Origin: an uncultured Chloroflexia bacterium
GTDB lineage: Bacteria; Chloroflexota; Limnocylindria; Limnocylindrales; CSP1-4
Reading direction: 5' to 3'
Length of the DNA: 64,000 nucleotides
NCBI GenBank assembly: GCA_963771795.1
Contig: CAVYUR010000001.1
Coordinates: 1,880 to 65,879, forward strand
In this document: positions 1 through 64,000 of the stretch, piece after piece
Layout of the letters: each line of letters begins with the position of its first letter
Numbering within the stretch: position 1 is the stretch's first letter
The notes under the pieces: generated by a model
The model's input: only the letters and a program-made list of their open reading frames with translations
Database searches by the model: none
What the model was told of the DNA's origin: nothing
Program-made: the position numbers and the translations under genes

Positions 1-1
1 G

Positions 2-67
2 CTGGCACTCCAGCGACCGGACCTCGCTCGCGAGTTCCGGACCTATCTCCAGCAGCTGGAGCTCTGA
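2..67 (+). CDS. 3' end of an upstream gene (partial, product unknown)
   Basis: Frame open from window edge (LALQRPDLAREFRTYLQQLEL*), mostly G/C third positions, TGA at 65-67. Confidence 0.3.
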   Translation: MALQRPDLAREFRTYLQQLEL

Positions 68-184
68 GCGGCGCGCCCCGCGTCGCCGTGAGCCTGCGCC
101 AACCGTCGTACGCTACGATCCCCCCGGCGCGTCACCGTCCGCGGTGAAGCTGCTGGCTGAGGGGGACGCATTGGAGGGCTAGCG

Positions 185-1909
185 TTGGCGGAGCTCGGGA
201 CGGTTCTCGGCGGCCGGTATCGGCTGGTCGAGCTGCTCGGACAGGGCGGCATGGCGACCATTTACCGAGCTCACGACAGCCAGCTCGACCGCGACGTCGC
301 CGTCAAGCTCCTCCGACCGGAGTACGGACGAGACCCCGATTTCGGCTCGCGATTCCGCCAGGAGGCGACGAACGCGGCCTCGCTCAACCACCCGAACATC
401 GTCTCGGTGTTCGACTACGGCCAGGATGCGGCGGGGCCATTCATCGTCATGGAGGTCGTCGAAGGCGAGGACCTGGCCTCGATCATCCGTCGTTCCGGTC
501 CGCTGCCACCGCGACAGGCCGCCCGGATCGCTGCGGAGACGGCGCGGGCGCTGCAGGCAGCGCACTTCAACGGGATCGTCCACCGCGACGTGAAGCCGGG
601 CAACATCCTCATCAGCCGCGAGGGACGGGTCAAGGTCACGGACTTCGGGATCGCCCGCGCGGTCGCCGAGGCTCAGATGACGCTACCCGGGACGACGCTC
701 GGGTCCGTCCACTACTTCAGCCCAGAACAGGCCCGGGGCGAGCAGGCCACCGCCAGCTCGGACTTCTTCTCGCTCGGGATCGTGCTGTACGAGATGCTGA
801 CCGGGCAGCGGCCGTGGGAGGGAGACAGCGCCGCGTCCGTGGCACTCGCCCGCCTCACGGGGCCGGTGCCCGATCCATCGGCCAAGCGCGCCGGCATCCC
901 GCCGGAGCTCGCGGCCATCACTCGCAAGGCGCTCGCCATCGAGCCCGAGGACCGCTGGCCGTCGGCCGGCAGCTTCGCAGCCGCCCTCGAGGCGTTCCTG
1001 TCCGGGGCGCCGATCCAGGGGCTAGGGGCGATCGGCGGAGCGACGGTCGTCGGCGGCGCGGCGGTCGCGGCGACCGCCCGGCCGAACCCCGCGGCAGTGC
1101 CGTACGCGCCAGACGCCTACGCCGGACGGCGTGCCGAGCGGTACCCGGAATCGGATGGGCCGCTCCGCCAGGCCAGGCCGCTGCCATCCGCCCGCCGCCA
1201 ATACGGCGACGACGAGGAAGAGCAGCGCACGAGCCCGATGGTCTGGGTCGCCGGCGTCATCGCGATCGTGATCCTTGCGCTTGCCGGCTTCCTGGTCTTC
1301 CGCCTGTTGTCCGGCGGCAGCGAGCCGCCGACGACCGGCACGGTCCCCGCCCCGAACTTCGTCGGCATGACGTTCGCCGCTGCCGAGCAGGCCGCCGCCG
1401 ACGAGGGAATCGAGGTTGTCCGGGCGGCGACGGTTGTCGACGCGACCAAACCGGTCGATACCGTTCTTGCCCAGGATCCCCTGCCCGGAGCCGAAGTGTC
1501 CGAGGGCGGCACGGTCGACCTCACGGTCGCCGTCGGGCTCGAGACCGTCGGCGTCCCGGATCTCCTTCGCAAGACGGACTCGGAGGCCTTCCAGCTGCTG
1601 ATCACCGCGGGGCTGACGCTCGGTGTGCGGACGGAGATCTTCGACCCGATCGTGCCCGCCGGACAGATCGTCCGCCAAGAGCCCTTCCCGGGGGTCGTGG
1701 TGAACAAGGGCACCCCCGTCAACTACGAGATCTCGAAGGGTCCGGAGCCCTCGCCGAGTCCCTCGCCGACACCGACCCCATCGCCCACTCCAAGCCCGAC
1801 GCCGCCGCCGACCGCGCCACCAACCGCACCGCCAACTGCGCCGCCTACGGCACCGCCGACTGCGCCACCCACTGATCCGCCGACGGACCCGCCCACCGCA
1901 TCGCCCTAG
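185..1909 (+). CDS. pknB: Ser/Thr protein kinase with extracellular PASTA repeats (PknB-like)
   Basis: TTG start with GGAGGG about 8 nt upstream. Kinase motifs GQGGMATIY, VAVK, HRDVKPGN, DFG, SPEQ. One TM helix (VWVAGVIAIVILALAGFLVF), two PASTA-like repeats, Pro/Thr/Ser tail. Confidence 0.9.
   Translation: MAELGTVLGGRYRLVELLGQGGMATIYRAHDSQLDRDVAVKLLRPEYGRDPDFGSRFRQEATNAASLNHPNIVSVFDYGQDAAGPFIVMEVVEGEDLASIIRRSGPLPPRQAARIAAETARALQAAHFNGIVHRDVKPGNILISREGRVKVTDFGIARAVAEAQMTLPGTTLGSVHYFSPEQARGEQATASSDFFSLGIVLYEMLTGQRPWEGDSAASVALARLTGPVPDPSAKRAGIPPELAAITRKALAIEPEDRWPSAGSFAAALEAFLSGAPIQGLGAIGGATVVGGAAVAATARPNPAAVPYAPDAYAGRRAERYPESDGPLRQARPLPSARRQYGDDEEEQRTSPMVWVAGVIAIVILALAGFLVFRLLSGGSEPPTTGTVPAPNFVGMTFAAAEQAAADEGIEVVRAATVVDATKPVDTVLAQDPLPGAEVSEGGTVDLTVAVGLETVGVPDLLRKTDSEAFQLLITAGLTLGVRTEIFDPIVPAGQIVRQEPFPGVVVNKGTPVNYEISKGPEPSPSPSPTPTPSPTPSPTPPPTAPPTAPPTAPPTAPPTAPPTDPPTDPPTASP
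1804..1900 (+). repeat. Coding 12-nt tandem repeat giving (PPTA/PPTD)n tail of the kinase
   Basis: Translation PPTAPPTAPPTAPPTAPPTAPPTDPPTDPPTA; imperfect ccgccaaccgca-type units. Confidence 0.8.
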
Positions 1910-1919
1910 GTCGTCGCGC

Positions 1920-2192
1920 TCAGCCCTCGCCGTCGAGCCATAGCGCTGCACCGGGGTCGGTGTCGGTCGGGGTCAGGGCCGCCGCGGCCGGCATCTCGTC
2001 CCAGCAGGCCCGGATCTCGTCGCCGCGTAGCGGCAGTCGTCCGCGATCGAGACCGCAGTAGCCGACATTCGCGGCGATGGAGGCGCGGAAGTTGCGGCAG
2101 GTGCCGCAGCTCGTCGAGGAGCGGCGGCAGACCCAGCAGCGGGCCGTTTCGACCTGCGGGGTGCCGCAATGCGGGCAGCGCCACAAAGGCAT
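1920..2192 (-). CDS. Small Cys-rich zinc-ribbon-like protein (hypothetical)
   Basis: ATG at 2192 (MPLWRCPHCGTPQVETARCWVCRRSSTSCGTCRNF...), three CxxC pairs, inside ORF 1920..2354, same strand as upstream Ig-like gene. Confidence 0.6.
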   Translation of the reverse strand: MPLWRCPHCGTPQVETARCWVCRRSSTSCGTCRNFRASIAANVGYCGLDRGRLPLRGDEIRACWDEMPAAAALTPTDTDPGAALWLDGEG

Positions 2193-2236
2193 GGTGCGAT
2201 GGTAGCTGCGAGCGAGCGGTCTGTCGACGCCTGCCG

Positions 2237-3457
2237 CTACTTCACGATCGCGAAGACGGATTGGTCGGTTGTCTCGCCGTGGTCGGTCGACTTGACGACC
2301 ACCGTCGCCGACACCTGGCCCGCCTGGGCGCCCTTCGGGATGGTCGTCGACCACGTCGCCGCGCCGTTACTCCCGCTGAGGACCGTCTTGGACGTCACCG
2401 CGCTGATGCCCTTCACCGCCAACGAAAACGTGACCTTCGCGCCCGCGAGCGGATGCCCGTCCGGATCGGTCACCACGACCGTCAACTTCACGCGTTCCGG
2501 CAGGGCCGACAGGCGGATCGAACGGGCCGACGAGGACAGGGTCGCGGCGAGCACGCCGGCACCCTTCCGGAAGGCGAGGTCGAGTTGATTCTCGTTGCCG
2601 GCGGGATCCGTGGCGGCGATCGTGATGTCGTTCTTCCCCGCGCCGATCGGCACGACGATCGAGAAGTTGCCGTTGGCGTCGGCCTGGCCGGTCACCACCG
2701 CGTCCGTTGTCACATTGCGGGCCTGCAGCCTGCTCCGGGCCTGCGTCTGGCCGATGAGCTGGACCGACTTCGCGTTGACTACGGACCCGTTCTTCGGCGA
2801 CGACAGCCTGATCTTCGGCTTGGCCGAGTCGAAGACATAGGTCACGACCGGCGACGGTTCGGACTCGCCCGTCGGGCCGAGGATCCTGGCGGTGAAGGCG
2901 TTCGCGCCTTCGATGAGGGTGATCCCCGGGACGATGAAGGAGGGCGTGCGGCCGACCGGGAGCTCGGTGACGATGCCGGCCGGCTGGTCGCCAAGCGCCA
3001 CGTAGACGCGGATCCGGATCGCCGGATTGCCGACGAGGTTGGCGGGGACCGCCCCGACGAGGTCGATCGTCGGCTGGTTCGTGTACGGCTCACCCGGTTC
3101 TTCGAGGATCGGCGCGTCCGAGAGGAGTGACGGCGAGGCCGACGGGACGGGCGTCGCCGTCAGGTCCGCGAAGAACCCGGTGAACGTCGAGCCGACAGTC
3201 GCCGCCACCTTGCCCATGCCGCCGGACGCCGCGAAGAGGACGCCGGCGCACAGGGCGACGACGGCGACGATGAACAACATGCGGAACGGCAGGGCGAGCC
3301 TGCGGGTGCGTTCGACGCGGCGGTGGGAGACACGACCCTCGGCCGGGACGCGGGGCCGAACCTTGACCGGAGCTGGCCGGCCGCTCGAGGGTGGCCGCGG
3401 CCGAACCTGGGACGGTCGTCCGTCGCGCCGAGTGGTCATTGCCGCGGATTGTCGCAC
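2237..3457 (-). CDS. Membrane-anchored protein with bacterial Ig-like domains (hypothetical)
   Basis: 406-aa ORF with basic N-terminus, TM helix LPFRMLFIVAVVALCAGVLFAA, beta-rich repeats ending KVTFSLAVKG...ATVVVKSTDHGETTDQSVFAIVK. Alternative start ATG 3439. Confidence 0.7.
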   Translation of the reverse strand: MRQSAAMTTRRDGRPSQVRPRPPSSGRPAPVKVRPRVPAEGRVSHRRVERTRRLALPFRMLFIVAVVALCAGVLFAASGGMGKVAATVGSTFTGFFADLTATPVPSASPSLLSDAPILEEPGEPYTNQPTIDLVGAVPANLVGNPAIRIRVYVALGDQPAGIVTELPVGRTPSFIVPGITLIEGANAFTARILGPTGESEPSPVVTYVFDSAKPKIRLSSPKNGSVVNAKSVQLIGQTQARSRLQARNVTTDAVVTGQADANGNFSIVVPIGAGKNDITIAATDPAGNENQLDLAFRKGAGVLAATLSSSARSIRLSALPERVKLTVVVTDPDGHPLAGAKVTFSLAVKGISAVTSKTVLSGSNGAATWSTTIPKGAQAGQVSATVVVKSTDHGETTDQSVFAIVK

Positions 3458-3729
3458 GCCCCGGCGCTAACTGGGTGCGGCGAAACCCTCCGTACGAGCG
3501 TGCGGCCCGCAATGCTGGATGATAGCGGCGCGTTGTAGTCTTGCCGTCGGCGCGCGTGGTGATCCCCTGCCACTCGCCGCTTTCGAGGGATGGAGTGCAG
3601 GCACGAGATCCAAAGAGCGACCGTCCGTCCGGCCCGACCGGGCGACCGGGCTTCGGCGTCGGCCCGATCGCCAGGGTGGCCCCGGCGCCGCACCGGCCAG
3701 ACCCATCCGCGCGCCCGGGGCTGCCGGCG

Positions 3730-3990
3730 ATGCCGATCACGCGGTCCGGATTCGGCCTGCCGAACCTCCGACGCAACGTCTGCCCGCACTTCTACATGAC
3801 CGGTTCCCGCGGCGCCATCCCGATCCAGGCACCGCATCTGCTCAAGGCGCTCATTCGCCAGGACGCGAACGTCTCCCGCTGTCAGCTCCGCGGCGGCGTC
3901 CACATGGAGCAGGGCTACGTCAACGACGTCTGCCTGACGCCGCGGTTCAACCAGTGCGTCTTCTACGAGGACGACCTGACGCGCGAGTGA
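3730..3990 (+). CDS. Small Cys-containing hypothetical protein translationally coupled to folC
   Basis: In ORF 3541..3990. From ATG 3730 the codons are almost all G/C-ending. TGA 3988-3990 overlaps folC GTG 3987 (GTGA). Start position uncertain. Confidence 0.45.
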   Translation: MPITRSGFGLPNLRRNVCPHFYMTGSRGAIPIQAPHLLKALIRQDANVSRCQLRGGVHMEQGYVNDVCLTPRFNQCVFYEDDLTRE

Positions 3991-5324
3991 CCACCGAGGC
4001 CACCTATGCCGCGGCGCTCGACGCGCTTGCCGACCGCGGCCGCTTCGGGATCCGCCTCGGCCTCGGTCGCACCCGGGCGCTCCTCCGCGAACTTGGCGAC
4101 CCGCAGCGCTCGATCCGCGGGGCGCTCGTCGCCGGGACCAACGGGAAGGGCAGCGTCCTTGCGCTAGCCGGCGCCGCCGTCCATGCGGCGGGCTATCGCG
4201 TCGGCGAGACGCCAAAGCCGCACCTCGTAACGTACCGCGAGCGCATTCAGATCAGTGGACAGCCGATTGATCAGGCGAGCTTCGCCCGCCTCGTCGCGGA
4301 CGCGCTCACAGCGGCCGATCGCGTCCCGCACCGGCTGGGTCCACCCACGGAGTTCGAGCTGCTGACGGCGATGGTCTTCCGCTGGTTCGCGGAGCAGAAG
4401 GTCGACCTGGCGCTGGTCGAGGTGGGGCTCGGCGGCAGGCTCGACGCGACCCATGCCTGGGACGGAGGCGTGGCGGCGATAACGAACGTCGACCTCGACC
4501 ACACCGACCGGCTCGGGCCCACGGTCATCCACATCGCGCGCGAGAAGGCGGCGATCATCGAGCGCGGCGACCTCGCCGTCACCGGTGCGACCGGCAACGC
4601 GCTGGCGATCGTCCGCCGGCGGGCCGCGAGGCTCGGGGTCCCTCTCACGATCGTCGAGCCGGCCCCGCTGGTCGGCATGACGCGCGACGGCATCGAGGTC
4701 GAGCTGCCGGTTCTGGGCCGCACGCGGGTCGGCCTTCGAGGACGCCACCAGGCGGCCAACGTCGCCGTCGCCGACGCACTCCTCGATGCCCTCCAGGCCG
4801 CCGGCATCGCGGAAGTCCCTGTCGCGGCACGTCGCCGCGGCTACGCCTCGGTCCGCTGGCCCGGCCGCCTCGAGCTGCTCTCGATCGAGGGCCGGGACGT
4901 CATGCTCGACGGAGCCCACAACCCGGCCGGGGCAGCCACGCTGGCGACGGCGCTCGACGATCTCAGTCCGTTCCTGACGTCGGGCCGGCCGACGCTCCTC
5001 ACCGCTTCGATGGCGGACAAGGATGTCGATGGCGTCATCGGCGCGCTCGCCGCGTCGGAATCGCTGCGGCAGGCGCGCGTCATCGCCACGCAGCTCGATG
5101 TCCCGCGGGCCCTCCCGGCGGCCGATCTCGCCGCGCGCTGGCGGCGCCTCGCGCCGGGAACGCGAGTCTCGGTCGCCGAGGAGCCGTCGGCCGGCCTGGA
5201 CGCCGCCCTTGGCGGCACCGATGGCCTGGTCGTCGTCGCCGGCTCTCTCTACCTCGTCGGGTTCGCCCGCAGCGTCCTGGTCGACGATCCACTGCTGCGC
5301 GACGACGGGCCGGGCGCAGGATGA
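3987..5324 (+). CDS. folC: Folylpolyglutamate synthase / dihydrofolate synthase
   Basis: Conserved region starts at GTG 3987 (VTTEATYAAALDALADRGRFGIRLGL...). Mur-ligase P-loop VAGTNGKGS. The upstream part of ORF 3519.. looks non-coding. Confidence 0.85.
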   Translation: MTTEATYAAALDALADRGRFGIRLGLGRTRALLRELGDPQRSIRGALVAGTNGKGSVLALAGAAVHAAGYRVGETPKPHLVTYRERIQISGQPIDQASFARLVADALTAADRVPHRLGPPTEFELLTAMVFRWFAEQKVDLALVEVGLGGRLDATHAWDGGVAAITNVDLDHTDRLGPTVIHIAREKAAIIERGDLAVTGATGNALAIVRRRAARLGVPLTIVEPAPLVGMTRDGIEVELPVLGRTRVGLRGRHQAANVAVADALLDALQAAGIAEVPVAARRRGYASVRWPGRLELLSIEGRDVMLDGAHNPAGAATLATALDDLSPFLTSGRPTLLTASMADKDVDGVIGALAASESLRQARVIATQLDVPRALPAADLAARWRRLAPGTRVSVAEEPSAGLDAALGGTDGLVVVAGSLYLVGFARSVLVDDPLLRDDGPGAG

Positions 5325-6286
5325 GCGCGTCGGGAGGCGCGGAAGCGACGCCGTCGGTCGCCCTGCCCGAGGGCTCGGACCTCGGGCTGCCTGGCCGGCC
5401 GGCGCCGCTGGCGATCGGGCCGCGAACGTTTGACTGGGGCGAGCGGACGTTCGTGATGGGCATCCTCAACGTCACGCCGGACTCGTTCTCTGGCGACGGT
5501 CTTCTCGCCGGACCAGCGGGAGAAGCATCGGCGGACCCGGTCGAGCGGGCGGTGGGCATCGGCCGGGCGATGGTCGAAGCCGGGGCGGACATCCTCGACG
5601 TTGGCGGGGAGTCGAGCCGGCCGGGTCACGAGACCGTCGATGTCGCGGAGGAGACACGCCGCGTCGTTCCGGTCATCGCCGCGCTCCGCGACTCGCTGCC
5701 GGGCGTGGCCCTGAGCGTCGATACGACGAAACCCGCGGTCGCCGAGGCCGCGCTGGCGGCTGGAGCTCATCTCATCAACGACGTCTGGGGCGTGGCGCGC
5801 GACGATGCCCTCGTCCGCGTTGCCGCGACTGCCGGCGTGCCCCTTGTCCTCATGCACAACCGGGCCCAGGCCAGTTACACGAACCTGTTGGCCGAGGTTC
5901 TTGCCGATCTCCAGGCCGCGATAGATCGGGCGACGCGGGCGGGGATGGCCTGGGACCGGATCATCGTCGATCCCGGCATCGGCTTCGGCAAGACGGTGGA
6001 GCACAACCTCGCCCTGCTCCGTGACCTCGGCTCGCTGCGGGTCCTCGGCCGGCCGGTCCTACTCGGGACCTCGCGGAAGTCGACGCTCGGCAAGGTCCTC
6101 GATCTGCCCGCAGACGAGCGGCTCGAGGCAACTCTGGCGACCACGGCCCTTGGCATTGCCGCCGGGGTCGACATCGTCCGCGTCCACGACGTGCTCCCGA
6201 ACGTGCGCGTTGCCCGGATGTCCGATGCGATCATCCGTGGATCGTGGCGACCGCCGCCCAGTCCGAGCGAAGGAGGCTCCACCTGA
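5321..6286 (+). CDS. folP: Dihydropteroate synthase
   Basis: FVMGILNVTPDSFSGDG, DILDVGGESSRPG, INDVWG, DPGIGFGK motifs. ATGA overlap with folC stop. Confidence 0.9.
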   Translation: MSASGGAEATPSVALPEGSDLGLPGRPAPLAIGPRTFDWGERTFVMGILNVTPDSFSGDGLLAGPAGEASADPVERAVGIGRAMVEAGADILDVGGESSRPGHETVDVAEETRRVVPVIAALRDSLPGVALSVDTTKPAVAEAALAAGAHLINDVWGVARDDALVRVAATAGVPLVLMHNRAQASYTNLLAEVLADLQAAIDRATRAGMAWDRIIVDPGIGFGKTVEHNLALLRDLGSLRVLGRPVLLGTSRKSTLGKVLDLPADERLEATLATTALGIAAGVDIVRVHDVLPNVRVARMSDAIIRGSWRPPPSPSEGGST

Positions 6287-6651
6287 GCGACAGGATCGTG
6301 CTCCACAACATGCGGTTCCAGGGCAAGCACGGCTGGTACGAGCACGAGCTGACGACGCCGCAACCATTCGAGGTCGACGTCGAGCTGCTCCTCAACCTCC
6401 AGCCCGCCGGCATCGACGACGATCTCGCGCTGACCGTCGACTACGCAAGGGTCTACGACGCCACCCGCCAGATCGTCGAGTCGACATCGTTCCGGCTGCT
6501 CGAGGCGCTCGCCGAGGCGATCAGCCACGAGGTCCTGGCGGACTTCCCGGTGAGCGAGGTCGGAGTCCGGATCCGCAAGCCGAACGTCGAGCTCGGCGGC
6601 CCGCTCGATCATGCGGCCGTCGAAATCTGGCGGCGCCGCCCGAGCGGCTGA
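6244..6651 (+). CDS. folB: Dihydroneopterin aldolase
   Basis: SDRIVLHNMRFQGKHGWYEHE... matches the FolB N-terminus. ORF-track start is GTG 6244, but AGGAGG 6271-6276 is ideally spaced for CTG 6283, which overlaps the folP stop (CTGA). Confidence 0.85.
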   Translation: MATAAQSERRRLHLSDRIVLHNMRFQGKHGWYEHELTTPQPFEVDVELLLNLQPAGIDDDLALTVDYARVYDATRQIVESTSFRLLEALAEAISHEVLADFPVSEVGVRIRKPNVELGGPLDHAAVEIWRRRPSG

Positions 6652-6653
6652 GC

Positions 6654-6683
6654 GCCCGCGGCGCGGGCCAAGTGCCTTGGCCC
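6654..6683 (+). terminator. Two overlapping GC-rich hairpins directly after folB stop (candidate terminator, no T-tract)
   Basis: gcccgcg-g-cgcgggc (6654-6668) and gggccaag-tgc-cttggccc (6665-6683). Confidence 0.25.
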
Positions 6684-6711
6684 CGGCCCGGCCCGGGACG
6701 CCCCGTTCCAT

Positions 6712-6876
6712 GCCAAATGTGCATGGCACGAACCTTGGACGGGGCTACCCGGGGCAAATCGGGCTCGTGAACCCGGCGAATTAGCTGTCGAAGGCTAACC
6801 CAACGTAATCTCAGCCCGCGGTGGCCCGGAAATCAGTCGGTCATCCCGTCCAAGGTTCACCAGGCGCACATTTGGC
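6712..6876. repeat. 165-bp element bounded by 32-33-bp imperfect inverted repeats (structured RNA or MITE-like)
   Basis: Left arm 6712-6744 GCCAAATGTGC-ATGGCAC-GAACCTTGGACGGG. The reverse complement of the right arm 6845-6876 is GCCAAATGTGC-GCCTGGT-GAACCTTGGACGGG (11+14 bp identical, 7-nt internal mismatch). Lies between convergent genes. Confidence 0.6.
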
Positions 6877-6962
6877 AGGAAAGGGGCCGGTCGCGCTTAG
6901 GCTGCCTGGTCGCGCCGGGCGGGCGTCAATTTGGCCGGCGCGACTAACCGGCCCGGCCGGCT

Positions 6963-8327
6963 TCAGCCCAAGCCGGGTGGCCTGGTCCCGAGCCTGACCG
7001 ACGTCGTCGAGTGCTCGCCGTCCCTGATGTACTCGACCTCGACCGTCTCGCCGGGCGAGAACTGGGTGAGCAGTGCATCGAGCGGATGCTCCTGGTCGAT
7101 CGCCTTGCCGTTGATCGAGACGAGGATGTCGCCGGTCTTGATCCCGGCGGCGGCGGCCGGACTACCGGCCTTCACCGCATCCTCGTCCGTCGGCTGCTGG
7201 TTCGCATCGAGGATCCGGACGTAGGCGCCGCTGTCTACCGGCAGGTTGAGGTCCTTCGCTCGCTGGCCGTCGATCCGGATGAACTGGATTCCGATATACG
7301 GCCGGGCAAGCGGCTGGCCAGCCACCGACTGCTCCATGAGCGGCTTGGCAAGGTTGATCGGGATCGAGAAGCCGATTCCGGTCGAATCGCGGGCGATCGC
7401 GGTGTTGATCCCGACGACGGCGCCCGTGGCGTCGAGCAGCGGTCCGCCGCTGTTGCCGGGATTGATCGCGGCGTCGGTCTGGATGAGGTTGTTGAGCTGG
7501 CTGCCCTCGGTCTGGATCGTGCGGCCCTTGGCCGACACGATTCCGCTCGTCACGGTATTGGAGAACGTCCCGAGCGGGCTGCCGATCGCGACGACGAGCT
7601 GCCCGACCCGCAGGCCGTCCGAGTCGCCGAGCGCGGCGGCCGTGAGGCCGGTCGCATCGATCTTGACGATCGCGAGATCCGTGAGCGTGTCGATCCCGTA
7701 GACCGTGCCGCTGTACCTCGTGCCGTCCTTCAGCTCGACGGTCACCTGCGTGCTGCCGGCGACGACGTGTCGGTTGGTCAGGATCCAGCCGTTCGAATCG
7801 AAGATCACGCCGGATCCCACGCCCTGCTCCGGGATCGCCGAGGCGGTCGGCTCGATCTCGACACCTGTCGTGATCTGGACGACGGCGGGACCGGCCTTCG
7901 CCGCGACGTCGACGATCGCCGACGACTCGTCGATCGTGATCGGCTGCTTGATGGTGTTCGCATTCGGATCGACGCTCGCCTGTGGCGCGGGACGGTCGAG
8001 CGCCCCTGTTGCGCTCAGGGCGACGACGGTTCCGCCGGAGGCCAGGATCGCGGCCAGGATGGCGCTTCCGAGCACGGTGCCCGCGCCTGCCGAGCGCTTC
8101 GGTGGTGCGACCGGCTCGATCGGAGCGCGCGGCGCGGTCTCGAACCAGCGCTCGGGGGTGGGCGGATGTGGCTCCGGCTGGGTCCAGCGCGGTGCTGCCC
8201 ATTCGGAGCGAGGCTCGGGTGGCGGCGAGAACGACGCGCCGTCGTGCGCCCTTGTCTCGTCTTCGGGGTCGGTATCTCGATGGTCGGTCATGCGATGGTG
8301 GTACTTCGTTCGGCGTGCTGCCGGCAC
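6963..8327 (-). CDS. HtrA/DegP-family (S1C) serine protease with PDZ domain (PepD-like)
   Basis: TNRHVV (His), GNSGGPLLD (Ser), C-terminal PDZ-like GAYV...AAAAGIKTGDILVSINGK, N-terminal TM. Alternative start ATG 8291. Confidence 0.85.
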   Translation of the reverse strand: MPAARRTKYHHRMTDHRDTDPEDETRAHDGASFSPPPEPRSEWAAPRWTQPEPHPPTPERWFETAPRAPIEPVAPPKRSAGAGTVLGSAILAAILASGGTVVALSATGALDRPAPQASVDPNANTIKQPITIDESSAIVDVAAKAGPAVVQITTGVEIEPTASAIPEQGVGSGVIFDSNGWILTNRHVVAGSTQVTVELKDGTRYSGTVYGIDTLTDLAIVKIDATGLTAAALGDSDGLRVGQLVVAIGSPLGTFSNTVTSGIVSAKGRTIQTEGSQLNNLIQTDAAINPGNSGGPLLDATGAVVGINTAIARDSTGIGFSIPINLAKPLMEQSVAGQPLARPYIGIQFIRIDGQRAKDLNLPVDSGAYVRILDANQQPTDEDAVKAGSPAAAAGIKTGDILVSINGKAIDQEHPLDALLTQFSPGETVEVEYIRDGEHSTTSVRLGTRPPGLG

Positions 8328-8353
8328 GGGCGGTGAGCGTCTCGTGACTCAGG

Positions 8354-9766
8354 TCAGCCTGACGACTCCCGGTTGAGGCGCGGGGCCGGTGTCGGTGAAG
8401 TTTCCGCCATCTTCGGAGATGCGTCGCGCGGCTCGCTCGTCTCGTCCTGGCCGAACGGCACCTTCGGAGGCTGCGAATCCTCGACCCGGGGGTCGCGCGG
8501 CAGGAAGACCGAGAAGCGGCTCCCTGTTCCGAGCCGGCTGTCGACGGTCACGGAACCGCCGTGCATGTCGACGATCGAGCGGACGATCGCCAGGCCCAGG
8601 CCGCTGCCGCTGCCGCGGGCCTCGTTCGCCCGCGAGCCGCGATAGAACCGATCGAAGATCCGCGGCAGCTCGCTGGCATCGATTCCGGTCCCGGTGTCGT
8701 TCACGTCGATCCGCGCGCCGTCCCGGAACGGCGAGACGACAGCTTCGACCGACCCACCCTTCGGCGTGAACTTGATCGCGTTGCCGACGAGGTTCGTCAC
8801 GATCTGGCCGACCCGTTGCGGGTCGTGGCGGATTCGGAGCGGCGCGTCCGGCAGCGTCAGCTTGAGGTCGACGCCGCGACGCCGGGCGGCCGGCGACGCC
8901 TGTTCGACGGCCGACTGGACCGCCGCGCGCACGTCGTCGGGCCGCAGGTCCAGCAGGACGAGCCCGGACTCGAGCTTCGAGAGCTCAAGCAGGTTCTGGG
9001 CGAGCCAGTCCAGGCGCTCGAGCTGGCCTCGGCTCGAGTCGAGGAACTCCGCGCGAGCGACAGGATCCTCACCGGCCTGGTCCCGGAGCAGCTCGTTGAA
9101 CGTCAGGAGGGCTGCGATCGGGGTTCGAAGCTCATGCGAGACGTCGGCGAGGAAGTCGCGGCTCCGGTCACGATCCCGGCGGATGATCTCGACGCTCTCC
9201 TCCAGCCGATCGGCCATCGCGTTGAACTGGATGGCGAGCTCGGTCAGCTCGGACGAACCGGCCTTGACATCTGCGCGCCCCACGCGCTTCGTGAGGTCCC
9301 CCTCAGCCAGTGCCCGCGAGGTCTCGGTCAGGCGTCGGAGCGGGGTGGTGAAGCGATGGGCCAGGGCCGCGGCAACGATGATCGTGATACCAAGCGCGAC
9401 GACGCCGACTGCCGCCAGCAAGCTCGTGACATTGGCGATCGCGGTCTGGCGGAACGTATGGGGATTCGAAAGCCGGACCTCGATGACGTATGGGTAGATC
9501 CCTACCGTCGAGTCCCGAACGTACGGAGCAACCTGGATGGGTTCCTGCGCCTGGCCCACGCCCGGCTCGACGCTGACCTCGGCGTGGAAGGACCCTCCCG
9601 CGGCAGGCACGATGCCGCCTCCAACGCTCGGCGGGAGGTACAGGGCGATGTCGACGTCCGACTGGGCGAGGAGGTCGGCAATCCCCTCTTCCTGACTCTC
9701 GAGGAGGGCCGTCACCGCCGGATTCACCGTGTTCGTCTTGATGTCGATGACCGGTCCCTCGGCCAT
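8354..9766 (-). CDS. Sensor histidine kinase (HAMP-HisKA-HATPase, MprB-like position)
   Basis: H-box SHELRTPIAAL, N-box LVGNAIKFTP, DTGTGI, GSGLGLAI. In-frame upstream codons up to 10039 encode RRRRIRR...LTLSFVGVVALTLALVTIFVV (TM1) but contain no ATG/GTG/TTG. Confidence 0.85.
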   Translation of the reverse strand: MAEGPVIDIKTNTVNPAVTALLESQEEGIADLLAQSDVDIALYLPPSVGGGIVPAAGGSFHAEVSVEPGVGQAQEPIQVAPYVRDSTVGIYPYVIEVRLSNPHTFRQTAIANVTSLLAAVGVVALGITIIVAAALAHRFTTPLRRLTETSRALAEGDLTKRVGRADVKAGSSELTELAIQFNAMADRLEESVEIIRRDRDRSRDFLADVSHELRTPIAALLTFNELLRDQAGEDPVARAEFLDSSRGQLERLDWLAQNLLELSKLESGLVLLDLRPDDVRAAVQSAVEQASPAARRRGVDLKLTLPDAPLRIRHDPQRVGQIVTNLVGNAIKFTPKGGSVEAVVSPFRDGARIDVNDTGTGIDASELPRIFDRFYRGSRANEARGSGSGLGLAIVRSIVDMHGGSVTVDSRLGTGSRFSVFLPRDPRVEDSQPPKVPFGQDETSEPRDASPKMAETSPTPAPRLNRESSG

Positions 9767-10001
9767 CCGCGCGGCGTCGGTGACGACACGGTCGACGTAT
9801 GTGGCGACAACGCTGGCGCGGGCCTGAAGTTCCGTTTGCTGTTGCTTCGAGAAGTAGTCGTCGAGCCGGTTGACGACGAAGATCGTGACAAGCGCGAGCG
9901 TCAGGGCAACGACGCCGACGAAGCTGAGGGTCAGCCGCGCCTGGAACGTCCGAGGTGCAAGGCCCCGGAGAACGCGACGAATTCGACGACGCCGCGCGAC
10001 G

Positions 10002-10700
10002 TCAGCGCTCGGCGAATGCGTAGCCGACCCCTCGCACCGTCATGACGAACGCCGGCACGGCCGGGTCGTCCTCGATCTTGTCCCGGAGGTGGCTGACGTG
10101 CACGTTGATCGTCTTCTCGTCCTGGTCGAGCGCCTCGTAGTCGCGGAGCAGCTCGAGCAGCTCGGACCGGGTGTAGACGCGACCGGGCCGGCTGGCCAGG
10201 TGGCGGAGGATCTCGAACTCGGTCGGTGTCAGGCTGATCCGGCGCTGCCCGCGCTGGACCCGCCGCCGTTCGAGGTCGATCACGAGGTCGCCGTGGCGGA
10301 TGACGCGACCGCCGGCCGCATCGGCGAGGTCGCCGTACGCTCGCCGGAGGAGCGCCTTGATCCGGCTCATTAGCTCCCGCAGGCCGAAGGGCTTCGTCAG
10401 GTAGTCGTCGGCGCCGAGCTCGAGCCCGATCACCTTGTCGACCTCGTCGTCGCGCGCGGTCAGGACCAGGACCGGCATCTTGGAGCCCGACGCCCTGAGG
10501 CGACGGAGCACCTCGAAGCCATCGATGCCCGGCAGGCGCACGTCGAGCACGACGAGATCCGGCGCCTGGTTCGTGGCAAAGTCCAGCCCCTCCTCGCCCG
10601 ACCTGGCGACGGCGACCTGGTATCCCTCCTGCTGGAGGGCGTACTGGATGCCGCGAGCGACGGCGAACTCGTCTTCGACGATCAGGATCGTGGCGGCCAC
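10002..10700 (-). CDS. OmpR/PhoB-family response regulator (MprA-like position)
   Basis: ILIVEDE...LVVLDVRLPGIDG receiver. Winged-helix LTPTEFEILRHLASRPGRVYTRSELL...VRGVGYAF. Confidence 0.9.
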   Translation of the reverse strand: MAATILIVEDEFAVARGIQYALQQEGYQVAVARSGEEGLDFATNQAPDLVVLDVRLPGIDGFEVLRRLRASGSKMPVLVLTARDDEVDKVIGLELGADDYLTKPFGLRELMSRIKALLRRAYGDLADAAGGRVIRHGDLVIDLERRRVQRGQRRISLTPTEFEILRHLASRPGRVYTRSELLELLRDYEALDQDEKTINVHVSHLRDKIEDDPAVPAFVMTVRGVGYAFAER

Positions 10701-10855
10701 GCTCCGATGCTACACCGGGTTCGATCGGGGGGCCCGCAACGGCGACCGGGCGGCCATCCCGTGATAAGGTGTGCGCCGTTCCCGGGCGCCCCCGCGATCC
10801 CGCGCAGGTGCGACGCGCCCGCTCAGATGAGCTTCAAAACCGAGGTCCGAAACAG

Positions 10856-11560
10856 ATGCCCAGCGCCACCATCACTCGCCCGTCCCTCGTCGCGGAGCCC
10901 CGCGACGTCCTCGGGAAGAACGTCGCTCGCCTCCGCCGCGCCGGCAAGCTGCCGGGCGTGGTCTTCGGCCACGGGACGGATTCGACGAGCGTCAGTGTCG
11001 ACGCTCACGACTTCGAGCTGCTCCGCCGGCGGGTCGGGCCGAACGCTCTCGTTGACCTGTCGGTCGATGGCAAGCAGGCGCAGCCGGTCCTCATCCACGG
11101 CGTCCAGGTCCATCCGGTCACGCGGCGCCCGCTTCACGTCGATCTCTTCCTGGTGACGATGACGGAGGAACTGACCGTCGACGTGCCGCTCGTTCCGATC
11201 GGCGAATCGTCGGCCGTGACGACCGATGGCGGCACGCTCCTCCACGGCATCGAGTCCGTCAGGATCCGGGCCCTCCCTGATCACCTCCCGCAGTCGATCG
11301 AGTACTCGATCGAGAGCCTCGTCGACTTCGACACCGCGGTCCACGTCCGCGACCTCACGATCCCGTCGGACGTGACGCTCCTGACCGATGTCGACGAAGT
11401 CGTCGCCAAGGTCCAGGCGCCTCGCATCGAGGTCGAGGAGGAGCCCGTGGTCGCCGAGGGCGAGGAGGGCGCCGAGGGCGAGGAAGGTGCCGAGGGCGAG
11501 GCCGGCGAGGCTGCGCCGTCAGCAGGCGGCTCGGATTCGGGCGACTCTGACGACAGCTAG
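10856..11560 (+). CDS. rplY: 50S ribosomal protein L25 / general stress protein Ctc
   Basis: ATG 10856 in ORF 10769... LGKNVARLRRAGKLPGVVFGHG...VQVHPVTRRPLHVDL. Acidic EGEEGAEGEEGAEGE tail. Confidence 0.85.
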   Translation: MPSATITRPSLVAEPRDVLGKNVARLRRAGKLPGVVFGHGTDSTSVSVDAHDFELLRRRVGPNALVDLSVDGKQAQPVLIHGVQVHPVTRRPLHVDLFLVTMTEELTVDVPLVPIGESSAVTTDGGTLLHGIESVRIRALPDHLPQSIEYSIESLVDFDTAVHVRDLTIPSDVTLLTDVDEVVAKVQAPRIEVEEEPVVAEGEEGAEGEEGAEGEAGEAAPSAGGSDSGDSDDS

Positions 11561-11570
11561 TCGGTAGCGC

Positions 11571-11972
11571 TCAGGCTCGGTCGCTGAAACCGGCGTCGGC
11601 CGCCTCGATCAGTTCGATCCGGTTGCCGAACGGATCCTGCGTGTAGCAACGCCGCACGTTCAGGCCGGACTCGTCTTCGCTGATCCGGGCGCCCCTGGCG
11701 GCAAGCGCGCGTCGGGCCGCCTCGAGGTCGACGACGATCAGGCCGGGATGCGCCTTGTGGGCCGCGATGAATCGCTGGTCGACCCGGAGGTGTATCGCGG
11801 TCCCGCCGATCCCGACGAACCAGCAACCGTCGCGCCCATCGAGCTCGTCCGGTTTGGCGACTTCGCGCAGGCCGAGGACCTCGCCGTAGAACCGCCGCGC
11901 CTCGGCTTCGCCACCGGTGGGCATCAGCAGCTGGACGTGATCGATCCCGACGATCTCGATGCGGTCGGTCAC
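11571..11972 (-). CDS. VOC/glyoxalase-family protein
   Basis: IDHVQLLMPTGGEAEARRFYGEVLGL... GTGA overlap with upstream methyltransferase stop. Confidence 0.75.
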   Translation of the reverse strand: MTDRIEIVGIDHVQLLMPTGGEAEARRFYGEVLGLREVAKPDELDGRDGCWFVGIGGTAIHLRVDQRFIAAHKAHPGLIVVDLEAARRALAARGARISEDESGLNVRRCYTQDPFGNRIELIEAADAGFSDRA

Positions 11973-12790
11973 GGCCGGATCCCGCTCGCATAGACGATCG
12001 GGTAGCGCATCACGAGGTCGTCCGGCGGCATGGCCTCGAGTCGTTCGCGCAGCCCGCTGAGCAGCCGATCACGATCGCGCGCGCGGAGCTCCGAGATCAG
12101 GTCCTCCTCGTCGAATTCGGAGAGGAAGCCGATGTAGCCCTCGACGCTGAAGCGGTGCTCGAGCACCGCCCGCTCGACCTCGACGTGGCGGAATCCGGCG
12201 CGACGAAGCTGGCTCGCGGCCTCCCGATCCGTGCGGACGTCGCCGGGCCGGTCCTCGTGCTCTCGCGCGCCGATGCCGATCTCGTCGAGAAGGGCGTCGA
12301 ACGCCTCGTCGGGCCGGAAGGCGCGATCGTCGACCAGCCACGTGACATAGGCAAGCATCCCGCCCGGATGGACGACCCGGCGCGCTTCGCGGAGCGCCCG
12401 GTAACGGTTCGGAACCAGCTGGAGGACGAACGAGGACATCGCCGCGTCGAACGTGTCGTCCGGGAAGGGCAGGGAGTCGGCCGCTGCGACCCGGGTCGTG
12501 TACTGCTGCCGCTCGGCAGGCGTTAGTAACCGATCCGCCTCCCCTTCGGCGGCCGCGATCATCTCGCTCGACACGTCGATCCCGACGACCTCGACCGTGG
12601 GCCACCGGCGGATCGCCGCCCGGGCGAGCGTGCCGGTTCCCGTGCCGATATCGATCAGCCGCCGCGCGCCGTTCGCGACGGCCCCATCGAGCCGGTCGAG
12701 GAGCGCCGTCGCGCGAGGCTCGAGCACTGGCGCCCACCATTGCGCGTAGCCCTCGGCGATCCGATCGTAGCGTTCGGCCTGGTCGGTCAC
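11969..12790 (-). CDS. Class I SAM-dependent methyltransferase
   Basis: Motif I LIDIGTGTGTLA. Likely GTG 12790 (VTDQAERYDRIAEGYAQWW); the longer ORF start at 12982 looks non-coding. Confidence 0.8.
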   Translation of the reverse strand: MTDQAERYDRIAEGYAQWWAPVLEPRATALLDRLDGAVANGARRLIDIGTGTGTLARAAIRRWPTVEVVGIDVSSEMIAAAEGEADRLLTPAERQQYTTRVAAADSLPFPDDTFDAAMSSFVLQLVPNRYRALREARRVVHPGGMLAYVTWLVDDRAFRPDEAFDALLDEIGIGAREHEDRPGDVRTDREAASQLRRAGFRHVEVERAVLEHRFSVEGYIGFLSEFDEEDLISELRARDRDRLLSGLRERLEAMPPDDLVMRYPIVYASGIRP

Positions 12791-12836
12791 CGTCTCATCG
12801 TGCCATGCGCGGTGCAACGAGCGCGATGTCCGCGGG

Positions 12837-13769
12837 TCAGCCCTCCGCGGCGGCCGGCGGTGGCGGGCCGGCGGCTCGCCCGAGGAAGCCGAGCCGGCGG
12901 GCAACGAAGCGCCCGACGACGACGACGAGGGCCAGCATGAGCAGGATCGGCAGGCCGACGATCGCCACCCAGATCGCGACACTCACTGCGAACTGGAGGA
13001 AGCTGAGGAGGCTTGCTCCCGCTTCGTCGATCTGGGTCTGCGGGTCCCATCGGTCCGCAGCGGCCTTGACCGCCTGGACCTCGACGCCATAGGTGACGGT
13101 GAGGGTCGCGTATGCGACCTGACTGTCGAGGTTCGACTTCTGCGCGCTGAGCTGCTCGATCTGGCCGCGAACGTCGGAGAGGCGTGACTCGATCTCGAGG
13201 ACGTCCGTGACCCTGCCGGCGTCCGACAGGTGCCGGACGAGGGCTGTCTCGCTGGCCTGAAGATTCCGGATCCGCGCGTCGAGATCGACGATCTGGTTCG
13301 TGACGTCGGCCGCATCGGTCTGCTCGCTGATCGGCGTTCCGAGCGCCCGGAGCACGTCGAGTGCCTCTTCCCATCGATCGGCGGGAATTCGGTACGCGAT
13401 GGTCGCCACGACGTCATCGCCGTCGCTGTACTGCTGGGAAGCACCGATGTAGCCGCCCATCGCGATGATCGCTGCTCGACCGGAGTTGACCGCGGCGCGG
13501 ACATCGGCGACTTCGAGCTGGAGGGAGCCGGTGCGGATGACCTTCGCCCCGTCCTGGAACGCCGCCGCCTCGCCATCCGGGGCAAGTGGCTGACGCCCGA
13601 TCCCGGGAGCGGCGCTGGCAGCAGGCTGGGGACCTGCCCCACTCCCATCCTGGCCGGCCGCGCCGCCCAGGGCGGCACTGGAGCCGCAGGCGGCGCCAAT
13701 GACCCCGATGAGAACGATGGCGGCGACGAGGCCGATGGTGCGCCCGGCACCTGTACGCGCGTTTCGCAT
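12837..13769 (-). CDS. DUF4349-like lipoprotein with C-terminal TM helices
   Basis: ATG 13769 gives MRNARTGAGRTIGLVAAIVLIGVIGAAC (lipobox). GSLQLEV...coiled segment...ATLTVTY pattern. Confidence 0.7.
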   Translation of the reverse strand: MRNARTGAGRTIGLVAAIVLIGVIGAACGSSAALGGAAGQDGSGAGPQPAASAAPGIGRQPLAPDGEAAAFQDGAKVIRTGSLQLEVADVRAAVNSGRAAIIAMGGYIGASQQYSDGDDVVATIAYRIPADRWEEALDVLRALGTPISEQTDAADVTNQIVDLDARIRNLQASETALVRHLSDAGRVTDVLEIESRLSDVRGQIEQLSAQKSNLDSQVAYATLTVTYGVEVQAVKAAADRWDPQTQIDEAGASLLSFLQFAVSVAIWVAIVGLPILLMLALVVVVGRFVARRLGFLGRAAGPPPPAAAEG

Positions 13770-13896
13770 GGCCGAGTACCTCAGGACTTGCACGTGACGA
13801 GCGACGCTCACCGCGGCATGCCCCGGACGCATTGCGGCGCAACGGGGTTCCTTTGCGACTGGCCGTCTGCAGCCCGACCTTCGCTACACTCGGAGG

Positions 13897-14985
13897 GTGA
13901 AACTCCCCTTCGATCCGCCCATCGAGCCGATGCTCGCCAAACCGGCCGACGGGCTGCCATCCGACGACGGCTGGCTCTTCGAGCCCAAGTGGGACGGGTT
14001 CCGGGCGATCGTCTTTCGCGACGGCGACGAGGTGTACACGCAGTCCCGGGACCTGAAGCCGCTCGATCGCTACTTTCCGGAGCTGGCCGACCCGCTCCGG
14101 GCCGCGCTGCCCGATCGCTGCATCCTCGATGGCGAGGTCGTCATCTCGAAGGACGGCGAGCTGCAATTCGAAGCACTTCTCCTCCGTATCCACCCTGCGG
14201 CCTCGCGGGTGAAGATGCTCGCAGAGGAGTCGCCCGCGTCGTTCGTCGCGTGGGACGTGCTCGCGCTCGGCGACCAGGACCTCCGCGCGACGCCCCAGGG
14301 CGAACGCAGGAAGCTGCTTGAGACCGCGCTTGGCTCCGCGCCGCCGCCCGTCCACCTGACGCCCGCGACTACCGATCGCGCCCTTGCCCAGGACTGGTTC
14401 CACCGGTTCGAGGGCGCCGGGCTCGACGGCGTGATCGCGAAGCGCCTCGGCGACACATACCAGCCCGGCAAGCGGGCGATGCTGAAGATCAAGCATCAGC
14501 GGACCGCGGACTGTGTCGTCGCCGGGTTCCGCTGGCACAAGAACGGGCCGGGCACCCACGTCGGGTCGCTCCTGCTCGGGCTGTTCGACGACACGGGGTC
14601 GCTCCATCACGTCGGGGTTACGTCCTCGTTCACGTGGGACAAGCGAGCGGCGCTGACATCGGAGCTCGAGCCGTTGCGCAAGGACGCGCTCGAGGGTCAT
14701 CCGTGGGGCGAGTGGGCGGAGTGGGCCCAGGCGGGTGCCGCCGACGCATCAGGCCAGCGGCTGCCCGGCGCGACGTCCCGCTGGAATCGTGGCAAGGACC
14801 TCTCCTGGGAGCCGCTTCGTGCCGAACGCGTCGTGGAGGTCGCTTACGACCACCTCCAGGGCGACCGCTTCCGACACGGCACGACGTTCAAGCGATGGCG
14901 CCCGGACAAGCCGCCGGCCGAGTGCCGTTACGACCAGCTCGAGGAGACGCCGGCCTACGAGATCGCGAAGATCTTCGGGGCGTAG
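13897..14985 (+). CDS. ligC: ATP-dependent DNA ligase (stand-alone, LigC-like)
   Basis: Adenylation motif I EPKWDGFR; MLAKPADGLP...; 362 aa with no fused Pol or PE domains. Confidence 0.8.
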   Translation: MKLPFDPPIEPMLAKPADGLPSDDGWLFEPKWDGFRAIVFRDGDEVYTQSRDLKPLDRYFPELADPLRAALPDRCILDGEVVISKDGELQFEALLLRIHPAASRVKMLAEESPASFVAWDVLALGDQDLRATPQGERRKLLETALGSAPPPVHLTPATTDRALAQDWFHRFEGAGLDGVIAKRLGDTYQPGKRAMLKIKHQRTADCVVAGFRWHKNGPGTHVGSLLLGLFDDTGSLHHVGVTSSFTWDKRAALTSELEPLRKDALEGHPWGEWAEWAQAGAADASGQRLPGATSRWNRGKDLSWEPLRAERVVEVAYDHLQGDRFRHGTTFKRWRPDKPPAECRYDQLEETPAYEIAKIFGA

Positions 14986-14998
14986 CGGGCCAGCGCGG

Positions 14999-16462
14999 TC
15001 AGGTGCTCTTGGGCTTCCTCGGTGCGCGTTCGAGCTGGCCCGCGCGGTCCGGCCACTCGTAGCCCTCCCACGGGTCGTAGTCCGGGTCGAGCTTCTCCTG
15101 TTTGGGCCTGTCCGCCTCCGGCACGTGGATCAGGTTGACCCGGACGCGGTACCAGAGCGACGACCGGCCGCGCATTCCGTCCACGAGCACGTCGGCCGGT
15201 TCGAGGGCCGCGGCCGCCGCCGGGTGACGTTCCTTCCAGCGCTCGAAGCCCGCGAGCGCCTCGTCCTTCTTCGCCGCTCGCGAGATCTCGATCACCGGGA
15301 TGGATGACTTCCGGCGGCCGGTTGGCGTCGGTCGTGTGCCCTCCCATTCGGTCGGCAGGCCGGCGTTCCGGTCGCCCGCGGCGACCGCGGCGGCGCGCTC
15401 CGCGGCGACTTCCGGCGGTGGCCCGCCCGCCTCACCGCGGCCCGGTTCGTACTCGCTCTCGGGCCGTCGCTTTCTCGATGGCTGGACGCGCGGCGGCTCG
15501 CCGGCCTGCTTCGCGTAGTTCGGCGGCCACGGGGCGTCGCCGAGCCCCTCCGCCTCGTGACGGGCCGACAGCTCGAGCAACCCCTCCAGCGACCCGACCG
15601 CCTCGTCGATCCCGGCGCCGGCATCGCCCCGCTTCTCGTAGATCGCCGGAACCGTCGCGAGCGTGAAGTCCTCCGGGACGACGTCGGCGACCTCGTCCCA
15701 GCGGAGCGGCATCGAGACCCGTGCGTCGGGCAACGGCCGGACCGAATACGCAGACGCGACCGTGCGGTCTTTCGCGTTCTGGTTGTAATCGAGGAATACG
15801 CCGTGGCGCTCCTCCTTCCACCACTTCGAGGTGGCGATCGTCGGGGCCCGGTTCTCGACGTCTCGCGCGAGAGCGACGGCCGCGCGGCGAACCTCGGGGT
15901 AGGTCCACTTCGGCTCGATCCGGACGTTGATGTGGATGCCGCGCGATCCGGACGTCTTCGGCCAGCCGACGAGCCCCACCGCTTCCAGCGCCTCGCGGGC
16001 CACGAGCGCGACGTCCCGGATCTGAGACCAGGGCACGCCCGGCACCGGATCGAGGTCGACCCGGAGCTCGTCGGGATGATCGAGATCCTCGGCCCGCACC
16101 GGGTGAGGGTTGAGGTCGATGCAGCCGAGGTTGTTGACCCAAGCGAGCCCCGCCGCGTCGTCGATCACGATCTCGTCGGCGGTCCGGCCCGAGGGGAACG
16201 TCAACGTCGCGATGCGCAGCCAGTCCGGGCGGTTGTCCGGCGCCCGCTTCTGGAAGAACGCCTCACCCTCGGCGCCGTCGACGAACCGCTTGAGCGCCAT
16301 CGGCCGTCCGCCGGCCCCGCGCAGAGCACCGTCGGCCACGGAAAGGTAGTAGTGGACGAGGTCGAGCTTCGTGTAGCCGGCCTTCGGAAAGTAGACCTTG
16401 TCCGGGTTCGAGACCGAGACCTCGCGGCCGGCGATCTCGAGGATCTCCTTGCGGGTCGCCAT
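14999..16462 (-). CDS. LigD-type primase-polymerase domain protein (Prim-PolC-like) with ~190-aa C-terminal extension
   Basis: VSVSNPDKVYFP, RVDLDP, TSGSRGIHINV motifs. Convergent with the ligase. C-terminal 190 aa Pro/Arg-rich then IPVIEISRAAKKDEALAGFERWK...LWYRVRVNL. Confidence 0.8.
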   Translation of the reverse strand: MATRKEILEIAGREVSVSNPDKVYFPKAGYTKLDLVHYYLSVADGALRGAGGRPMALKRFVDGAEGEAFFQKRAPDNRPDWLRIATLTFPSGRTADEIVIDDAAGLAWVNNLGCIDLNPHPVRAEDLDHPDELRVDLDPVPGVPWSQIRDVALVAREALEAVGLVGWPKTSGSRGIHINVRIEPKWTYPEVRRAAVALARDVENRAPTIATSKWWKEERHGVFLDYNQNAKDRTVASAYSVRPLPDARVSMPLRWDEVADVVPEDFTLATVPAIYEKRGDAGAGIDEAVGSLEGLLELSARHEAEGLGDAPWPPNYAKQAGEPPRVQPSRKRRPESEYEPGRGEAGGPPPEVAAERAAAVAAGDRNAGLPTEWEGTRPTPTGRRKSSIPVIEISRAAKKDEALAGFERWKERHPAAAAALEPADVLVDGMRGRSSLWYRVRVNLIHVPEADRPKQEKLDPDYDPWEGYEWPDRAGQLERAPRKPKST

Positions 16463-16482
16463 GACTCAAACGATACCCGGCG

Positions 16483-18384
16483 CTATGGGACGCGGTCGAT
16501 CTCGGCGATCGGGACGCTGTCCATGTCGGTCTCGTCGTGGGCCGGCTCCGCTCGCTCTGCCTCGGAGGCGGCCTTGACGGTGGAGCCCGACAACCGCGCC
16601 CGCAACGTACTGAGGCGCGATGGCGGCCGAGGCGGTGGGGGCGGGATCGCCCCGCGACCACGCAGCCCCTGGGCGATCGCCTCCGCCTCGGTCCCGCTGA
16701 CGCCGAAGCGGCGGAGGGAGTAGCGAGCCATCTGGACCGACAGCTCGCGGTTGCCGTAAATGGCCTGGACGCTCCCGCCGATCCCCCGGAGGCGGGCCGC
16801 CTCGTTGTCACTGTGGGTTCGAACGATCAGGTCGATCGAAGGATTGGCCGCTCGCGCCCGCTCGACGATCAGGCGGGTCGCATGCCCGTCCCCGATCGCA
16901 ACGATGAGCATTCGGGCCAGCTGGATGCCGGCGTGCTCGAGCAGCTCCGGGCGGGCGGCGTCGCCGTAGATCGCCGGTACGCCGCGGGCGCGCAGCTCCT
17001 CGATCGCCCGTCGGTCCTGGCTTATGACGACGTAGTGGTAGCCGCGGCGGTCGAACACGCTGGCGATCGTCCGCCCGACCCGACCGTAACCGGCCAGGAT
17101 CGCGTGCCGCCGCAGCGGCTCGCTCTCCGCCGGCTCGAGGCGCCCGAGGTCGCCCCGCCGCTCGAAGATCGCATGGACCCGATCATGCTGCTTGATGTAT
17201 GCCTCGAGCGGGTCGATCGCCCGGAACAGGAGCGGATTCAGCGCGATCGACACGAGGGCCCCGGCGACGATCAGCTGGATGCCCTCGGGAGGCAGGAGCC
17301 CGAGCCCCAGGCCGACGGTCCCGAGGATGAACGAGAACTCGCCAATCTGGGCGAGGCCCGCGCCGACGGTCAGCCCGGTCCGGATCGGGTATCCGAACGC
17401 AGCGACGATCCCGACCGCCGCCAGCGACTTGGCCCCGACGATCAGCAGGACGACGGCGGCGACCTCGAGCGGATGCTCCACGAGGAAGCTCGGGTCGAGC
17501 AGCATGCCGACCGACACGAAGAAGAGCACGGCGAACGCATCCCGGAGCGGCAACGCGTCTGCCGCGGCCTGATGGCTCATGTCCGACTCGTTGACGATGG
17601 CCCCGGCGAGGAACGCGCCGAGGGCCAGCGAGATCCCGAAGATCGACGAGGCAGCAAACGCAATTCCTAGCGCGATCGCGAGAATGGCAAGGCTAAACAG
17701 CTCGCGCGAGTTCTCCCGGGCGACGAGCACGAGGAGCGGCGGGATCAGTCGCTTGCCGGCCACGATCATCAGGGCGGCGAAGATCCCCGCCTTGCCGAGG
17801 GCGACGGCGAGATCGCCCAGTGGGCTGCCGGTGACGCTGGTTCCGGGATCCGTGCCACCCAGGAGGGGGGCGACCGTCGGAAGGACGACCAGGACGACGA
17901 CCGTCACGAGGTCTTCAACGATCACCCAGCCGACCGCGGTGCGGCCCTGGACGGTGTCGAGCTCGCTTCGCTCCTCGAGCGCACGGAGCAGCACGACCGT
18001 GCTCGCCATCGAGATCGCAAGGCCAAGGACGAGTCCGCCACCGACGCCCCAGCCGATCGCCAGGCCGAACGCGATTCCGAGGACGGTGGCGACGATGATC
18101 CGGATGATCGCGCCGGGAACGGCCAGTCCCCGAACGGCCAGCAGGTCGTCGAGCGAAAAGTGGATCCCGACCCCGAACATCAGCAGGATGACGCCGATCT
18201 CGGCGAGCTCCGTCGCGACGGCCGCATCCGCGATGAGTCCTGGCGTGAAAGGCCCGATCACGACGCCAGCCAGGATGTAGCCGAGGATCGACGGAAGGCC
18301 CAGCCTGCGCACCAGCAGGCCGCCGATGAACGCGGCCGTCAGGCCGATCGCGATGGTCGAGATGAGAACGGGCTCGTGGTCCAT
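16483..18384 (-). CDS. CPA2-family cation:proton antiporter with RCK/TrkA-N domain (Kef/YbaL-like)
   Basis: Multi-TM N-terminal region, ILAGYGRVGRTIA Rossmann motif, 633 aa. Confidence 0.85.
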   Translation of the reverse strand: MDHEPVLISTIAIGLTAAFIGGLLVRRLGLPSILGYILAGVVIGPFTPGLIADAAVATELAEIGVILLMFGVGIHFSLDDLLAVRGLAVPGAIIRIIVATVLGIAFGLAIGWGVGGGLVLGLAISMASTVVLLRALEERSELDTVQGRTAVGWVIVEDLVTVVVLVVLPTVAPLLGGTDPGTSVTGSPLGDLAVALGKAGIFAALMIVAGKRLIPPLLVLVARENSRELFSLAILAIALGIAFAASSIFGISLALGAFLAGAIVNESDMSHQAAADALPLRDAFAVLFFVSVGMLLDPSFLVEHPLEVAAVVLLIVGAKSLAAVGIVAAFGYPIRTGLTVGAGLAQIGEFSFILGTVGLGLGLLPPEGIQLIVAGALVSIALNPLLFRAIDPLEAYIKQHDRVHAIFERRGDLGRLEPAESEPLRRHAILAGYGRVGRTIASVFDRRGYHYVVISQDRRAIEELRARGVPAIYGDAARPELLEHAGIQLARMLIVAIGDGHATRLIVERARAANPSIDLIVRTHSDNEAARLRGIGGSVQAIYGNRELSVQMARYSLRRFGVSGTEAEAIAQGLRGRGAIPPPPPRPPSRLSTLRARLSGSTVKAASEAERAEPAHDETDMDSVPIAEIDRVP

Positions 18385-18596
18385 GGCTCTTCCCGGTTTC
18401 CGGGGGTGATGCGCAGGACTGGCGCGGGTCCGTGCCAGGCTGGTCCCGAACGATACCGGACCCCGTCGTGAACGGCCAACCGACTGGGCCTCGACAGTGG
18501 TTGCCCGCCGCCCGATGATGTCGATTTACAGCAGCCCATTCGTCGTCCATTCGAGCGGTGCCAGCCGGCGACCGACAGCCCAAGGAGGCACACGAG

Positions 18597-18983
18597 ATGC
18601 GCTACCTGCTCCTCATCTACACGCCGGAGACGAGCGAAGGCACGTCCAACGACGCAGGGGGCGACGACATCGAGGCGTACAACGCCTTCACCCGGGAAGT
18701 CCGCGGCCGCGGCGTCCTCGAGGCCGGCGAGGCGCTCCATCCGACCGCCAGCGCGACGACGGTCAGGGTCAGGGACGGACAGACCGTCACGACCGATGGC
18801 CCGTTCGCCGAAACGAAGGAAGCCTTGGGTGGGTTCTACCTGGTCAACGCCAAGGACCTCGACGAGGCGATCGAACTGGCCGCCAAGATTCCGGGCGCGA
18901 GGCACGGCTCGATCGAGGTCCGGCCGATCTTCGACTGGTCTGCCGAGGGGTCCTCGCCCGAGGCGGTCGGCGCAACCGGCTGA
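18597..18983 (+). CDS. YciI-family protein
   Basis: ATG 18597 with AAGGAGG 18582-18588. MRYLLLIY...GPFAETKEALGGFYLV. Confidence 0.8.
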   Translation: MRYLLLIYTPETSEGTSNDAGGDDIEAYNAFTREVRGRGVLEAGEALHPTASATTVRVRDGQTVTTDGPFAETKEALGGFYLVNAKDLDEAIELAAKIPGARHGSIEVRPIFDWSAEGSSPEAVGATG

Positions 18984-19124
18984 ACCGGCATCGCCGCCGC
19001 TGAGCCGGCGGTTCGCTAACCTGCCTCTCGCGTTGGGAGCCTGACCCTGCCGATCGATCCGCACGCTGTCGTCGACCGCCTCTTCCGCGAGGAACAGGGG
19101 CGGGCTGTCGCCACGCTCATCCGC

Positions 19125-20327
19125 GTGCTCGGCGACTTCGACCTCGCCGAAGAGGCGGTCCAGGAGGCGTTCGTCACGGCCCTCGAGACGTGGCCGACCC
19201 GTGGCGTCCCGGACAACCCGGGCGCCTGGATCACGACCACGGCGAGAAATCGGGCAATCGATCGGCTCCGCCGCCGTAAACGGTTGGCCGAGAAGCAGGA
19301 GCTTCTCCAGCGCGAAGTGGCGATCGCGGAAGAACTCGCCGCGATCGACCCCGACGCGGCCATCGATGGGGAGTCCGGCATGAGCCCGATCGCGGACGAT
19401 CGGTTACGGCTGATCTTCACCTGCTGCCATCCGGCGCTCGCGATGGACGCGCGTGTCGCGCTGACGCTGCGGACGCTCGGCGGCCTCTCAACGCCCGAGA
19501 TCGCCCGGGCCTTCCTGGTTCCCGAGCCGACGCTCGCCCAGCGGCTCGTGCGGGCGAAGAAGAAGATCCGCGACGCCGGCATCCCTTACCGGGTCCCGCC
19601 GGACCACGACCTGCCGGAGCGGCTCGACGGCGTGTTGCGGGTCCTCTACCTCGTCTTCAACGAGGGCTACGGCGCGACGTCCGGCGACCGGTTGATCCGC
19701 CGCGAGCTCTGCGCCGAGGCGATCCGGCTGACCCGGGTCCTGGTCTCGCTCATGCCCGACGAGCCCGAGGCGCTCGGCCTCCTCGCGCTGATGCTCCTCC
19801 ACGACGCCCGTCGCGAAGCCCGCGTCGGGACGGCCGGCGAGCTCGTCCTGCTCGAGGACCAGGATCGTTCGCGCTGGGACCGGGCGAAGGTCGACGAGGG
19901 CCGCGAGCTGCTCGATCGGGCGCTCCGGATGCGCCGCGTCGGGCCGAACCAGCTCCAGGCCGCGATCGCCGCCCTCCACGACGACGCGGCGGCGACCGAT
20001 GAGACGGACTGGGCCCAGATCGCGGGGCTGTACGCGGTTCTCGGCCGCGTGGCCCCCTCGCCGGTCGTCGAGCTGAATCGCGCCGTCGCGGTGGCGATGG
20101 CCTCGGGACCCGAGCTCGGACTCCGGCTCGTTGACGCCGTCGGTGCCTCCGGCCAGCTCGAGGACTACCCGTACCTTCACGCCGCGCGGGCCGATCTCCT
20201 GCGCCGACTCGGACGCCTGTCGGAGGCCGCCGACGCGTACACGCGCGCCAGGGAACTGACGGCAAACGAGGCGGAGCAGGCGTTCCTGGATCGCCGGCTG
20301 GTCGAGGTCGGGTCGACCCGCAGCTAA
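19125..20327 (+). CDS. ECF-type RNA polymerase sigma factor with long C-terminal (TPR-like) extension
   Basis: Region 2 DFDLAEEAVQEAF...TWP, region 4 LGGLSTPEIARAFLVPEPTLAQRLVRAKKKI. Conserved residues continue in frame upstream to 19041 with only CTG codons available. Confidence 0.8.
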   Translation: MLGDFDLAEEAVQEAFVTALETWPTRGVPDNPGAWITTTARNRAIDRLRRRKRLAEKQELLQREVAIAEELAAIDPDAAIDGESGMSPIADDRLRLIFTCCHPALAMDARVALTLRTLGGLSTPEIARAFLVPEPTLAQRLVRAKKKIRDAGIPYRVPPDHDLPERLDGVLRVLYLVFNEGYGATSGDRLIRRELCAEAIRLTRVLVSLMPDEPEALGLLALMLLHDARREARVGTAGELVLLEDQDRSRWDRAKVDEGRELLDRALRMRRVGPNQLQAAIAALHDDAAATDETDWAQIAGLYAVLGRVAPSPVVELNRAVAVAMASGPELGLRLVDAVGASGQLEDYPYLHAARADLLRRLGRLSEAADAYTRARELTANEAEQAFLDRRLVEVGSTRS

Positions 20328-20384
20328 CAGCGCGTGCAGGGGCGGATGACCGTCGGGTGAGGGCCGCGGCGTACCGTCGGTCGC

Positions 20385-21113
20385 ATGTCCAAGTGGAAGC
20401 CACAGAGGGTCCGGCCGTTGGGTCGCGCACGTCGCCCGCGCAACGGGCAGGACCTAGAGCTCGAGGTGTTCCCTGGTCCGGCGCTTGGTCCGGGCGTCGT
20501 CACCGCGGACTACGCCTCCGTCGTGGCCGCGCTGGATTCGTTCGACCCGGAGATGCCGTGGAAGAGGGCCCGCGCCCGGATCCTGCCGATGCTGCCGCGC
20601 GTCCGCCCCTTCCCCGGTCCGGAGCTCGAGCTCGCGCGGGCAATGCTGCCGCCGGGCATCCTCGTCGGGTTCGGGATCGACATCGGCCCGGCGATCACGT
20701 TCGTCGGCGCGTCGCTGCTCGATCGCTGGCGGGTGGACGTGCCGACTGTTGTCGCGGCGTCACTCGCCAACCTGCGACGCCTTGCCACGGAATGTGGCCG
20801 CGACGTGGTGATCCGCGACCGTATCGGCGATGTTCCGGTCACGCTCCTGCAGACGCGGCTCGGGATCGCGGCGTCACTGATCCTTGTGCCCGAGTGCCTC
20901 GACCGTCTGCTCGGCCCCGGCCCGCATCTCCTGCTGGCCCCAATGCGGGACATCCTCATCGCGCTGCCGCCGGACGTCGATCGCGAGTTCGCGGCGTGGC
21001 TCGCCGACGAGTGGGAGGCGCTGGACCCGAACCACCTCCATCTCGGCGGCTTCCGGCACGAGCGGGGGACGATCATCCCGGAGGCGCTCGACGAAGCGCT
21101 GGCCCGCGCCTGA
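20385..21113 (+). CDS. Hypothetical protein
   Basis: 242-aa ORF with ATG start and coding-like G/C third positions; no motif recognised. Confidence 0.5.
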   Translation: MSKWKPQRVRPLGRARRPRNGQDLELEVFPGPALGPGVVTADYASVVAALDSFDPEMPWKRARARILPMLPRVRPFPGPELELARAMLPPGILVGFGIDIGPAITFVGASLLDRWRVDVPTVVAASLANLRRLATECGRDVVIRDRIGDVPVTLLQTRLGIAASLILVPECLDRLLGPGPHLLLAPMRDILIALPPDVDREFAAWLADEWEALDPNHLHLGGFRHERGTIIPEALDEALARA

Positions 21114-21123
21114 CGAGTCCCGG

Positions 21124-21843
21124 CTAGCGGGATCCTGGATCGGCCGCCGGCCCGTCGTCGCCTGGGCGCAGGACGAGCCAACCATGACGGACGGCGTACC
21201 CGACCGCCTGCCTACGGTTCGTCACGCCGAACTTGTGCATGATGGACGACAGGTGGTTCTTGACCGTCTGCTCGCTGACCGAGAGGGTGTCGGCGATCGC
21301 CTGGTTTCGGAGCCCGTGGCCCACCAGCGTGATGATCTGCAGCTCGCGGGGGGTCAGCGGGTTCGTCGGCTCGCGGCCGGCCTCGATCGCCTCTCGGAAG
21401 CTCTCGAGGATGCGCTCGACGAGATCCGGCCTGGCAATCAGCTGGTCCCTGAGCGGATCCTCGCCACCGGCGACGCGGCGAATCGTGGCGACGAGCTCCG
21501 ACGGCTCCGCGAGACCTCCGACGTGGGCCGTCGCTCCAACCTCCATCGCGGCGAGGATGCTCGCATCGTCGTCACCGCCAAGGACGACCAGGGCCGATGC
21601 CGGCGCGCCACGCCGCAGCCGTCGAATGGCGTTGGAACCGGAGACGTCGGGCGTGACGTCGACGAGGACGATGTCCGCCGGTGCGGCCTGGATGACGGGT
21701 ATCGCCTCGTCGGGCGACGTGACCTGGGCGACGATCTCGATGTCCTTCTCCCGATCGAGGACCTCCCGGATCCCGATCCCGAGGACGGCCCGCGGCTCAA
21801 CAATTACGAGTCGAATTGGTTGCTTCTTAGTGGACCGCGGCAT
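21124..21843 (-). CDS. NarL/LuxR-family response regulator
   Basis: ATG 21843 (MPRSTKKQPIRLVIVEP...). Receiver DIVLVDV. C-terminal HTH LTPRELQIITLVGHGLRNQAIADTLSVSEQTVKNHL. Confidence 0.8.
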   Translation of the reverse strand: MPRSTKKQPIRLVIVEPRAVLGIGIREVLDREKDIEIVAQVTSPDEAIPVIQAAPADIVLVDVTPDVSGSNAIRRLRRGAPASALVVLGGDDDASILAAMEVGATAHVGGLAEPSELVATIRRVAGGEDPLRDQLIARPDLVERILESFREAIEAGREPTNPLTPRELQIITLVGHGLRNQAIADTLSVSEQTVKNHLSSIMHKFGVTNRRQAVGYAVRHGWLVLRPGDDGPAADPGSR

Positions 21844-21929
21844 CGATCCATTGTGCCATCGGTCGCCGTCAAGTGATCGGGCGACGGGTGATCCCCGCCC
21901 ACCGGGGTTCCGGTGGGCGGTTCCGGTGG

Positions 21930-22058
21930 CTAGAGGCAGATCGGGCGAGACCAGTCGTCGCCGATCGATTCGCGCGAGTCGACGCCGAACGCGCTCGCCA
22001 GGATGCCGAGGGCGACGAGGCCACCGAGAACGGCGGCGATGATCAGCAGCAGGTCCAT
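21930..22058 (-). CDS. 42-aa single-pass membrane peptide (below ORF-track size cutoff)
   Basis: ATG 22058 preceded by AAGGAG 7 nt upstream. MDLLLIIAAVLGGLVALGILASAFGVDSRESIGDDWSRPICL*, TAG at 21930-21932, G/C third positions. Confidence 0.6.
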   Translation of the reverse strand: MDLLLIIAAVLGGLVALGILASAFGVDSRESIGDDWSRPICL

Positions 22059-22130
22059 CAGGTGACTCCTTTCGAGGTTCCGATGAGACTATCCTGACGT
22101 CTGACTGGTCATCTGGTAAGGTCCACTCCA

Positions 22131-23603
22131 ATGCCAAGATCCAGGACCAGTTCTGCAACCGAGCTCCTGGTGGAGGTGCGCCGCGACGACCCGTTACCGC
22201 TCCACTCCCAGCTCGAGCAGGAGCTCCGCACCGCCATCCGATCCGGTCGGCTCGAGTCGGAGGCAGCGCTGCCGTCGACGCGGGCGCTGGCGTCGCAGCT
22301 CGGACTCTCGCGCGGTGTCGTCGTCGAAGCCTACGAGCAGCTGGTCGCCGAGGGCTACCTCACCAGCCAGCCCGGTGGCGCCACGCGCGTCTCTTCGAAG
22401 GTCGCTGAGGCACTGGCGATCGCACCCGCGACCCCCCCGCCGTCAGCCAAGCGGATCGACTTCACCTACGGCCGCCCCGATGTGACGCTGTTTCCCCGCC
22501 AGGTCTGGCTTCGGTCGCTGCGGCGCGTCCTCAACGAGGCGCCGAGCGACCGCTTGACCTATCTCGACAACCGCGGCTCGATGGAGTTGCGCGAGGCGCT
22601 AGCGACGTATCTCAACCGGGTCCGCGGAACATGCGCGAACCCGGACCGGATCGTCATCTGCAACGGGTTCGCCCAGGCGATCGATCTCGTCGTCCAGGTC
22701 GTCAAGGCGAACGGTGGCAAGCGGATCGCGATCGAGGATCCGGGTCACGGGGACACGACACGGGCCGCGCTACGACACGGCCTCGAGACGGTGCCCGTTC
22801 CTGTCGACGAGGCGGGGATCGTTGTCGAGGCGCTGGCGCGGACGAACGCAGATGCCGTCGCGACGACCCCCGCCCACCACTTTCCAACTGGCGGTGTCCT
22901 GTCGCCGGAGCGTCGCGCGGCCCTCGTCGCCTGGGCAACGGAAGGCAACCGGCTGGTGCTGGAGGACGACTACGACGCGGAGTATCGCTACGACCGCGAG
23001 CCCATCGGGGCAATCCAGGGCCTCGCTCCCGAGCAGGTCATCTACTCGGGCTCCGCGAGCAAGACGCTGGCCCCGGGGCTGCGTCTCGGCTGGCTCATCG
23101 TGCCGACGAACCACGTCGACGAGCTCGCCGCGATCAAGGAGGCGAGCGACCGCGGGTCGGCCAGCCTCGAGCAACTGGCGTTCGCCGATTTCCTGTCGCG
23201 CGGCGAGTTCGACCACCATCTGCGCCGGATGCGGCCGATCTATCGAGCCAGGCGCGACACCCTTCTCGAGGCGCTGCGCCGCTACCTGCCGGACCTTCGG
23301 CCCGTCGGCGCGTCCGCCGGGCTGCACGTCATCGCCTGGCTGCCGCCGGGGATCGACGAAACGGCCGTCGTCGAAGCGGCTGCGCGCCTCGGGGTCGCGG
23401 CCCACGGCCTGGCCCAGTACCACGTCGCCAGGCGACACGCGCCCGGCGGGCTCCTCTTCGGCTACGGAACGCTGACCGAGTCGGAGATCGAGGAGGGGAT
23501 CCGTCTCGTCGCCGATGCGATCGACACGATCCGGACCGCCGGCTACGAGCCGCAGGGCGACGTGTCTGCGGCGAGAGTCCGGGTAGGCGCCGGGGCAGGC
23601 TGA
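22131..23603 (+). CDS. MocR/PdxR-family regulator (GntR HTH fused to PLP aminotransferase-like domain)
   Basis: N-terminal LPSTRALASQLGLSRGVVVEAYEQLVAEGYL; C-terminal fold-type-I domain with SASKTLAPGLRLGW. Confidence 0.85.
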   Translation: MPRSRTSSATELLVEVRRDDPLPLHSQLEQELRTAIRSGRLESEAALPSTRALASQLGLSRGVVVEAYEQLVAEGYLTSQPGGATRVSSKVAEALAIAPATPPPSAKRIDFTYGRPDVTLFPRQVWLRSLRRVLNEAPSDRLTYLDNRGSMELREALATYLNRVRGTCANPDRIVICNGFAQAIDLVVQVVKANGGKRIAIEDPGHGDTTRAALRHGLETVPVPVDEAGIVVEALARTNADAVATTPAHHFPTGGVLSPERRAALVAWATEGNRLVLEDDYDAEYRYDREPIGAIQGLAPEQVIYSGSASKTLAPGLRLGWLIVPTNHVDELAAIKEASDRGSASLEQLAFADFLSRGEFDHHLRRMRPIYRARRDTLLEALRRYLPDLRPVGASAGLHVIAWLPPGIDETAVVEAAARLGVAAHGLAQYHVARRHAPGGLLFGYGTLTESEIEEGIRLVADAIDTIRTAGYEPQGDVSAARVRVGAGAG

Positions 23604-23752
23604 CCGAACAGGCCGGCGACAAGCGCCCGAGCCCGGCCGACGAGCGTCAGGTGGTCGGGGCGCCGGACCTGCTTGGCCAGCCGCCAGCGATCGGCCTCGC
23701 GCACGCGGTCGCGATCCAGGTCGGTTGCGAACATCCGGTAGATCTCGTGCAT
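23543..23752 (-). CDS. Small hypothetical protein
   Basis: ATG 23752 with GGGAG 8 nt upstream, G/C third positions. The 3' end overlaps the convergent MocR gene by 61 nt. Confidence 0.4.
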   Translation of the reverse strand: MHEIYRMFATDLDRDRVREADRWRLAKQVRRPDHLTLVGRARALVAGLFGQPAPAPTRTLAADTSPCGS

Positions 23753-23859
23753 CTCGGTGCTCCCTTCGGTGTTGCGGGAGCAGGATCGCGTGGTTCTGGT
23801 CTTGAAGACAGGTCCAGTTCTGGGGCAGTCATGAGGACCGGTCGGGCCCGCGTGTTGGG

Positions 23860-26247
<2,388 letters not shown>

Positions 26248-26273
26248 CGTGTCTCCATCTGTCTGGGCCCCGG

Positions 26274-27101
26274 CTACGTCAGGTCAGTCCAGCTGTGCTC
26301 GGGCGCGTAGCCGAACAGCTCGCGGGCTCGATCGATCGACAAAAGCGTCTCACGGCCCTCGAGTTGCCGCCGAATTGGCACCGCTGGGAAGACCTCGCGC
26401 ATGAGGTCAGCGCTGTCGCGGCGCATGACCGTGTCGGCGGCGGCGACGATCGCGATCTCCGCCCCAGCACCCTCGGTGTCGAGCGCACGACGGATCGCCT
26501 GAGCGACGTCCCGCACGTCGACATAGCCCCAGAGGTTCCACCTCCGAACCATGGCGTCGTCCTGCCACGTCGCGAACCGCGCGTAGTCATCCGGTTCCAT
26601 GATGTTGGAGATCCGCAAGCCGACGAACGGAATACCGCTGCGCCGCGCGAACTGCTGGGCCATCGTCTCGCCCGTCAGCTTCGAGAGGGCGTACGAGGAC
26701 TCCGGTCGCGGTGGGTGACTCTCGTCGATCGGGGCAAAGGCCGGTGGCTCGTCGAACGGGAGCCCGAGGACGGTTTCACTCGACGCCCACACCACGCTCC
26801 GGACGCGGGCCTCGGTTGCGGCGCTGAAGACGTTGTAGGTCGACATCGCGTTGTTGCGGAACGTCTCGCCGGTCGCCCGTAGACCGGGCGCCGGGATCGC
26901 GCCGAGATGAACGACCGCATCGGCGCCGGCGATCGCCTCGATCGCCTGACCAAGGTCGGCCAGGTCGGCAAGCATTGTCTGGCCGTGTGGGCTGCCGTCG
27001 TGGACGACATCGACGTTCAGCACGTCGTGGTCGCGGTCCCGCAGGTCACGAACGACCCACCGACCGGCCTTGCCGCTTCCACCAGTTACGACGATCCGCA
27101 C
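26274..27101 (-). CDS. NAD-dependent epimerase/dehydratase (SDR) family protein
   Basis: [17 protein letters not shown] Rossmann motif; YALSK catalytic motif. Confidence 0.8.
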
Positions 27102-27189
27102 GGACCTGCCTCCTCTCGGCGGACAACGCTACCCGATCCGGTCTTCCGTCCGCCGGCTTGCCCCCGGCGTGGTCCCGGAGGAGGCGTTC

Positions 27190-28131
27190 CTAGCTGACTT
27201 CTCGCCTGTTTCGTCGTCGGCGGTACTCGCGAGGGCTTGTGCCGAACGCCTGACGGAAGTGACGGGAGAACGAGGCCGGCTCCGGCCAGCCAACAGTGCG
27301 TCCGACGGCACCAATCGAGTCGTCGGTCCCGGACAGGAGAACCGCCGCGCGTTCGGCTCGGAGCTGGTTGGCGTACGCGATCGGCGCGACGCCGACCCAG
27401 CGCTTGAACTCGTGGGCGAGATGGAACGACCCGACGAAGACCTCGCGGCTGAGATCGCCGAGGGTCCAGTGGCGCGCGAGGTCCTCCTCGATCAGGTCGA
27501 GTGCGGCAGACACGAGTCGCGGGGTCGCGGGTAACCGCTCCGTCGGCGTGCGCTGCTTGTACTCGCCGTGACGTGCGACCAGGTCGAGCGCAACCAGGAG
27601 ATGGCCGATCTCGCTGGCGTGACTTCGCTCATCCGGCTTGCGTTGCCAGATCGCGTCGAGTTCCCCGATGCATTCGTCAAGCTCATCGACGTCGAGTTGC
27701 GCGACGACGGGGCCGCCAGCATGTCCCGGAAGTGCGGCACGGCCGAAGAGCGTCATCAGGGCGTTGTCGCGTGATGCCCACAGGAGCTCGAATTCCGCCA
27801 ACTCGGCCCGGAAGAAGCAGTTGAAGACGGCAACGTCGTGCTGGGCCCGGTACCCATGTGAGGCTCCGGGCGGAACGAAGACGACCGTCCCGCGACTGAT
27901 TGCGACTTCCTGGGATCCGCAGAAGTGGTACCCGGTTCCCCGTGTGACGAACGCAACCTCGTAGAACTCGTGGTCGTGCTCGGGCACGGCGAGCATGTGC
28001 TCGACCGGCCAGGCCCCGACGACGCTGCCCGGCCCGATCAGCGGCTCCGCGGTGTCATCGCGCCGAGGACTCGAAGGTGCCCAATGTCCGTGGGTTCGAG
28101 TCGACCGGCTCGGGGTCAGGTTCTCGGGCAT
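27190..28131 (-). CDS. AraC-family transcriptional regulator (cupin + HTH)
   Basis: ATG 28131. C-terminal AraC HTH (DSIGAVGRTVGWPEPASFSRHFRQAFGTSPREYR). Confidence 0.8.
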   Translation of the reverse strand: MPENLTPSRSTRTHGHWAPSSPRRDDTAEPLIGPGSVVGAWPVEHMLAVPEHDHEFYEVAFVTRGTGYHFCGSQEVAISRGTVVFVPPGASHGYRAQHDVAVFNCFFRAELAEFELLWASRDNALMTLFGRAALPGHAGGPVVAQLDVDELDECIGELDAIWQRKPDERSHASEIGHLLVALDLVARHGEYKQRTPTERLPATPRLVSAALDLIEEDLARHWTLGDLSREVFVGSFHLAHEFKRWVGVAPIAYANQLRAERAAVLLSGTDDSIGAVGRTVGWPEPASFSRHFRQAFGTSPREYRRRRNRREVS

Positions 28132-28316
28132 GCGCAAGATTGTGCAACCTCCTCGCAACAATCGCCAACTTTGTCTCGCGGCCGCTGGCTATCGTCGCGG
28201 TCACCCGAAACCAAACGATCGGAGTTCGACACCAATCGAACTGGAGGTCGATCGATGGCGTTGACTCGACCGAGCGTCTCCTGGTCCATCACGCGCTCCT
28301 GGGTCCGTTGACGGTG

Positions 28317-29231
28317 ATGGAAGCATCGCGGCGTCGGTTAGCCGGCCCGCCGACCTCGATCGATGTCTTCTCCAGGGAGCGCCAGGAGCACATCGTCCGG
28401 ATCGTCGAGGAGCAGGGTCGGGCCCGTGTCGCGGACCTCAGCCTCCGGCTACGCGTGTCGCAGCAGACGATTCGCAAGGATCTTGCGGCTCTCGCGACGC
28501 AAGGTCGCCTCATCAGGGCCCACGGCGGCGCAATAGCTGCCGGACGCAGCCAGCAGGAGCGCGCGTTTGACGTCCGTGAACGGCTGCAGCAGGACGAGAA
28601 GTCGGCGATCGGCCGAGCGGCGGCCGCGCTGATCGAAGACGGCCAGAGCATCGCGCTCGACGCCAGCACCACCTCGCTCTGTCTGGCCCGTGGCATCAAG
28701 GCAAGAGCGGGATGGACGCAGCTCACCGTCGTGACCAATGGCCTCCGGACGGCCTCCGAGCTGGCCGGCTATCCAGGGATCACCGTGGCGATGCCGGGCG
28801 GCCGGGTGCGCTGGGAGGCCCTGTCGCTGGTCGGCAGTATCGGGGAGGGCGTGTTCGAGCGAATCAACCTCCAGACCGCGTTCGTTGGTGCCGGTGGATT
28901 CACGATCGAGAACGGCCTCTCCGACATGACCGAGGAGGAAGCGCAGATCAAGCGGTCGATGACGGCGAACGCCCGCGAGATCGTCGCGCTCGTAGATCAC
29001 ACGAAGTGGGGATCGACCGCGTTCGCGACCTTTTGTCCGACGGACCAGATCGGCCGCGTCGTCACCGACGAGCTGGCGCCGCCCGAGATGGTTCGCGGCC
29101 TGCGCGAACGTGGCGTCGACGTGCTTGCTGTCGAACCCGACCCGCGGGCGAATCCGACCACGCCGGTCAGCAGAACGAGGAAGGAGGACGAACCGACCGT
29201 CATGAGCGATGCGACGACGCCCTCACGGTGA
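28317..29231 (+). CDS. DeoR-family transcriptional regulator
   Basis: ATG 28317. RQEHIVRIVEEQGRARVADLSLRLRVSQQTIRKDLAALATQGRLIRAHGGA plus sugar-binding C-terminal domain. Confidence 0.8.
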   Translation: MEASRRRLAGPPTSIDVFSRERQEHIVRIVEEQGRARVADLSLRLRVSQQTIRKDLAALATQGRLIRAHGGAIAAGRSQQERAFDVRERLQQDEKSAIGRAAAALIEDGQSIALDASTTSLCLARGIKARAGWTQLTVVTNGLRTASELAGYPGITVAMPGGRVRWEALSLVGSIGEGVFERINLQTAFVGAGGFTIENGLSDMTEEEAQIKRSMTANAREIVALVDHTKWGSTAFATFCPTDQIGRVVTDELAPPEMVRGLRERGVDVLAVEPDPRANPTTPVSRTRKEDEPTVMSDATTPSR

Positions 29232-29319
29232 GTGGTCCGGCGCCTCGCTGACCTTGGCGAAACCATCTCGCGCCGCGCTGAGATCGCGTCGCGGCGGACT
29301 CGCGAATGAGGAGGAGCAC

Positions 29320-30684
29320 ATGGATCCGACACGAATGATGCGAGCAGTCGCCCTCGCCGCGGTGACCATGTTGGTCGTGACGGCGTGCAGCGGCGGGGGA
29401 CAGGCGACGGGATCGCCGAGCGGTTCCGCCAGCTCGGCGGCGCCCAGCGCGGAGCCCAGCGCGAGCCCCGCGGCGGAGCCGGTCACCCTCACGTACCTCG
29501 TGGACACGACCGAGGCCACCGTTGCACGTGCGGAGGGGCTCGCGAACGCGTTCACCGCGAAGAACCCCAACATCACGATCGAGATCGAGACCCGACCGCA
29601 GGGAGCCGAGGGCGACAACATCGTCAAGACTCGCCTGTCGACCGGCTCGATGACCGACATCTTCTGGTACAACTCGGGCTCGCTGTTCCAGGCGCTCAAC
29701 CCGACCGAGACGCTCGTCGACCTGTCGGGCGAGCCGTTCATCGCCAACATGGCCGATTCCTTCGTCGTGACGGTGACGGCGGGCGAAGGCGTCTACGGCG
29801 TCCCGTCCGAGACCGCGATGGGGGGCGGCATCCTCTACAACAAGAAGGTCTTCGCGGACAACGGCATCCAGGTTCCCAAGACGTGGGCGGAGTTCGCCTC
29901 GAACAACGACAAGCTGAAGGCGGCGGGGATCGCTCCCATCGGCGCCACGTACGGGGCAGACAGCACCTGGACCTCGCAGCTTTTCGTCCTCGCCGACTAC
30001 TACAACGTGCAGGCTGCCGTCCCTGACTTCGCCGAGAAGTACACGGCCAATCAGGTCCACTATTCGGATACGCCGGCGGCCCTCGCAGGCTTCAAGCGCC
30101 TCCAGGAGGCATTCGACAAGGGTTGGTACCAGGAGGACTTCGGTGCCGCCACGTACGCTGATGGCCTCACGATGCTCGCGGCTGGCGAGATCGCCCAGTA
30201 CCCGATGCTGACCTTCGCTCTCTCCGAGATCGCGAATGCATCGGCCGAAGACGCCCAGAACATCGGGTTCTTCGGGCAGCCGGGCGACTCAGGGACGCCG
30301 GGCGCAACCATCTGGATGCCGGCCGCCACCTACATCGCCAAGACGACCACGCATCCTGACGAGGCGAAGGCGTTCCTCGCGTTCATCGCGTCCGTCGAGG
30401 GCACCGAGGCCCTGACGGCTGCCATCCCGCCGGCCGGTCCATACGTCATCGACGGAGCCTCCCTGCCGGCCGACGTCCTGCCAGCCGTCAATGACATCAA
30501 GGCGTACATCGACAGCGGCGCGTCCGCGCCGGCGCTCGAATTCCTCTCGCCGGTCAAGGGGCCGGCCCTCGAACAGATCACAGTCGCGATCGGGTCGGGG
30601 ATCAACACCGCCGAAGAGGGCGCTGCCCTCTACGACCAGGACGTCGAGAAGGCGGCCAAGCAGCTGGGTCTCCCCGGCTGGTGA
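29320..30684 (+). CDS. ABC sugar transporter substrate-binding lipoprotein (CUT1-type)
   Basis: ATG 29320 with GAGGAGG upstream. Signal/lipobox MLVVTAC. Confidence 0.85.
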   Translation: MDPTRMMRAVALAAVTMLVVTACSGGGQATGSPSGSASSAAPSAEPSASPAAEPVTLTYLVDTTEATVARAEGLANAFTAKNPNITIEIETRPQGAEGDNIVKTRLSTGSMTDIFWYNSGSLFQALNPTETLVDLSGEPFIANMADSFVVTVTAGEGVYGVPSETAMGGGILYNKKVFADNGIQVPKTWAEFASNNDKLKAAGIAPIGATYGADSTWTSQLFVLADYYNVQAAVPDFAEKYTANQVHYSDTPAALAGFKRLQEAFDKGWYQEDFGAATYADGLTMLAAGEIAQYPMLTFALSEIANASAEDAQNIGFFGQPGDSGTPGATIWMPAATYIAKTTTHPDEAKAFLAFIASVEGTEALTAAIPPAGPYVIDGASLPADVLPAVNDIKAYIDSGASAPALEFLSPVKGPALEQITVAIGSGINTAEEGAALYDQDVEKAAKQLGLPGW

Positions 30685-31652
30685 ACAGGAGCCTGGGCCT
30701 TCGGCGCCAGGCCAGCGAGCGCGAGGCCGGCCGCTTGCGGCCGGCCTCGGCCGTCGATCCGAACGCGTCCCGCGGCCCGGCGAGCGTCCCCCGGTCGTCG
30801 ACTGACCAGGTGTACTCCCGCTTGTTCTACGTTCCCGCGGTGATCGTCTTCATTGTCATTTTCGTCATCCCTACGGTCGCGGCGTTCTACTTCAGCCTCA
30901 CGCGGTGGACGCTGTTCAATTCGACGTTCATCGGGCTCGAGAACTTCCGCCAGTTCTTCCGAGAGCCGGCGCTGACGATGGGCCTTCGAAATACCGTCGT
31001 CTACGCGGTGGTGACGAGCGCTCTCAAGGTCATCCTTGGGTTGCTGCTGGCGGCCCTGCTCACCTCGCGGCTCCGTCTGCGGCACGTGCTCAGGTCGATC
31101 ATCTTCTTCCCGGTGCTCGTCAGCACGGTCGCCGTTGGGATCACGTTCGCCGTTCTGATGCACCCGTCCAACGGACTCATCAACCGCGCCCTCGAGGTCG
31201 TCGGGATCGACGGACCGTCATGGCTCATCGACACCGACATCGCGCTGCTGTCGGTGGCCCTCGTCGACGTGTGGCGCGGCGTCGGCATCGCACTCGTCAT
31301 CTTCATCGCGGCGATCCTGTCTATCCCCGATGAGTACAACGACGCCGTCAAGCTCGAAGGCGGCGTCTGGGCGCGGTTCCGGCACGTCACCGTCCCACTG
31401 AGCCGCAACGCCACCCACACGGTGATCCTGCTCTCGTTCATCAGTGGACTGCGGACGTTCGACCTGATCTGGACGATGACGCGCGGCGGGCCCGGCTTCA
31501 CCACGGACGTGATCACGTCGACGATCTACAAGCAGTATCAGGCCGGCTTCTACGGGCTGGCCACCGCGGGCAACGTCATCCTGTTCATCGGCGTGACGTT
31601 GATCGTCTATCCGCTCCTGCGGTACTTCTCACGACGAGAGATCGACCTGTGA
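30681..31652 (+). CDS. ABC sugar transporter permease (MalF/UgpA-like)
   Basis: GTGA overlap with SBP stop; 6-TM pattern; EAA-like loop YNDAVKLEGGVWARFRHVTVPL. Confidence 0.85.
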   Translation: MNRSLGLRRQASEREAGRLRPASAVDPNASRGPASVPRSSTDQVYSRLFYVPAVIVFIVIFVIPTVAAFYFSLTRWTLFNSTFIGLENFRQFFREPALTMGLRNTVVYAVVTSALKVILGLLLAALLTSRLRLRHVLRSIIFFPVLVSTVAVGITFAVLMHPSNGLINRALEVVGIDGPSWLIDTDIALLSVALVDVWRGVGIALVIFIAAILSIPDEYNDAVKLEGGVWARFRHVTVPLSRNATHTVILLSFISGLRTFDLIWTMTRGGPGFTTDVITSTIYKQYQAGFYGLATAGNVILFIGVTLIVYPLLRYFSRREIDL

Positions 31653-32485
31653 GCCTCGTTCGACTGGTTCGCAGGGGCTGGCTCGATGTCGTCGCACTCC
31701 TGGTCGCGATCATCGTGTTCGTCGTCCCGTTCATGTTCATCGTGGTAACGGCCGGAAAGGACCGACTGGAGGCATCGCAGCTCGACTTCACTTTGCCGAC
31801 GGCGTGGCAGCTCCTCGAGAATTTCCAGGAGGTCATCGGGACGCGCAACAATCTGATGCTGACGGCGATGCGGAACAGCCTCGTCCTGACGGTCGCGTCC
31901 GTCACCTTGATCGTCCTGTTGTCGGCGATGGTGGGCTTCGTCCTCCATCGGCGGCGCGACCGGGTCGGCTCACTTGTCAGCGCTCTCATGCTCGCGGGCC
32001 TCATCATCCCGCCGGCGATCGTGCCCACGATCTACGTGCTCCAGGCCATCGGCCTGTTCAAGACCCTCCTCGGGCTGATCCTCGTAGAAACCGCGTTCCT
32101 GATGCCGTTCGCCGTGATCATCTTCAGGACGTTCATGACGGCGATCCCGCGGGAGCTCGATGAGGCCGCCATGATCGACGGTGCGTCGTCCCGGACGATC
32201 TTCTTTCGGATCGTCCTCCCCCTCCTGCGGCCGGCTGTCATCACGGTGATCGTCGTGTCGTCGATCGCGGTCTACAACGACTTCGTCAACCCGCTCTACT
32301 TCCTGCCCGGCAACGACAACGCGACGGCCCAGCTGACGCTCTTCACGTTCCAGAGCCAGTTCAACACGCGGTGGAACCTCCTCTTCGCCGACGTTCTGCT
32401 GATCACGATCCCCCCGCTGATCATGTTCATCTTCTTCCAGCGCCAGATCGTCTCGGGCATGGCCGCGGGTGCGGTCAAGGGGTGA
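31649..32485 (+). CDS. ABC sugar transporter permease (MalG/UgpE-like)
   Basis: GTGA overlap; EAA loop ELDEAAMIDGASSRTIFFRIVLPL. Confidence 0.85.
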   Translation: MSLVRLVRRGWLDVVALLVAIIVFVVPFMFIVVTAGKDRLEASQLDFTLPTAWQLLENFQEVIGTRNNLMLTAMRNSLVLTVASVTLIVLLSAMVGFVLHRRRDRVGSLVSALMLAGLIIPPAIVPTIYVLQAIGLFKTLLGLILVETAFLMPFAVIIFRTFMTAIPRELDEAAMIDGASSRTIFFRIVLPLLRPAVITVIVVSSIAVYNDFVNPLYFLPGNDNATAQLTLFTFQSQFNTRWNLLFADVLLITIPPLIMFIFFQRQIVSGMAAGAVKG

Positions 32486-35196
32486 GGACTCTCGACGGAT
32501 CCAGTCGGCCGACCCGTCTCCCCGAGGTCGTCGAGTTGCGTTCACAGCTCCCGGCCGGAGTCCTGGCCGTCGGAGAGGACCCGTTGCGGCTCACGTGGCG
32601 CGTGTCAGCTGCCATGGGGGACGAGCAGCTCGCGTACGAGATCGAGACATCGGAGCACCTTGGATTCACCGTCGTGTCGGCTACGTCAGGCATCGTTGAA
32701 AGCGCTGACCAGGTAGCGGTTGCCGCACCCGGCGATCCCATGCGGAGCCGGGAAGTCCGATACCTCCGGGTCCGGATCTCGACGGCGGCCGGCTGGTCCG
32801 TTTGGGGCCCTGTCCTTCGCGCCGAGTCGGGTCTCTTGAAGGCCAGTGATTGGGAGGCCCAGGCGATCACCCTCCCGGACGATCCCGGCGCGGAGCGCCA
32901 GTCGCCATCACCGATCCTGCGGCGGGCGTTCGAGCTCCCGGCCGAAGCCGTCAGCGCGAGGTTGTACGTCACCGCCCTCGGCCTCTACAGGGTGACGATC
33001 AACGGTCGATCCGTTTCCGAGGACCTGCTCGCCCCAGGTTGGACGACGTACCGGCATCGCCTGCTCGCCGACACGTACGACGTCACGTCCTTGCTCCAGG
33101 TCGGTCCCAACGTGATCTGCGGCGTCCTCGGCGATGGCTGGTACCGCGGCCGTCTGGGGTGGGATCGGAAGGGCGACCGCTGCCGCTACGGCCGCGAGGT
33201 CGCCATCCTGGGTCAGCTGGAGATTGAGTTAGCGGACGGCACGACGCAGCGAATTGCCACGGACTCGTCGTGGCGCGCGTCAACTGGAGAGATCCGATCG
33301 GCGGACCTCTATGACGGCTCAGAAATCGACTTCCGTGAGCGCCGAACCGGATGGGAGCTACCTGACTTTGATGCCGGTGACTGGTCTCCGGTGTCGACGG
33401 TTCCGCTCGACGCAGCGCTGATCGAGCCGCGGCTGGCCCCGCCGGTCCGCACCGTGGAGGTCCTGCCCGTCAACCTTGGCCCAGCCCAGGACGGATGTTT
33501 AATTCTTGACGGGGGCCAGAACATCGCCGGTTTCGTTCGGCTTCGCGTCCGTGGCCGACGCGGCGACCAGGTTACCGTCAGGCACGCGGAAATCCTCGAG
33601 CCCGACGGTTCACTCCACACGCGATCGCTGCGATCCGCAAAGGCGACCGACGTCTACCTGCTCGCGGATGACGCGGAGATCGTGCTCGAGCCGGTGTTCA
33701 CGTTCCACGGATTTCGGTACGCTGAGGTGACAACGGAGGCCGAGATACTCGAGGCGCTGTTCGTCGCGATCAGCAGCGACACGCCGCGCCGTGGCGACTT
33801 CGACTGTTCGAATACCGGCCTCAACCGCCTGCACGAGAACGTCGTCTGGTCGCAGCGCGACAATTTCGTATCCGTGCCGACCGACTGTCCCCAGCGCGAC
33901 GAACGGCTCGGGTGGACGGGCGACGCCCAGGCGTTCGCCCCGACCGCCTCCACCCTGTTTGAATCGTCAGCGTTCTGGGCGAGCTGGTTGCGAGACCTCG
34001 CGCTCGATCAGCACGATGAGCTTGGCGTCTCCACGGTTGTGCCGGACGTCGTTCTCAGCGGCGAACCCAGGTACGGGCGCGCTGGCTGGGCAGATGCCGC
34101 GACGATCGTGCCCTGGGCAGTCTACGAGGCAGACGGCGATCCCGACATCCTCCGCCGCCAACTCCCAAGCATGAAGCACTGGGTGGACTCGCTTCGCGGG
34201 AGACAGCAACCCGACAGTCTACTGGGCGCCTCGATGCAGTTCGGTGACTGGCTCGACCCTGACGCGCCGCCCGGCAGGCCTTGGGAGGCGAAGACAGATT
34301 CCGTCTTCCTCTCGAACGCGTTCTTCGCTCAGAGTGCCCGTCTCCTTGCGGATGCGGCGGCGGTGCTCGAGGAGCGGAACCTGGAAACGGAGTACCGGGC
34401 GGTGGCGGATCGGGTGGCGGCGGCGACATGGGCCCGTTGGGGTGACCACGCGATCACGACGCAGACCGGATGTGCCGTCGTACTCCAGTTCGACCTGGCT
34501 CCGCCGTCTCAGGCGAACGCGGTTGCACGGTCCCTAGCGGAACTCGTCCGGACGCAGGCCGGGCGAGTTGCCACGGGCTTCCTCGGCACGCCATTGGTGT
34601 TGCCAGCTCTCGCCGGCAGGGGATGCTTCGACGAGGCCTACCTGATGCTCTTGCGTCGAGAGCTGCCGTCGTGGCTCTACCAGGTCGATCAGGGCGCGAC
34701 CACGATCTGGGAGCGCTGGGACGCGATCCAACCGGACGGCTCGATCCACCCGGGCACCATGACAACCCCGCAGGACATGCCCGAGTCCGAGCCCGGCAAC
34801 GCGCACATGCTCTCGTTCAACCACTACGCCTACGGCGCGGTCATCGACTGGGTCTACCGGCACGTCGCGGGCCTTGCGCCCGTTCGCGAACGGCCGGGCT
34901 ACCGCGAGGTCCTCTTCGCGCCCAAGCCTGCCGTCGGGATCGATTGGGCCCGGGCCTCCGTCGCGTCGGCCTACGGATCCGTGTCGATCGCGTGGCGGAT
35001 CGAGCCAAGCGGGGACCTTGCCGCTGATGTCGAGCTGCCGTTCGGGACATCAGGGTTGTTCGTCGCGCCGACCACGCGCGAGTCCCACGTCGAAGTCGAT
35101 GGCGAGCTCAGCGTCGGCGACGCCCGTCTCGGCCACGGCAGTCACGTCCTGCGCGTCACCAAGCCGCGGATCGCGCGCGCAGCCGCCGCGTCCTAG
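32482..35196 (+). CDS. Alpha-L-rhamnosidase (GH78)
   Basis: GTG 32482 overlaps the permease stop (GTGA). LYVTALGLYRVTINGRSV...APGWTTY, FVSVPTDCPQRDERLGWTGD. Confidence 0.85.
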   Translation: MRTLDGSSRPTRLPEVVELRSQLPAGVLAVGEDPLRLTWRVSAAMGDEQLAYEIETSEHLGFTVVSATSGIVESADQVAVAAPGDPMRSREVRYLRVRISTAAGWSVWGPVLRAESGLLKASDWEAQAITLPDDPGAERQSPSPILRRAFELPAEAVSARLYVTALGLYRVTINGRSVSEDLLAPGWTTYRHRLLADTYDVTSLLQVGPNVICGVLGDGWYRGRLGWDRKGDRCRYGREVAILGQLEIELADGTTQRIATDSSWRASTGEIRSADLYDGSEIDFRERRTGWELPDFDAGDWSPVSTVPLDAALIEPRLAPPVRTVEVLPVNLGPAQDGCLILDGGQNIAGFVRLRVRGRRGDQVTVRHAEILEPDGSLHTRSLRSAKATDVYLLADDAEIVLEPVFTFHGFRYAEVTTEAEILEALFVAISSDTPRRGDFDCSNTGLNRLHENVVWSQRDNFVSVPTDCPQRDERLGWTGDAQAFAPTASTLFESSAFWASWLRDLALDQHDELGVSTVVPDVVLSGEPRYGRAGWADAATIVPWAVYEADGDPDILRRQLPSMKHWVDSLRGRQQPDSLLGASMQFGDWLDPDAPPGRPWEAKTDSVFLSNAFFAQSARLLADAAAVLEERNLETEYRAVADRVAAATWARWGDHAITTQTGCAVVLQFDLAPPSQANAVARSLAELVRTQAGRVATGFLGTPLVLPALAGRGCFDEAYLMLLRRELPSWLYQVDQGATTIWERWDAIQPDGSIHPGTMTTPQDMPESEPGNAHMLSFNHYAYGAVIDWVYRHVAGLAPVRERPGYREVLFAPKPAVGIDWARASVASAYGSVSIAWRIEPSGDLAADVELPFGTSGLFVAPTTRESHVEVDGELSVGDARLGHGSHVLRVTKPRIARAAAAS

Positions 35197-35385
35197 AAAC
35201 CCCCGCGGCGGTCGGGAAACCGAACTCGCGATCGCGACGTACCCGAAGCAGGGCGCTGGGTGGGCGCCCCGCCCCAGATCGCCGCACGGCCCCAGCCTTG
35301 CCGCTCCACCCGAATCGAACGCCGAAAGGAGGCTCGACGACCCCTCAATCCATGCCCCCCAATCGGATCACAGAGGGAGACACCG

Positions 35386-35877
35386 ATGAGACGACTACTC
35401 TTCCTGTTTGCCGGAGCCGGCCTGGCTCTGGCGGTACTCGCGCCGGTCGTGGCCAGCGGCGGCGACCGCAAGTTCGAGGCCTCGCTCAACGGATATGCCG
35501 AGACCCCGTCGATCTCAACGGCCGGGTCCGGCTCGTTCAAGCTTCGTGTCCATGACAATTCGATCGACTTCCGCCTGAGCTATCGGAACCTGACGGACCC
35601 GCCGGCGGTTGCGCACATCCACTTCGGCCGGCCCGATGTCGCCGGCGGCGTTTCGGTCTTCCTGTGCGGCGGTGGAGGCCGGCCGGCCTGCCCGGCGTCC
35701 GGGACCGTAACCGGGACGATCGTGGCCGCCAATGTGGTCGGTCCGGCCGGGCAGGGAATCGCCGCAAACGAGTTCGCAGAGCTCGTGCGGGCGATCCGCA
35801 ACGGCGCAACCTATGTGAACGTCCACACGCCGACGTTCCCGAACGGCGAGATCCGCGGCAACATCCGCAACGACTGA
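35386..35877 (+). CDS. Secreted CHRD-domain protein
   Basis: ATG 35386 with AGAGGGAGA upstream; signal peptide; AHIHFGRPDVAGGV...YVNVHTPTFPNGEIRG. Confidence 0.75.
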   Translation: MRRLLFLFAGAGLALAVLAPVVASGGDRKFEASLNGYAETPSISTAGSGSFKLRVHDNSIDFRLSYRNLTDPPAVAHIHFGRPDVAGGVSVFLCGGGGRPACPASGTVTGTIVAANVVGPAGQGIAANEFAELVRAIRNGATYVNVHTPTFPNGEIRGNIRND

Positions 35878-36036
35878 CCGATCAGTCGGGGGAGCCCGCG
35901 AGTTCCCGAACACCTCGATGCCTGGTGGTTTGTCCGAGGTCCTGGAACTGACCTTCCACGGACCTCGTGACACCACCGGGCCATTTGGCTCGCCGAGATC
36001 CATCGCTCTCTCCGGGCGCGGTACCCTCTGGTCGCT

Positions 36037-36996
36037 GTGTCAAATTCCACCGTCCAGGTCGGGGAATCGGGTGCTCCACGGCGCGTGACCACGGACCGCA
36101 GCGACTGGCGGGCGATCCTCGCTGACGTCGCGGTCGTCACCGTCACGCCGTTCTCGGGCGACAGGCTCGAGGCCGTCGACCACCGCGCGATGGAGCAGAA
36201 CCTCGAGCACCTGGTCGGTGGCGGCATCCGGCTGCTCGTTGCCGGCGGCAATACGGGCGAGTTCGCGGCCCTTTCGGGGGGCGAGGTCGTCGAGATCGTA
36301 ACGACCCACGTCCGGGCGGCCCGCGGAGTCGCGAGGGTGATCGCCGGGGTCGGCTATCGGCCCGACGATGCCGTCCGCATCGGGCGCGCTTCGATGGTCT
36401 CCGGCGCCGACGGCCTCATGGTCCACCACGCGATCCATCCCTACACGAGCGAGCCCGGCCTCATCCGCTACTACGATGCCCTCGCGGAGGCGCTGCCTGG
36501 CGTTCCGCTGATCCTGTACGTCCGCGGCCCCCAGCTGTCGGCCGATGGCGTCCGTCGGCTGGCCCAGGTCGAGTCGATCGTCGGCATCAAGATGGGCCAC
36601 GCAGATCCGGAGCGATTCGCCGGATTCGTCGCGGCGGCGCCTGACCTCGCGTGGGTCTGTGGCGTCGCCGAGGGCTGGGCGGTTCCGTTCTGGGCCGGCG
36701 GCGCGATCGGCTTCACGTCGGGCATCGCCAACGTCGCTCCGGAGCGCTCGCTCGAGGTCCTCGGCGCACTCAAGGCCGGCGACATCGCCCGTGCGGAAGA
36801 ACTCGTCGACCGCCTTCGTCCGATCGAGAAGCTTCGGGCAGCTCGCGGCGACGCCAACAATGTCGCCGTGATCAAGGCCGCGATGGACATGGTCGGCCTC
36901 GTCGGCGGCGGTCTGCGCCCGCCGCTCTCGGAACTGGAACCCGGCGATCGCGCCGAGCTCGTCCAGATCCTTACGAACATGGAGCTGCTGCCATGA
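36037..36996 (+). CDS. Dihydrodipicolinate synthase/N-acetylneuraminate lyase-family aldolase
   Basis: TPF...GGNTGEF... class I aldolase pattern, 319 aa; substrate not assignable. Confidence 0.7.
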   Translation: MSNSTVQVGESGAPRRVTTDRSDWRAILADVAVVTVTPFSGDRLEAVDHRAMEQNLEHLVGGGIRLLVAGGNTGEFAALSGGEVVEIVTTHVRAARGVARVIAGVGYRPDDAVRIGRASMVSGADGLMVHHAIHPYTSEPGLIRYYDALAEALPGVPLILYVRGPQLSADGVRRLAQVESIVGIKMGHADPERFAGFVAAAPDLAWVCGVAEGWAVPFWAGGAIGFTSGIANVAPERSLEVLGALKAGDIARAEELVDRLRPIEKLRAARGDANNVAVIKAAMDMVGLVGGGLRPPLSELEPGDRAELVQILTNMELLP

Positions 36997-37403
36997 CCGT
37001 CGAAGGCATTGGTGTGCGTCGCCTGCAGCACGTTAGCCTGCCGATCCCCGACGACCCTGGGTCCCTCGAGTCGGCGCGCCGCTTCTATGGCGAGATCCTG
37101 GGGCTCGACGAACGCTCCCGGCCACCGCTCCTCCCCGGGGTCGGGATCTGGTACACGGCCGGGCCCGACGACCTGGAACTGCACCTGTTCAGCGAGCCAT
37201 CCGGCGTGGCGGCGAACCCTGAATCGCGGCGCCATCCGTGCTTCCAGGTCGACGACGTCGACAGGCTCCGGGCGCACCTCGTCGCGGCAGGCATCACGAC
37301 GCGCGACGATGACGGCGAGATTCCCGGGCGGCCACGCTTCTTTGCGGTCGACCCGTTCGACAACACCCTGGAGTTCGTCCAGTTCGACGCCGACCATTGG
37401 TAG
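36993..37403 (+). CDS. VOC/glyoxalase-family protein
   Basis: ATGA overlap with upstream stop. LQHVSLPIPDDPGSLESARRFYGEILGL. Confidence 0.75.
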   Translation: MTVEGIGVRRLQHVSLPIPDDPGSLESARRFYGEILGLDERSRPPLLPGVGIWYTAGPDDLELHLFSEPSGVAANPESRRHPCFQVDDVDRLRAHLVAAGITTRDDDGEIPGRPRFFAVDPFDNTLEFVQFDADHW

Positions 37404-37410
37404 TCCGGCG

Positions 37411-38578
37411 ATGAAGGCCCTCCGCCTCGAGGCGGACTGGGATCCGCGGCCCGAGGCCCTTGCGACGCTGGATCCCGCTGATGCTACGGGCCGGCTCGCA
37501 CGCCGCGGAAACCAGGTGTGGCGCAACCCCCGGATCACGCTCGCCACCGTGTCCGATCCCGAGCCCGGCCCGGACGAGGTGGTCATCCGGGTTCGCGCTT
37601 GCGGGATCTGCGGCTCGGATTTCCACTTCGTCGAGACCGACGCCGACGGCTACATGCTCTACCCGGGGCTCGTCCGCGCGCCCGTCGTCACCGGCCACGA
37701 GTTCGCTGGCGTGGTCGAAGCCGTCGGCTCAGCGGTCAGTGACTTCGCGCCCGGGCGACCTCGTCTGCGCCGAGGAGATCGCCTGGTGCGGGGACTGCCT
37801 CGCCTGCCGGGCTGGCAGGCCGAACAACTGCACCCGCATCGAGGAACTGGGCTTCAGCTTCGACGGCGCGCACGCCGAATATGTCGTCGCCCGGGCACGC
37901 TACTGCTGGTCGCTCGCGCCGCTGCTCGAGGCCGGGGTGCCAGCGGAGAAGATCTTCCAGCTCGGGGCTCTCGTCGAGCCGACCGGTGTCGCCTACGTCG
38001 CGATGTTCGTGAGTGCCGGCGGGTTCATGCCCGGCTCATCGGTCGGCGTCGTTGGCGCGGGGCCGATCGGACTGGCGGCCATCGCCCTGGCGCGGGCCGC
38101 CGGCGCGGGCAGGATCGTAGCCTTCGAGATCGCCGAGGGCCGCCGGGAGCTCGCCTCGGCTGTCGGGGCCGACCAGGTGCTCGATCCGCGGGCCCTCGGC
38201 GAGGATGGGATCGCGACCGCGGCCCGCGAGCTGTCGCACGGCCGCGGCATCGACGTGTGGGTCGAGGCCAGCGGCGCCGCGGGCGTGACCGAGATGATGG
38301 CCGCCTCGCTCGCGCCCGCCGGCAAGCTCGTCCTTGTCGGGCGGGGTCCGCACGCGATCGGCCTCGACCCGGAGTGGCTCATCGTGCGAGGAGCGGCGAT
38401 CCACGGCTCGATCGGGCACTCGGGGTCGGGCACGTTCGGCCACGTCATCGACCTGATGGCGGCGGGCCGGCTCGACATGACCCGGATCGTCAGCGCGACC
38501 GTCGACCTCGAGGGCGGGGCGCGGCTGCTCGACGGCACGCCGCATCGCGAGCCGGGAAAGGTGCTCGTCGTTCCCTAG
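37411..38578 (+). pseudogene. Zn-dependent (MDR) alcohol-dehydrogenase-family gene interrupted by a 1-nt frameshift
   Basis: First ~113 codons (MKALRLE...CGICGSDFH...GHEFAGVVEAVGSAVSDFAPG) are in the frame of 37411. The remainder (GDLVCAEEIAWCGDCLACRAG...VVGAGPIGLAA...KVLVVP*) is in the frame of ORF 37460..38578. The switch falls in the CCCGGG run 37750-37755. Confidence 0.8.
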
Positions 38579-38658
38579 CCCTGCTCCGATGAGTTGACGG
38601 GACTTGCGGAGTCTTTACTTCAACGGCCGATCCGCGGCCCATTTGAGGAGGAATTCAC

Positions 38659-39027
38659 ATGTTCCGTGACAGCCACGGGTTCTCCGGGTTCTCGTCGAAC
38701 GACATCCCGAAGGCAAAGCAGTTCTATTCCGAGACGCTCGGGCTCGACGTTAGTGAGGAGAACGGCATGCTCAGCCTGCAGCTCGCGGGCGGGGGCAGGG
38801 TCATGATCTACCCAAAGGACGATCACCTGGCGGCCACGTTCACGGTCCTGAACTTCCCGGTCGACAACATCGACGAGGCGGTCGACCGCCTCACGAACGC
38901 CGGAGTCCAGTTCGAGCGGTATGAGGGCTTCGGTCAGGACGAGCGCGGGATCGCCCGCGACAATCCGCCGCCGATCGCCTGGTTCAAGGACCCGGCCGGC
39001 AACATCCTGTCCGTCCTCGAGGGCTAG
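38659..39027 (+). CDS. VOC/glyoxalase-family protein
   Basis: ATG with GAGGAGGA upstream; [13 protein letters not shown]...[14 protein letters not shown]. Confidence 0.75.
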
Positions 39028-39115
39028 CCGCGCCCCGGCGGTTGCTCCACCGCGCTTGCCAAGGCGGCGCTCGGCTGGACGCGATGTTCCGGAGCTTCGC
39101 GACTCACGAAATTGG

Positions 39116-39174
39116 TTGACACGCGGGCCCACCCAGGCGTATAACCAATAAGCGCTATCGATAGACGGTTATAC
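39116..39174 (+). promoter_or_regulatory. Candidate sigma-A-type promoter and nested palindromes upstream of globin gene
   Basis: TTGACA 39116-39121, 18-nt spacer, TATAAC 39140-39145. Inverted repeat GTATAACC 39139-39146 / GGTTATAC 39167-39174. Inner perfect palindrome CTATCGATAG 39155-39164. Locally AT-rich. Confidence 0.45.
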
Positions 39175-39205
39175 GAAATCTCCGTGTGACTAGGTGGGTA
39201 AGACC

Positions 39206-39649
39206 ATGCCTGATGCAAGCCTGTACGAACGGCTCGGTGGCGCGTTTGCCATCGCGGCAGTTGTCGATCATTTCAGCGAAGCGGTGGTGAAGAACCCGAT
39301 CGTCGGCGAACGTTCGGCGAACCCGGCCCTTCGCGAGTGGCACACGAACAACCTGGGTCGGCTGCCGGGTTTGAAGTTCATGCGAACCCTGTGGGTGTGC
39401 GCGGTCTCGGGTGGGCCCTTCGAGTACAGCCCGACCAATCCCGGAAGTACGCTCCTCGGCCTCGAAGAGGCCCATCGCGACCTTCGAATCTCCCCCGAGG
39501 AGTTCGACGAGGTTGCCGCTGAACTCGGGCGAACGCTCGACTTCGTCGGGGTGCCCCAAGCCGAGAAGGACGAGGTACTCGGTGCGTTTGCTGCGCACAA
39601 GGCCGAGGTGAACGAGGGCTACCTGGCCGCCGCCGCGGCCGGGCGCTAG
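39206..39649 (+). CDS. Truncated (2-on-2) haemoglobin family protein
   Basis: ATG 39206. SLYERLGG...; candidate proximal His in EEAHRDLRISPEEF. Confidence 0.75.
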   Translation: MPDASLYERLGGAFAIAAVVDHFSEAVVKNPIVGERSANPALREWHTNNLGRLPGLKFMRTLWVCAVSGGPFEYSPTNPGSTLLGLEEAHRDLRISPEEFDEVAAELGRTLDFVGVPQAEKDEVLGAFAAHKAEVNEGYLAAAAAGR

Positions 39650-39776
39650 GGGCCGACCGCCTCGGGCTGGTTCGCGTGTGCAGGCCGGTGGAGGCGCCGG
39701 CCCGCACCGCGAATTCCTGCCTCCCGTCTTGCATCGAAGAGTCCAGCGCGGTATTCCATGTCCTGGAAGTAGGGCC

Positions 39777-42598
39777 GTGCTGGAATTTCGGGTGCTCGGG
39801 TCCGTGGAGGCGCTCCGGAGCGGCGAGAACATCGCCCTCGGAGGCGGGCGGCAGCGCGCGCTGCTCGCCCTCCTCCTTGTCGAGGCAGGCCGAGCGATCC
39901 CGGCGGAGCGGCTGGTCGATGAGCTCTGGCACGGTCAGCCGCCCGCGGGGGCGTCGGCCACGTTGCCGGCGTATGTCTCCAAGCTGCGAGCCGCGCTCGG
40001 GACCGGTGCCGCGATCGAGAACAGTGCGGTGGGCTACATCCTCGATGTCCTGCCCGATCAAGTCGACGCGATCCGTTTCGAGCGACTAGTCCGGGAGGGA
40101 GGGGAGGCGCTCGCGCGCGGGGCCGTTCGTCGAGCTGCGGAGCGCTTGCGCGCAGGCCTGGCGCTCTGGCGCGGCCGCCCGTTCGCCAACCTGGGCGACG
40201 AAGGTGTGCTGCTGGTGGAGGCAGAGCGGCTCGAGGAGCTCCACCTTCGCGCTCTCGAGGAGCGGATCGACGCAGACCTCGCGCTCGGCGGAGGAGTGGA
40301 GCTCATTGACGAGCTCGAGATGCTCGTCGGCCGGTTTCCATACCGGGAGCGTTTCTGGGGGCAGTTGATGCTCGGGCTCTATCGTGCGCAACGCCAGGCC
40401 GATGCGCTGGCGGCCTACCGGCGGGCACGGGCGATGCTCGACGACGAGCTTGGCCTCGACCCGAGCCCGGAGCTACAGGGCCTCGAGCAGGCGATCCTCC
40501 GCCACGAAGTCGCTATCGCGCATCCGCCCGAGCAACGCCACAACCTGCCGGCCGCGGTGACGAGCTTCGTCGGTCGTGAGCTCGACCTGACCGAGGTCGA
40601 GCGCCTGCTGGGCACTACGAGGCTGGTGACATTGACCGGCGTGGGCGGGGTCGGCAAGACCCGCCTCGCGCTGGAGGCGGCGGCACGTGCGACAGACGAC
40701 TTCCCCGACGGTATCTGCTTCGTCGACATATCCGCGTTGACCGAACCTCGACTCGTCGCCCGCGATGTCGCTCTCGCCCTGGACATCAGCGAGATCGACG
40801 AAGTACGGGTCAATGACCTGCTACTCGGTCGGCTGCGCGATGCCACGCTCCTGCTCGTTCTCGACAACTGCGAGCACCTGCGCGAGGCATGCGCGGAGCT
40901 CGCCCAGGCGCTGCTGGCCGGCAGCGCCGGGCTCCGCATCCTCGCAACCAGCCGCGAGAACCTTGGTGCGCCGGGCGAAGTCGCCTATCCCGTGCCTCCA
41001 CTCCCGCTGCCGCCCCGCGGTGCCAATCTCGACGAGCTCCGCGCATCGGGTGCCGTCCGGCTCTTCCTTTCGAGGGCACGGGCCGCCCGGCCGCATTTGC
41101 GCGACGACGACCGATCGATCGCGGCCGCGGCGCGAATCTGCGCTGACCTCGACGGTCTGCCCCTCGCGATCGAACTCGCAGCCGCGCGCGCGAAGGCGCT
41201 CTCCTTGGACGAGATTGCGAGTCGACTCTCAGACCGCTTCCGCTTCCTCGTCGCATCGCGTCGCCTGATCGTGGCTCGGCACCGGACGCTGCGGGAAGCC
41301 ATGGACTGGAGCTATGAACTCCTCTCGACGGACGAGAAGGGGCTGCTGGTGCGACTCGCTGTCTTCGCCGGTGACTTCACGCTCGATGCGATTGCCAAGA
41401 TCTGCCTCGACGACGACGATCGCGCGTTCGAGCTCGTCGAACGTCTCGTGGCCGCCTCACTCGTCGTCGCCGAGGAGCGCGAGGGCGCGATGCGGTACCG
41501 CCTGCTCGAAACGGTACGGCAGTACGCCGCCGAGAGGCTCGACGGCGAGACGGCCGAGCAGACGAGACAGGCGCATGCCCAGTACTACCTCGCCCTCGCC
41601 GAAAGCGCGGACCTCACCGCCGTCCGGCGCCGCGGGCCCGACCGCCTCGACCTTGCGATCGCCGCCCAGGACAACCTCCGCAGTGCCCTCGCCTGGTCGG
41701 TCGCGAGTGGCTCGCTCGAATTCGGGCTTGGGCTTGCGACTTCGCTCGAACGCTTCTGGGTCACGAACGATCCAGCCGAGGGCATGAGGTGGTTCGCCGC
41801 GCTCCTCGAGGCGCCGCAGGCCGCGGATGTCGAGCGGCTTGTTCGGGCAAATGCCCTTAGGGCGTACGGAGGCGCCGCGGAGATCGCCGGGCTTCACGAA
41901 GTGGCGGAGGGGCTCTGGCAGCAGAGCTTCGACCTCTTCACGGAGCTCGGCGATGAAGGCGGGCAGGCCGTGCTTCTCCACCGTCTCGGTATCAGCGCGA
42001 TGCACCGGGGCGATCTCAATCGGGCACGGGAGCTCGTGGAGGCCAGCCAGGCGACCCACGAGCGCGGAGGCAACACGTGGGGGCAGGCCCAGACGCTGGG
42101 GACCCTGGGTGCCATCGCCCGCGATGCCGGCGACGAGGGGCGCGCCTTCGAGCTGATCGACGTGAGCGCGCGCCTCGCGCGAGAGGCCGGTGTCCTCTGG
42201 TGGGAAGGCGGAGCGCTCGCCGAGCTTTCCAACCTCTCACTCAACGCCGGCCGAATCGACGAGGGCGAGCGAAGCGCCCGAAATCCCTCGCCTTGGCCGA
42301 CAAGATGGGCGATCGTGCCGGGCGTGTGTTCGGGATTGGCCTGCTCGCACGTGTCGCAGGAGAGCGTGGCCAGCGTGATCGCGCCGCCGGCCTCTGGGCG
42401 GCGGTCGAGGACGAGGATGCCGGCGCGCCGTTGGGCGGTTGGCGCAGGCACCGCCCGGCATACGCGACGCTCATGCGGCGGCACCTCACCAATGAAGAAG
42501 GGACATCGGCAGACGCGCCTCGCCTGACGATCGACGAAGCGGCCTCGATGGCCCTCCAGCACGACGCGTCGCGGCAGGCGGGGCGCCCGACGAACTAG
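39777..42598 (+). pseudogene. SARP/AfsR-family regulator (BTAD - NB-ARC ATPase - TPR) with a 1-nt frameshift near the C-terminus
   Basis: GTG 39777 (VLEFRVLGSVEA...). Walker A GVGGVGKTRLA. Frame of ORF 39678.. degenerates after ...GRIDEGERSAR. The conserved continuation KSLALADKMGDRAGRVFGIGLLARVAGERGQRDRAAGLWAAVE... is in the frame of ORF 42077..42598. Switch near the AAA run at 42281-42283. Confidence 0.75.
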
Positions 42599-42603
42599 CG
42601 ACG

Positions 42604-42644
42604 GCTTGCAAGCGATTTGCAAACCCCCACGACCACGCTCGTGG
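42604..42644. promoter_or_regulatory. Twin TTGCAA-centred palindromes followed by a hairpin
   Basis: GCTTGCAAGC 42604-42613 (perfect), ATTTGCAAA 42615-42623, hairpin CCACGA-ccacgc-TCGTGG 42627-42644. Confidence 0.3.
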
Positions 42645-42651
42645 CCAGTCG

Positions 42652-43353
42652 ATGGATCGGGCGAACAGCCCCATCCGAGCACTGCGCGACGCAGGTGTAG
42701 GGGTGAAATATCCAAGCACGATCGGGTCGGACGATCGTCTGGGCGACGAGGCCCAGGTGCCGCATGCCCCGGTGATCGAGGAATTGACGGGCGTCGACCC
42801 GGTTCCCGTCAAGAGGCGAGCAGATCGCTGGCTCGGATTGGCAACCGCGTTGGGGATCGCTGTCATCGGGTTCGGTGTCGCTGGCCGTCTCGGTACGGCA
42901 CCACCTGGCGGCATCGGCCCCGGAGCCGCGGTCGCCTCGCCGGGATCAGGGTCGATCGGTTCACTCGCGGCGCCGACCTCGCGGCCGCGAGTCACGCCGA
43001 CGAGCCCGAGTCAGGTGGCGCCGGTGCCCGAGATGGCGAGGCCGGCCATCTCCGGCTCGATTTCGGTCCGCCTGCAGCCCGCGGCCTCCTCTGGGCCGAC
43101 GCGTGGAGAGGCAGGCTTCCTGGTGGACGGTCACGCCCCGTCGAGTGTCGAGTCCGTGACCGTGGACATCCGGACCTCGTCCGGTGTGCTTCTCGCATCG
43201 GCCGTCGTGCAGAACGCGCTCGATGATGAACGACCTGGCACGAACGGCGGACGCAGGGAAGGCGTTGGCCGCATCCACAGACTGATGTTCGTTCCGGGGC
43301 CGATCCCCGCGGGCGGCTGGCAGGTGGACATCACGTGGCGGTCGTCCCGCTGA
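42652..43353 (+). CDS. Hypothetical single-pass membrane/secreted protein
   Basis: TM helix WLGLATALGIAVIGFGVAG, Pro/Ser-rich linker, beta-rich C-terminus; start uncertain. Confidence 0.45.
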   Translation: MDRANSPIRALRDAGVGVKYPSTIGSDDRLGDEAQVPHAPVIEELTGVDPVPVKRRADRWLGLATALGIAVIGFGVAGRLGTAPPGGIGPGAAVASPGSGSIGSLAAPTSRPRVTPTSPSQVAPVPEMARPAISGSISVRLQPAASSGPTRGEAGFLVDGHAPSSVESVTVDIRTSSGVLLASAVVQNALDDERPGTNGGRREGVGRIHRLMFVPGPIPAGGWQVDITWRSSR

Positions 43354-43408
43354 GCCGGGATCCCTACACGGCGTCCCGACGGCTCGCGCGGTGCCGTCAA
43401 TCTAAGGG

Positions 43409-43438
43409 TTGACTTATATAAGTCGTCCCTTGTATCTT
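43409..43438 (+). promoter_or_regulatory. Promoter with perfect 14-bp palindromic operator for the ArsR gene; transcript probably leaderless
   Basis: TTGACT 43409-43414, 18-nt spacer, TATCTT 43433-43438. Palindrome GACTTATATAAGTC 43411-43424. GTG start at 43446, 8 nt after the -10. Confidence 0.5.
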
Positions 43439-43445
43439 ACGCGCA

Positions 43446-43835
43446 GTGCACGCATTCGACGTCCTCGGAGATCCCGTCCGCCGCCGGATCCTGGAGCTGC
43501 TGGCCGATGGCGAGCTGCCGTCCGGGGCGATCACCGCGGTCGTCCAGGCAGAGTTCGGGATCTCGCAACCGGCCGTGTCGCAGCACCTGAAGGTCCTCCG
43601 CGAAAGCGGGTTCGCGACCGTCCGGCCCGAGGGCACCCGCCGCCTGTACGCGGTCGACGCCGCGCCGTTCCACGAGCTGGACGACTGGCTCGACCACTTC
43701 CGCCGGTTCTGGGGCCAGCGCCTCGACTCGCTCGCGACCGAGCTCGCGCGCGGCAAGCGCGAGCGTCGCCTCCGTACTGCAGCTCACCAACGAAACCGAA
43801 AGGAGACCAGACCAGATGATCGACATCGTCCGTGA
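43446..43835 (+). CDS. ArsR/SmtB-family transcriptional regulator
   Basis: FDVLGDPVRRRILELL...ISQPAVSQHLKVLRESGF. Confidence 0.85.
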   Translation: MHAFDVLGDPVRRRILELLADGELPSGAITAVVQAEFGISQPAVSQHLKVLRESGFATVRPEGTRRLYAVDAAPFHELDDWLDHFRRFWGQRLDSLATELARGKRERRLRTAAHQRNRKETRPDDRHRP

Positions 43836-44471
43836 GATCGAGGCCATCCAGCGCGAGGTGGGCGAGGGATCCATCCCCGCCGGCGTCGGCCGCTCGGTCC
43901 GGCTGCAGCGCGAGTACGACGCGCCAATCGAGGACGTCTGGGACGCGCTGACGAACCCCGAGCGGATCGGCCGATGGTTCCTGCCGATCAGCGGCGACTA
44001 TCGCCTGGGTGGTCGATACCAGTTCGAAGGCAACGCCGGGGGCGAGATCGTCGCGTGCGAGCGGCCGAATCGGCTCAAGGTGACTTGGGCGTACGGCGAG
44101 GCGGCCAGCGGGGTCGATGCGTCGGAGCTCGAGGTCCGGCTGTCGGCCGTCGGAGACGAGGCGACACGGTTCGAGCTCGAGCACACCGCGGTCGTGCCGG
44201 ACGAGATGTGGGCGCGAGTACGGGCCGGGCGCCGTCGGCGTGGGCTGGGACCAGGGGCTGCTGGGTCTCTCGCTCCATCTTCGCGGTGGATCGCGCGTGG
44301 ACGATCCTGCCGCCTGGCAGCTGTCGGCGGAGGGGCGCGAGTTCGTCGCGCCGGAGCAGCGAGGGGTGGGGCGAGGCGAACCGGGCGGCCGGCGCCGATG
44401 CCGAGACCGTCGCGCGTGGGGTGGCGAACACCACGATGTTCTACGCGCCGGATCCGGACGCGGGTTCGTAG
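43816..44471 (+). pseudogene. SRPBCC/AHSA1-family protein gene carrying two 1-nt frameshifts
   Basis: Three frames are needed: MIDIVREIEA...ELEHTAVVPDEMWA (frame of 43816), then EYGPGAVGVGWDQGLLGLSLHLRGG...EGREFVA (frame of ORF 44117..), then RSSEGWGEANRAAGADAETVARGVANTTMFYAPDPDAGS* (frame of ORF 43974..44471). Confidence 0.75.
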
Positions 44472-44941
44472 GCAGCATCGACCGGATGCCGGTGGAGCTC
44501 GAAGACGACCCGACCCTCCGCGGCCTTCACGGGATCCTTGAGGTCCACCCCATCGACGAGGCGAACGAATTGCATTCCGAACGGGATGCCTCGCGCGACT
44601 GGCCCGAGGACGTCGCGGAAGAAGCCGACTCGTTCGGCCGGGTCCAGCTCCGTCGCCGCGACCTCTTCCTTCCGGCGGCGCACGGTGATCGTCGCGCGGC
44701 CGGCAGCGCGAAGGTTTAGCACCCAGTGAACCTCGCCCCACGGGGCCCACACCCAACGCCTCCCTGAGACGTCGATGATCGCGACCGCCGCGGTGCGGGG
44801 CGCGCCGCTCTTCCGGCCGCGGATCGTGATGAGCCCGTTGTAGCCCAGCGGAACGCCTGCGGCGATCAGGAACTTGAGGACGGGGCTGAATAGCGAGACT
44901 GAAAACGGCACCCTGGCTGCGCTGGCCATTCGATCATTCAC
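44441..44941 (-). CDS. DUF385/DDN-family (deazaflavin-dependent nitroreductase-like) protein
   Basis: ITIRGRKSGAPRTAAVAIIDVSGRRWVWAPWGEVHWVLNLRAAGRATI pattern. Confidence 0.7.
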   Translation of the reverse strand: MNDRMASAARVPFSVSLFSPVLKFLIAAGVPLGYNGLITIRGRKSGAPRTAAVAIIDVSGRRWVWAPWGEVHWVLNLRAAGRATITVRRRKEEVAATELDPAERVGFFRDVLGPVARGIPFGMQFVRLVDGVDLKDPVKAAEGRVVFELHRHPVDAAYEPASGSGA

Positions 44942-45034
44942 CTGATGGCTCCTTCGTGTGTCAATTCGTTGGGGTCCATGCAGGTGACCCGCGAGGTGGT
45001 GCCGACGTGACCGCCCCCAGGAAGACGCGAACCT

Positions 45035-45920
45035 TCAGCCCGCGACCACGGTGAGATCCAACTCGCCGAGCCGATCCGGATCCGCAAGGATGTCGATCGC
45101 GATGATCATCCCGCCCTTGACCGTGAGGGCGACGACCGCGAACGGGCTCCCATCGGGCGCCCAGGCGACGCCCCCGGGCACCCCGTTCACGAGGACTCGC
45201 GTCGCCGTCTCGGCGAAGCGTCGGAATGTCATCGCCCCCTCGGCGACGGGCTGCGCGCCGCGGAGCAGCGCCACCAGTTCCGGACGCGCCGCTCCGCCGT
45301 CGGAGCGCAGGACGACCTCCGGGTCGAGAACGGCCAGGAGGCGCTCAAAGTCACCGGCACGCGACGCCGCAAGGAAGGCGTCAACCACGGCCCACTGGCC
45401 ATCGAGATCGACGTCCGGGACCGGCGCCCCCTGAACGCGGCGGCGGGCGCGGCTCGCGAGCTGCCTCGCCGCCGTCGGAGTTCGGCCGACGATCGGCGCG
45501 ATCTCGTCGAACGGCACCGCGAATACATCATGGAGCACGAAGGCGACCCGCTCGGCAGGTGTCAGGGAGTCGAGGACCACGAGCATCGCGAGCCCGACCG
45601 AATCGCCAAGCAACGCTTCCTGCTCGGGATCGATTCCCTCCTGCGGACTCACGATGGGATCCGGGAGATGGGTCTCCAGCGATGCTTCACGCCTCGTCTT
45701 GCGCGCTCGCAGCATGTTGAGGCTCACCCGCCCGACGACAGTCGTCAACCAGGCCCGGAGGTTGTCGACGTCGCTGGTGTCGCTGCGGCTCAGGCGAATC
45801 CATGAATTCCTGAACGGCGTCGTCCGCCTCGGTCAGGGACCCGAGCATCCGATAGGCGATGCCGCGCAGGTGCGAACGATTAGCCTCGAAGCGCTCAGCG
45901 AGCCAGTCCTGGTCGTTCAT
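45035..45920 (-). pseudogene. ECF41 (SigJ-like) sigma factor with SnoaL-like C-terminal domain, interrupted by a 1-nt frameshift
   Basis: MNDQDWLAERFEANRSHLRGIAYRMLGSLTEADDAVQEF in frame of ORF 45687..45920. WIRLSRSDTSDVDNLRAWLTTVVGRVSLNML... in frame of ORF 45035..45748. Junction at about 45803. Confidence 0.75.
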
Positions 45921-46032
45921 TGGTTACGTCCTGCGATTGGTTGGGTCATCCCCATGGACCCGCGAGCCCCGGTAGATGTGACCGATACCGCCATCGCACG
46001 CGCCGGTGCCGCCGATCCGCCCAGATGGCGTT

Positions 46033-46734
46033 CTACGCAGGGCCGGCAGGCGTCGACGACCCCGTCGCGTACGCCTCCAGGCGCCGTGCCAGCTCCGCCG
46101 GCTGACTGAGCATCGGGCAGTGGCCGCTGTCGATCTCGTCCGGGACGATCCCGAGGCGGTCGCGGACGAGACCACGCATCCACTCGGCTGCAAAGAACCG
46201 ATCGTTCCGACACACCAGGAAGGACGTGGGCACGTCAGGCCATGACTCGAGTGGCCAGGGCTCGTTGTACGCGCGATTGGACGGGTGGGCTCGCTCGCGC
46301 CTCATCGCCTCGGCCGCGAGCTCGGGTGGGACGTCGTGGTAGTAGGTCGCGATGTCATCGTCTGGCGCGCCGGCCTCGTGGGGCGGCTGCTCGTAGCCGG
46401 TGTTCGTCCACCAGTCCCTGGGCGCCTCGCCTGGCGCGGGGATCATCGCCGTGACCAGAACAAGAGTATCGACCGCAACCCGCGCACAGATCAGTGGGCC
46501 GGTGAACCCACCAAACGAATGGGCCACGACGACGAGGTTCGTTCGGCCGCCGATCGCTTCGACGGCCGCATCCGTGTACTCCGGTAGGCCGGCCGATTCA
46601 TCGTCGGCTGGGAGGTCGACCGCGACGACATCGTGGCCGTGCTCCCGCAACTCGGCCTCGACAAGGTGCCAGTTCCAGGCCCCGTCGCCGGCGGCATGGA
46701 TCAGAACGAAGGTGGACGACGTGGCAGCAGTCAC
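46033..46734 (-). CDS. Alpha/beta hydrolase
   Basis: GTG 46734 overlaps the TetR stop (GTGA). FVLIHAAG...; nucleophile elbow AHSFGG. Confidence 0.75.
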   Translation of the reverse strand: MTAATSSTFVLIHAAGDGAWNWHLVEAELREHGHDVVAVDLPADDESAGLPEYTDAAVEAIGGRTNLVVVAHSFGGFTGPLICARVAVDTLVLVTAMIPAPGEAPRDWWTNTGYEQPPHEAGAPDDDIATYYHDVPPELAAEAMRRERAHPSNRAYNEPWPLESWPDVPTSFLVCRNDRFFAAEWMRGLVRDRLGIVPDEIDSGHCPMLSQPAELARRLEAYATGSSTPAGPA

Positions 46735-47456
46735 GGGCGGCTGCGCTCCAGCATTCGCTCCAAGCCGAACGTGATCAAGTCGACCGTGTTCCCCCACCAC
46801 TGGTTCGGGTCTGTCAGCCAGACCTCGGCCGTGTCCTCCGCGCTTTCGACCAGGTTCGGGAACTCGTCGCGGGGCAGGCTCATCTGAGCGAGCGCGAAGC
46901 CCCGTCGCATCAGGTCGAGTTGGTGGGGGTCGAGCGGCATCGCATCCGAGGGCAGGCCCTGTTGGAGCAACAGCAGGTAGCCCGCGAGGAGGTTCGATGT
47001 CATGCGGATCAGGATGATCGCGTCTCGCCGCGCAAACCCCGCATCGAGCAAGATGGCCAGGAGTCGCTCGAGCAACTTCCAGAAAGACGGCGGGCCCTCG
47101 GCGTTGTAGGCGATGCTGAGAGGAATAGCAAGAGGACGGGCGTCGATCTGCCGCTTGTAGTTGTCGATCTCCAGGCGCAGCCGCTCGGTCCAGGGCATCC
47201 CCGGTCGAACGCCGGCCGTGGCGTCCATTCCCTCGAGCACGACCTCCGTCATGGCGTTGATGAGGTCCTGCTTGTCGCGAACGTGACGGTAGAGGGCCAT
47301 CGGCGTGACCCTGAACTCCTGCGCGAGGCGACGCAGGCTGACGGCCTCGAGGCCTTCGACGTTGCCGATCTCGATCGCACGGGCCACGACGGCCTCACGG
47401 GTCAGGCCGGGCCGTCCAAGCGCCTGCACGTGCTCTGTGGGGTCCACCGGCTTCAT
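46731..47456 (-). CDS. TetR-family transcriptional regulator
   Basis: ATG 47456. HTH LEAVSLRRLAQEFRVTPMALYRHVRDKQDL. The rest of the 548-aa ORF is antisense to the ABC ATPase gene. Confidence 0.85.
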   Translation of the reverse strand: MKPVDPTEHVQALGRPGLTREAVVARAIEIGNVEGLEAVSLRRLAQEFRVTPMALYRHVRDKQDLINAMTEVVLEGMDATAGVRPGMPWTERLRLEIDNYKRQIDARPLAIPLSIAYNAEGPPSFWKLLERLLAILLDAGFARRDAIILIRMTSNLLAGYLLLLQQGLPSDAMPLDPHQLDLMRRGFALAQMSLPRDEFPNLVESAEDTAEVWLTDPNQWWGNTVDLITFGLERMLERSRP

Positions 47457-47459
47457 CGC

Positions 47460-47510
47460 TTGACAAGTATACGCCGCATACCTAGGCTCTTGTATACGCC
47501 GTATGCGTAC
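47460..47510 (+). promoter_or_regulatory. Divergent TetR/ABC intergenic region: candidate promoter plus repeated GTATACGCCG boxes
   Basis: TTGACA 47460-47465, 17-nt spacer, TAGGCT 47483-47488. GTATACGCCG at 47467-47476 and 47492-47501, the second followed by hairpin TACGC-cgtat-GCGTA. Confidence 0.4.
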
Positions 47511-47568
47511 AGCGGTAACAAGGGCAGAGTCAGCGCCATCAAGACCATCGAGCGAGAGGGAAGCACGG

Positions 47569-48381
47569 ATGACAACTACGCAGATCCAAGGGCCTGCGGT
47601 CCATGTGCAAGGCCTGGAGAAGTCGTACAAGGAGTTGCATGTGTTGCGCGGCGTCGATTTCGATGTGGCCCCGGGCAGCATCTTCGCCCTGCTCGGCTCG
47701 AACGGCGCGGGCAAGACCACGGTCATCAAGATCCTGTCCACGCTGCTCAAGGCTGACGCGGGGACCGCCATCGTCAACGGCTTTGATGTCGCCACGCAGG
47801 CCGCGAACGTCCGGGAGTCCTTCAGTCTCACCGGCCAGTTCGCGGCCGTCGACGAGATCCTCACTGGGCGGGAGAACCTCGTGCTCGTCGCCCGCCTGCG
47901 GCACCTCAAGGAACCGGCCAAGATCGCGGACGAGCTGCTGGAGCGCTTCTCGCTGAGCGACGCCGCGGCGCGTCGGGTGTCGACGTATTCGGGCGGCATG
48001 CGTCGTCGTCTCGACATCGCGATGAGCCTCATCGGAAGTCCGCCGGTCATCTTCCTCGACGAGCCGACGACCGGGCTCGACCCCGAAGGTCGCATCGAGG
48101 TGTGGCAGACCGTCAAGAAGCTCGCCGGGCAGGGAACGACGGTGTTGCTCACGACGCAGCATCTCGAAGAGGCCGAACAGCTCGCCGACCGGATCGCGAT
48201 CCTCCACGAGGGTCGGATCCTCGTGAACGGCACGCTCGCCGAACTCAAGCAGCTCCAGCCGCCCGCCAAGGTCGAATACGTCGAGAAGCAGCCGACCCTC
48301 GAGGACATCTTCCTCACGCTCGTCGGCGGCGGCGGTAACGGCAGAGGCGACGCCCAGGACAGCACCACCGAGAGCAATTGA
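47569..48381 (+). CDS. ABC transporter ATP-binding protein (DrrA-like)
   Basis: ATG 47569. GSNGAGKTT, YSGGMRRRL, IFLDEPTTGLD. Confidence 0.85.
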   Translation: MTTTQIQGPAVHVQGLEKSYKELHVLRGVDFDVAPGSIFALLGSNGAGKTTVIKILSTLLKADAGTAIVNGFDVATQAANVRESFSLTGQFAAVDEILTGRENLVLVARLRHLKEPAKIADELLERFSLSDAAARRVSTYSGGMRRRLDIAMSLIGSPPVIFLDEPTTGLDPEGRIEVWQTVKKLAGQGTTVLLTTQHLEEAEQLADRIAILHEGRILVNGTLAELKQLQPPAKVEYVEKQPTLEDIFLTLVGGGGNGRGDAQDSTTESN

Positions 48382-48387
48382 GGAACG

Positions 48388-49152
48388 ATGATGACTACCT
48401 ACTTCCTTGGCGACACCTTCGTTCTCTTGGGACGATCGCTGCGCCACATTACGCGCAGCCCGGACACCATCATCACAACCGTGATCACGCCGATCGCCAT
48501 GCTGCTGCTGTTCGTCTACGTGTTCGGAGGCGCGATCAATTCCGGGTCGGATTCGTACGTGACCTACCTGTTGCCCGGCATCCTGCTCATCACGATCGCC
48601 TCGGGCATCTCCTACACCGCATTCCGGCTCTTCGGGGATGTGCAGAGCGGCATCTTCGAGCGACTTCAGTCGATGCCGATCGCGCGATCGGGCGTGCTGT
48701 GGGCGCACGTGCTGACATCGCTGGTTGCCAACCTCATCTCGCTCGTGGTCGTTGTGCTCGTCGCCCTGCTCATGGGCTTCCGCTCACCCGCAGGTGTCGA
48801 GGCATGGCTCGCGGTCGCCGGCATCCTGATCCTGTTCACCCTGGCGTTGACGTGGCTCGCCGTCATCGTCGGTCTGACCGCGAAGTCCGTGGACGGAGCG
48901 AGCGCGTTCGCCTATCCGCTCATCTTCCTGCCGTTCATCAGCTCGGCATTCGTGCCCACCGAGACCATGCCCGGCCTGGTGCGCGCCTTCGCCGAGAACC
49001 AGCCGGTGACGGCGATCGTCAACGCAATCCGCGACCTGTTCGCACAGCAGCCGGTCGGCAGCGATATCTGGATCGCGCTCGCCTGGTGTGTCGGCATCCT
49101 CGTCGTCGCGTACGTCTTGGCTATGCGCACCTACCGCCGCAAGATCGCCTAG
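48388..49152 (+). CDS. ABC-2-type transporter permease (DrrB-like)
   Basis: ATG with GAGGA upstream; 6-TM pattern, 254 aa. Confidence 0.8.
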   Translation: MMTTYFLGDTFVLLGRSLRHITRSPDTIITTVITPIAMLLLFVYVFGGAINSGSDSYVTYLLPGILLITIASGISYTAFRLFGDVQSGIFERLQSMPIARSGVLWAHVLTSLVANLISLVVVVLVALLMGFRSPAGVEAWLAVAGILILFTLALTWLAVIVGLTAKSVDGASAFAYPLIFLPFISSAFVPTETMPGLVRAFAENQPVTAIVNAIRDLFAQQPVGSDIWIALAWCVGILVVAYVLAMRTYRRKIA

Positions 49153-49206
49153 CGACACGCTCGCAGCGGAGGCCCGCCCGTCCGCCGTTGACGATCTATT
49201 CACTGG

Positions 49207-49758
49207 GTGTATAGTTCGCGGGTGTCCATCCAGTACGGCCTGCTCGGCCTCCTCGACAACGCGCCGCGCCACGGGTATGACCTCAAGCAAGCGTTCGACC
49301 ACGTCTTGTCGCCACAACGACCGCTCCCGTTCGGACAGGTCTACGCCTCACTGGCCAGGCTCGAGCGGGACCACCGCGTGGCGATCGACACAGTGGAGCG
49401 GGTCGAGGGACCCGATCGCAAGCGCTATGCGATCACGGACGACGGAAGGGTGGCGCTCCGGACGTGGCTCGCGGAACCGCTCCGGCCCGAACCGCACCTC
49501 CAGTCGGAGCTCTACCTCAAGGTCGTGCTCGCGATCCTGATCGGCTCATCGCTCGACGAGCTCCTTGACGCCCAACGCCGCGCGCACTTGGCGCGGATGC
49601 GCGCGCTGACCGCACTCCGCCGGAACGCGCCGCTGCCCACGGCCCTCCTGGCCGACTACGCCACGTTCCACCTTGAAGCCGACCTTCGCTGGCTCGAGAT
49701 GACCGCCGCCCGCATCGACGACCTTCGAGGCCATCTGCAGACCCTGGAGACCCGATGA
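49207..49758 (+). CDS. PadR-family transcriptional regulator
   Basis: YGLLGLLDNAPRHGYDLKQAF...ASLARLERD. The more likely start is GTG 49222. Confidence 0.8.
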   Translation: MYSSRVSIQYGLLGLLDNAPRHGYDLKQAFDHVLSPQRPLPFGQVYASLARLERDHRVAIDTVERVEGPDRKRYAITDDGRVALRTWLAEPLRPEPHLQSELYLKVVLAILIGSSLDELLDAQRRAHLARMRALTALRRNAPLPTALLADYATFHLEADLRWLEMTAARIDDLRGHLQTLETR

Positions 49759-50504
49759 CGATCAGCAACTCGAACCTGCGCGTGGCCGGCGTTCCCGACC
49801 CGGCACCCGCCGCGACGGCTGCCGGCCCGGTCCTTACCGCGAGAGGCCTGGTCAAGCGGTTCGGCCAGACGGAAGCCCTCCGCGGCGTTGACGTAGAGGT
49901 TGCGCCGGGCGAGATACTCGCCGTCATGGGGCCGAGCGGGTCTGGCAAGTCCACGCTCCTCCACTGCCTTGCCGGCATCCTCGCTCTGGACGGAGGTGAG
50001 GTTCGGCTCGATCGCCAGCGGATCGATACGCTCGGCGAAGCGGAGCGCAGCCGCCTGCGGCGGACGGCGTTCGGGTTCGTGTTCCAGTTCGGCCAGCTGC
50101 TCCCTGAGCTGTCTGCGCTCGAGAATGCAGCGCTGCCGCTGTTGCTCAACGGCGAATCCAGGGGCGCGGCGTTCGACGCCGCGCGACGGTGCCTGGCGCA
50201 ACTCGGCCTCGAAGGGCTCGAGGGTCGCCGACCCGGCGAGATGTCCGGCGGGCAGGCCCAGCGGGTCGCGATGGCCAGGGCGCTCGTCGTCGGTCCGCGG
50301 GTCGTCTTCGCGGACGAGCCAACGGGGTCGCTCGACTCGCTCGCGGGTGAACACGTCTTGAACCAGCTGACCGACGCCGCGCGGTTGCAGGGTGTCGCGA
50401 TCGTCCTGGTCACCCATGAGCCACGCGTCGCCGCGCACGCCGACCGCGAGATCGTCGTCCGCGACGGTCGGATCAGCGGCAGCTCCCGGGCCGACGGCGG
50501 GTGA
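49755..50504 (+). CDS. ABC transporter ATP-binding protein (MacB/LolD/FtsE-like)
   Basis: ATGA overlap with PadR stop. GPSGSGKST, MSGGQAQRVAMARAL, VFADEPTGSLD. Confidence 0.85.
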   Translation: MTISNSNLRVAGVPDPAPAATAAGPVLTARGLVKRFGQTEALRGVDVEVAPGEILAVMGPSGSGKSTLLHCLAGILALDGGEVRLDRQRIDTLGEAERSRLRRTAFGFVFQFGQLLPELSALENAALPLLLNGESRGAAFDAARRCLAQLGLEGLEGRRPGEMSGGQAQRVAMARALVVGPRVVFADEPTGSLDSLAGEHVLNQLTDAARLQGVAIVLVTHEPRVAAHADREIVVRDGRISGSSRADGG

Positions 50505-52810
50505 TCCGTCTCGGTCTGCGGCTCGCGTTCGCCAGCCGAGGCAGCGCGATCCCGATCGTCCTGACCGCGACCGCGGTCGCATTCGGTACCGCGATCCTGC
50601 TGTTCGCGCTCTCCTTCCAGCCGGCCCTCGAGGTCCGCTACGACCGCGCGGCGTGGCGCGAGACGCCGGGCCCACGGAGTCCGGCCGACCAGATCGATGG
50701 GACTACCCTCGTCTCGCTCACGAACGGGTTCGTCGAGGGCCGCTCGCTCACGCGGGTCGATGTTGCTGCGCTCGGTGACGGCGGGCCGATCCCGCCCGGG
50801 CTGATCCGGCTTCCGGAACCCGGCGAGGCGTTCGTGTCACCGGCGCTTGCCGAGCTGATCGCCCAGCGACCCGCCGACGAACTCGGCGACCGGTTCGGGA
50901 CGATCGTGGGGACCGTCGGCGAGACGGGACTGAGCGCGCCGAACGAGCTGCTCGTCGTCCAAGGGCAGTCCGCCGAGGCACTGCAGGCCGCCGGTTCGCG
51001 CGCGGTCACCGCATTCGATATCGATGGCGAAGCGCCGACGGTCGACTGGGTCGTCAGCCTCATCGTGATCGTCGCGGTGATCGGGGCCGTGGGGCCGGTC
51101 GCGGTGTTCGTCGCCAGCTCCACCCGACTCGCGGCCGCCCGGCGGGAGCGCCGGCTCGTCGCGCTTCGCCTGTGCGGCGCGACTCCGGCCCAGGTCGCGA
51201 CGCTCGCCGCCGTCGACGCACTCCTCGTGACGATCCCCGGGGCGGTGTTCGGGATCGCCCTGTTCCTCCTGCTTCGGCCGGTCGTCGCGCTCTTCGAGCT
51301 CGGCAGCCTCACGTGGTTCACCGGTGCCATCGCGCCGTCGCTCACCCAGGCCGCGCTGGTCGTCGCCGCAGTCCCGGTGGTCGGCGTCGCATCGGCGGTC
51401 GTCGCACTGCGGCGGATGTCGATCTCGCCGCTCGGAGTCGCTCGCCGGGTCAGCGCCGGCCCGCCAAGCCGGTCGCGAATCATGCCCCTGGTCCTCGCCA
51501 TCGCCGGGCTCGTCGGGTCGCTCGCGCTCGGCTTCACCGTCCTTCGAGACCTGGCACTGATCGCGGTGGGGATGTCGGTCTTCGGGATCATCGCGGGGAT
51601 TGTGATTCTGGGCCCGCTCATCACGTCGCTTGTCGGCCGGACGCTGGCCGCCCGTGGCGGACCAATTCGCCTGCTTGCCGGACGACACCTGTTCGACGAT
51701 CCCCGGGCCTCCTTCACCGCGGTGGCGGGGGTCGTGATGGCCGTGTTCGTCGCCAGCATGTTCTTCGGGTTCGTCGCGTTCACCTCGGAGGTGTCGAGCA
51801 CGGTTCGCGTCGCGCTTCGCCCCACGACGCTCTACGCCGACGTCGCTCCGGGGAGCGGCGCTGCGCTCGACGGAGCGATCGCCGCCATGGATGGGACGTC
51901 CGGTATGGCCGGCATCGTCACCGTCCGCGAGGCGAGTCTCGGCGATGCCGCCGATCCGGACTCGCCCGGCGTGATCGCCTGGGTCGTCGACTGCGCGGCC
52001 CTGCTGGCCGTGTCCAATCTGCCGGTCGCGAGCTGCGGCGACGCCGACCTGCACCTGGTCAATGACGGCGTCGAGCTGCCCGCGAGCGGCCGGCTGGTGG
52101 GCTACCCGCCGGATGCGGATGCGGAAGACCTGGCCGTCGCTCCGATGACGGCGGTCGCCGCGCTGGAGCCCAGCCCGACCGTGGACCGCTTCGTCCCGCC
52201 GAACACCGCACTACCGGCTGGGGCGTGGCCGGACGTGCTGATCGAGCCCGAGGCCGTCGCGGATGCCGGCCGAGGCCTGCGACCGCTGTTCGTGGTGATC
52301 CCCACCGACGGATCCCGCGTCTCCGTCGAGCGGGCGCGGACCGCCGTCGAGGCGGTCATGCCGACCAGCGGTTCGGCCACGGGGGCCGAGCTGAGCGCGG
52401 CCCTGACGAAGATCGTCGACGAGCTCAGCCGGGTCATCACGCTCGGTGTCGTGATGACGATGGTCGTGGCTGGTGCCGGTCTGGCCGTAGCCGTCGCCGG
52501 CAGCCTGATCGACCGCCGCCGGCCGTTTGCGCTGCTGCGGCTCGGCGGCGTGCCGTTGCGGCACCTCCGCTCGGTGCTGCTCCTCGAAGCCGCGGCACCG
52601 CTCGTCACGGTCGCGCTGATCAGCGCGGCACTCGGCGTGGCGGTCTGCCAGATCCTGCTCCGCGTCACGGCCGGATCGGACGTGCCGCTGCCGGACGCTT
52701 CGTTGCCTGTGCTGCTGGTCGCGGGCGTCGGCGGGGCGCTCGCGATCGTCTCGGCGGCGCTCCCACTGGTCGGTCCGGTGACCGACCTCGAGGAGACCCG
52801 CTTCGAGTAG
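50501..52810 (+). CDS. ABC transporter permease with two FtsX-like domains
   Basis: GTGA overlap; 769 aa; two clusters of TM helices separated by an extracytoplasmic region. Confidence 0.8.
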   Translation: MIRLGLRLAFASRGSAIPIVLTATAVAFGTAILLFALSFQPALEVRYDRAAWRETPGPRSPADQIDGTTLVSLTNGFVEGRSLTRVDVAALGDGGPIPPGLIRLPEPGEAFVSPALAELIAQRPADELGDRFGTIVGTVGETGLSAPNELLVVQGQSAEALQAAGSRAVTAFDIDGEAPTVDWVVSLIVIVAVIGAVGPVAVFVASSTRLAAARRERRLVALRLCGATPAQVATLAAVDALLVTIPGAVFGIALFLLLRPVVALFELGSLTWFTGAIAPSLTQAALVVAAVPVVGVASAVVALRRMSISPLGVARRVSAGPPSRSRIMPLVLAIAGLVGSLALGFTVLRDLALIAVGMSVFGIIAGIVILGPLITSLVGRTLAARGGPIRLLAGRHLFDDPRASFTAVAGVVMAVFVASMFFGFVAFTSEVSSTVRVALRPTTLYADVAPGSGAALDGAIAAMDGTSGMAGIVTVREASLGDAADPDSPGVIAWVVDCAALLAVSNLPVASCGDADLHLVNDGVELPASGRLVGYPPDADAEDLAVAPMTAVAALEPSPTVDRFVPPNTALPAGAWPDVLIEPEAVADAGRGLRPLFVVIPTDGSRVSVERARTAVEAVMPTSGSATGAELSAALTKIVDELSRVITLGVVMTMVVAGAGLAVAVAGSLIDRRRPFALLRLGGVPLRHLRSVLLLEAAAPLVTVALISAALGVAVCQILLRVTAGSDVPLPDASLPVLLVAGVGGALAIVSAALPLVGPVTDLEETRFE

Positions 52811-52817
52811 GAGAGGC

Positions 52818-52892
52818 TGGAGCCGACACTCGGATTTGAACCGAGGACCTGCTGTTTACGAAACAGCTGCTCTACCGCTGAGCTATGTCGGC
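52818..52892 (-). tRNA. tRNA-Thr (anticodon CGU), CCA encoded
   Basis: Hand-folded cloverleaf: GCCGACA-TA-GCTC-AGCGGTA-GAGC-A-GCTGT-TTCGTAA-ACAGC-AGGTC-CTCGG-TTCAAAT-CCGAG-TGTCGGC-T-CCA. Confidence 0.9.
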
Positions 52893-52893
52893 C
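52856..52893. repeat. Direct repeat copy 1 (inside the intact tRNA-Thr, 5' half)
   Basis: ttacgaaacagctgctctaccgctgagctatgtcggcc, identical to 56725-56762. Confidence 0.9.
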
Positions 52894-53379
52894 GGAGCGC
52901 AAGGATAGCCGATGCTCGATGCACAGCAGCTATTCGTACTCAGCGGATCATTCGGCGGACCGTGCTCAGATCGGTAGCACAGCGCTCGAATAGGTGATAA
53001 CTATGAGGACGCGGGGTCGGCACCCTCGCGAAGACCCAGAACGGTCCTTCGATAGGCACCGCTATCCCATCCGATGCCGGCCAGCGACCCGCGCAAACAA
53101 GAATCCCCAAGCATCGGCGGCATCGGAATGGCATCTGACCCAGTGATAGGGACCCCCACGTGCGGACGGCGTTCGAAGAGGCTGGCCGGTGCTGGGCTCG
53201 GGAAGGAGTCGACCTTGCTGACCGGAACCCAACAATTCGTGAGGACAACGCTTGGCAGCTCGAGCTGCGCTGGATACGGGCGCGATCGACCCCGCTGAGG
53301 GAAAGCGTGGGCGATCGTTATCCGACGAAGCCGCGAGTCGGATGAGCGGCCAGCCCGTCAGGAGTGGCGTGTGATTGAG

Positions 53380-54141
53380 CTAAGGCTCCGGTGTGGTCAA
53401 GCGCGGATCAGGGCCGAGCGATGCGTCGCCTGGATCTACAACCATCGTGCCCAGCACGACCGGCTGAGCTGGGACCACCCCCCCGTTAAGCAGGATTCTT
53501 GAACCGACAGGTTCGCGAAGCGGAATGGTAAATAGCCGCGGCAAAGATGCCACGCACCCTGCCGCACCCTCTCCGCCTTGCGGCCGTCCTACCCATGTCG
53601 TGATGGTCACGCTCTTGGTGCCATATGTGATCGATGACTCCAAGAGGGTATGGGCGTCGTCCACCTGGCCGCACTCTGCGAATGTCACGAGGACGTCGAT
53701 GGCAACTGCCCGCGGGTTGGTCGAGGCCGCTAGGTCCCAGTCCGACGCTTGCATAGCTCCGCTCTGGTAGCGTGGCAGGCAGCCGCCCCATGTATCCGCG
53801 ATCCATACTGAATTCTCTCGGCGCATTGCAACCATGCCGAATGGGGCGTCGCGCACCGACGCGGATGAGAGGAACAAGATTTCAGCCGGCGCCTCGGCAA
53901 TTCGGCTCCAGCTCGTGCGCGGCAACTGCGCTGCTGCCGCCTCCCGACTCGCAAGGAATGTCGCGAGGGCCTTTCCCGCCTCGTCGCTCGCTGGATCACC
54001 CGCCGGCTTCGAGAAATCGGATTCGCGGAATTCTGGCCCGGATCCGCAGCTGAGGGCGAGACCTGTAGACGGCCGTGGCGGCGAATTGGCGCAGCTCACC
54101 AGAAGCAGGAGCGATCCAGTGAGCGCAATCAAAACACGCAT
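53380..54141 (-). CDS. Hypothetical lipoprotein (islet cargo)
   Basis: ATG 54141 gives MRVLIALTGSLLLLVSC (lipobox); 253 aa; downstream of the protease on the same strand. Confidence 0.6.
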   Translation of the reverse strand: MRVLIALTGSLLLLVSCANSPPRPSTGLALSCGSGPEFRESDFSKPAGDPASDEAGKALATFLASREAAAAQLPRTSWSRIAEAPAEILFLSSASVRDAPFGMVAMRRENSVWIADTWGGCLPRYQSGAMQASDWDLAASTNPRAVAIDVLVTFAECGQVDDAHTLLESSITYGTKSVTITTWVGRPQGGEGAAGCVASLPRLFTIPLREPVGSRILLNGGVVPAQPVVLGTMVVDPGDASLGPDPRLTTPEP

Positions 54142-54267
54142 GCGATGCTCGGTTAGCAAGACTTCACCCGTTCGGCGCCACAACACACGATGGGGCTCGG
54201 GAGATTGAGACGGTTGGCCGCGGAGTTTAGTTTCTCCCCGGCCAATCAGTCCTTCGCGGTGGGTGTG

Positions 54268-55578
54268 TCAGCTACAGGCTGAGTTCAGGCACAGACGGAG
54301 GAACACCTCGCTCAATGCGACGTCGATCGGACTGTAATAGGTCTTTGTCCCGTCTAGATTCCTCGCGGCAAGGATTCCAAACGCTTGGGGGAGGGTGCCC
54401 GCGATGACGGGCGCCCCACTGTCGCCCGCGACGTGACTCATCGACGCTCTAGTCAGGTTCGTTACCGTCTTGGAGCGGTTATCAACGACGCGCTTGTACG
54501 TCAGGCTGACGCCCTCAATCTCAATCACCCCGCACTTGTAGCCAGGGCTCGAGAAGCTCCCCGAGAAGCAAACGGAATCCCCTGGTCGTTGGTTGGCACC
54601 AGTCTTGATACTCGTGATCGCATAGGCCTTCGAACTGTCATTGATGTAGATCAGGTTTCGGGCACCAGCGTCGTTCTTCAAGGGCGCACTTAACACGTCG
54701 ACAGTCGGGTTTCCAGCTTCGTCCCAAGTGTTCTGATCCACTCCAGGCGCAATGTTTACGACCGAGCCGTTGTGCGAGATGTTCTTGTTGAGTCGCGAGC
54801 AATGACCAGCCTCAACAAGGAACTTTGTAGTACTGGATGTCGTGGGACGTGCGTTAAATCCCCAGGTGCATTGGCCAGAATCCGCCACCGTGCGGGTCCC
54901 ACCACGCCACGGAATTGCGCAGGACAACCGTGAGACACACGCTGAGGCCACGACATCTTGCTGATCGACGAGACTAATGGCACCGCTCTCGACCGAATCA
55001 AAAACAGGCCGGGGCGCCTTCTCGACCATCGCTACTTGGACGCGGTTGGATACGACATCGATCGCAATGAAGTCGATGGTGTCCGGAACTAGGGGCAATA
55101 GCTCTTGACGTATGGCAGCCAGTTCGTTTGTCGCGTATTGGACCTCGCGATATTCAACTGTAGCCGCGGCTGGGAGGAGAGACTGGAATCCGTGCACTAT
55201 TTCCGGCGAAGTCCCGGAAACGACGTTTACGATGAGCAACAGGTCCCCAACGGACTGGTCAAAGAACACACCGCCGAAGTCGCTGGGATGGCTATCGACA
55301 TACGTCAGTGCCTCCTCCATGGCTTCTCGGGTCGTTGAGCGACGCTGAAGCTCCTGGACCTCGGCCGAGCTCAGGACGAGTCCGAATGCCGTGACCTGGC
55401 CTTGGGTGAGCATCGTCTCCACAATTTGCGGGCGAGCGTCGAATCCAAGCTCCTCGCGAAAGCGGACGGCATCCGCGACGCGATCGGCCGAAACGAGCGG
55501 TGTGGCCCCAGCAGCTGGCAGCGGGATCAACAGGGCGACCGAGATCGTCAAACAGAGCAGAAGGCGGCGTGGTGTCAT
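54268..55578 (-). CDS. Secreted S1-family (alpha-lytic/streptogrisin-like) serine protease with N-terminal pro-region (islet cargo)
   Basis: Signal peptide MTPRRLLLCLTISVALLIPLPAAGA. EAGHC (catalytic His), GDSGAP (catalytic Ser), paired cysteines. Confidence 0.75.
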   Translation of the reverse strand: MTPRRLLLCLTISVALLIPLPAAGATPLVSADRVADAVRFREELGFDARPQIVETMLTQGQVTAFGLVLSSAEVQELQRRSTTREAMEEALTYVDSHPSDFGGVFFDQSVGDLLLIVNVVSGTSPEIVHGFQSLLPAAATVEYREVQYATNELAAIRQELLPLVPDTIDFIAIDVVSNRVQVAMVEKAPRPVFDSVESGAISLVDQQDVVASACVSRLSCAIPWRGGTRTVADSGQCTWGFNARPTTSSTTKFLVEAGHCSRLNKNISHNGSVVNIAPGVDQNTWDEAGNPTVDVLSAPLKNDAGARNLIYINDSSKAYAITSIKTGANQRPGDSVCFSGSFSSPGYKCGVIEIEGVSLTYKRVVDNRSKTVTNLTRASMSHVAGDSGAPVIAGTLPQAFGILAARNLDGTKTYYSPIDVALSEVFLRLCLNSACS

Positions 55579-56724
55579 TGATGGTTCTCAACGCATGAGC
55601 CGCAGGCATCCACCTCGGCAAGCCCGGGGAACTCCCTGTGTGGCGCGACCCCTTCCGGAATTGGGCCTCAGATCGCGCAACTGAACTGAACACCGTCGAG
55701 TGGTAGTCGTCGCCATTCGCAGCCACCTCCTCTCGCAGACGCTCGTGGTGCGTCAAGACGCAGGATCCCAGTCGGGCGTCTCTATCGCGTTTGGACCACG
55801 CGTAGACGAAGGAGTGAATCCGCTCTCTTCGCTGAGGAGAACACGCGCTGCCACCCTAGCGCTCACATGTGTGATGACGGCCATTCATGGCCGAGGTCGT
55901 AGAACGGCGCGCCAAGTCGGAGGAACCGCGTGGGCCGGCGAGCTGCCTATGGCCGACCGAAGCCCTTGCCACCCGTCGTGTCGCGAGGCGGTGGTATCGG
56001 GCGCCGAGAGACATCGTCCAGACGGTGCCGTGGACCGCCTTCTAGTGATGCTCCGGAGCCACGGGCTGCCTTCCGGGTCCGCCCCGACATCCGTCGCCGA
56101 CTGACTCAAGGTTGCCCGAGAATGCCGGTCAGCGACGCTCCGCGAGGAGCGTCTTGGCGGTCCGGCGACCGACGTCTGGGCGGCGATCCCGTTCGAAGCC
56201 TTCGACTGGGCACCGTTCGACTAGTTCCGGGTCGCAGCGCTAAGGGTTCGGGTTCGCGCGAGGCGGTGAGGGTTCAGCCAGATGCGCTGGGGCTTGACCA
56301 CGGGCTGATTCCGGGTGACCTCACCATGGTTGGCTTGAGCGCCCGCGGAGCTCCGCGCAAACAGTCATCAGCTCAAATGAGGGTGCAAGCCCCAGGGTCA
56401 TCGGCCGTATGGCCCCGAGCCTCCGGGCACGCGGTCGCGACACGACTTGCAAGTCTCGGCGTTCACGGATCTGCGCGGTTCAGGTTGAGCCGATCGTTCC
56501 CCAATTCTGGCTCCAGATCCTGTCGTCCAAGGGTTTGTTTCGGGACGCAAAGGATGGAACTGACGACCGACTTTTGAGACGATTTCGCGTACTTGGGGTC
56601 AGCTCGGCGGAAGACCGGCCGTAGTGGCGATCCTAGGCGGGCATCCCCTCAAACGAATAGCTGATAAGTGTGTCCGTTTGTATCGGGTCTCCACGCTTGT
56701 AGCACTGCGCATGGGGCTAGAGAC

Positions 56725-56762
56725 TTACGAAACAGCTGCTCTACCGCTGAGCTATGTCGGCC
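56725..56762 (-). repeat. Direct repeat copy 2: orphan 5' half of tRNA-Thr (truncated at the end of the anticodon loop)
   Basis: 38/38 identity to 52856-52893. The sequence beyond the anticodon loop (GTCTCTAGCCCC...) is unrelated to the tRNA 3' half. Confidence 0.9.
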
Positions 56763-56874
56763 CGGACCGGCAGTATAGGCGTTGCCCGGTCGGACGCAGT
56801 CCCAGCCTCGCTCGCATCCATGGGCTCGGCCCGCCAAAAACACCTGTTTCGCGATGGTGGCCACCGTTCAATAA

Positions 56875-57660
56875 TTGCCCGAAATGACGGTCGGCATCAC
56901 GTCGCCAGATGGCATTGCGATCAGGTACGAGGTAGACGGCAGCGGGGCGCCCTCGCTCGTCTTCGTCCATGGCTGGTCGTGCGACCGGACGTACTGGGCG
57001 GCCCAGATGCGCGCCTTCGCTCCCGGCCACCGGGTCGTCGCGATCGACCTTGCCGGCCATGGCGAATCTGGTGACGGCCGCGAATCCTGGACGATGGCCA
57101 CCTTCGGTGGCGACGTGGCCGCGGTCGTGGACGGCCTGGGGCTCGATGACGTCGTGCTCATCGGCCATTCGATGGGCGGCGACGTCATCGTCGAGGCCGC
57201 ACTCGCGCTGGCCGGGCGCGTCCGGGGCATCGTCTGGGTCGACACGTACAGCTCGCTCGACTCCTCGCGTAGCGAAGCGGAGGTCGCCGCGTTCGTCGAG
57301 CCCTTCCAAGCGGACTTCGTAGCCAGGACGCAGCAACTGGTGCGCCGGATGTTTCCGCCGGGCGCCGACCCCGGCCTCGTCGATCGCGTCGCGAGCGGCA
57401 TGTCGTCCGCGCCGCCGGCGATCGCCCGCGACGTTCTGCGGAACGCAATCAGCAACGCGGCGCCGGTGCTGGAACGAATGTCAGCCGTGAACGTCCCGAT
57501 CGTCGCGATCAATCCAGACTATCGGCCGACCGACGAGGCGTCGTTGCGCCGCCACGGCGTACAGCCCGTCCTGATGTCGGGCGTCGGCCACTTCCTGATG
57601 ATGGAAGATCCCGACCAGTTCAACCGTGTGCTGGCCAGGGTCATCCTGGGTCTCGGGTAG
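56875..57660 (+). CDS. Alpha/beta hydrolase
   Basis: LVFVHGW...; nucleophile elbow GHSMGG; alternative start ATG 56884. Confidence 0.8.
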   Translation: MPEMTVGITSPDGIAIRYEVDGSGAPSLVFVHGWSCDRTYWAAQMRAFAPGHRVVAIDLAGHGESGDGRESWTMATFGGDVAAVVDGLGLDDVVLIGHSMGGDVIVEAALALAGRVRGIVWVDTYSSLDSSRSEAEVAAFVEPFQADFVARTQQLVRRMFPPGADPGLVDRVASGMSSAPPAIARDVLRNAISNAAPVLERMSAVNVPIVAINPDYRPTDEASLRRHGVQPVLMSGVGHFLMMEDPDQFNRVLARVILGLG

Positions 57661-58318
57661 CAGTCGCGACTCGGTCACCCGCACGGGTGAACATCACGTG
57701 CGTGACGCCGCTGGGCGCGGAGGTGGCCTCGATTTCGTAGTCCTTCTCGAGGCCCTCCAGCCCGTCCCACAGGCGTACGCCCCGGCCCAGCAGGATCGGA
57801 ACCACCGCGATGTGCATGTGGTCGACGAGCCGTGCAGCGAGGAACTCGCGGATCAAGGTGGCACCCCCGCCGAGACGTACATCCTGGCCGCCCGCAGCCT
57901 CGCGGGCGGTCTCGAGCGCCTCGGCCGGCGAAGCGTCGATGAAGTGGAAGGTCGTGCCGCCCTCCATCTCGATCGGCGGTCGCGGGTGATGGGTGATGAT
58001 GAAGGTCGGTGTGTGGAACGGCGGGTTGGCGCCCCACCAGCCTCTCCATTCCGGGTCCTCGTGCCAACCGGGCGGGCCGAACTTCCCGGCGCCCATGATC
58101 TCGGCGCCGATCCCCGGATCGTGCAGCCGCAGGAAGGCGTCGTCGATGCCGCCGCTGCCGCCGGGCTCGCCGACCTTCTGGCGCCACCACCGGGTGACGA
58201 ACATCCACTCGTGCAGCCGTTCGCCGGCGTGCCCGAACGGTTCCTCGAGGGTCAGGCCTTCGCCGGTGCCGAAACCATCGAGCGAGATCGAAAAGAATTG
58301 GACTAGCGCAAGTGACAT
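57641..58318 (-). CDS. Dihydrofolate-reductase-like (RibD C-terminal domain) family protein
   Basis: FFSISLDGFGTG...GGATLIREFLAARLVDHMHIAVVPILLGRG. Confidence 0.75.
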   Translation of the reverse strand: MSLALVQFFSISLDGFGTGEGLTLEEPFGHAGERLHEWMFVTRWWRQKVGEPGGSGGIDDAFLRLHDPGIGAEIMGAGKFGPPGWHEDPEWRGWWGANPPFHTPTFIITHHPRPPIEMEGGTTFHFIDASPAEALETAREAAGGQDVRLGGGATLIREFLAARLVDHMHIAVVPILLGRGVRLWDGLEGLEKDYEIEATSAPSGVTHVMFTRAGDRVATATRDPG

Positions 58319-58458
58319 TGGCGGTGCTCCTTTGGTAGTGGCGCGATGATGGCATTCCGGTCAACTGACCCCCGCCCTGGCTTGTGGCTATGCGACGCTG
58401 GGACTTCGTGTCAGACGCCCGGGTTCGTGGGAGACTCCCCGCAGGAGAGTGGTCAACG

Positions 58459-58908
58459 ATGAAACCAACATCAACGATCGTCGCCGTAACAGGCCACGAG
58501 AAGCCTCGCCAGCGGTTGTTGGAGCGAGCCGAATCCCTTGGCCGGGACACGCAGGCGACCGTGATCCTATTCGATCGTGATGCCGACCTGGGGCCCCTGA
58601 TGAGCCCGCTGCCGACAGCCTGGTCCGCAGAGGGCGAAGAGGAAGAGTTCGGTAATCGGCTCAGCCCCGTCGACCTGGAGACCGCCGGCCAGGCAGCCCT
58701 GGCCGACCAGGTTCGGGCTCTCCGTGCAGCTGGCATAGACGCGTTCGGTTGGCTTCCACCGAAGGCCGACGCGGAATCGTTGGCTGAGTACGCATCGAGC
58801 CAAGGCGCCGCCACGATCCTTGTCTCGGCCGAAGACGAGGACTTCGTGGATGGCTTGAAGTCAATGTCGGATGCGCCGACGCAGGTCGAGGTCGTACCGG
58901 CGGGCTAG
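58459..58908 (+). CDS. Hypothetical protein (acidic, possibly USP-like fold)
   Basis: ATG 58459 with GGAGAG upstream; coding-like codon usage; no motif recognised. Confidence 0.5.
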   Translation: MKPTSTIVAVTGHEKPRQRLLERAESLGRDTQATVILFDRDADLGPLMSPLPTAWSAEGEEEEFGNRLSPVDLETAGQAALADQVRALRAAGIDAFGWLPPKADAESLAEYASSQGAATILVSAEDEDFVDGLKSMSDAPTQVEVVPAG

Positions 58909-58955
58909 CCCAGGATTCTGTCTCGCTAGCTGGCCCAGAGGCGCCACTTCGTCCA

Positions 58956-59969
58956 TCACGGCTCCGTCGGATGGGCAAAGAGCATTCCGTAGACCGCGAT
59001 CGGGTCCTGCGTGTTGGCTCCCGGAAAGATTCCGGAGAGATCCGTGATCCAGGTGCAGACCGGGAATTCGTCGGCTTCAGGAATAGCGAAGGTGTAGTAG
59101 CCGCTCGAATCCGTCGTCACGGTCTCGCCGGCGCCGCCTTCGGCGCAGACGTTGTCTCGGCCGATCGTGACGACAACGCCACCGTATGGATCGCCCGTGT
59201 CTTCGTCGGTCACCTGCCCGGAGACCTCGAGTGGCTGTCCGACCTCGGCCGGCGATGGCTCGAACTCCATCGTGAGCAGCGGCGCGTGCGTCCCGATGAC
59301 GTCCAGCACGGGCGAGATGCCGGCAACGGCGGGATCCATGTTCAGCTCGTTGCCAGCCTGGTCGAACGCGACGAGGCAGGTCGCCTGCCAGCGACCGCTG
59401 TCGCCCGCGGTCAACCGGAACGACGCGACCCACTGGTTGGTGCCTGCGGTCCGGACCATCGTGCGGGCCAGCTCGTAACTGTGGGGGTCGAGCGGATCAC
59501 TGGCACCTGCTCTCTCGAGGCAGACCAGGGGCGTACGCGATCCGTCCATCTGCCCAAACTCGACGACGTCGCCGTCCAGGGTCGCGGTCAAGTTGATGTC
59601 GGCCGTCTCGAAGCCATTCAAGGTGACGGCGTTCGTCGAGAAGACGAGGTCAAGCAGGCTCGGCCGGCCGCCTCGGTCGGTCGCCGACGGTGATGGCGTC
59701 CCCGCACTTGTCGCCGGCGAGGTCGCCGCAGATGTTCCAGGGCCTTCGCCGAACCGCGGGGCGAGCATCTGTGCAACAAGGATCACGGCGACCGCTGCGG
59801 TGGCAACGGCGAGCGCCTGGCCGCCTCGGACGAGCGGCCGCCACCAGGGCATCGGCCCCGACGCGGGCAGGCCCGCGATCACCGCTTCGGCGAGATCGTC
59901 TGGGTTCGCAAGGCCGGCAGTCGCCCGTCGGTCGAGGTGCTCGCGCAGCGATCGATCGTCCAGGCTCAT
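58956..59969 (-). CDS. Putative anti-sigma factor: single-pass membrane protein with Ig-like/CarboxypepD_reg-like C-terminal domains
   Basis: 4-nt overlap with upstream ECF sigma gene; TM ALAVATAAVAVILVAQML; C-terminal VTTDSSGYYTF motif. Confidence 0.6.
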   Translation of the reverse strand: MSLDDRSLREHLDRRATAGLANPDDLAEAVIAGLPASGPMPWWRPLVRGGQALAVATAAVAVILVAQMLAPRFGEGPGTSAATSPATSAGTPSPSATDRGGRPSLLDLVFSTNAVTLNGFETADINLTATLDGDVVEFGQMDGSRTPLVCLERAGASDPLDPHSYELARTMVRTAGTNQWVASFRLTAGDSGRWQATCLVAFDQAGNELNMDPAVAGISPVLDVIGTHAPLLTMEFEPSPAEVGQPLEVSGQVTDEDTGDPYGGVVVTIGRDNVCAEGGAGETVTTDSSGYYTFAIPEADEFPVCTWITDLSGIFPGANTQDPIAVYGMLFAHPTEP

Positions 59970-60502
59970 CGAAGGCCCTCGCGCACGAGCGATCGATCGA
60001 GAGCCTCGCGCGCGGCGTGGAGCCGCGACTTGACCGTGCCCTCCGGCACGCCGAGTCGGGCGGCGACCTCGGCGAGCGGCAGCTCAGCGTGGTGATGTAG
60101 GACGAGGATCGACCGCTGCTCGACCGGGAGGCGATCGAAGGCCCGGTCGAACGCGTTGGACGAGACCGTCCGGCCCTCGAAGCCGGAGGTCCGTGTATCG
60201 GTCAGGTCCGCCTCGGACGCATCGGCCAGGTCCACGACCGTGCGGGAGCGCCGTCCGCGTAGTGCCATCCGGCAGGAGTTGAGCGTGATCCGGCCCAGCC
60301 AGGCATCGAATCGGTCAGGGTCGCGCAAGGATCCGATCTGGCGCCACGCGCTGATCAGGGTCTCCTGCGTCGCATCTTCGGCGTCGGCGTCGTTGCCGAG
60401 AATCGCCCGGGCGGTTCGGTACACGGTCTCCACCTTCCGGCGCACGATCTGCTCGTATGCCGCCCGATCGCCCCGGCGGGCCTGCTCGACGAGCTCGCGC
60501 AC
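59966..60502 (-). CDS. ECF RNA polymerase sigma factor
   Basis: Region 2 DAEDATQETLISAW; region 4 LPLAEVAARLGVPEGTVKSRLHAAR. Confidence 0.85.
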   Translation of the reverse strand: MRELVEQARRGDRAAYEQIVRRKVETVYRTARAILGNDADAEDATQETLISAWRQIGSLRDPDRFDAWLGRITLNSCRMALRGRRSRTVVDLADASEADLTDTRTSGFEGRTVSSNAFDRAFDRLPVEQRSILVLHHHAELPLAEVAARLGVPEGTVKSRLHAAREALDRSLVREGLR

Positions 60503-60647
60503 CGGCCCTCCATCCGCGTATTGCCTGGGCGTTCACCCTATTCGATGCAGTAAAGGTCTCGCCCGTTCGACCGATTTTCTGCGTGTCGCGCTCTTGTTGC
60601 CCTTGTGCGAGGCTTCGCACCACACGCCATTCGAGAGGGGGAGCGCC

Positions 60648-61381
60648 ATGGCTGAGATCATCCTCGTTCCGGGGTTCTGGCTCGGCGCCTGGGCATGGGA
60701 CGAAGTCGCCAAGGTGCTGCGTGCCGGCGGACACGACGTCACCGCGCTCACGCTCCCCGGGCTCGAATCGGCCGAGACGGACAGATCGGCGATCACCTTC
60801 TCCGATCACGTCGATGCGATCGTAGGTGCCGTCCGGGCCGCCGACGCCCCGGCCGTCCTCGTCGTCCACAGCGCCAGCGGCTTCTCCGGATATGCCGCAA
60901 GCGACCGTATCCCGGAGCGGATCGCCGCGATGGTCTATGTCGACACGGCGCCGGGGATCACCCGTTGGACCCGGACTTCAAGGATGCCGAGAAGCCGATG
61001 GTCTGGGAGGAAATCGAGGCCGAGGAGAACCTCGACGGGCTGAGCGAGGAGCAGAAGGAGACGCTCCGCCAGCGGGCCGTACCCGTCCCCGGCAGCCTCA
61101 TCCGCGATAGCTACGACCTGACCAACGAAGCGCGGCGCGACATCCCGAGCACCCTGATTTGCACTGGGTTCAGCGCCGAGCAATACCAGGCCTACGCGAA
61201 GGACCATCCGGACTGGGCATTCCTTGCCGGCATCCCAGAGCTCCGCAACACGACCTGGGTGGACTTGCCGACGAGCCATTGGCCGATGTGGTCGCGCCCC
61301 AGGGAGCTCGCCGCGATAATCTGCGACGTGGCGACGTCGCAGGCGGTCCTGGACCGGGCGGCATCTAGGACTGTCCGATGA
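60648..61381 (+). pseudogene. Alpha/beta hydrolase gene interrupted by a 1-nt frameshift
   Basis: MAEIILVPGFWLGAWAW...VVHSASG...MVYVDTAPG in frame of ORF 60156... DHPLDPDFKDAEKPMVWEE...LPTSHWPMWSRPRELA in frame of ORF 60695..61381. The switch is at the GGGG run 60953-60956. Confidence 0.75.
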
Positions 61382-62168
61382 AATCGAGGACGGCTTCGTT
61401 GAATCTGGCGGGGTCCTGGTAGCTCATGAAGTGGGTCACATCGGGGAGGACCCGAAGGCGGCTTTCCGGAATGCAGCTGGCGAGGACGTCGACGATCCGT
61501 CGCGAGTAGGGCATGCCGTGCTCCGCTCCGAGGGCAAGCGTCGGGGTCGTGATTGCACCGAGTTGCGCGCACGTCACGGGTTGCGGCGCCGGGGCCGCGG
61601 GTCTTGGCACGTCGAAGTTGTCGAGCCACATCCGACGGAGATCCTCGGGCTGGGCGTCGAACGTGCCCGGTCCCCGGTTGTTGACTAGCTCGAACCAGAG
61701 CTTGGCTCTGCGCTCCGCGTCGTCGCCCGCCTCGGCCCGAACGCGGTCGTTCTCGGCCCGCCACCAGGCCAGGGCGGCTTCGCCCTCTGGATCGCCATCC
61801 AGGAGCCACGGAACGTTGGGTTCGATGATCGTCAGACTGCGAACGAGGCTGGGTTCGCGCAGCGTTGCGCGAAGCGCGATCGCCGTGGAGAAGCCGACGA
61901 GGTGAACGGGGCCTGCCGCGAGTCGGTGCATGACGGCAACCAGGTCGGTCGTGTGCGCCTCGGCGGAGTCGTCGCCCGTCGCCGGCCACGGACCGGCTCC
62001 GTGGAACCGGCGGCTATGGGCAATGAACTTGTAGCGCGAGGCGAATGCTTCCCGCTGGGGTTCCCAATATCGGAGATCCGAGCTACCTCCGTGCGAGAAC
62101 ACAACTGGGACTCCGGTGCCCTGCTCCAGGTATTCGAGATCGACTCCGTTCACGCGAACGTGCGTCAC
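61365..62168 (-). CDS. Alpha/beta hydrolase
   Basis: VVFSHGG...; GFSTA nucleophile elbow variant; 4-nt overlap with upstream gene. Confidence 0.75.
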   Translation of the reverse strand: MTHVRVNGVDLEYLEQGTGVPVVFSHGGSSDLRYWEPQREAFASRYKFIAHSRRFHGAGPWPATGDDSAEAHTTDLVAVMHRLAAGPVHLVGFSTAIALRATLREPSLVRSLTIIEPNVPWLLDGDPEGEAALAWWRAENDRVRAEAGDDAERRAKLWFELVNNRGPGTFDAQPEDLRRMWLDNFDVPRPAAPAPQPVTCAQLGAITTPTLALGAEHGMPYSRRIVDVLASCIPESRLRVLPDVTHFMSYQDPARFNEAVLDFIGQS

Positions 62169-63781
62169 AAGTCAGTGGCTTTCGGATCGACGAGTCGATC
62201 CCCGAGGCGGCCTTCGTGGAGTGCCGCGACGACAGCGGCCGCCCGGGTCGACACGCCGAGCTTGTCGTAAATGTGCTCAACGTGGTGGCGGACCGTCTTC
62301 TCCGTGATCGTGAGCCGAGCGGCCACCTCACGCGTCGAAAAGCCGCTTGCCAGCAGCCCGAGCACCTCAACCTCGCGCTCCGACAGCCGCCGGCCTCCCA
62401 TCAGCCGCACCGGTTGCCCACTTGCCGTCGCGATCACGGCTTCGACGGCGCCTCCATCCAGCCGCCCCGCAGCCGCATCCTCTCGTAGCGCCGACGCGGC
62501 CCGTTGGGGCTCCAATGCCGGGCGATAGGACCGGGCGCTGGTGAGTGCCTGATAGGAATCGGCCGCGGCGAGCACCCGTGCCGACGGCGGGATGGAAGGT
62601 GCGCGTACGCCACGGTGGTATCCGGAGCCGTCGAGCCGTTCGTGATGCAAGCCCGCTGTGGCCGCATACGGCGCCAGTGCCGTAGAGCGCAGCAGGGTGC
62701 GCTCCGAGTGATACGCGTGGAGACGAACCACCTCCCACTCGGCCGACGCGAGCGCACGCGGCTTGTCCAGGATCGTGTTCGGGATGCTGACTCGGCCGAG
62801 GTCGTGGGCCAGTGCGGCACGACCAAGCACCTCGAGATCGGGAACAGGTAGCCCGAGTTGACGCCCGGCGGCGACTGCCAGCGCCGACACACGCCTCGAA
62901 TGGCCATGGAACGCCGGCGACTTGAGATCGGCCATGTCGGCGATCGCTTCGAACATGGCCGCATGGCTGGCGGCATCGAACTCGAGCCGACGGTCGGCCG
63001 GCTCGAGCGCAAGGGTCCGGTCCCACAGGTCGGGCTCCGTGAGGGCGGCGAGGACCGGCTCCTGGGCAGCCACGTCGAGAAACGCGTCAGCGAGCGCCGG
63101 CTCAAGTGCTCGGCCTGCCTGCGCGCGAACTGCCGCGACGGCGGCCTCCGCACCGGCACGGTCGAAGTGCGCGGTCGCGGTCTTGGCAACGTGGAAAACG
63201 CGGGCCGCGAGCGGGAGGTCCGTGCCGCCGAGACGACGAATTCCCTTGCCGTCCCATCGATCGAACAGGGCGAGCAGCCCGTCGCGGGCAACTGCCGGCA
63301 CGCCGACAGCAGATGCAAGCAGGTCACCCACTTCGCAGTGAGCACGGAGGCCGTCCCTGAAGGCTGCCTCACCCAGGGCGAGCGCGCGCACGAAGGCTAC
63401 CGGCCGGACGATCGCAGGCCCGCTCGAGCCTGCGTGCGTGATCGTGAATCGGAGCCCGGCGATCGGATCGTCGTCGTCGAGAACGGCTCCCGCCGTCTTG
63501 AGTGCGATCTCGTTTGCCCGATAGACCCGAGCAAGATCGTGGGCATCGGCCGTGCAGCCAATCCCATGGAGCAGCCCGACGTAGAAGACGTTGGATCGCT
63601 CGTCGGCCCCGAGCCCAAGCTTGGCAGCAAGCCGGCCCGCGAGATAGGTCACGCGGACGGCGTGCTCCAGGGCGAAGCCCATCCCGAGGTCGCCGACCAG
63701 AGAGAGCGCCGCGAGGGACTCGGCCAGACGCAGTTGCGATGGCGGCACGACGCGGAGTATGGGGCACCTGCCCGATGCCAC
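62165..63781 (-). CDS. HD-GYP-like domain protein fused to a C-terminal LuxR-type HTH
   Basis: HGHSRRV...AALAHDLGRV...HHERLDGSGYHRG (GYH rather than GYP). C-terminal LSEREVEVLGLLASGFSTREVAARLTITEKTVRHHVEHIYDKLGV. Confidence 0.75.
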   Translation of the reverse strand: MASGRCPILRVVPPSQLRLAESLAALSLVGDLGMGFALEHAVRVTYLAGRLAAKLGLGADERSNVFYVGLLHGIGCTADAHDLARVYRANEIALKTAGAVLDDDDPIAGLRFTITHAGSSGPAIVRPVAFVRALALGEAAFRDGLRAHCEVGDLLASAVGVPAVARDGLLALFDRWDGKGIRRLGGTDLPLAARVFHVAKTATAHFDRAGAEAAVAAVRAQAGRALEPALADAFLDVAAQEPVLAALTEPDLWDRTLALEPADRRLEFDAASHAAMFEAIADMADLKSPAFHGHSRRVSALAVAAGRQLGLPVPDLEVLGRAALAHDLGRVSIPNTILDKPRALASAEWEVVRLHAYHSERTLLRSTALAPYAATAGLHHERLDGSGYHRGVRAPSIPPSARVLAAADSYQALTSARSYRPALEPQRAASALREDAAAGRLDGGAVEAVIATASGQPVRLMGGRRLSEREVEVLGLLASGFSTREVAARLTITEKTVRHHVEHIYDKLGVSTRAAAVVAALHEGRLGDRLVDPKATDL

Positions 63782-63830
63782 CTACAGGTCGCGCCTCCCA
63801 GGCTTGGGAAAACGCAGGGAGGTACTCGAG

Positions 63831-64000
63831 ATGGCAAATGTCGAGTTCGAACACGTCACGGACGTTCCGGCGCAGGCCGTCCTTGCCGCGGCGACCGACT
63901 TCTCGGACCGGCGACCGATCTTCTGGCCGACGATCGACCCCACCGTCTACCGTGTCCACGAGGTGGGTGATACGTGGGCCGAGGTCACGGAGGGGAGCGC
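63831..64000 (+). CDS. SRPBCC-superfamily protein (5' partial, runs off the window)
   Basis: ATG 63831 with GGGAGG upstream. MANVEFEHVTDVPAQAVLAAATDFSDRRPIFWP... Confidence 0.55.
   Translation, partial: MANVEFEHVTDVPAQAVLAAATDFSDRRPIFWPTIDPTVYRVHEVGDTWAEVTEGS

Follow-up and report, generated by a model that had tools for sequence, protein, structure and literature searches.

The locus analysed here raises the question of how a small islet of low G+C content, lacking any recombinase, can come to lie between an intact tRNA gene and a perfect copy of that gene's 5' half, rather than its 3' half. In the window (i.e. the whole 64-kb stretch of metagenome-assembled DNA that was analysed), ARAGORN and Rfam identified exactly one tRNA gene, an intact tRNA-Thr(CGU) on the minus strand at 52818-52892 (Rfam tRNA, 72.6 bits), which is 100% identical to the tRNAs of two related loci discussed below (L001 and L134). 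A repeat search returned two perfectly matching 38-bp copies in direct orientation with a spacing of 3,869 bp: a left copy at 52856-52893 (minus strand), corresponding to the integrase-proximal att site, and a right copy at 56725-56762 (minus strand), in which no tRNA was called and which constitutes an orphaned tRNA-Thr 5' half. In the orientation of the tRNA, the repeat comprises 1 nt of upstream sequence followed by tRNA positions 1-37, the last of these being the last base of the anticodon loop. Position mapping places the end of identity at the anticodon loop/stem boundary, in agreement with complete elements of the family described below (tRNA positions 37-42). The crossover must fall within the 38-bp repeat, and the anticodon loop is its most likely position within 52856-52893. 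The initial annotation had reported the intact gene, the perfect half copy, its spacing, and the stop at the loop/stem boundary, all of which were reproduced here; it had also singled out a complete second tRNA as evidence against its reading, and given that ARAGORN, Rfam, and sequence comparison detected no 3' half adjoining 56725, there is no second tRNA at this position. Elsewhere in the window, the only tRNA-Thr 3'-half fragment was a 13-nt match at 33017-33029, which was considered as a possible remnant att site for an island of normal polarity but dismissed as a chance match.

The DNA enclosed by the repeats is compositionally foreign. The G+C content of the islet (52894-56724) is 61.5%, compared to 68.3% across the whole window and 72.3% in FtsX, and windowed analysis showed it to be the lowest-GC 3.8-kb stretch in the 64 kb (the minimum begins at 52901), such that the foreign composition coincides with the repeat-bounded interval. 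While the low G+C content noted in the initial annotation therefore reflects a real shift, the values given there (50-53%) were too low, individual 60-nt lines within the islet ranging from 48 to 73% (mean 61%), and the deficit amounts to ~7 points rather than ~20. A similar shift is seen in GC3, which is 0.67-0.68 in the cargo genes versus 0.79-0.88 in flanking genes. As originally proposed, the islet is free of recombinases: searches of all ORFs against Pfam, PHROGs, and NCBIfam returned no integrase, excisionase, or transposase.

Two cargo genes, both on the minus strand, were identified. The first (54268-55578) encodes a secreted S1-family serine protease of 436 aa, assigned through PDB sequence matches, which is of the alpha-lytic/streptogrisin type and possesses a signal peptide, an N-terminal pro-region, and the motifs EAGHC and GDSGAP; in a sequence search, residues 230-430 matched PDB entries 2pfe, 2oua, and 2ea3, as well as alpha-lytic protease. 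The gene has a G+C content of 58% and a GC3 of 0.67, and the protease is rare: a search of 5.8 billion proteins yielded only 6 homologues, of which the closest reach 57-58% identity and one carries the source annotation 'S1 family peptidase'. The second (53380-54141), taken from the ORF list, encodes a putative lipoprotein of 253 aa with the lipobox LLVSC (GC3 0.68), which belongs to no known family and had no match in Pfam, NCBIfam, or PHROGs. In locus L133, a homologue of the lipoprotein (38% aa, E 6e-45) is encoded directly downstream of a protease homologue, and the pairing of the two is conserved. The protease homologues occur in unrelated surroundings, and the cargo is consequently not traceable to a known element. 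Upstream of the protease gene, a region of ~1 kb (55579-56614) contains no credible gene (no coding GC3, no Pfam or PHROGs match, and no integrase remnant), and presumably consists of element DNA that is non-coding or has decayed.

The origin of the islet was approached through relatives of the FtsX-tRNA-Thr site. L001 has the order PadR-ABC-FtsX-tRNA-Thr in common with the window at 80% nucleotide identity, and encodes a Xer-like tyrosine integrase of 318 aa beginning 117 nt from the 5' end of tRNA-Thr. The contig of P0002, whose FtsX is 87% identical, carries a plus-strand gene at the same offset from FtsX and is a candidate second integrase-bearing relative. The closest relative (L003) has no tRNA after FtsX, nor does L004, and use of the FtsX protein as a query against genome contigs returned no relatives. 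Normal-polarity elements also occur at tRNA sites in this group: at L091 and L022, repeats of the tRNA 3' part were found on the opposite side of the tRNA.

Scans with the L001 integrase, performed independently of tRNAs, identified ~125 loci. When only integrases sharing at least 45% identity with that of L001 are counted, 52 adjoin the 5' end of a tRNA and 3 adjoin a 3' end, with ~19 tRNA species targeted; more distant integrases, largely actinomycete, are mostly of normal polarity (8 vs 2). In a neighbour-joining tree, the reversed loci group in one clade with a normal-polarity outgroup, and the clade is almost uniformly reversed. Four complete elements have an integrase beside an intact tRNA and a 5'-half copy at their far end, the repeats spanning tRNA positions 1-40 in L014 (5.3 kb), 1-37 in L015 (7.3 kb), 1-41 in L101 (7.3 kb), and 3-42 in L110 (87.5%; 6.6 kb). 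Integration with opposite polarity, which the initial annotation had offered as one explanation of the duplicated 5' half, is thus borne out by both the locus counts and the complete elements. The family integrase (318 aa) consists of a SAM-like N-terminal domain and a catalytic domain, and matches XerC, XerD, and XerA models as well as PDB entries 5hxy and 1a0p. Its nearest phage integrases are 34-37% identical, and the tRNA 5' half had no match in viral contigs. These loci represent a large and apparently undescribed group of mobile elements in Chloroflexota, whose insertion duplicates the tRNA 5' half in place of the usual 3' half. In this family the integrase gene is expected 86-157 nt from the tRNA 5' end; it is absent from the window, where tblastn with the L001 integrase found no remnant, and a family HMM run against six-frame translations of the islet and of the whole 64 kb detected neither the integrase nor a remnant of it.

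Both ends of the islet nevertheless retain the arm motifs of the family. The P (integrase-proximal) arm at 52894-53003 (plus strand) contains a -10-like TATCCT at 52902-52907 (minus strand), 9 nt upstream of the intact tRNA, motif copies at 52925-52936 (minus strand) and 52987-53000 (plus strand), and, at 52976-53003, a homologue of the Thr-type integrase-promoter/site-2 block. In alignment to seven integrase-bearing tRNA-Thr loci, CACAGCGCTCGAATAGGTGATAACTATG gave 23/28 identities, and the conserved block (CAC)A(A/G)CGCTCGAATAGnTGAT occurs within ~100 nt of the tRNA 5' end. Over its first ~60 nt, the arm shows no alignment to site 1 of Thr-type elements, and the -35 hexamer of the integrase promoter is degenerate (TCGGTA vs the family's TTGACG), with no integrase gene following. 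The P' (far) arm at 56615-56724 (plus strand) carries the motif copy CGAATAGCTGATAA at 56654-56667, beginning 71 nt from the element end, and the best 14-nt match between the P and P' arms of the islet is 13/14. This arm was compared with the four complete elements, the far ends of Thr-type elements lying beyond the 10-kb flanks. The distance of the motif from the end is 77 nt in L014, 70 in L015, 79 in L101, and 72 in L110, such that across the window and these four elements it matches at 11-13 of 14 positions, 70-79 nt from the end. Although CGAATAGSTGMT occurs three times in the 64 kb, in all cases at the islet ends, with 0 occurrences expected by chance, it was defined after the sites were seen and this expectation overstates its significance; independent support for the arm motifs comes from the family alignment and their constant position. 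They are candidate protein-binding sites.

An empty site, with tRNA-Thr directly beside the hydrolase as envisaged in the initial annotation, was not found in close relatives. The best proxy is L134, in which tRNA-Thr is uninterrupted and lies 2.2 kb from the hydrolase, with flanking genes that differ from those of the window. Positions 7799-7853 of L134 (the intact tRNA-Thr and its upstream flank) match 56725-56779 of the window at 94.5% over 55 nt. The displaced 5' fragment accordingly carries a host-like upstream flank, and agreement between the outer flank of the orphan and the upstream flank of an uninterrupted tRNA-Thr is what recombination logic predicts. By the same logic, the intact tRNA-Thr(CGU) would be a hybrid with a host 3' half and an element 5' half, and the orphan at 56725-56762 the displaced host 5' half. 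The segment at 56763-56779 (minus strand), matched by L134, would be the sequence that originally lay upstream of the host tRNA gene, and includes a -10-like TATACT at 56772-56777 (minus strand), 10 nt upstream of the orphan half. A strict sigma-70 promoter and terminator scan returned no promoters or terminators in the region, and Rfam matched no RNA family other than the tRNA. We infer that transcription of the intact tRNA would now start at a putative promoter carried by the element.

Taken together, these comparisons make it probable, in our judgement, that the islet is a non-autonomous, CIME-like, integrase-less derivative of a small integrative element of reversed polarity belonging to the Chloroflexota Xer-like integrase family. 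It is classed as a derivative rather than an autonomous member because the integrase gene is absent, and since neither an integrase nor a pseudogene remnant was found, its family membership rests on short arm motifs and geometry. Retention of family arm motifs after loss of the integrase also fits the unusual or decayed element suggested in the initial annotation. In the proposed scheme, Xer-like tyrosine integrases of the parent family would recombine in the tRNA anticodon loop with reversed polarity, the element attP bringing its own version of the tRNA 5' half (from position 1 to ~37-41) together with upstream sequence. Upon integration, the element 5' half would have been joined to the host 3' half, generating the intact tRNA at 52818-52892 next to the usual position of the integrase gene, while the host 5' half and its promoter would have been displaced to the far end as the orphan at 56725-56762. 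Subsequent loss of the integrase gene from this copy would leave the two att arms, both still recognisable, and two foreign cargo genes (the S1 protease and its partner lipoprotein). Such an islet could still be excisable by a cognate integrase acting in trans.

The alternative that survives best accepts this same origin and differs in present-day function alone: the islet may be a dead relic, its integrase deleted in situ and its arms decaying, that has become fixed chromosomal DNA beyond mobilisation. We rate this at somewhat below an even chance. The degenerate -35 hexamer, a P-arm site 1 that is not recognisable in the family orientation, ~1.5 kb of islet without genes, and a 64-kb window devoid of the family integrase are all in keeping with decay. 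Against a dead relic, the 38-bp orphan half, although under no selection, is still 100% identical, the base composition of the cargo shows no drift toward host values, and the P and P' motif copies remain 13/14 identical at a family-typical position. A second alternative, in which a normal-polarity (3'-half) element or a tandem tRNA-Thr pair was rearranged or truncated and left a 5' half by chance, is very improbable. Normal-polarity elements do occupy tRNA sites in this group (the 3'-part repeats of L091 and L022), and the neighbourhood has been rearranged between relatives, but a deletion would need to end exactly at the loop/stem boundary, as in the four complete reversed elements, the window holds no 3'-half fragment beyond the 13-nt chance match, the intervening DNA is foreign with the repeats as its exact bounds, and family arm motifs are present at both of its ends. 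Least probable of all is an assembly chimera or mis-join at repeated tRNA sequence in this metagenome-assembled contig, for while the contig appears to come from an uncultured member of the Chloroflexota and many related contigs break at this tRNA, a mis-join in shared tRNA sequence would yield one intact tRNA and not an intact gene plus a half gene whose loop boundary is fused to unrelated DNA, four independent assemblies show this same architecture, and the k-mers of final assembly steps typically exceed the 38 bp of the repeat.

An integrase-less derivative of a reversed-polarity element has partial parallels among known systems. Recombination with the 5'-distal part of tRNA genes has been described as 'considerably less frequent' than with the 3'-distal part (PMC6563490). 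Reversed polarity itself is rare but known, and it is the clade-wide reversal that is of interest. A reversed (5'-targeting) element was reportedly presented by Zhao and Williams in 2002. That element is likewise reported to recombine with the 5'-distal part of the tRNA and to duplicate a 5' segment, and consequently must restore the 5' part of the tRNA gene; the window copy differs in having no integrase, and among its relatives, a large bacterial (Chloroflexota) clade, reversal is the rule across ~19 tRNA species and not an isolated exception. The anticodon-loop class of tRNA-targeting tyrosine integrases, said to have been set out by Williams in 2002 and to include phage P22, HP1, and pSAM2-type sites, is similar in that identity breaks off in or at the 7-nt loop, att is adjoined by a tyrosine recombinase gene (here, in the relatives), and the islands are small and compositionally foreign. 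Its usual members, however, duplicate sequence from the loop to the 3' end of the tRNA, whereas here the duplicated part extends from the loop through the 5' end and takes in 1-5 nt of upstream sequence. CIMEs are elements that have lost their integration and transfer genes while retaining attL and attR (PMC5704250). Likewise, the islet has both att sites, no recombination or transfer genes, and autonomous kin at the same site, but CIMEs have been described for Firmicutes ICE/IME-derived elements at 3' gene ends, while the islet is at most a candidate for mobilisation, and its parent elements are of 5-7 kb with integrase and cargo and have no recognisable conjugation module. With respect to XerC, XerD, and XerA, the family integrase scores far under the equivalog cut-offs (158 vs 335 bits), and the family genes are found at tRNA 5' ends in variable-cargo islets and not at dif-type housekeeping loci.

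Integration at tRNA 3' ends is close to the rule and restores the gene without the element having to supply a promoter, and reversed cases are regarded as rare curiosities. We tentatively suggest, as a broader reading that we favour less than not, that the islet is the tip of an undescribed, phylum-wide Chloroflexota clade of Xer-like integrases, with some members in Actinomycetota MAGs, that has switched wholesale to 5'-half targeting (~19 tRNA species, 52/55 loci), with promoter replacement, regulatory coupling, and trans-mobilisable cassettes as part of its biology. If true, 5'-half targeting would mean that each integration swaps the host tRNA promoter for an element-borne one and leaves behind a strong host promoter, now orphaned and directed into the element. 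Arm motifs, which co-vary between sites in each subfamily and one of which overlaps the integrase promoter at its -10, would link recombination to autoregulation of the integrase and to expression of the tRNA, and integrase-less islets such as the one described here would remain trans-mobilisable cargo cassettes. Island finders keyed to 3' tRNA fragments or to an integrase would miss both the boundaries of family elements and islets of this kind. One integrase lineage, in a poorly studied phylum, appears to have adopted reversal as its norm across many tRNA targets, and may offer a natural system for studying att-site polarity, takeover of the transcription of essential tRNAs, and the persistence of integrase-less cassettes.

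Only one tRNA gene, a minus-strand tRNA-Thr(CGU) at 52818-52892, was located in the window by ARAGORN, and Rfam concurred (72.6 bits); the 3' end of this gene lies just 7 nt past the FtsX stop codon (window 52811). The initial annotation had described a perfect 38-bp copy of the 5' half of this tRNA at a spacing of 3,869 bp, and a repeat search recovered exactly this perfect direct repeat (52856-52893 and 56725-56762). On the strand of the tRNA, it consists of one upstream nucleotide followed by tRNA positions 1-37, and therefore extends to the end of the anticodon loop (TTCGTAA); gene and copy part at the very next base (A versus G, respectively). No further tRNA-like fragments were found in the 64-kb window, save a 13-nt match (33017-33029) attributed to chance.

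GC content between the repeats is 61.5%, compared with 68.3% across the window and 72.3% in the neighbouring FtsX gene, and the minimum among all 3.8-kb stretches of the window starts at 52901, that is, at the islet. GC3 values are 0.67-0.68 in the two credible islet genes versus 0.79-0.88 in neighbouring genes. The proposed low-GC islet thus holds as a compositional shift bounded by the repeats, although the 50-53% GC originally quoted was overstated. A second, milder low-GC stretch (46700-49200, 62-66%) lies upstream of PadR; its genes are of the TetR, ABC-transporter, and ABC-2 permease types, and L001, a relative's locus, lacks it at the equivalent position.

Both credible islet genes lie on the minus strand. 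The product of the first (54268-55578) has 436 aa, in which a signal peptide and a pro-region precede a C-terminal S1 protease domain (EAGHC, GDSGAP); it matches alpha-lytic/streptogrisin-type proteases in the PDB (2pfe, 2oua, 2ea3, 3m7t) and no Pfam, NCBIfam, or PHROGs model. The protease is rare (6 homologues in 5.8 billion proteins, the best 57-58% identical), and its homologues are found in unrelated neighbourhoods. From the second gene (53380-54141) comes a 253-aa lipoprotein (lipobox LLVSC) that falls into no known family. Given that a homologous lipoprotein gene lies directly downstream of a protease homologue in a Nocardioidaceae MAG contig (L133, 1767-3951; amino acid identities of 57% for the protease and 38% for the lipoprotein), the two genes form a conserved cassette, in which the lipoprotein might, speculatively, be a cognate inhibitor or immunity partner of the protease. 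The remainder of the islet (~1.5 kb: 52894-53379 and 55579-56650) yielded no coding signature or family match. As first noted, no integrase, excisionase, or transposase was detected in the islet, and an HMM built from 34 integrases of the family described below found no match in six-frame translations of the islet and the whole window.

Under the logic of site-specific recombination, the host upstream flank would stay with the orphan half. A relative's contig reached via the hydrolase (L134; hydrolase 87% identical) holds an uninterrupted tRNA-Thr(CGU), whose 5' half and 18 nt of upstream flank match window positions 56725-56779 at 94.5%, including a -10-like TATACT ~10 nt upstream. Upstream of the intact tRNA of the window lies islet DNA, whose TATCCT at the corresponding position is weaker, and transcription of this tRNA driven by the element is therefore plausible, as judged from sequence; a strict promoter scan found no promoter. 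The orphaned native tRNA promoter (-10-like TATACT, 56772-56777, minus strand) points through the 5'-half fragment into the islet, co-oriented with the protease and lipoprotein genes ~1.1 kb downstream, and expression of the cargo by read-through is conceivable. Window 61411-62144 has an inverted match in L134, an abhydrolase gene (9170-9903).

On the evidence of FtsX homologues, the host belongs with Limnocylindria-type Chloroflexota. L001 (ERZ1758171 scaffold 4257095; FtsX protein identity 82%) and the window have PadR-ABC-FtsX-tRNA-Thr in common, at 80% nucleotide identity as far as the 5' end of the tRNA; beyond it, L001 has a gene for a 318-aa tyrosine recombinase that begins 117 nt from that end and is transcribed away from the tRNA. 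The contig encoding another FtsX homologue (P0002, 87%) has a plus-strand gene at an offset equal to that of the L001 integrase. L003 is the relative closest to the window (92% nucleotide identity across PadR-ABC-FtsX); its homology ends exactly at the FtsX stop codon (L003 3801), and no tRNA-Thr follows FtsX. In L001, a RibD_C-domain gene (7978-8625) directly flanks PadR-ABC-FtsX on the left; in the window it is found to the right of the islet and hydrolase (57641-58318), in the same orientation and at 78% nucleotide identity.

When metagenome and genome contigs were scanned with the L001 integrase, without regard to tRNAs, ~125 loci were returned. For integrases sharing 45% identity or more with that of L001, 52 loci are reversed, with a divergently oriented tRNA gene whose 5' end precedes the integrase start by 86-157 nt, and 3 are normal, with a tRNA 3' end adjoining the integrase; most other loci are contigs that break off at the tRNA. 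More distant integrases, several of them actinomycete, gave 8 normal and 2 reversed loci. About 19 tRNA species (distinct anticodons) are targeted. In a neighbour-joining tree the reversed loci form one clade with a normal-polarity outgroup, and target specificity tracks subclades, with two normal-polarity exceptions nested within (L025 and L045). The normal-orientation tRNAs at L025 (9791-9866), L045 (726-800), and L106 (9783-9858), beside integrases 48-55% identical to that of L001, may be secondary polarity reversions or coincidental neighbours.

Both element ends are present in four loci, each with a copy of the tRNA 5' half at the far end: L014 (Gly-CCC, positions 1-40, 5.3-kb element), L015 (Gly-CCC, 1-37, 7.3 kb), L101 (Val-GAC, 1-41, 7.3 kb), and L110 (Arg-CCT, 3-42 at 87.5% identity, 6.6 kb). 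The geometry of the window, an intact tRNA, the element, and then a 5' half ending at the anticodon loop, is therefore the family norm. The far ends of the Thr-specific elements in L001, L087 (JACCVQ010000083.1), L090 (CAWIGT010000004.1), and L091 (CAVSWB010000001.1) fall beyond the 10-kb flanks. Homology among Thr-type loci is limited to the tRNA, the arm, and the integrase gene, ending at the integrase stop codon, and family cargo varies (DNA methylases, GmrSD, a RelA/SpoT-domain protein, a GIY-YIG protein, a STAND/BTAD regulator, and, in L015, a Rep-like protein). With a SAM-like N-terminal and a catalytic domain, the integrase is of the simple Xer-like type; it scores under the cut-offs of the XerC/XerD models, XerA (5hxy) and XerD (1a0p) come closest among solved structures, and the closest phage integrases are 34-37% identical. 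Two tRNAs, in L091 (Thr-CGU; 366-412, 9786-9860) and L022 (Arg-UCU; 991-1046, 7574-7649), are used from both sides, with a normal-polarity island of ~6.5-9.4 kb on the 3' side, marked by a 45-56-nt repeat of the tRNA 3' part, and a reversed-polarity family integrase adjoining the 5' end.

The layout of the arm between tRNA and integrase (90-150 nt) is conserved across the family: counted from the 5' end of the tRNA, site 1 (e.g. ACAGCTGATAAC) lies near +17 to +20 and site 2 near +55 to +71. Of 48 distinct arms, 17 have a promoter-like TTGACN-17/18-NATNNT aimed at the integrase gene, its -10 overlapping site 2, which would allow autoregulation of the integrase by a site-2-binding protein. Sigma-70-like examples (TTGACG, 17-18 nt spacer, GATGAT/GATAAT/TATAAC) include L001 12487-12516 and the arms of L005, L015, L017, L092, and others. 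Sites 1 and 2 co-vary among subfamilies, with a within-arm identity of 12-13/14 in several, and recognition by an element-encoded protein is inferred from this co-variation. Window positions 52976-53003 (CACAGCGCTCGAATAGGTGATAACTATG) share 23 of 28 positions with the site-2 block of the Thr type, with a degenerate -35 and no gene following. In all four complete elements, the best 14-nt match to the integrase-proximal P arm within the last 110 nt (P' arm) lies 70-79 nt from the far end (11-13/14); in the window it lies at 71 nt (13/14; 52987-53000 versus 56654-56667). The pattern CGAATAGSTGMT, defined post hoc, occurs three times in the window, always ~100 nt or less from the islet ends (0 expected by chance); the family alignment and constant position are stronger arguments than this count. 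In L007 (3307-3460), a minus-strand gene resembling tRNA-Arg(CCG), 30 nt past the stop codon of a Thr-type integrase, is followed by a P-arm-like block, CACAACGCTCGAAGAGCGTAGAAC, with no integrase within the next 1 kb, and may represent a second integrase-less or a nested arrangement.

We consider it likely that the islet descends from an element of the reversed-polarity family, with loss of the integrase. In keeping attL and attR without recombination genes, it is CIME-like (as defined in PMC5704250). A recent event is suggested by the perfect orphan repeat, a composition undrifted toward that of the host, and well-kept P/P' motifs; decay is suggested by the degenerate integrase promoter, unrecognisable site 1, and ~1.5 kb of gene-less DNA. 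The islet may still be mobilisable in trans, or it may be a fixed relic. No tRNA 3' half adjoins the orphan copy at 56725, and a second tRNA truncated by chance is an unlikely source of that copy. The tRNA neighbourhood is strongly rearranged among relatives; descent of the islet from a rearranged normal-polarity element is nonetheless unlikely, as is a mis-assembly.

Recombination in the 5'-distal part of tRNA genes is documented but rare (PMC6563490, citing Zhao & Williams 2002 and a few archaeal cases), and integrase-less, att-flanked remnants are already known; the islet is thus of a known, uncommon type. A whole Chloroflexota integrase clade in which reversal is the rule, across ~19 tRNA species, appears undescribed in a non-exhaustive literature search, and it is this family-level reversal, more than the islet itself, that holds the most interest.
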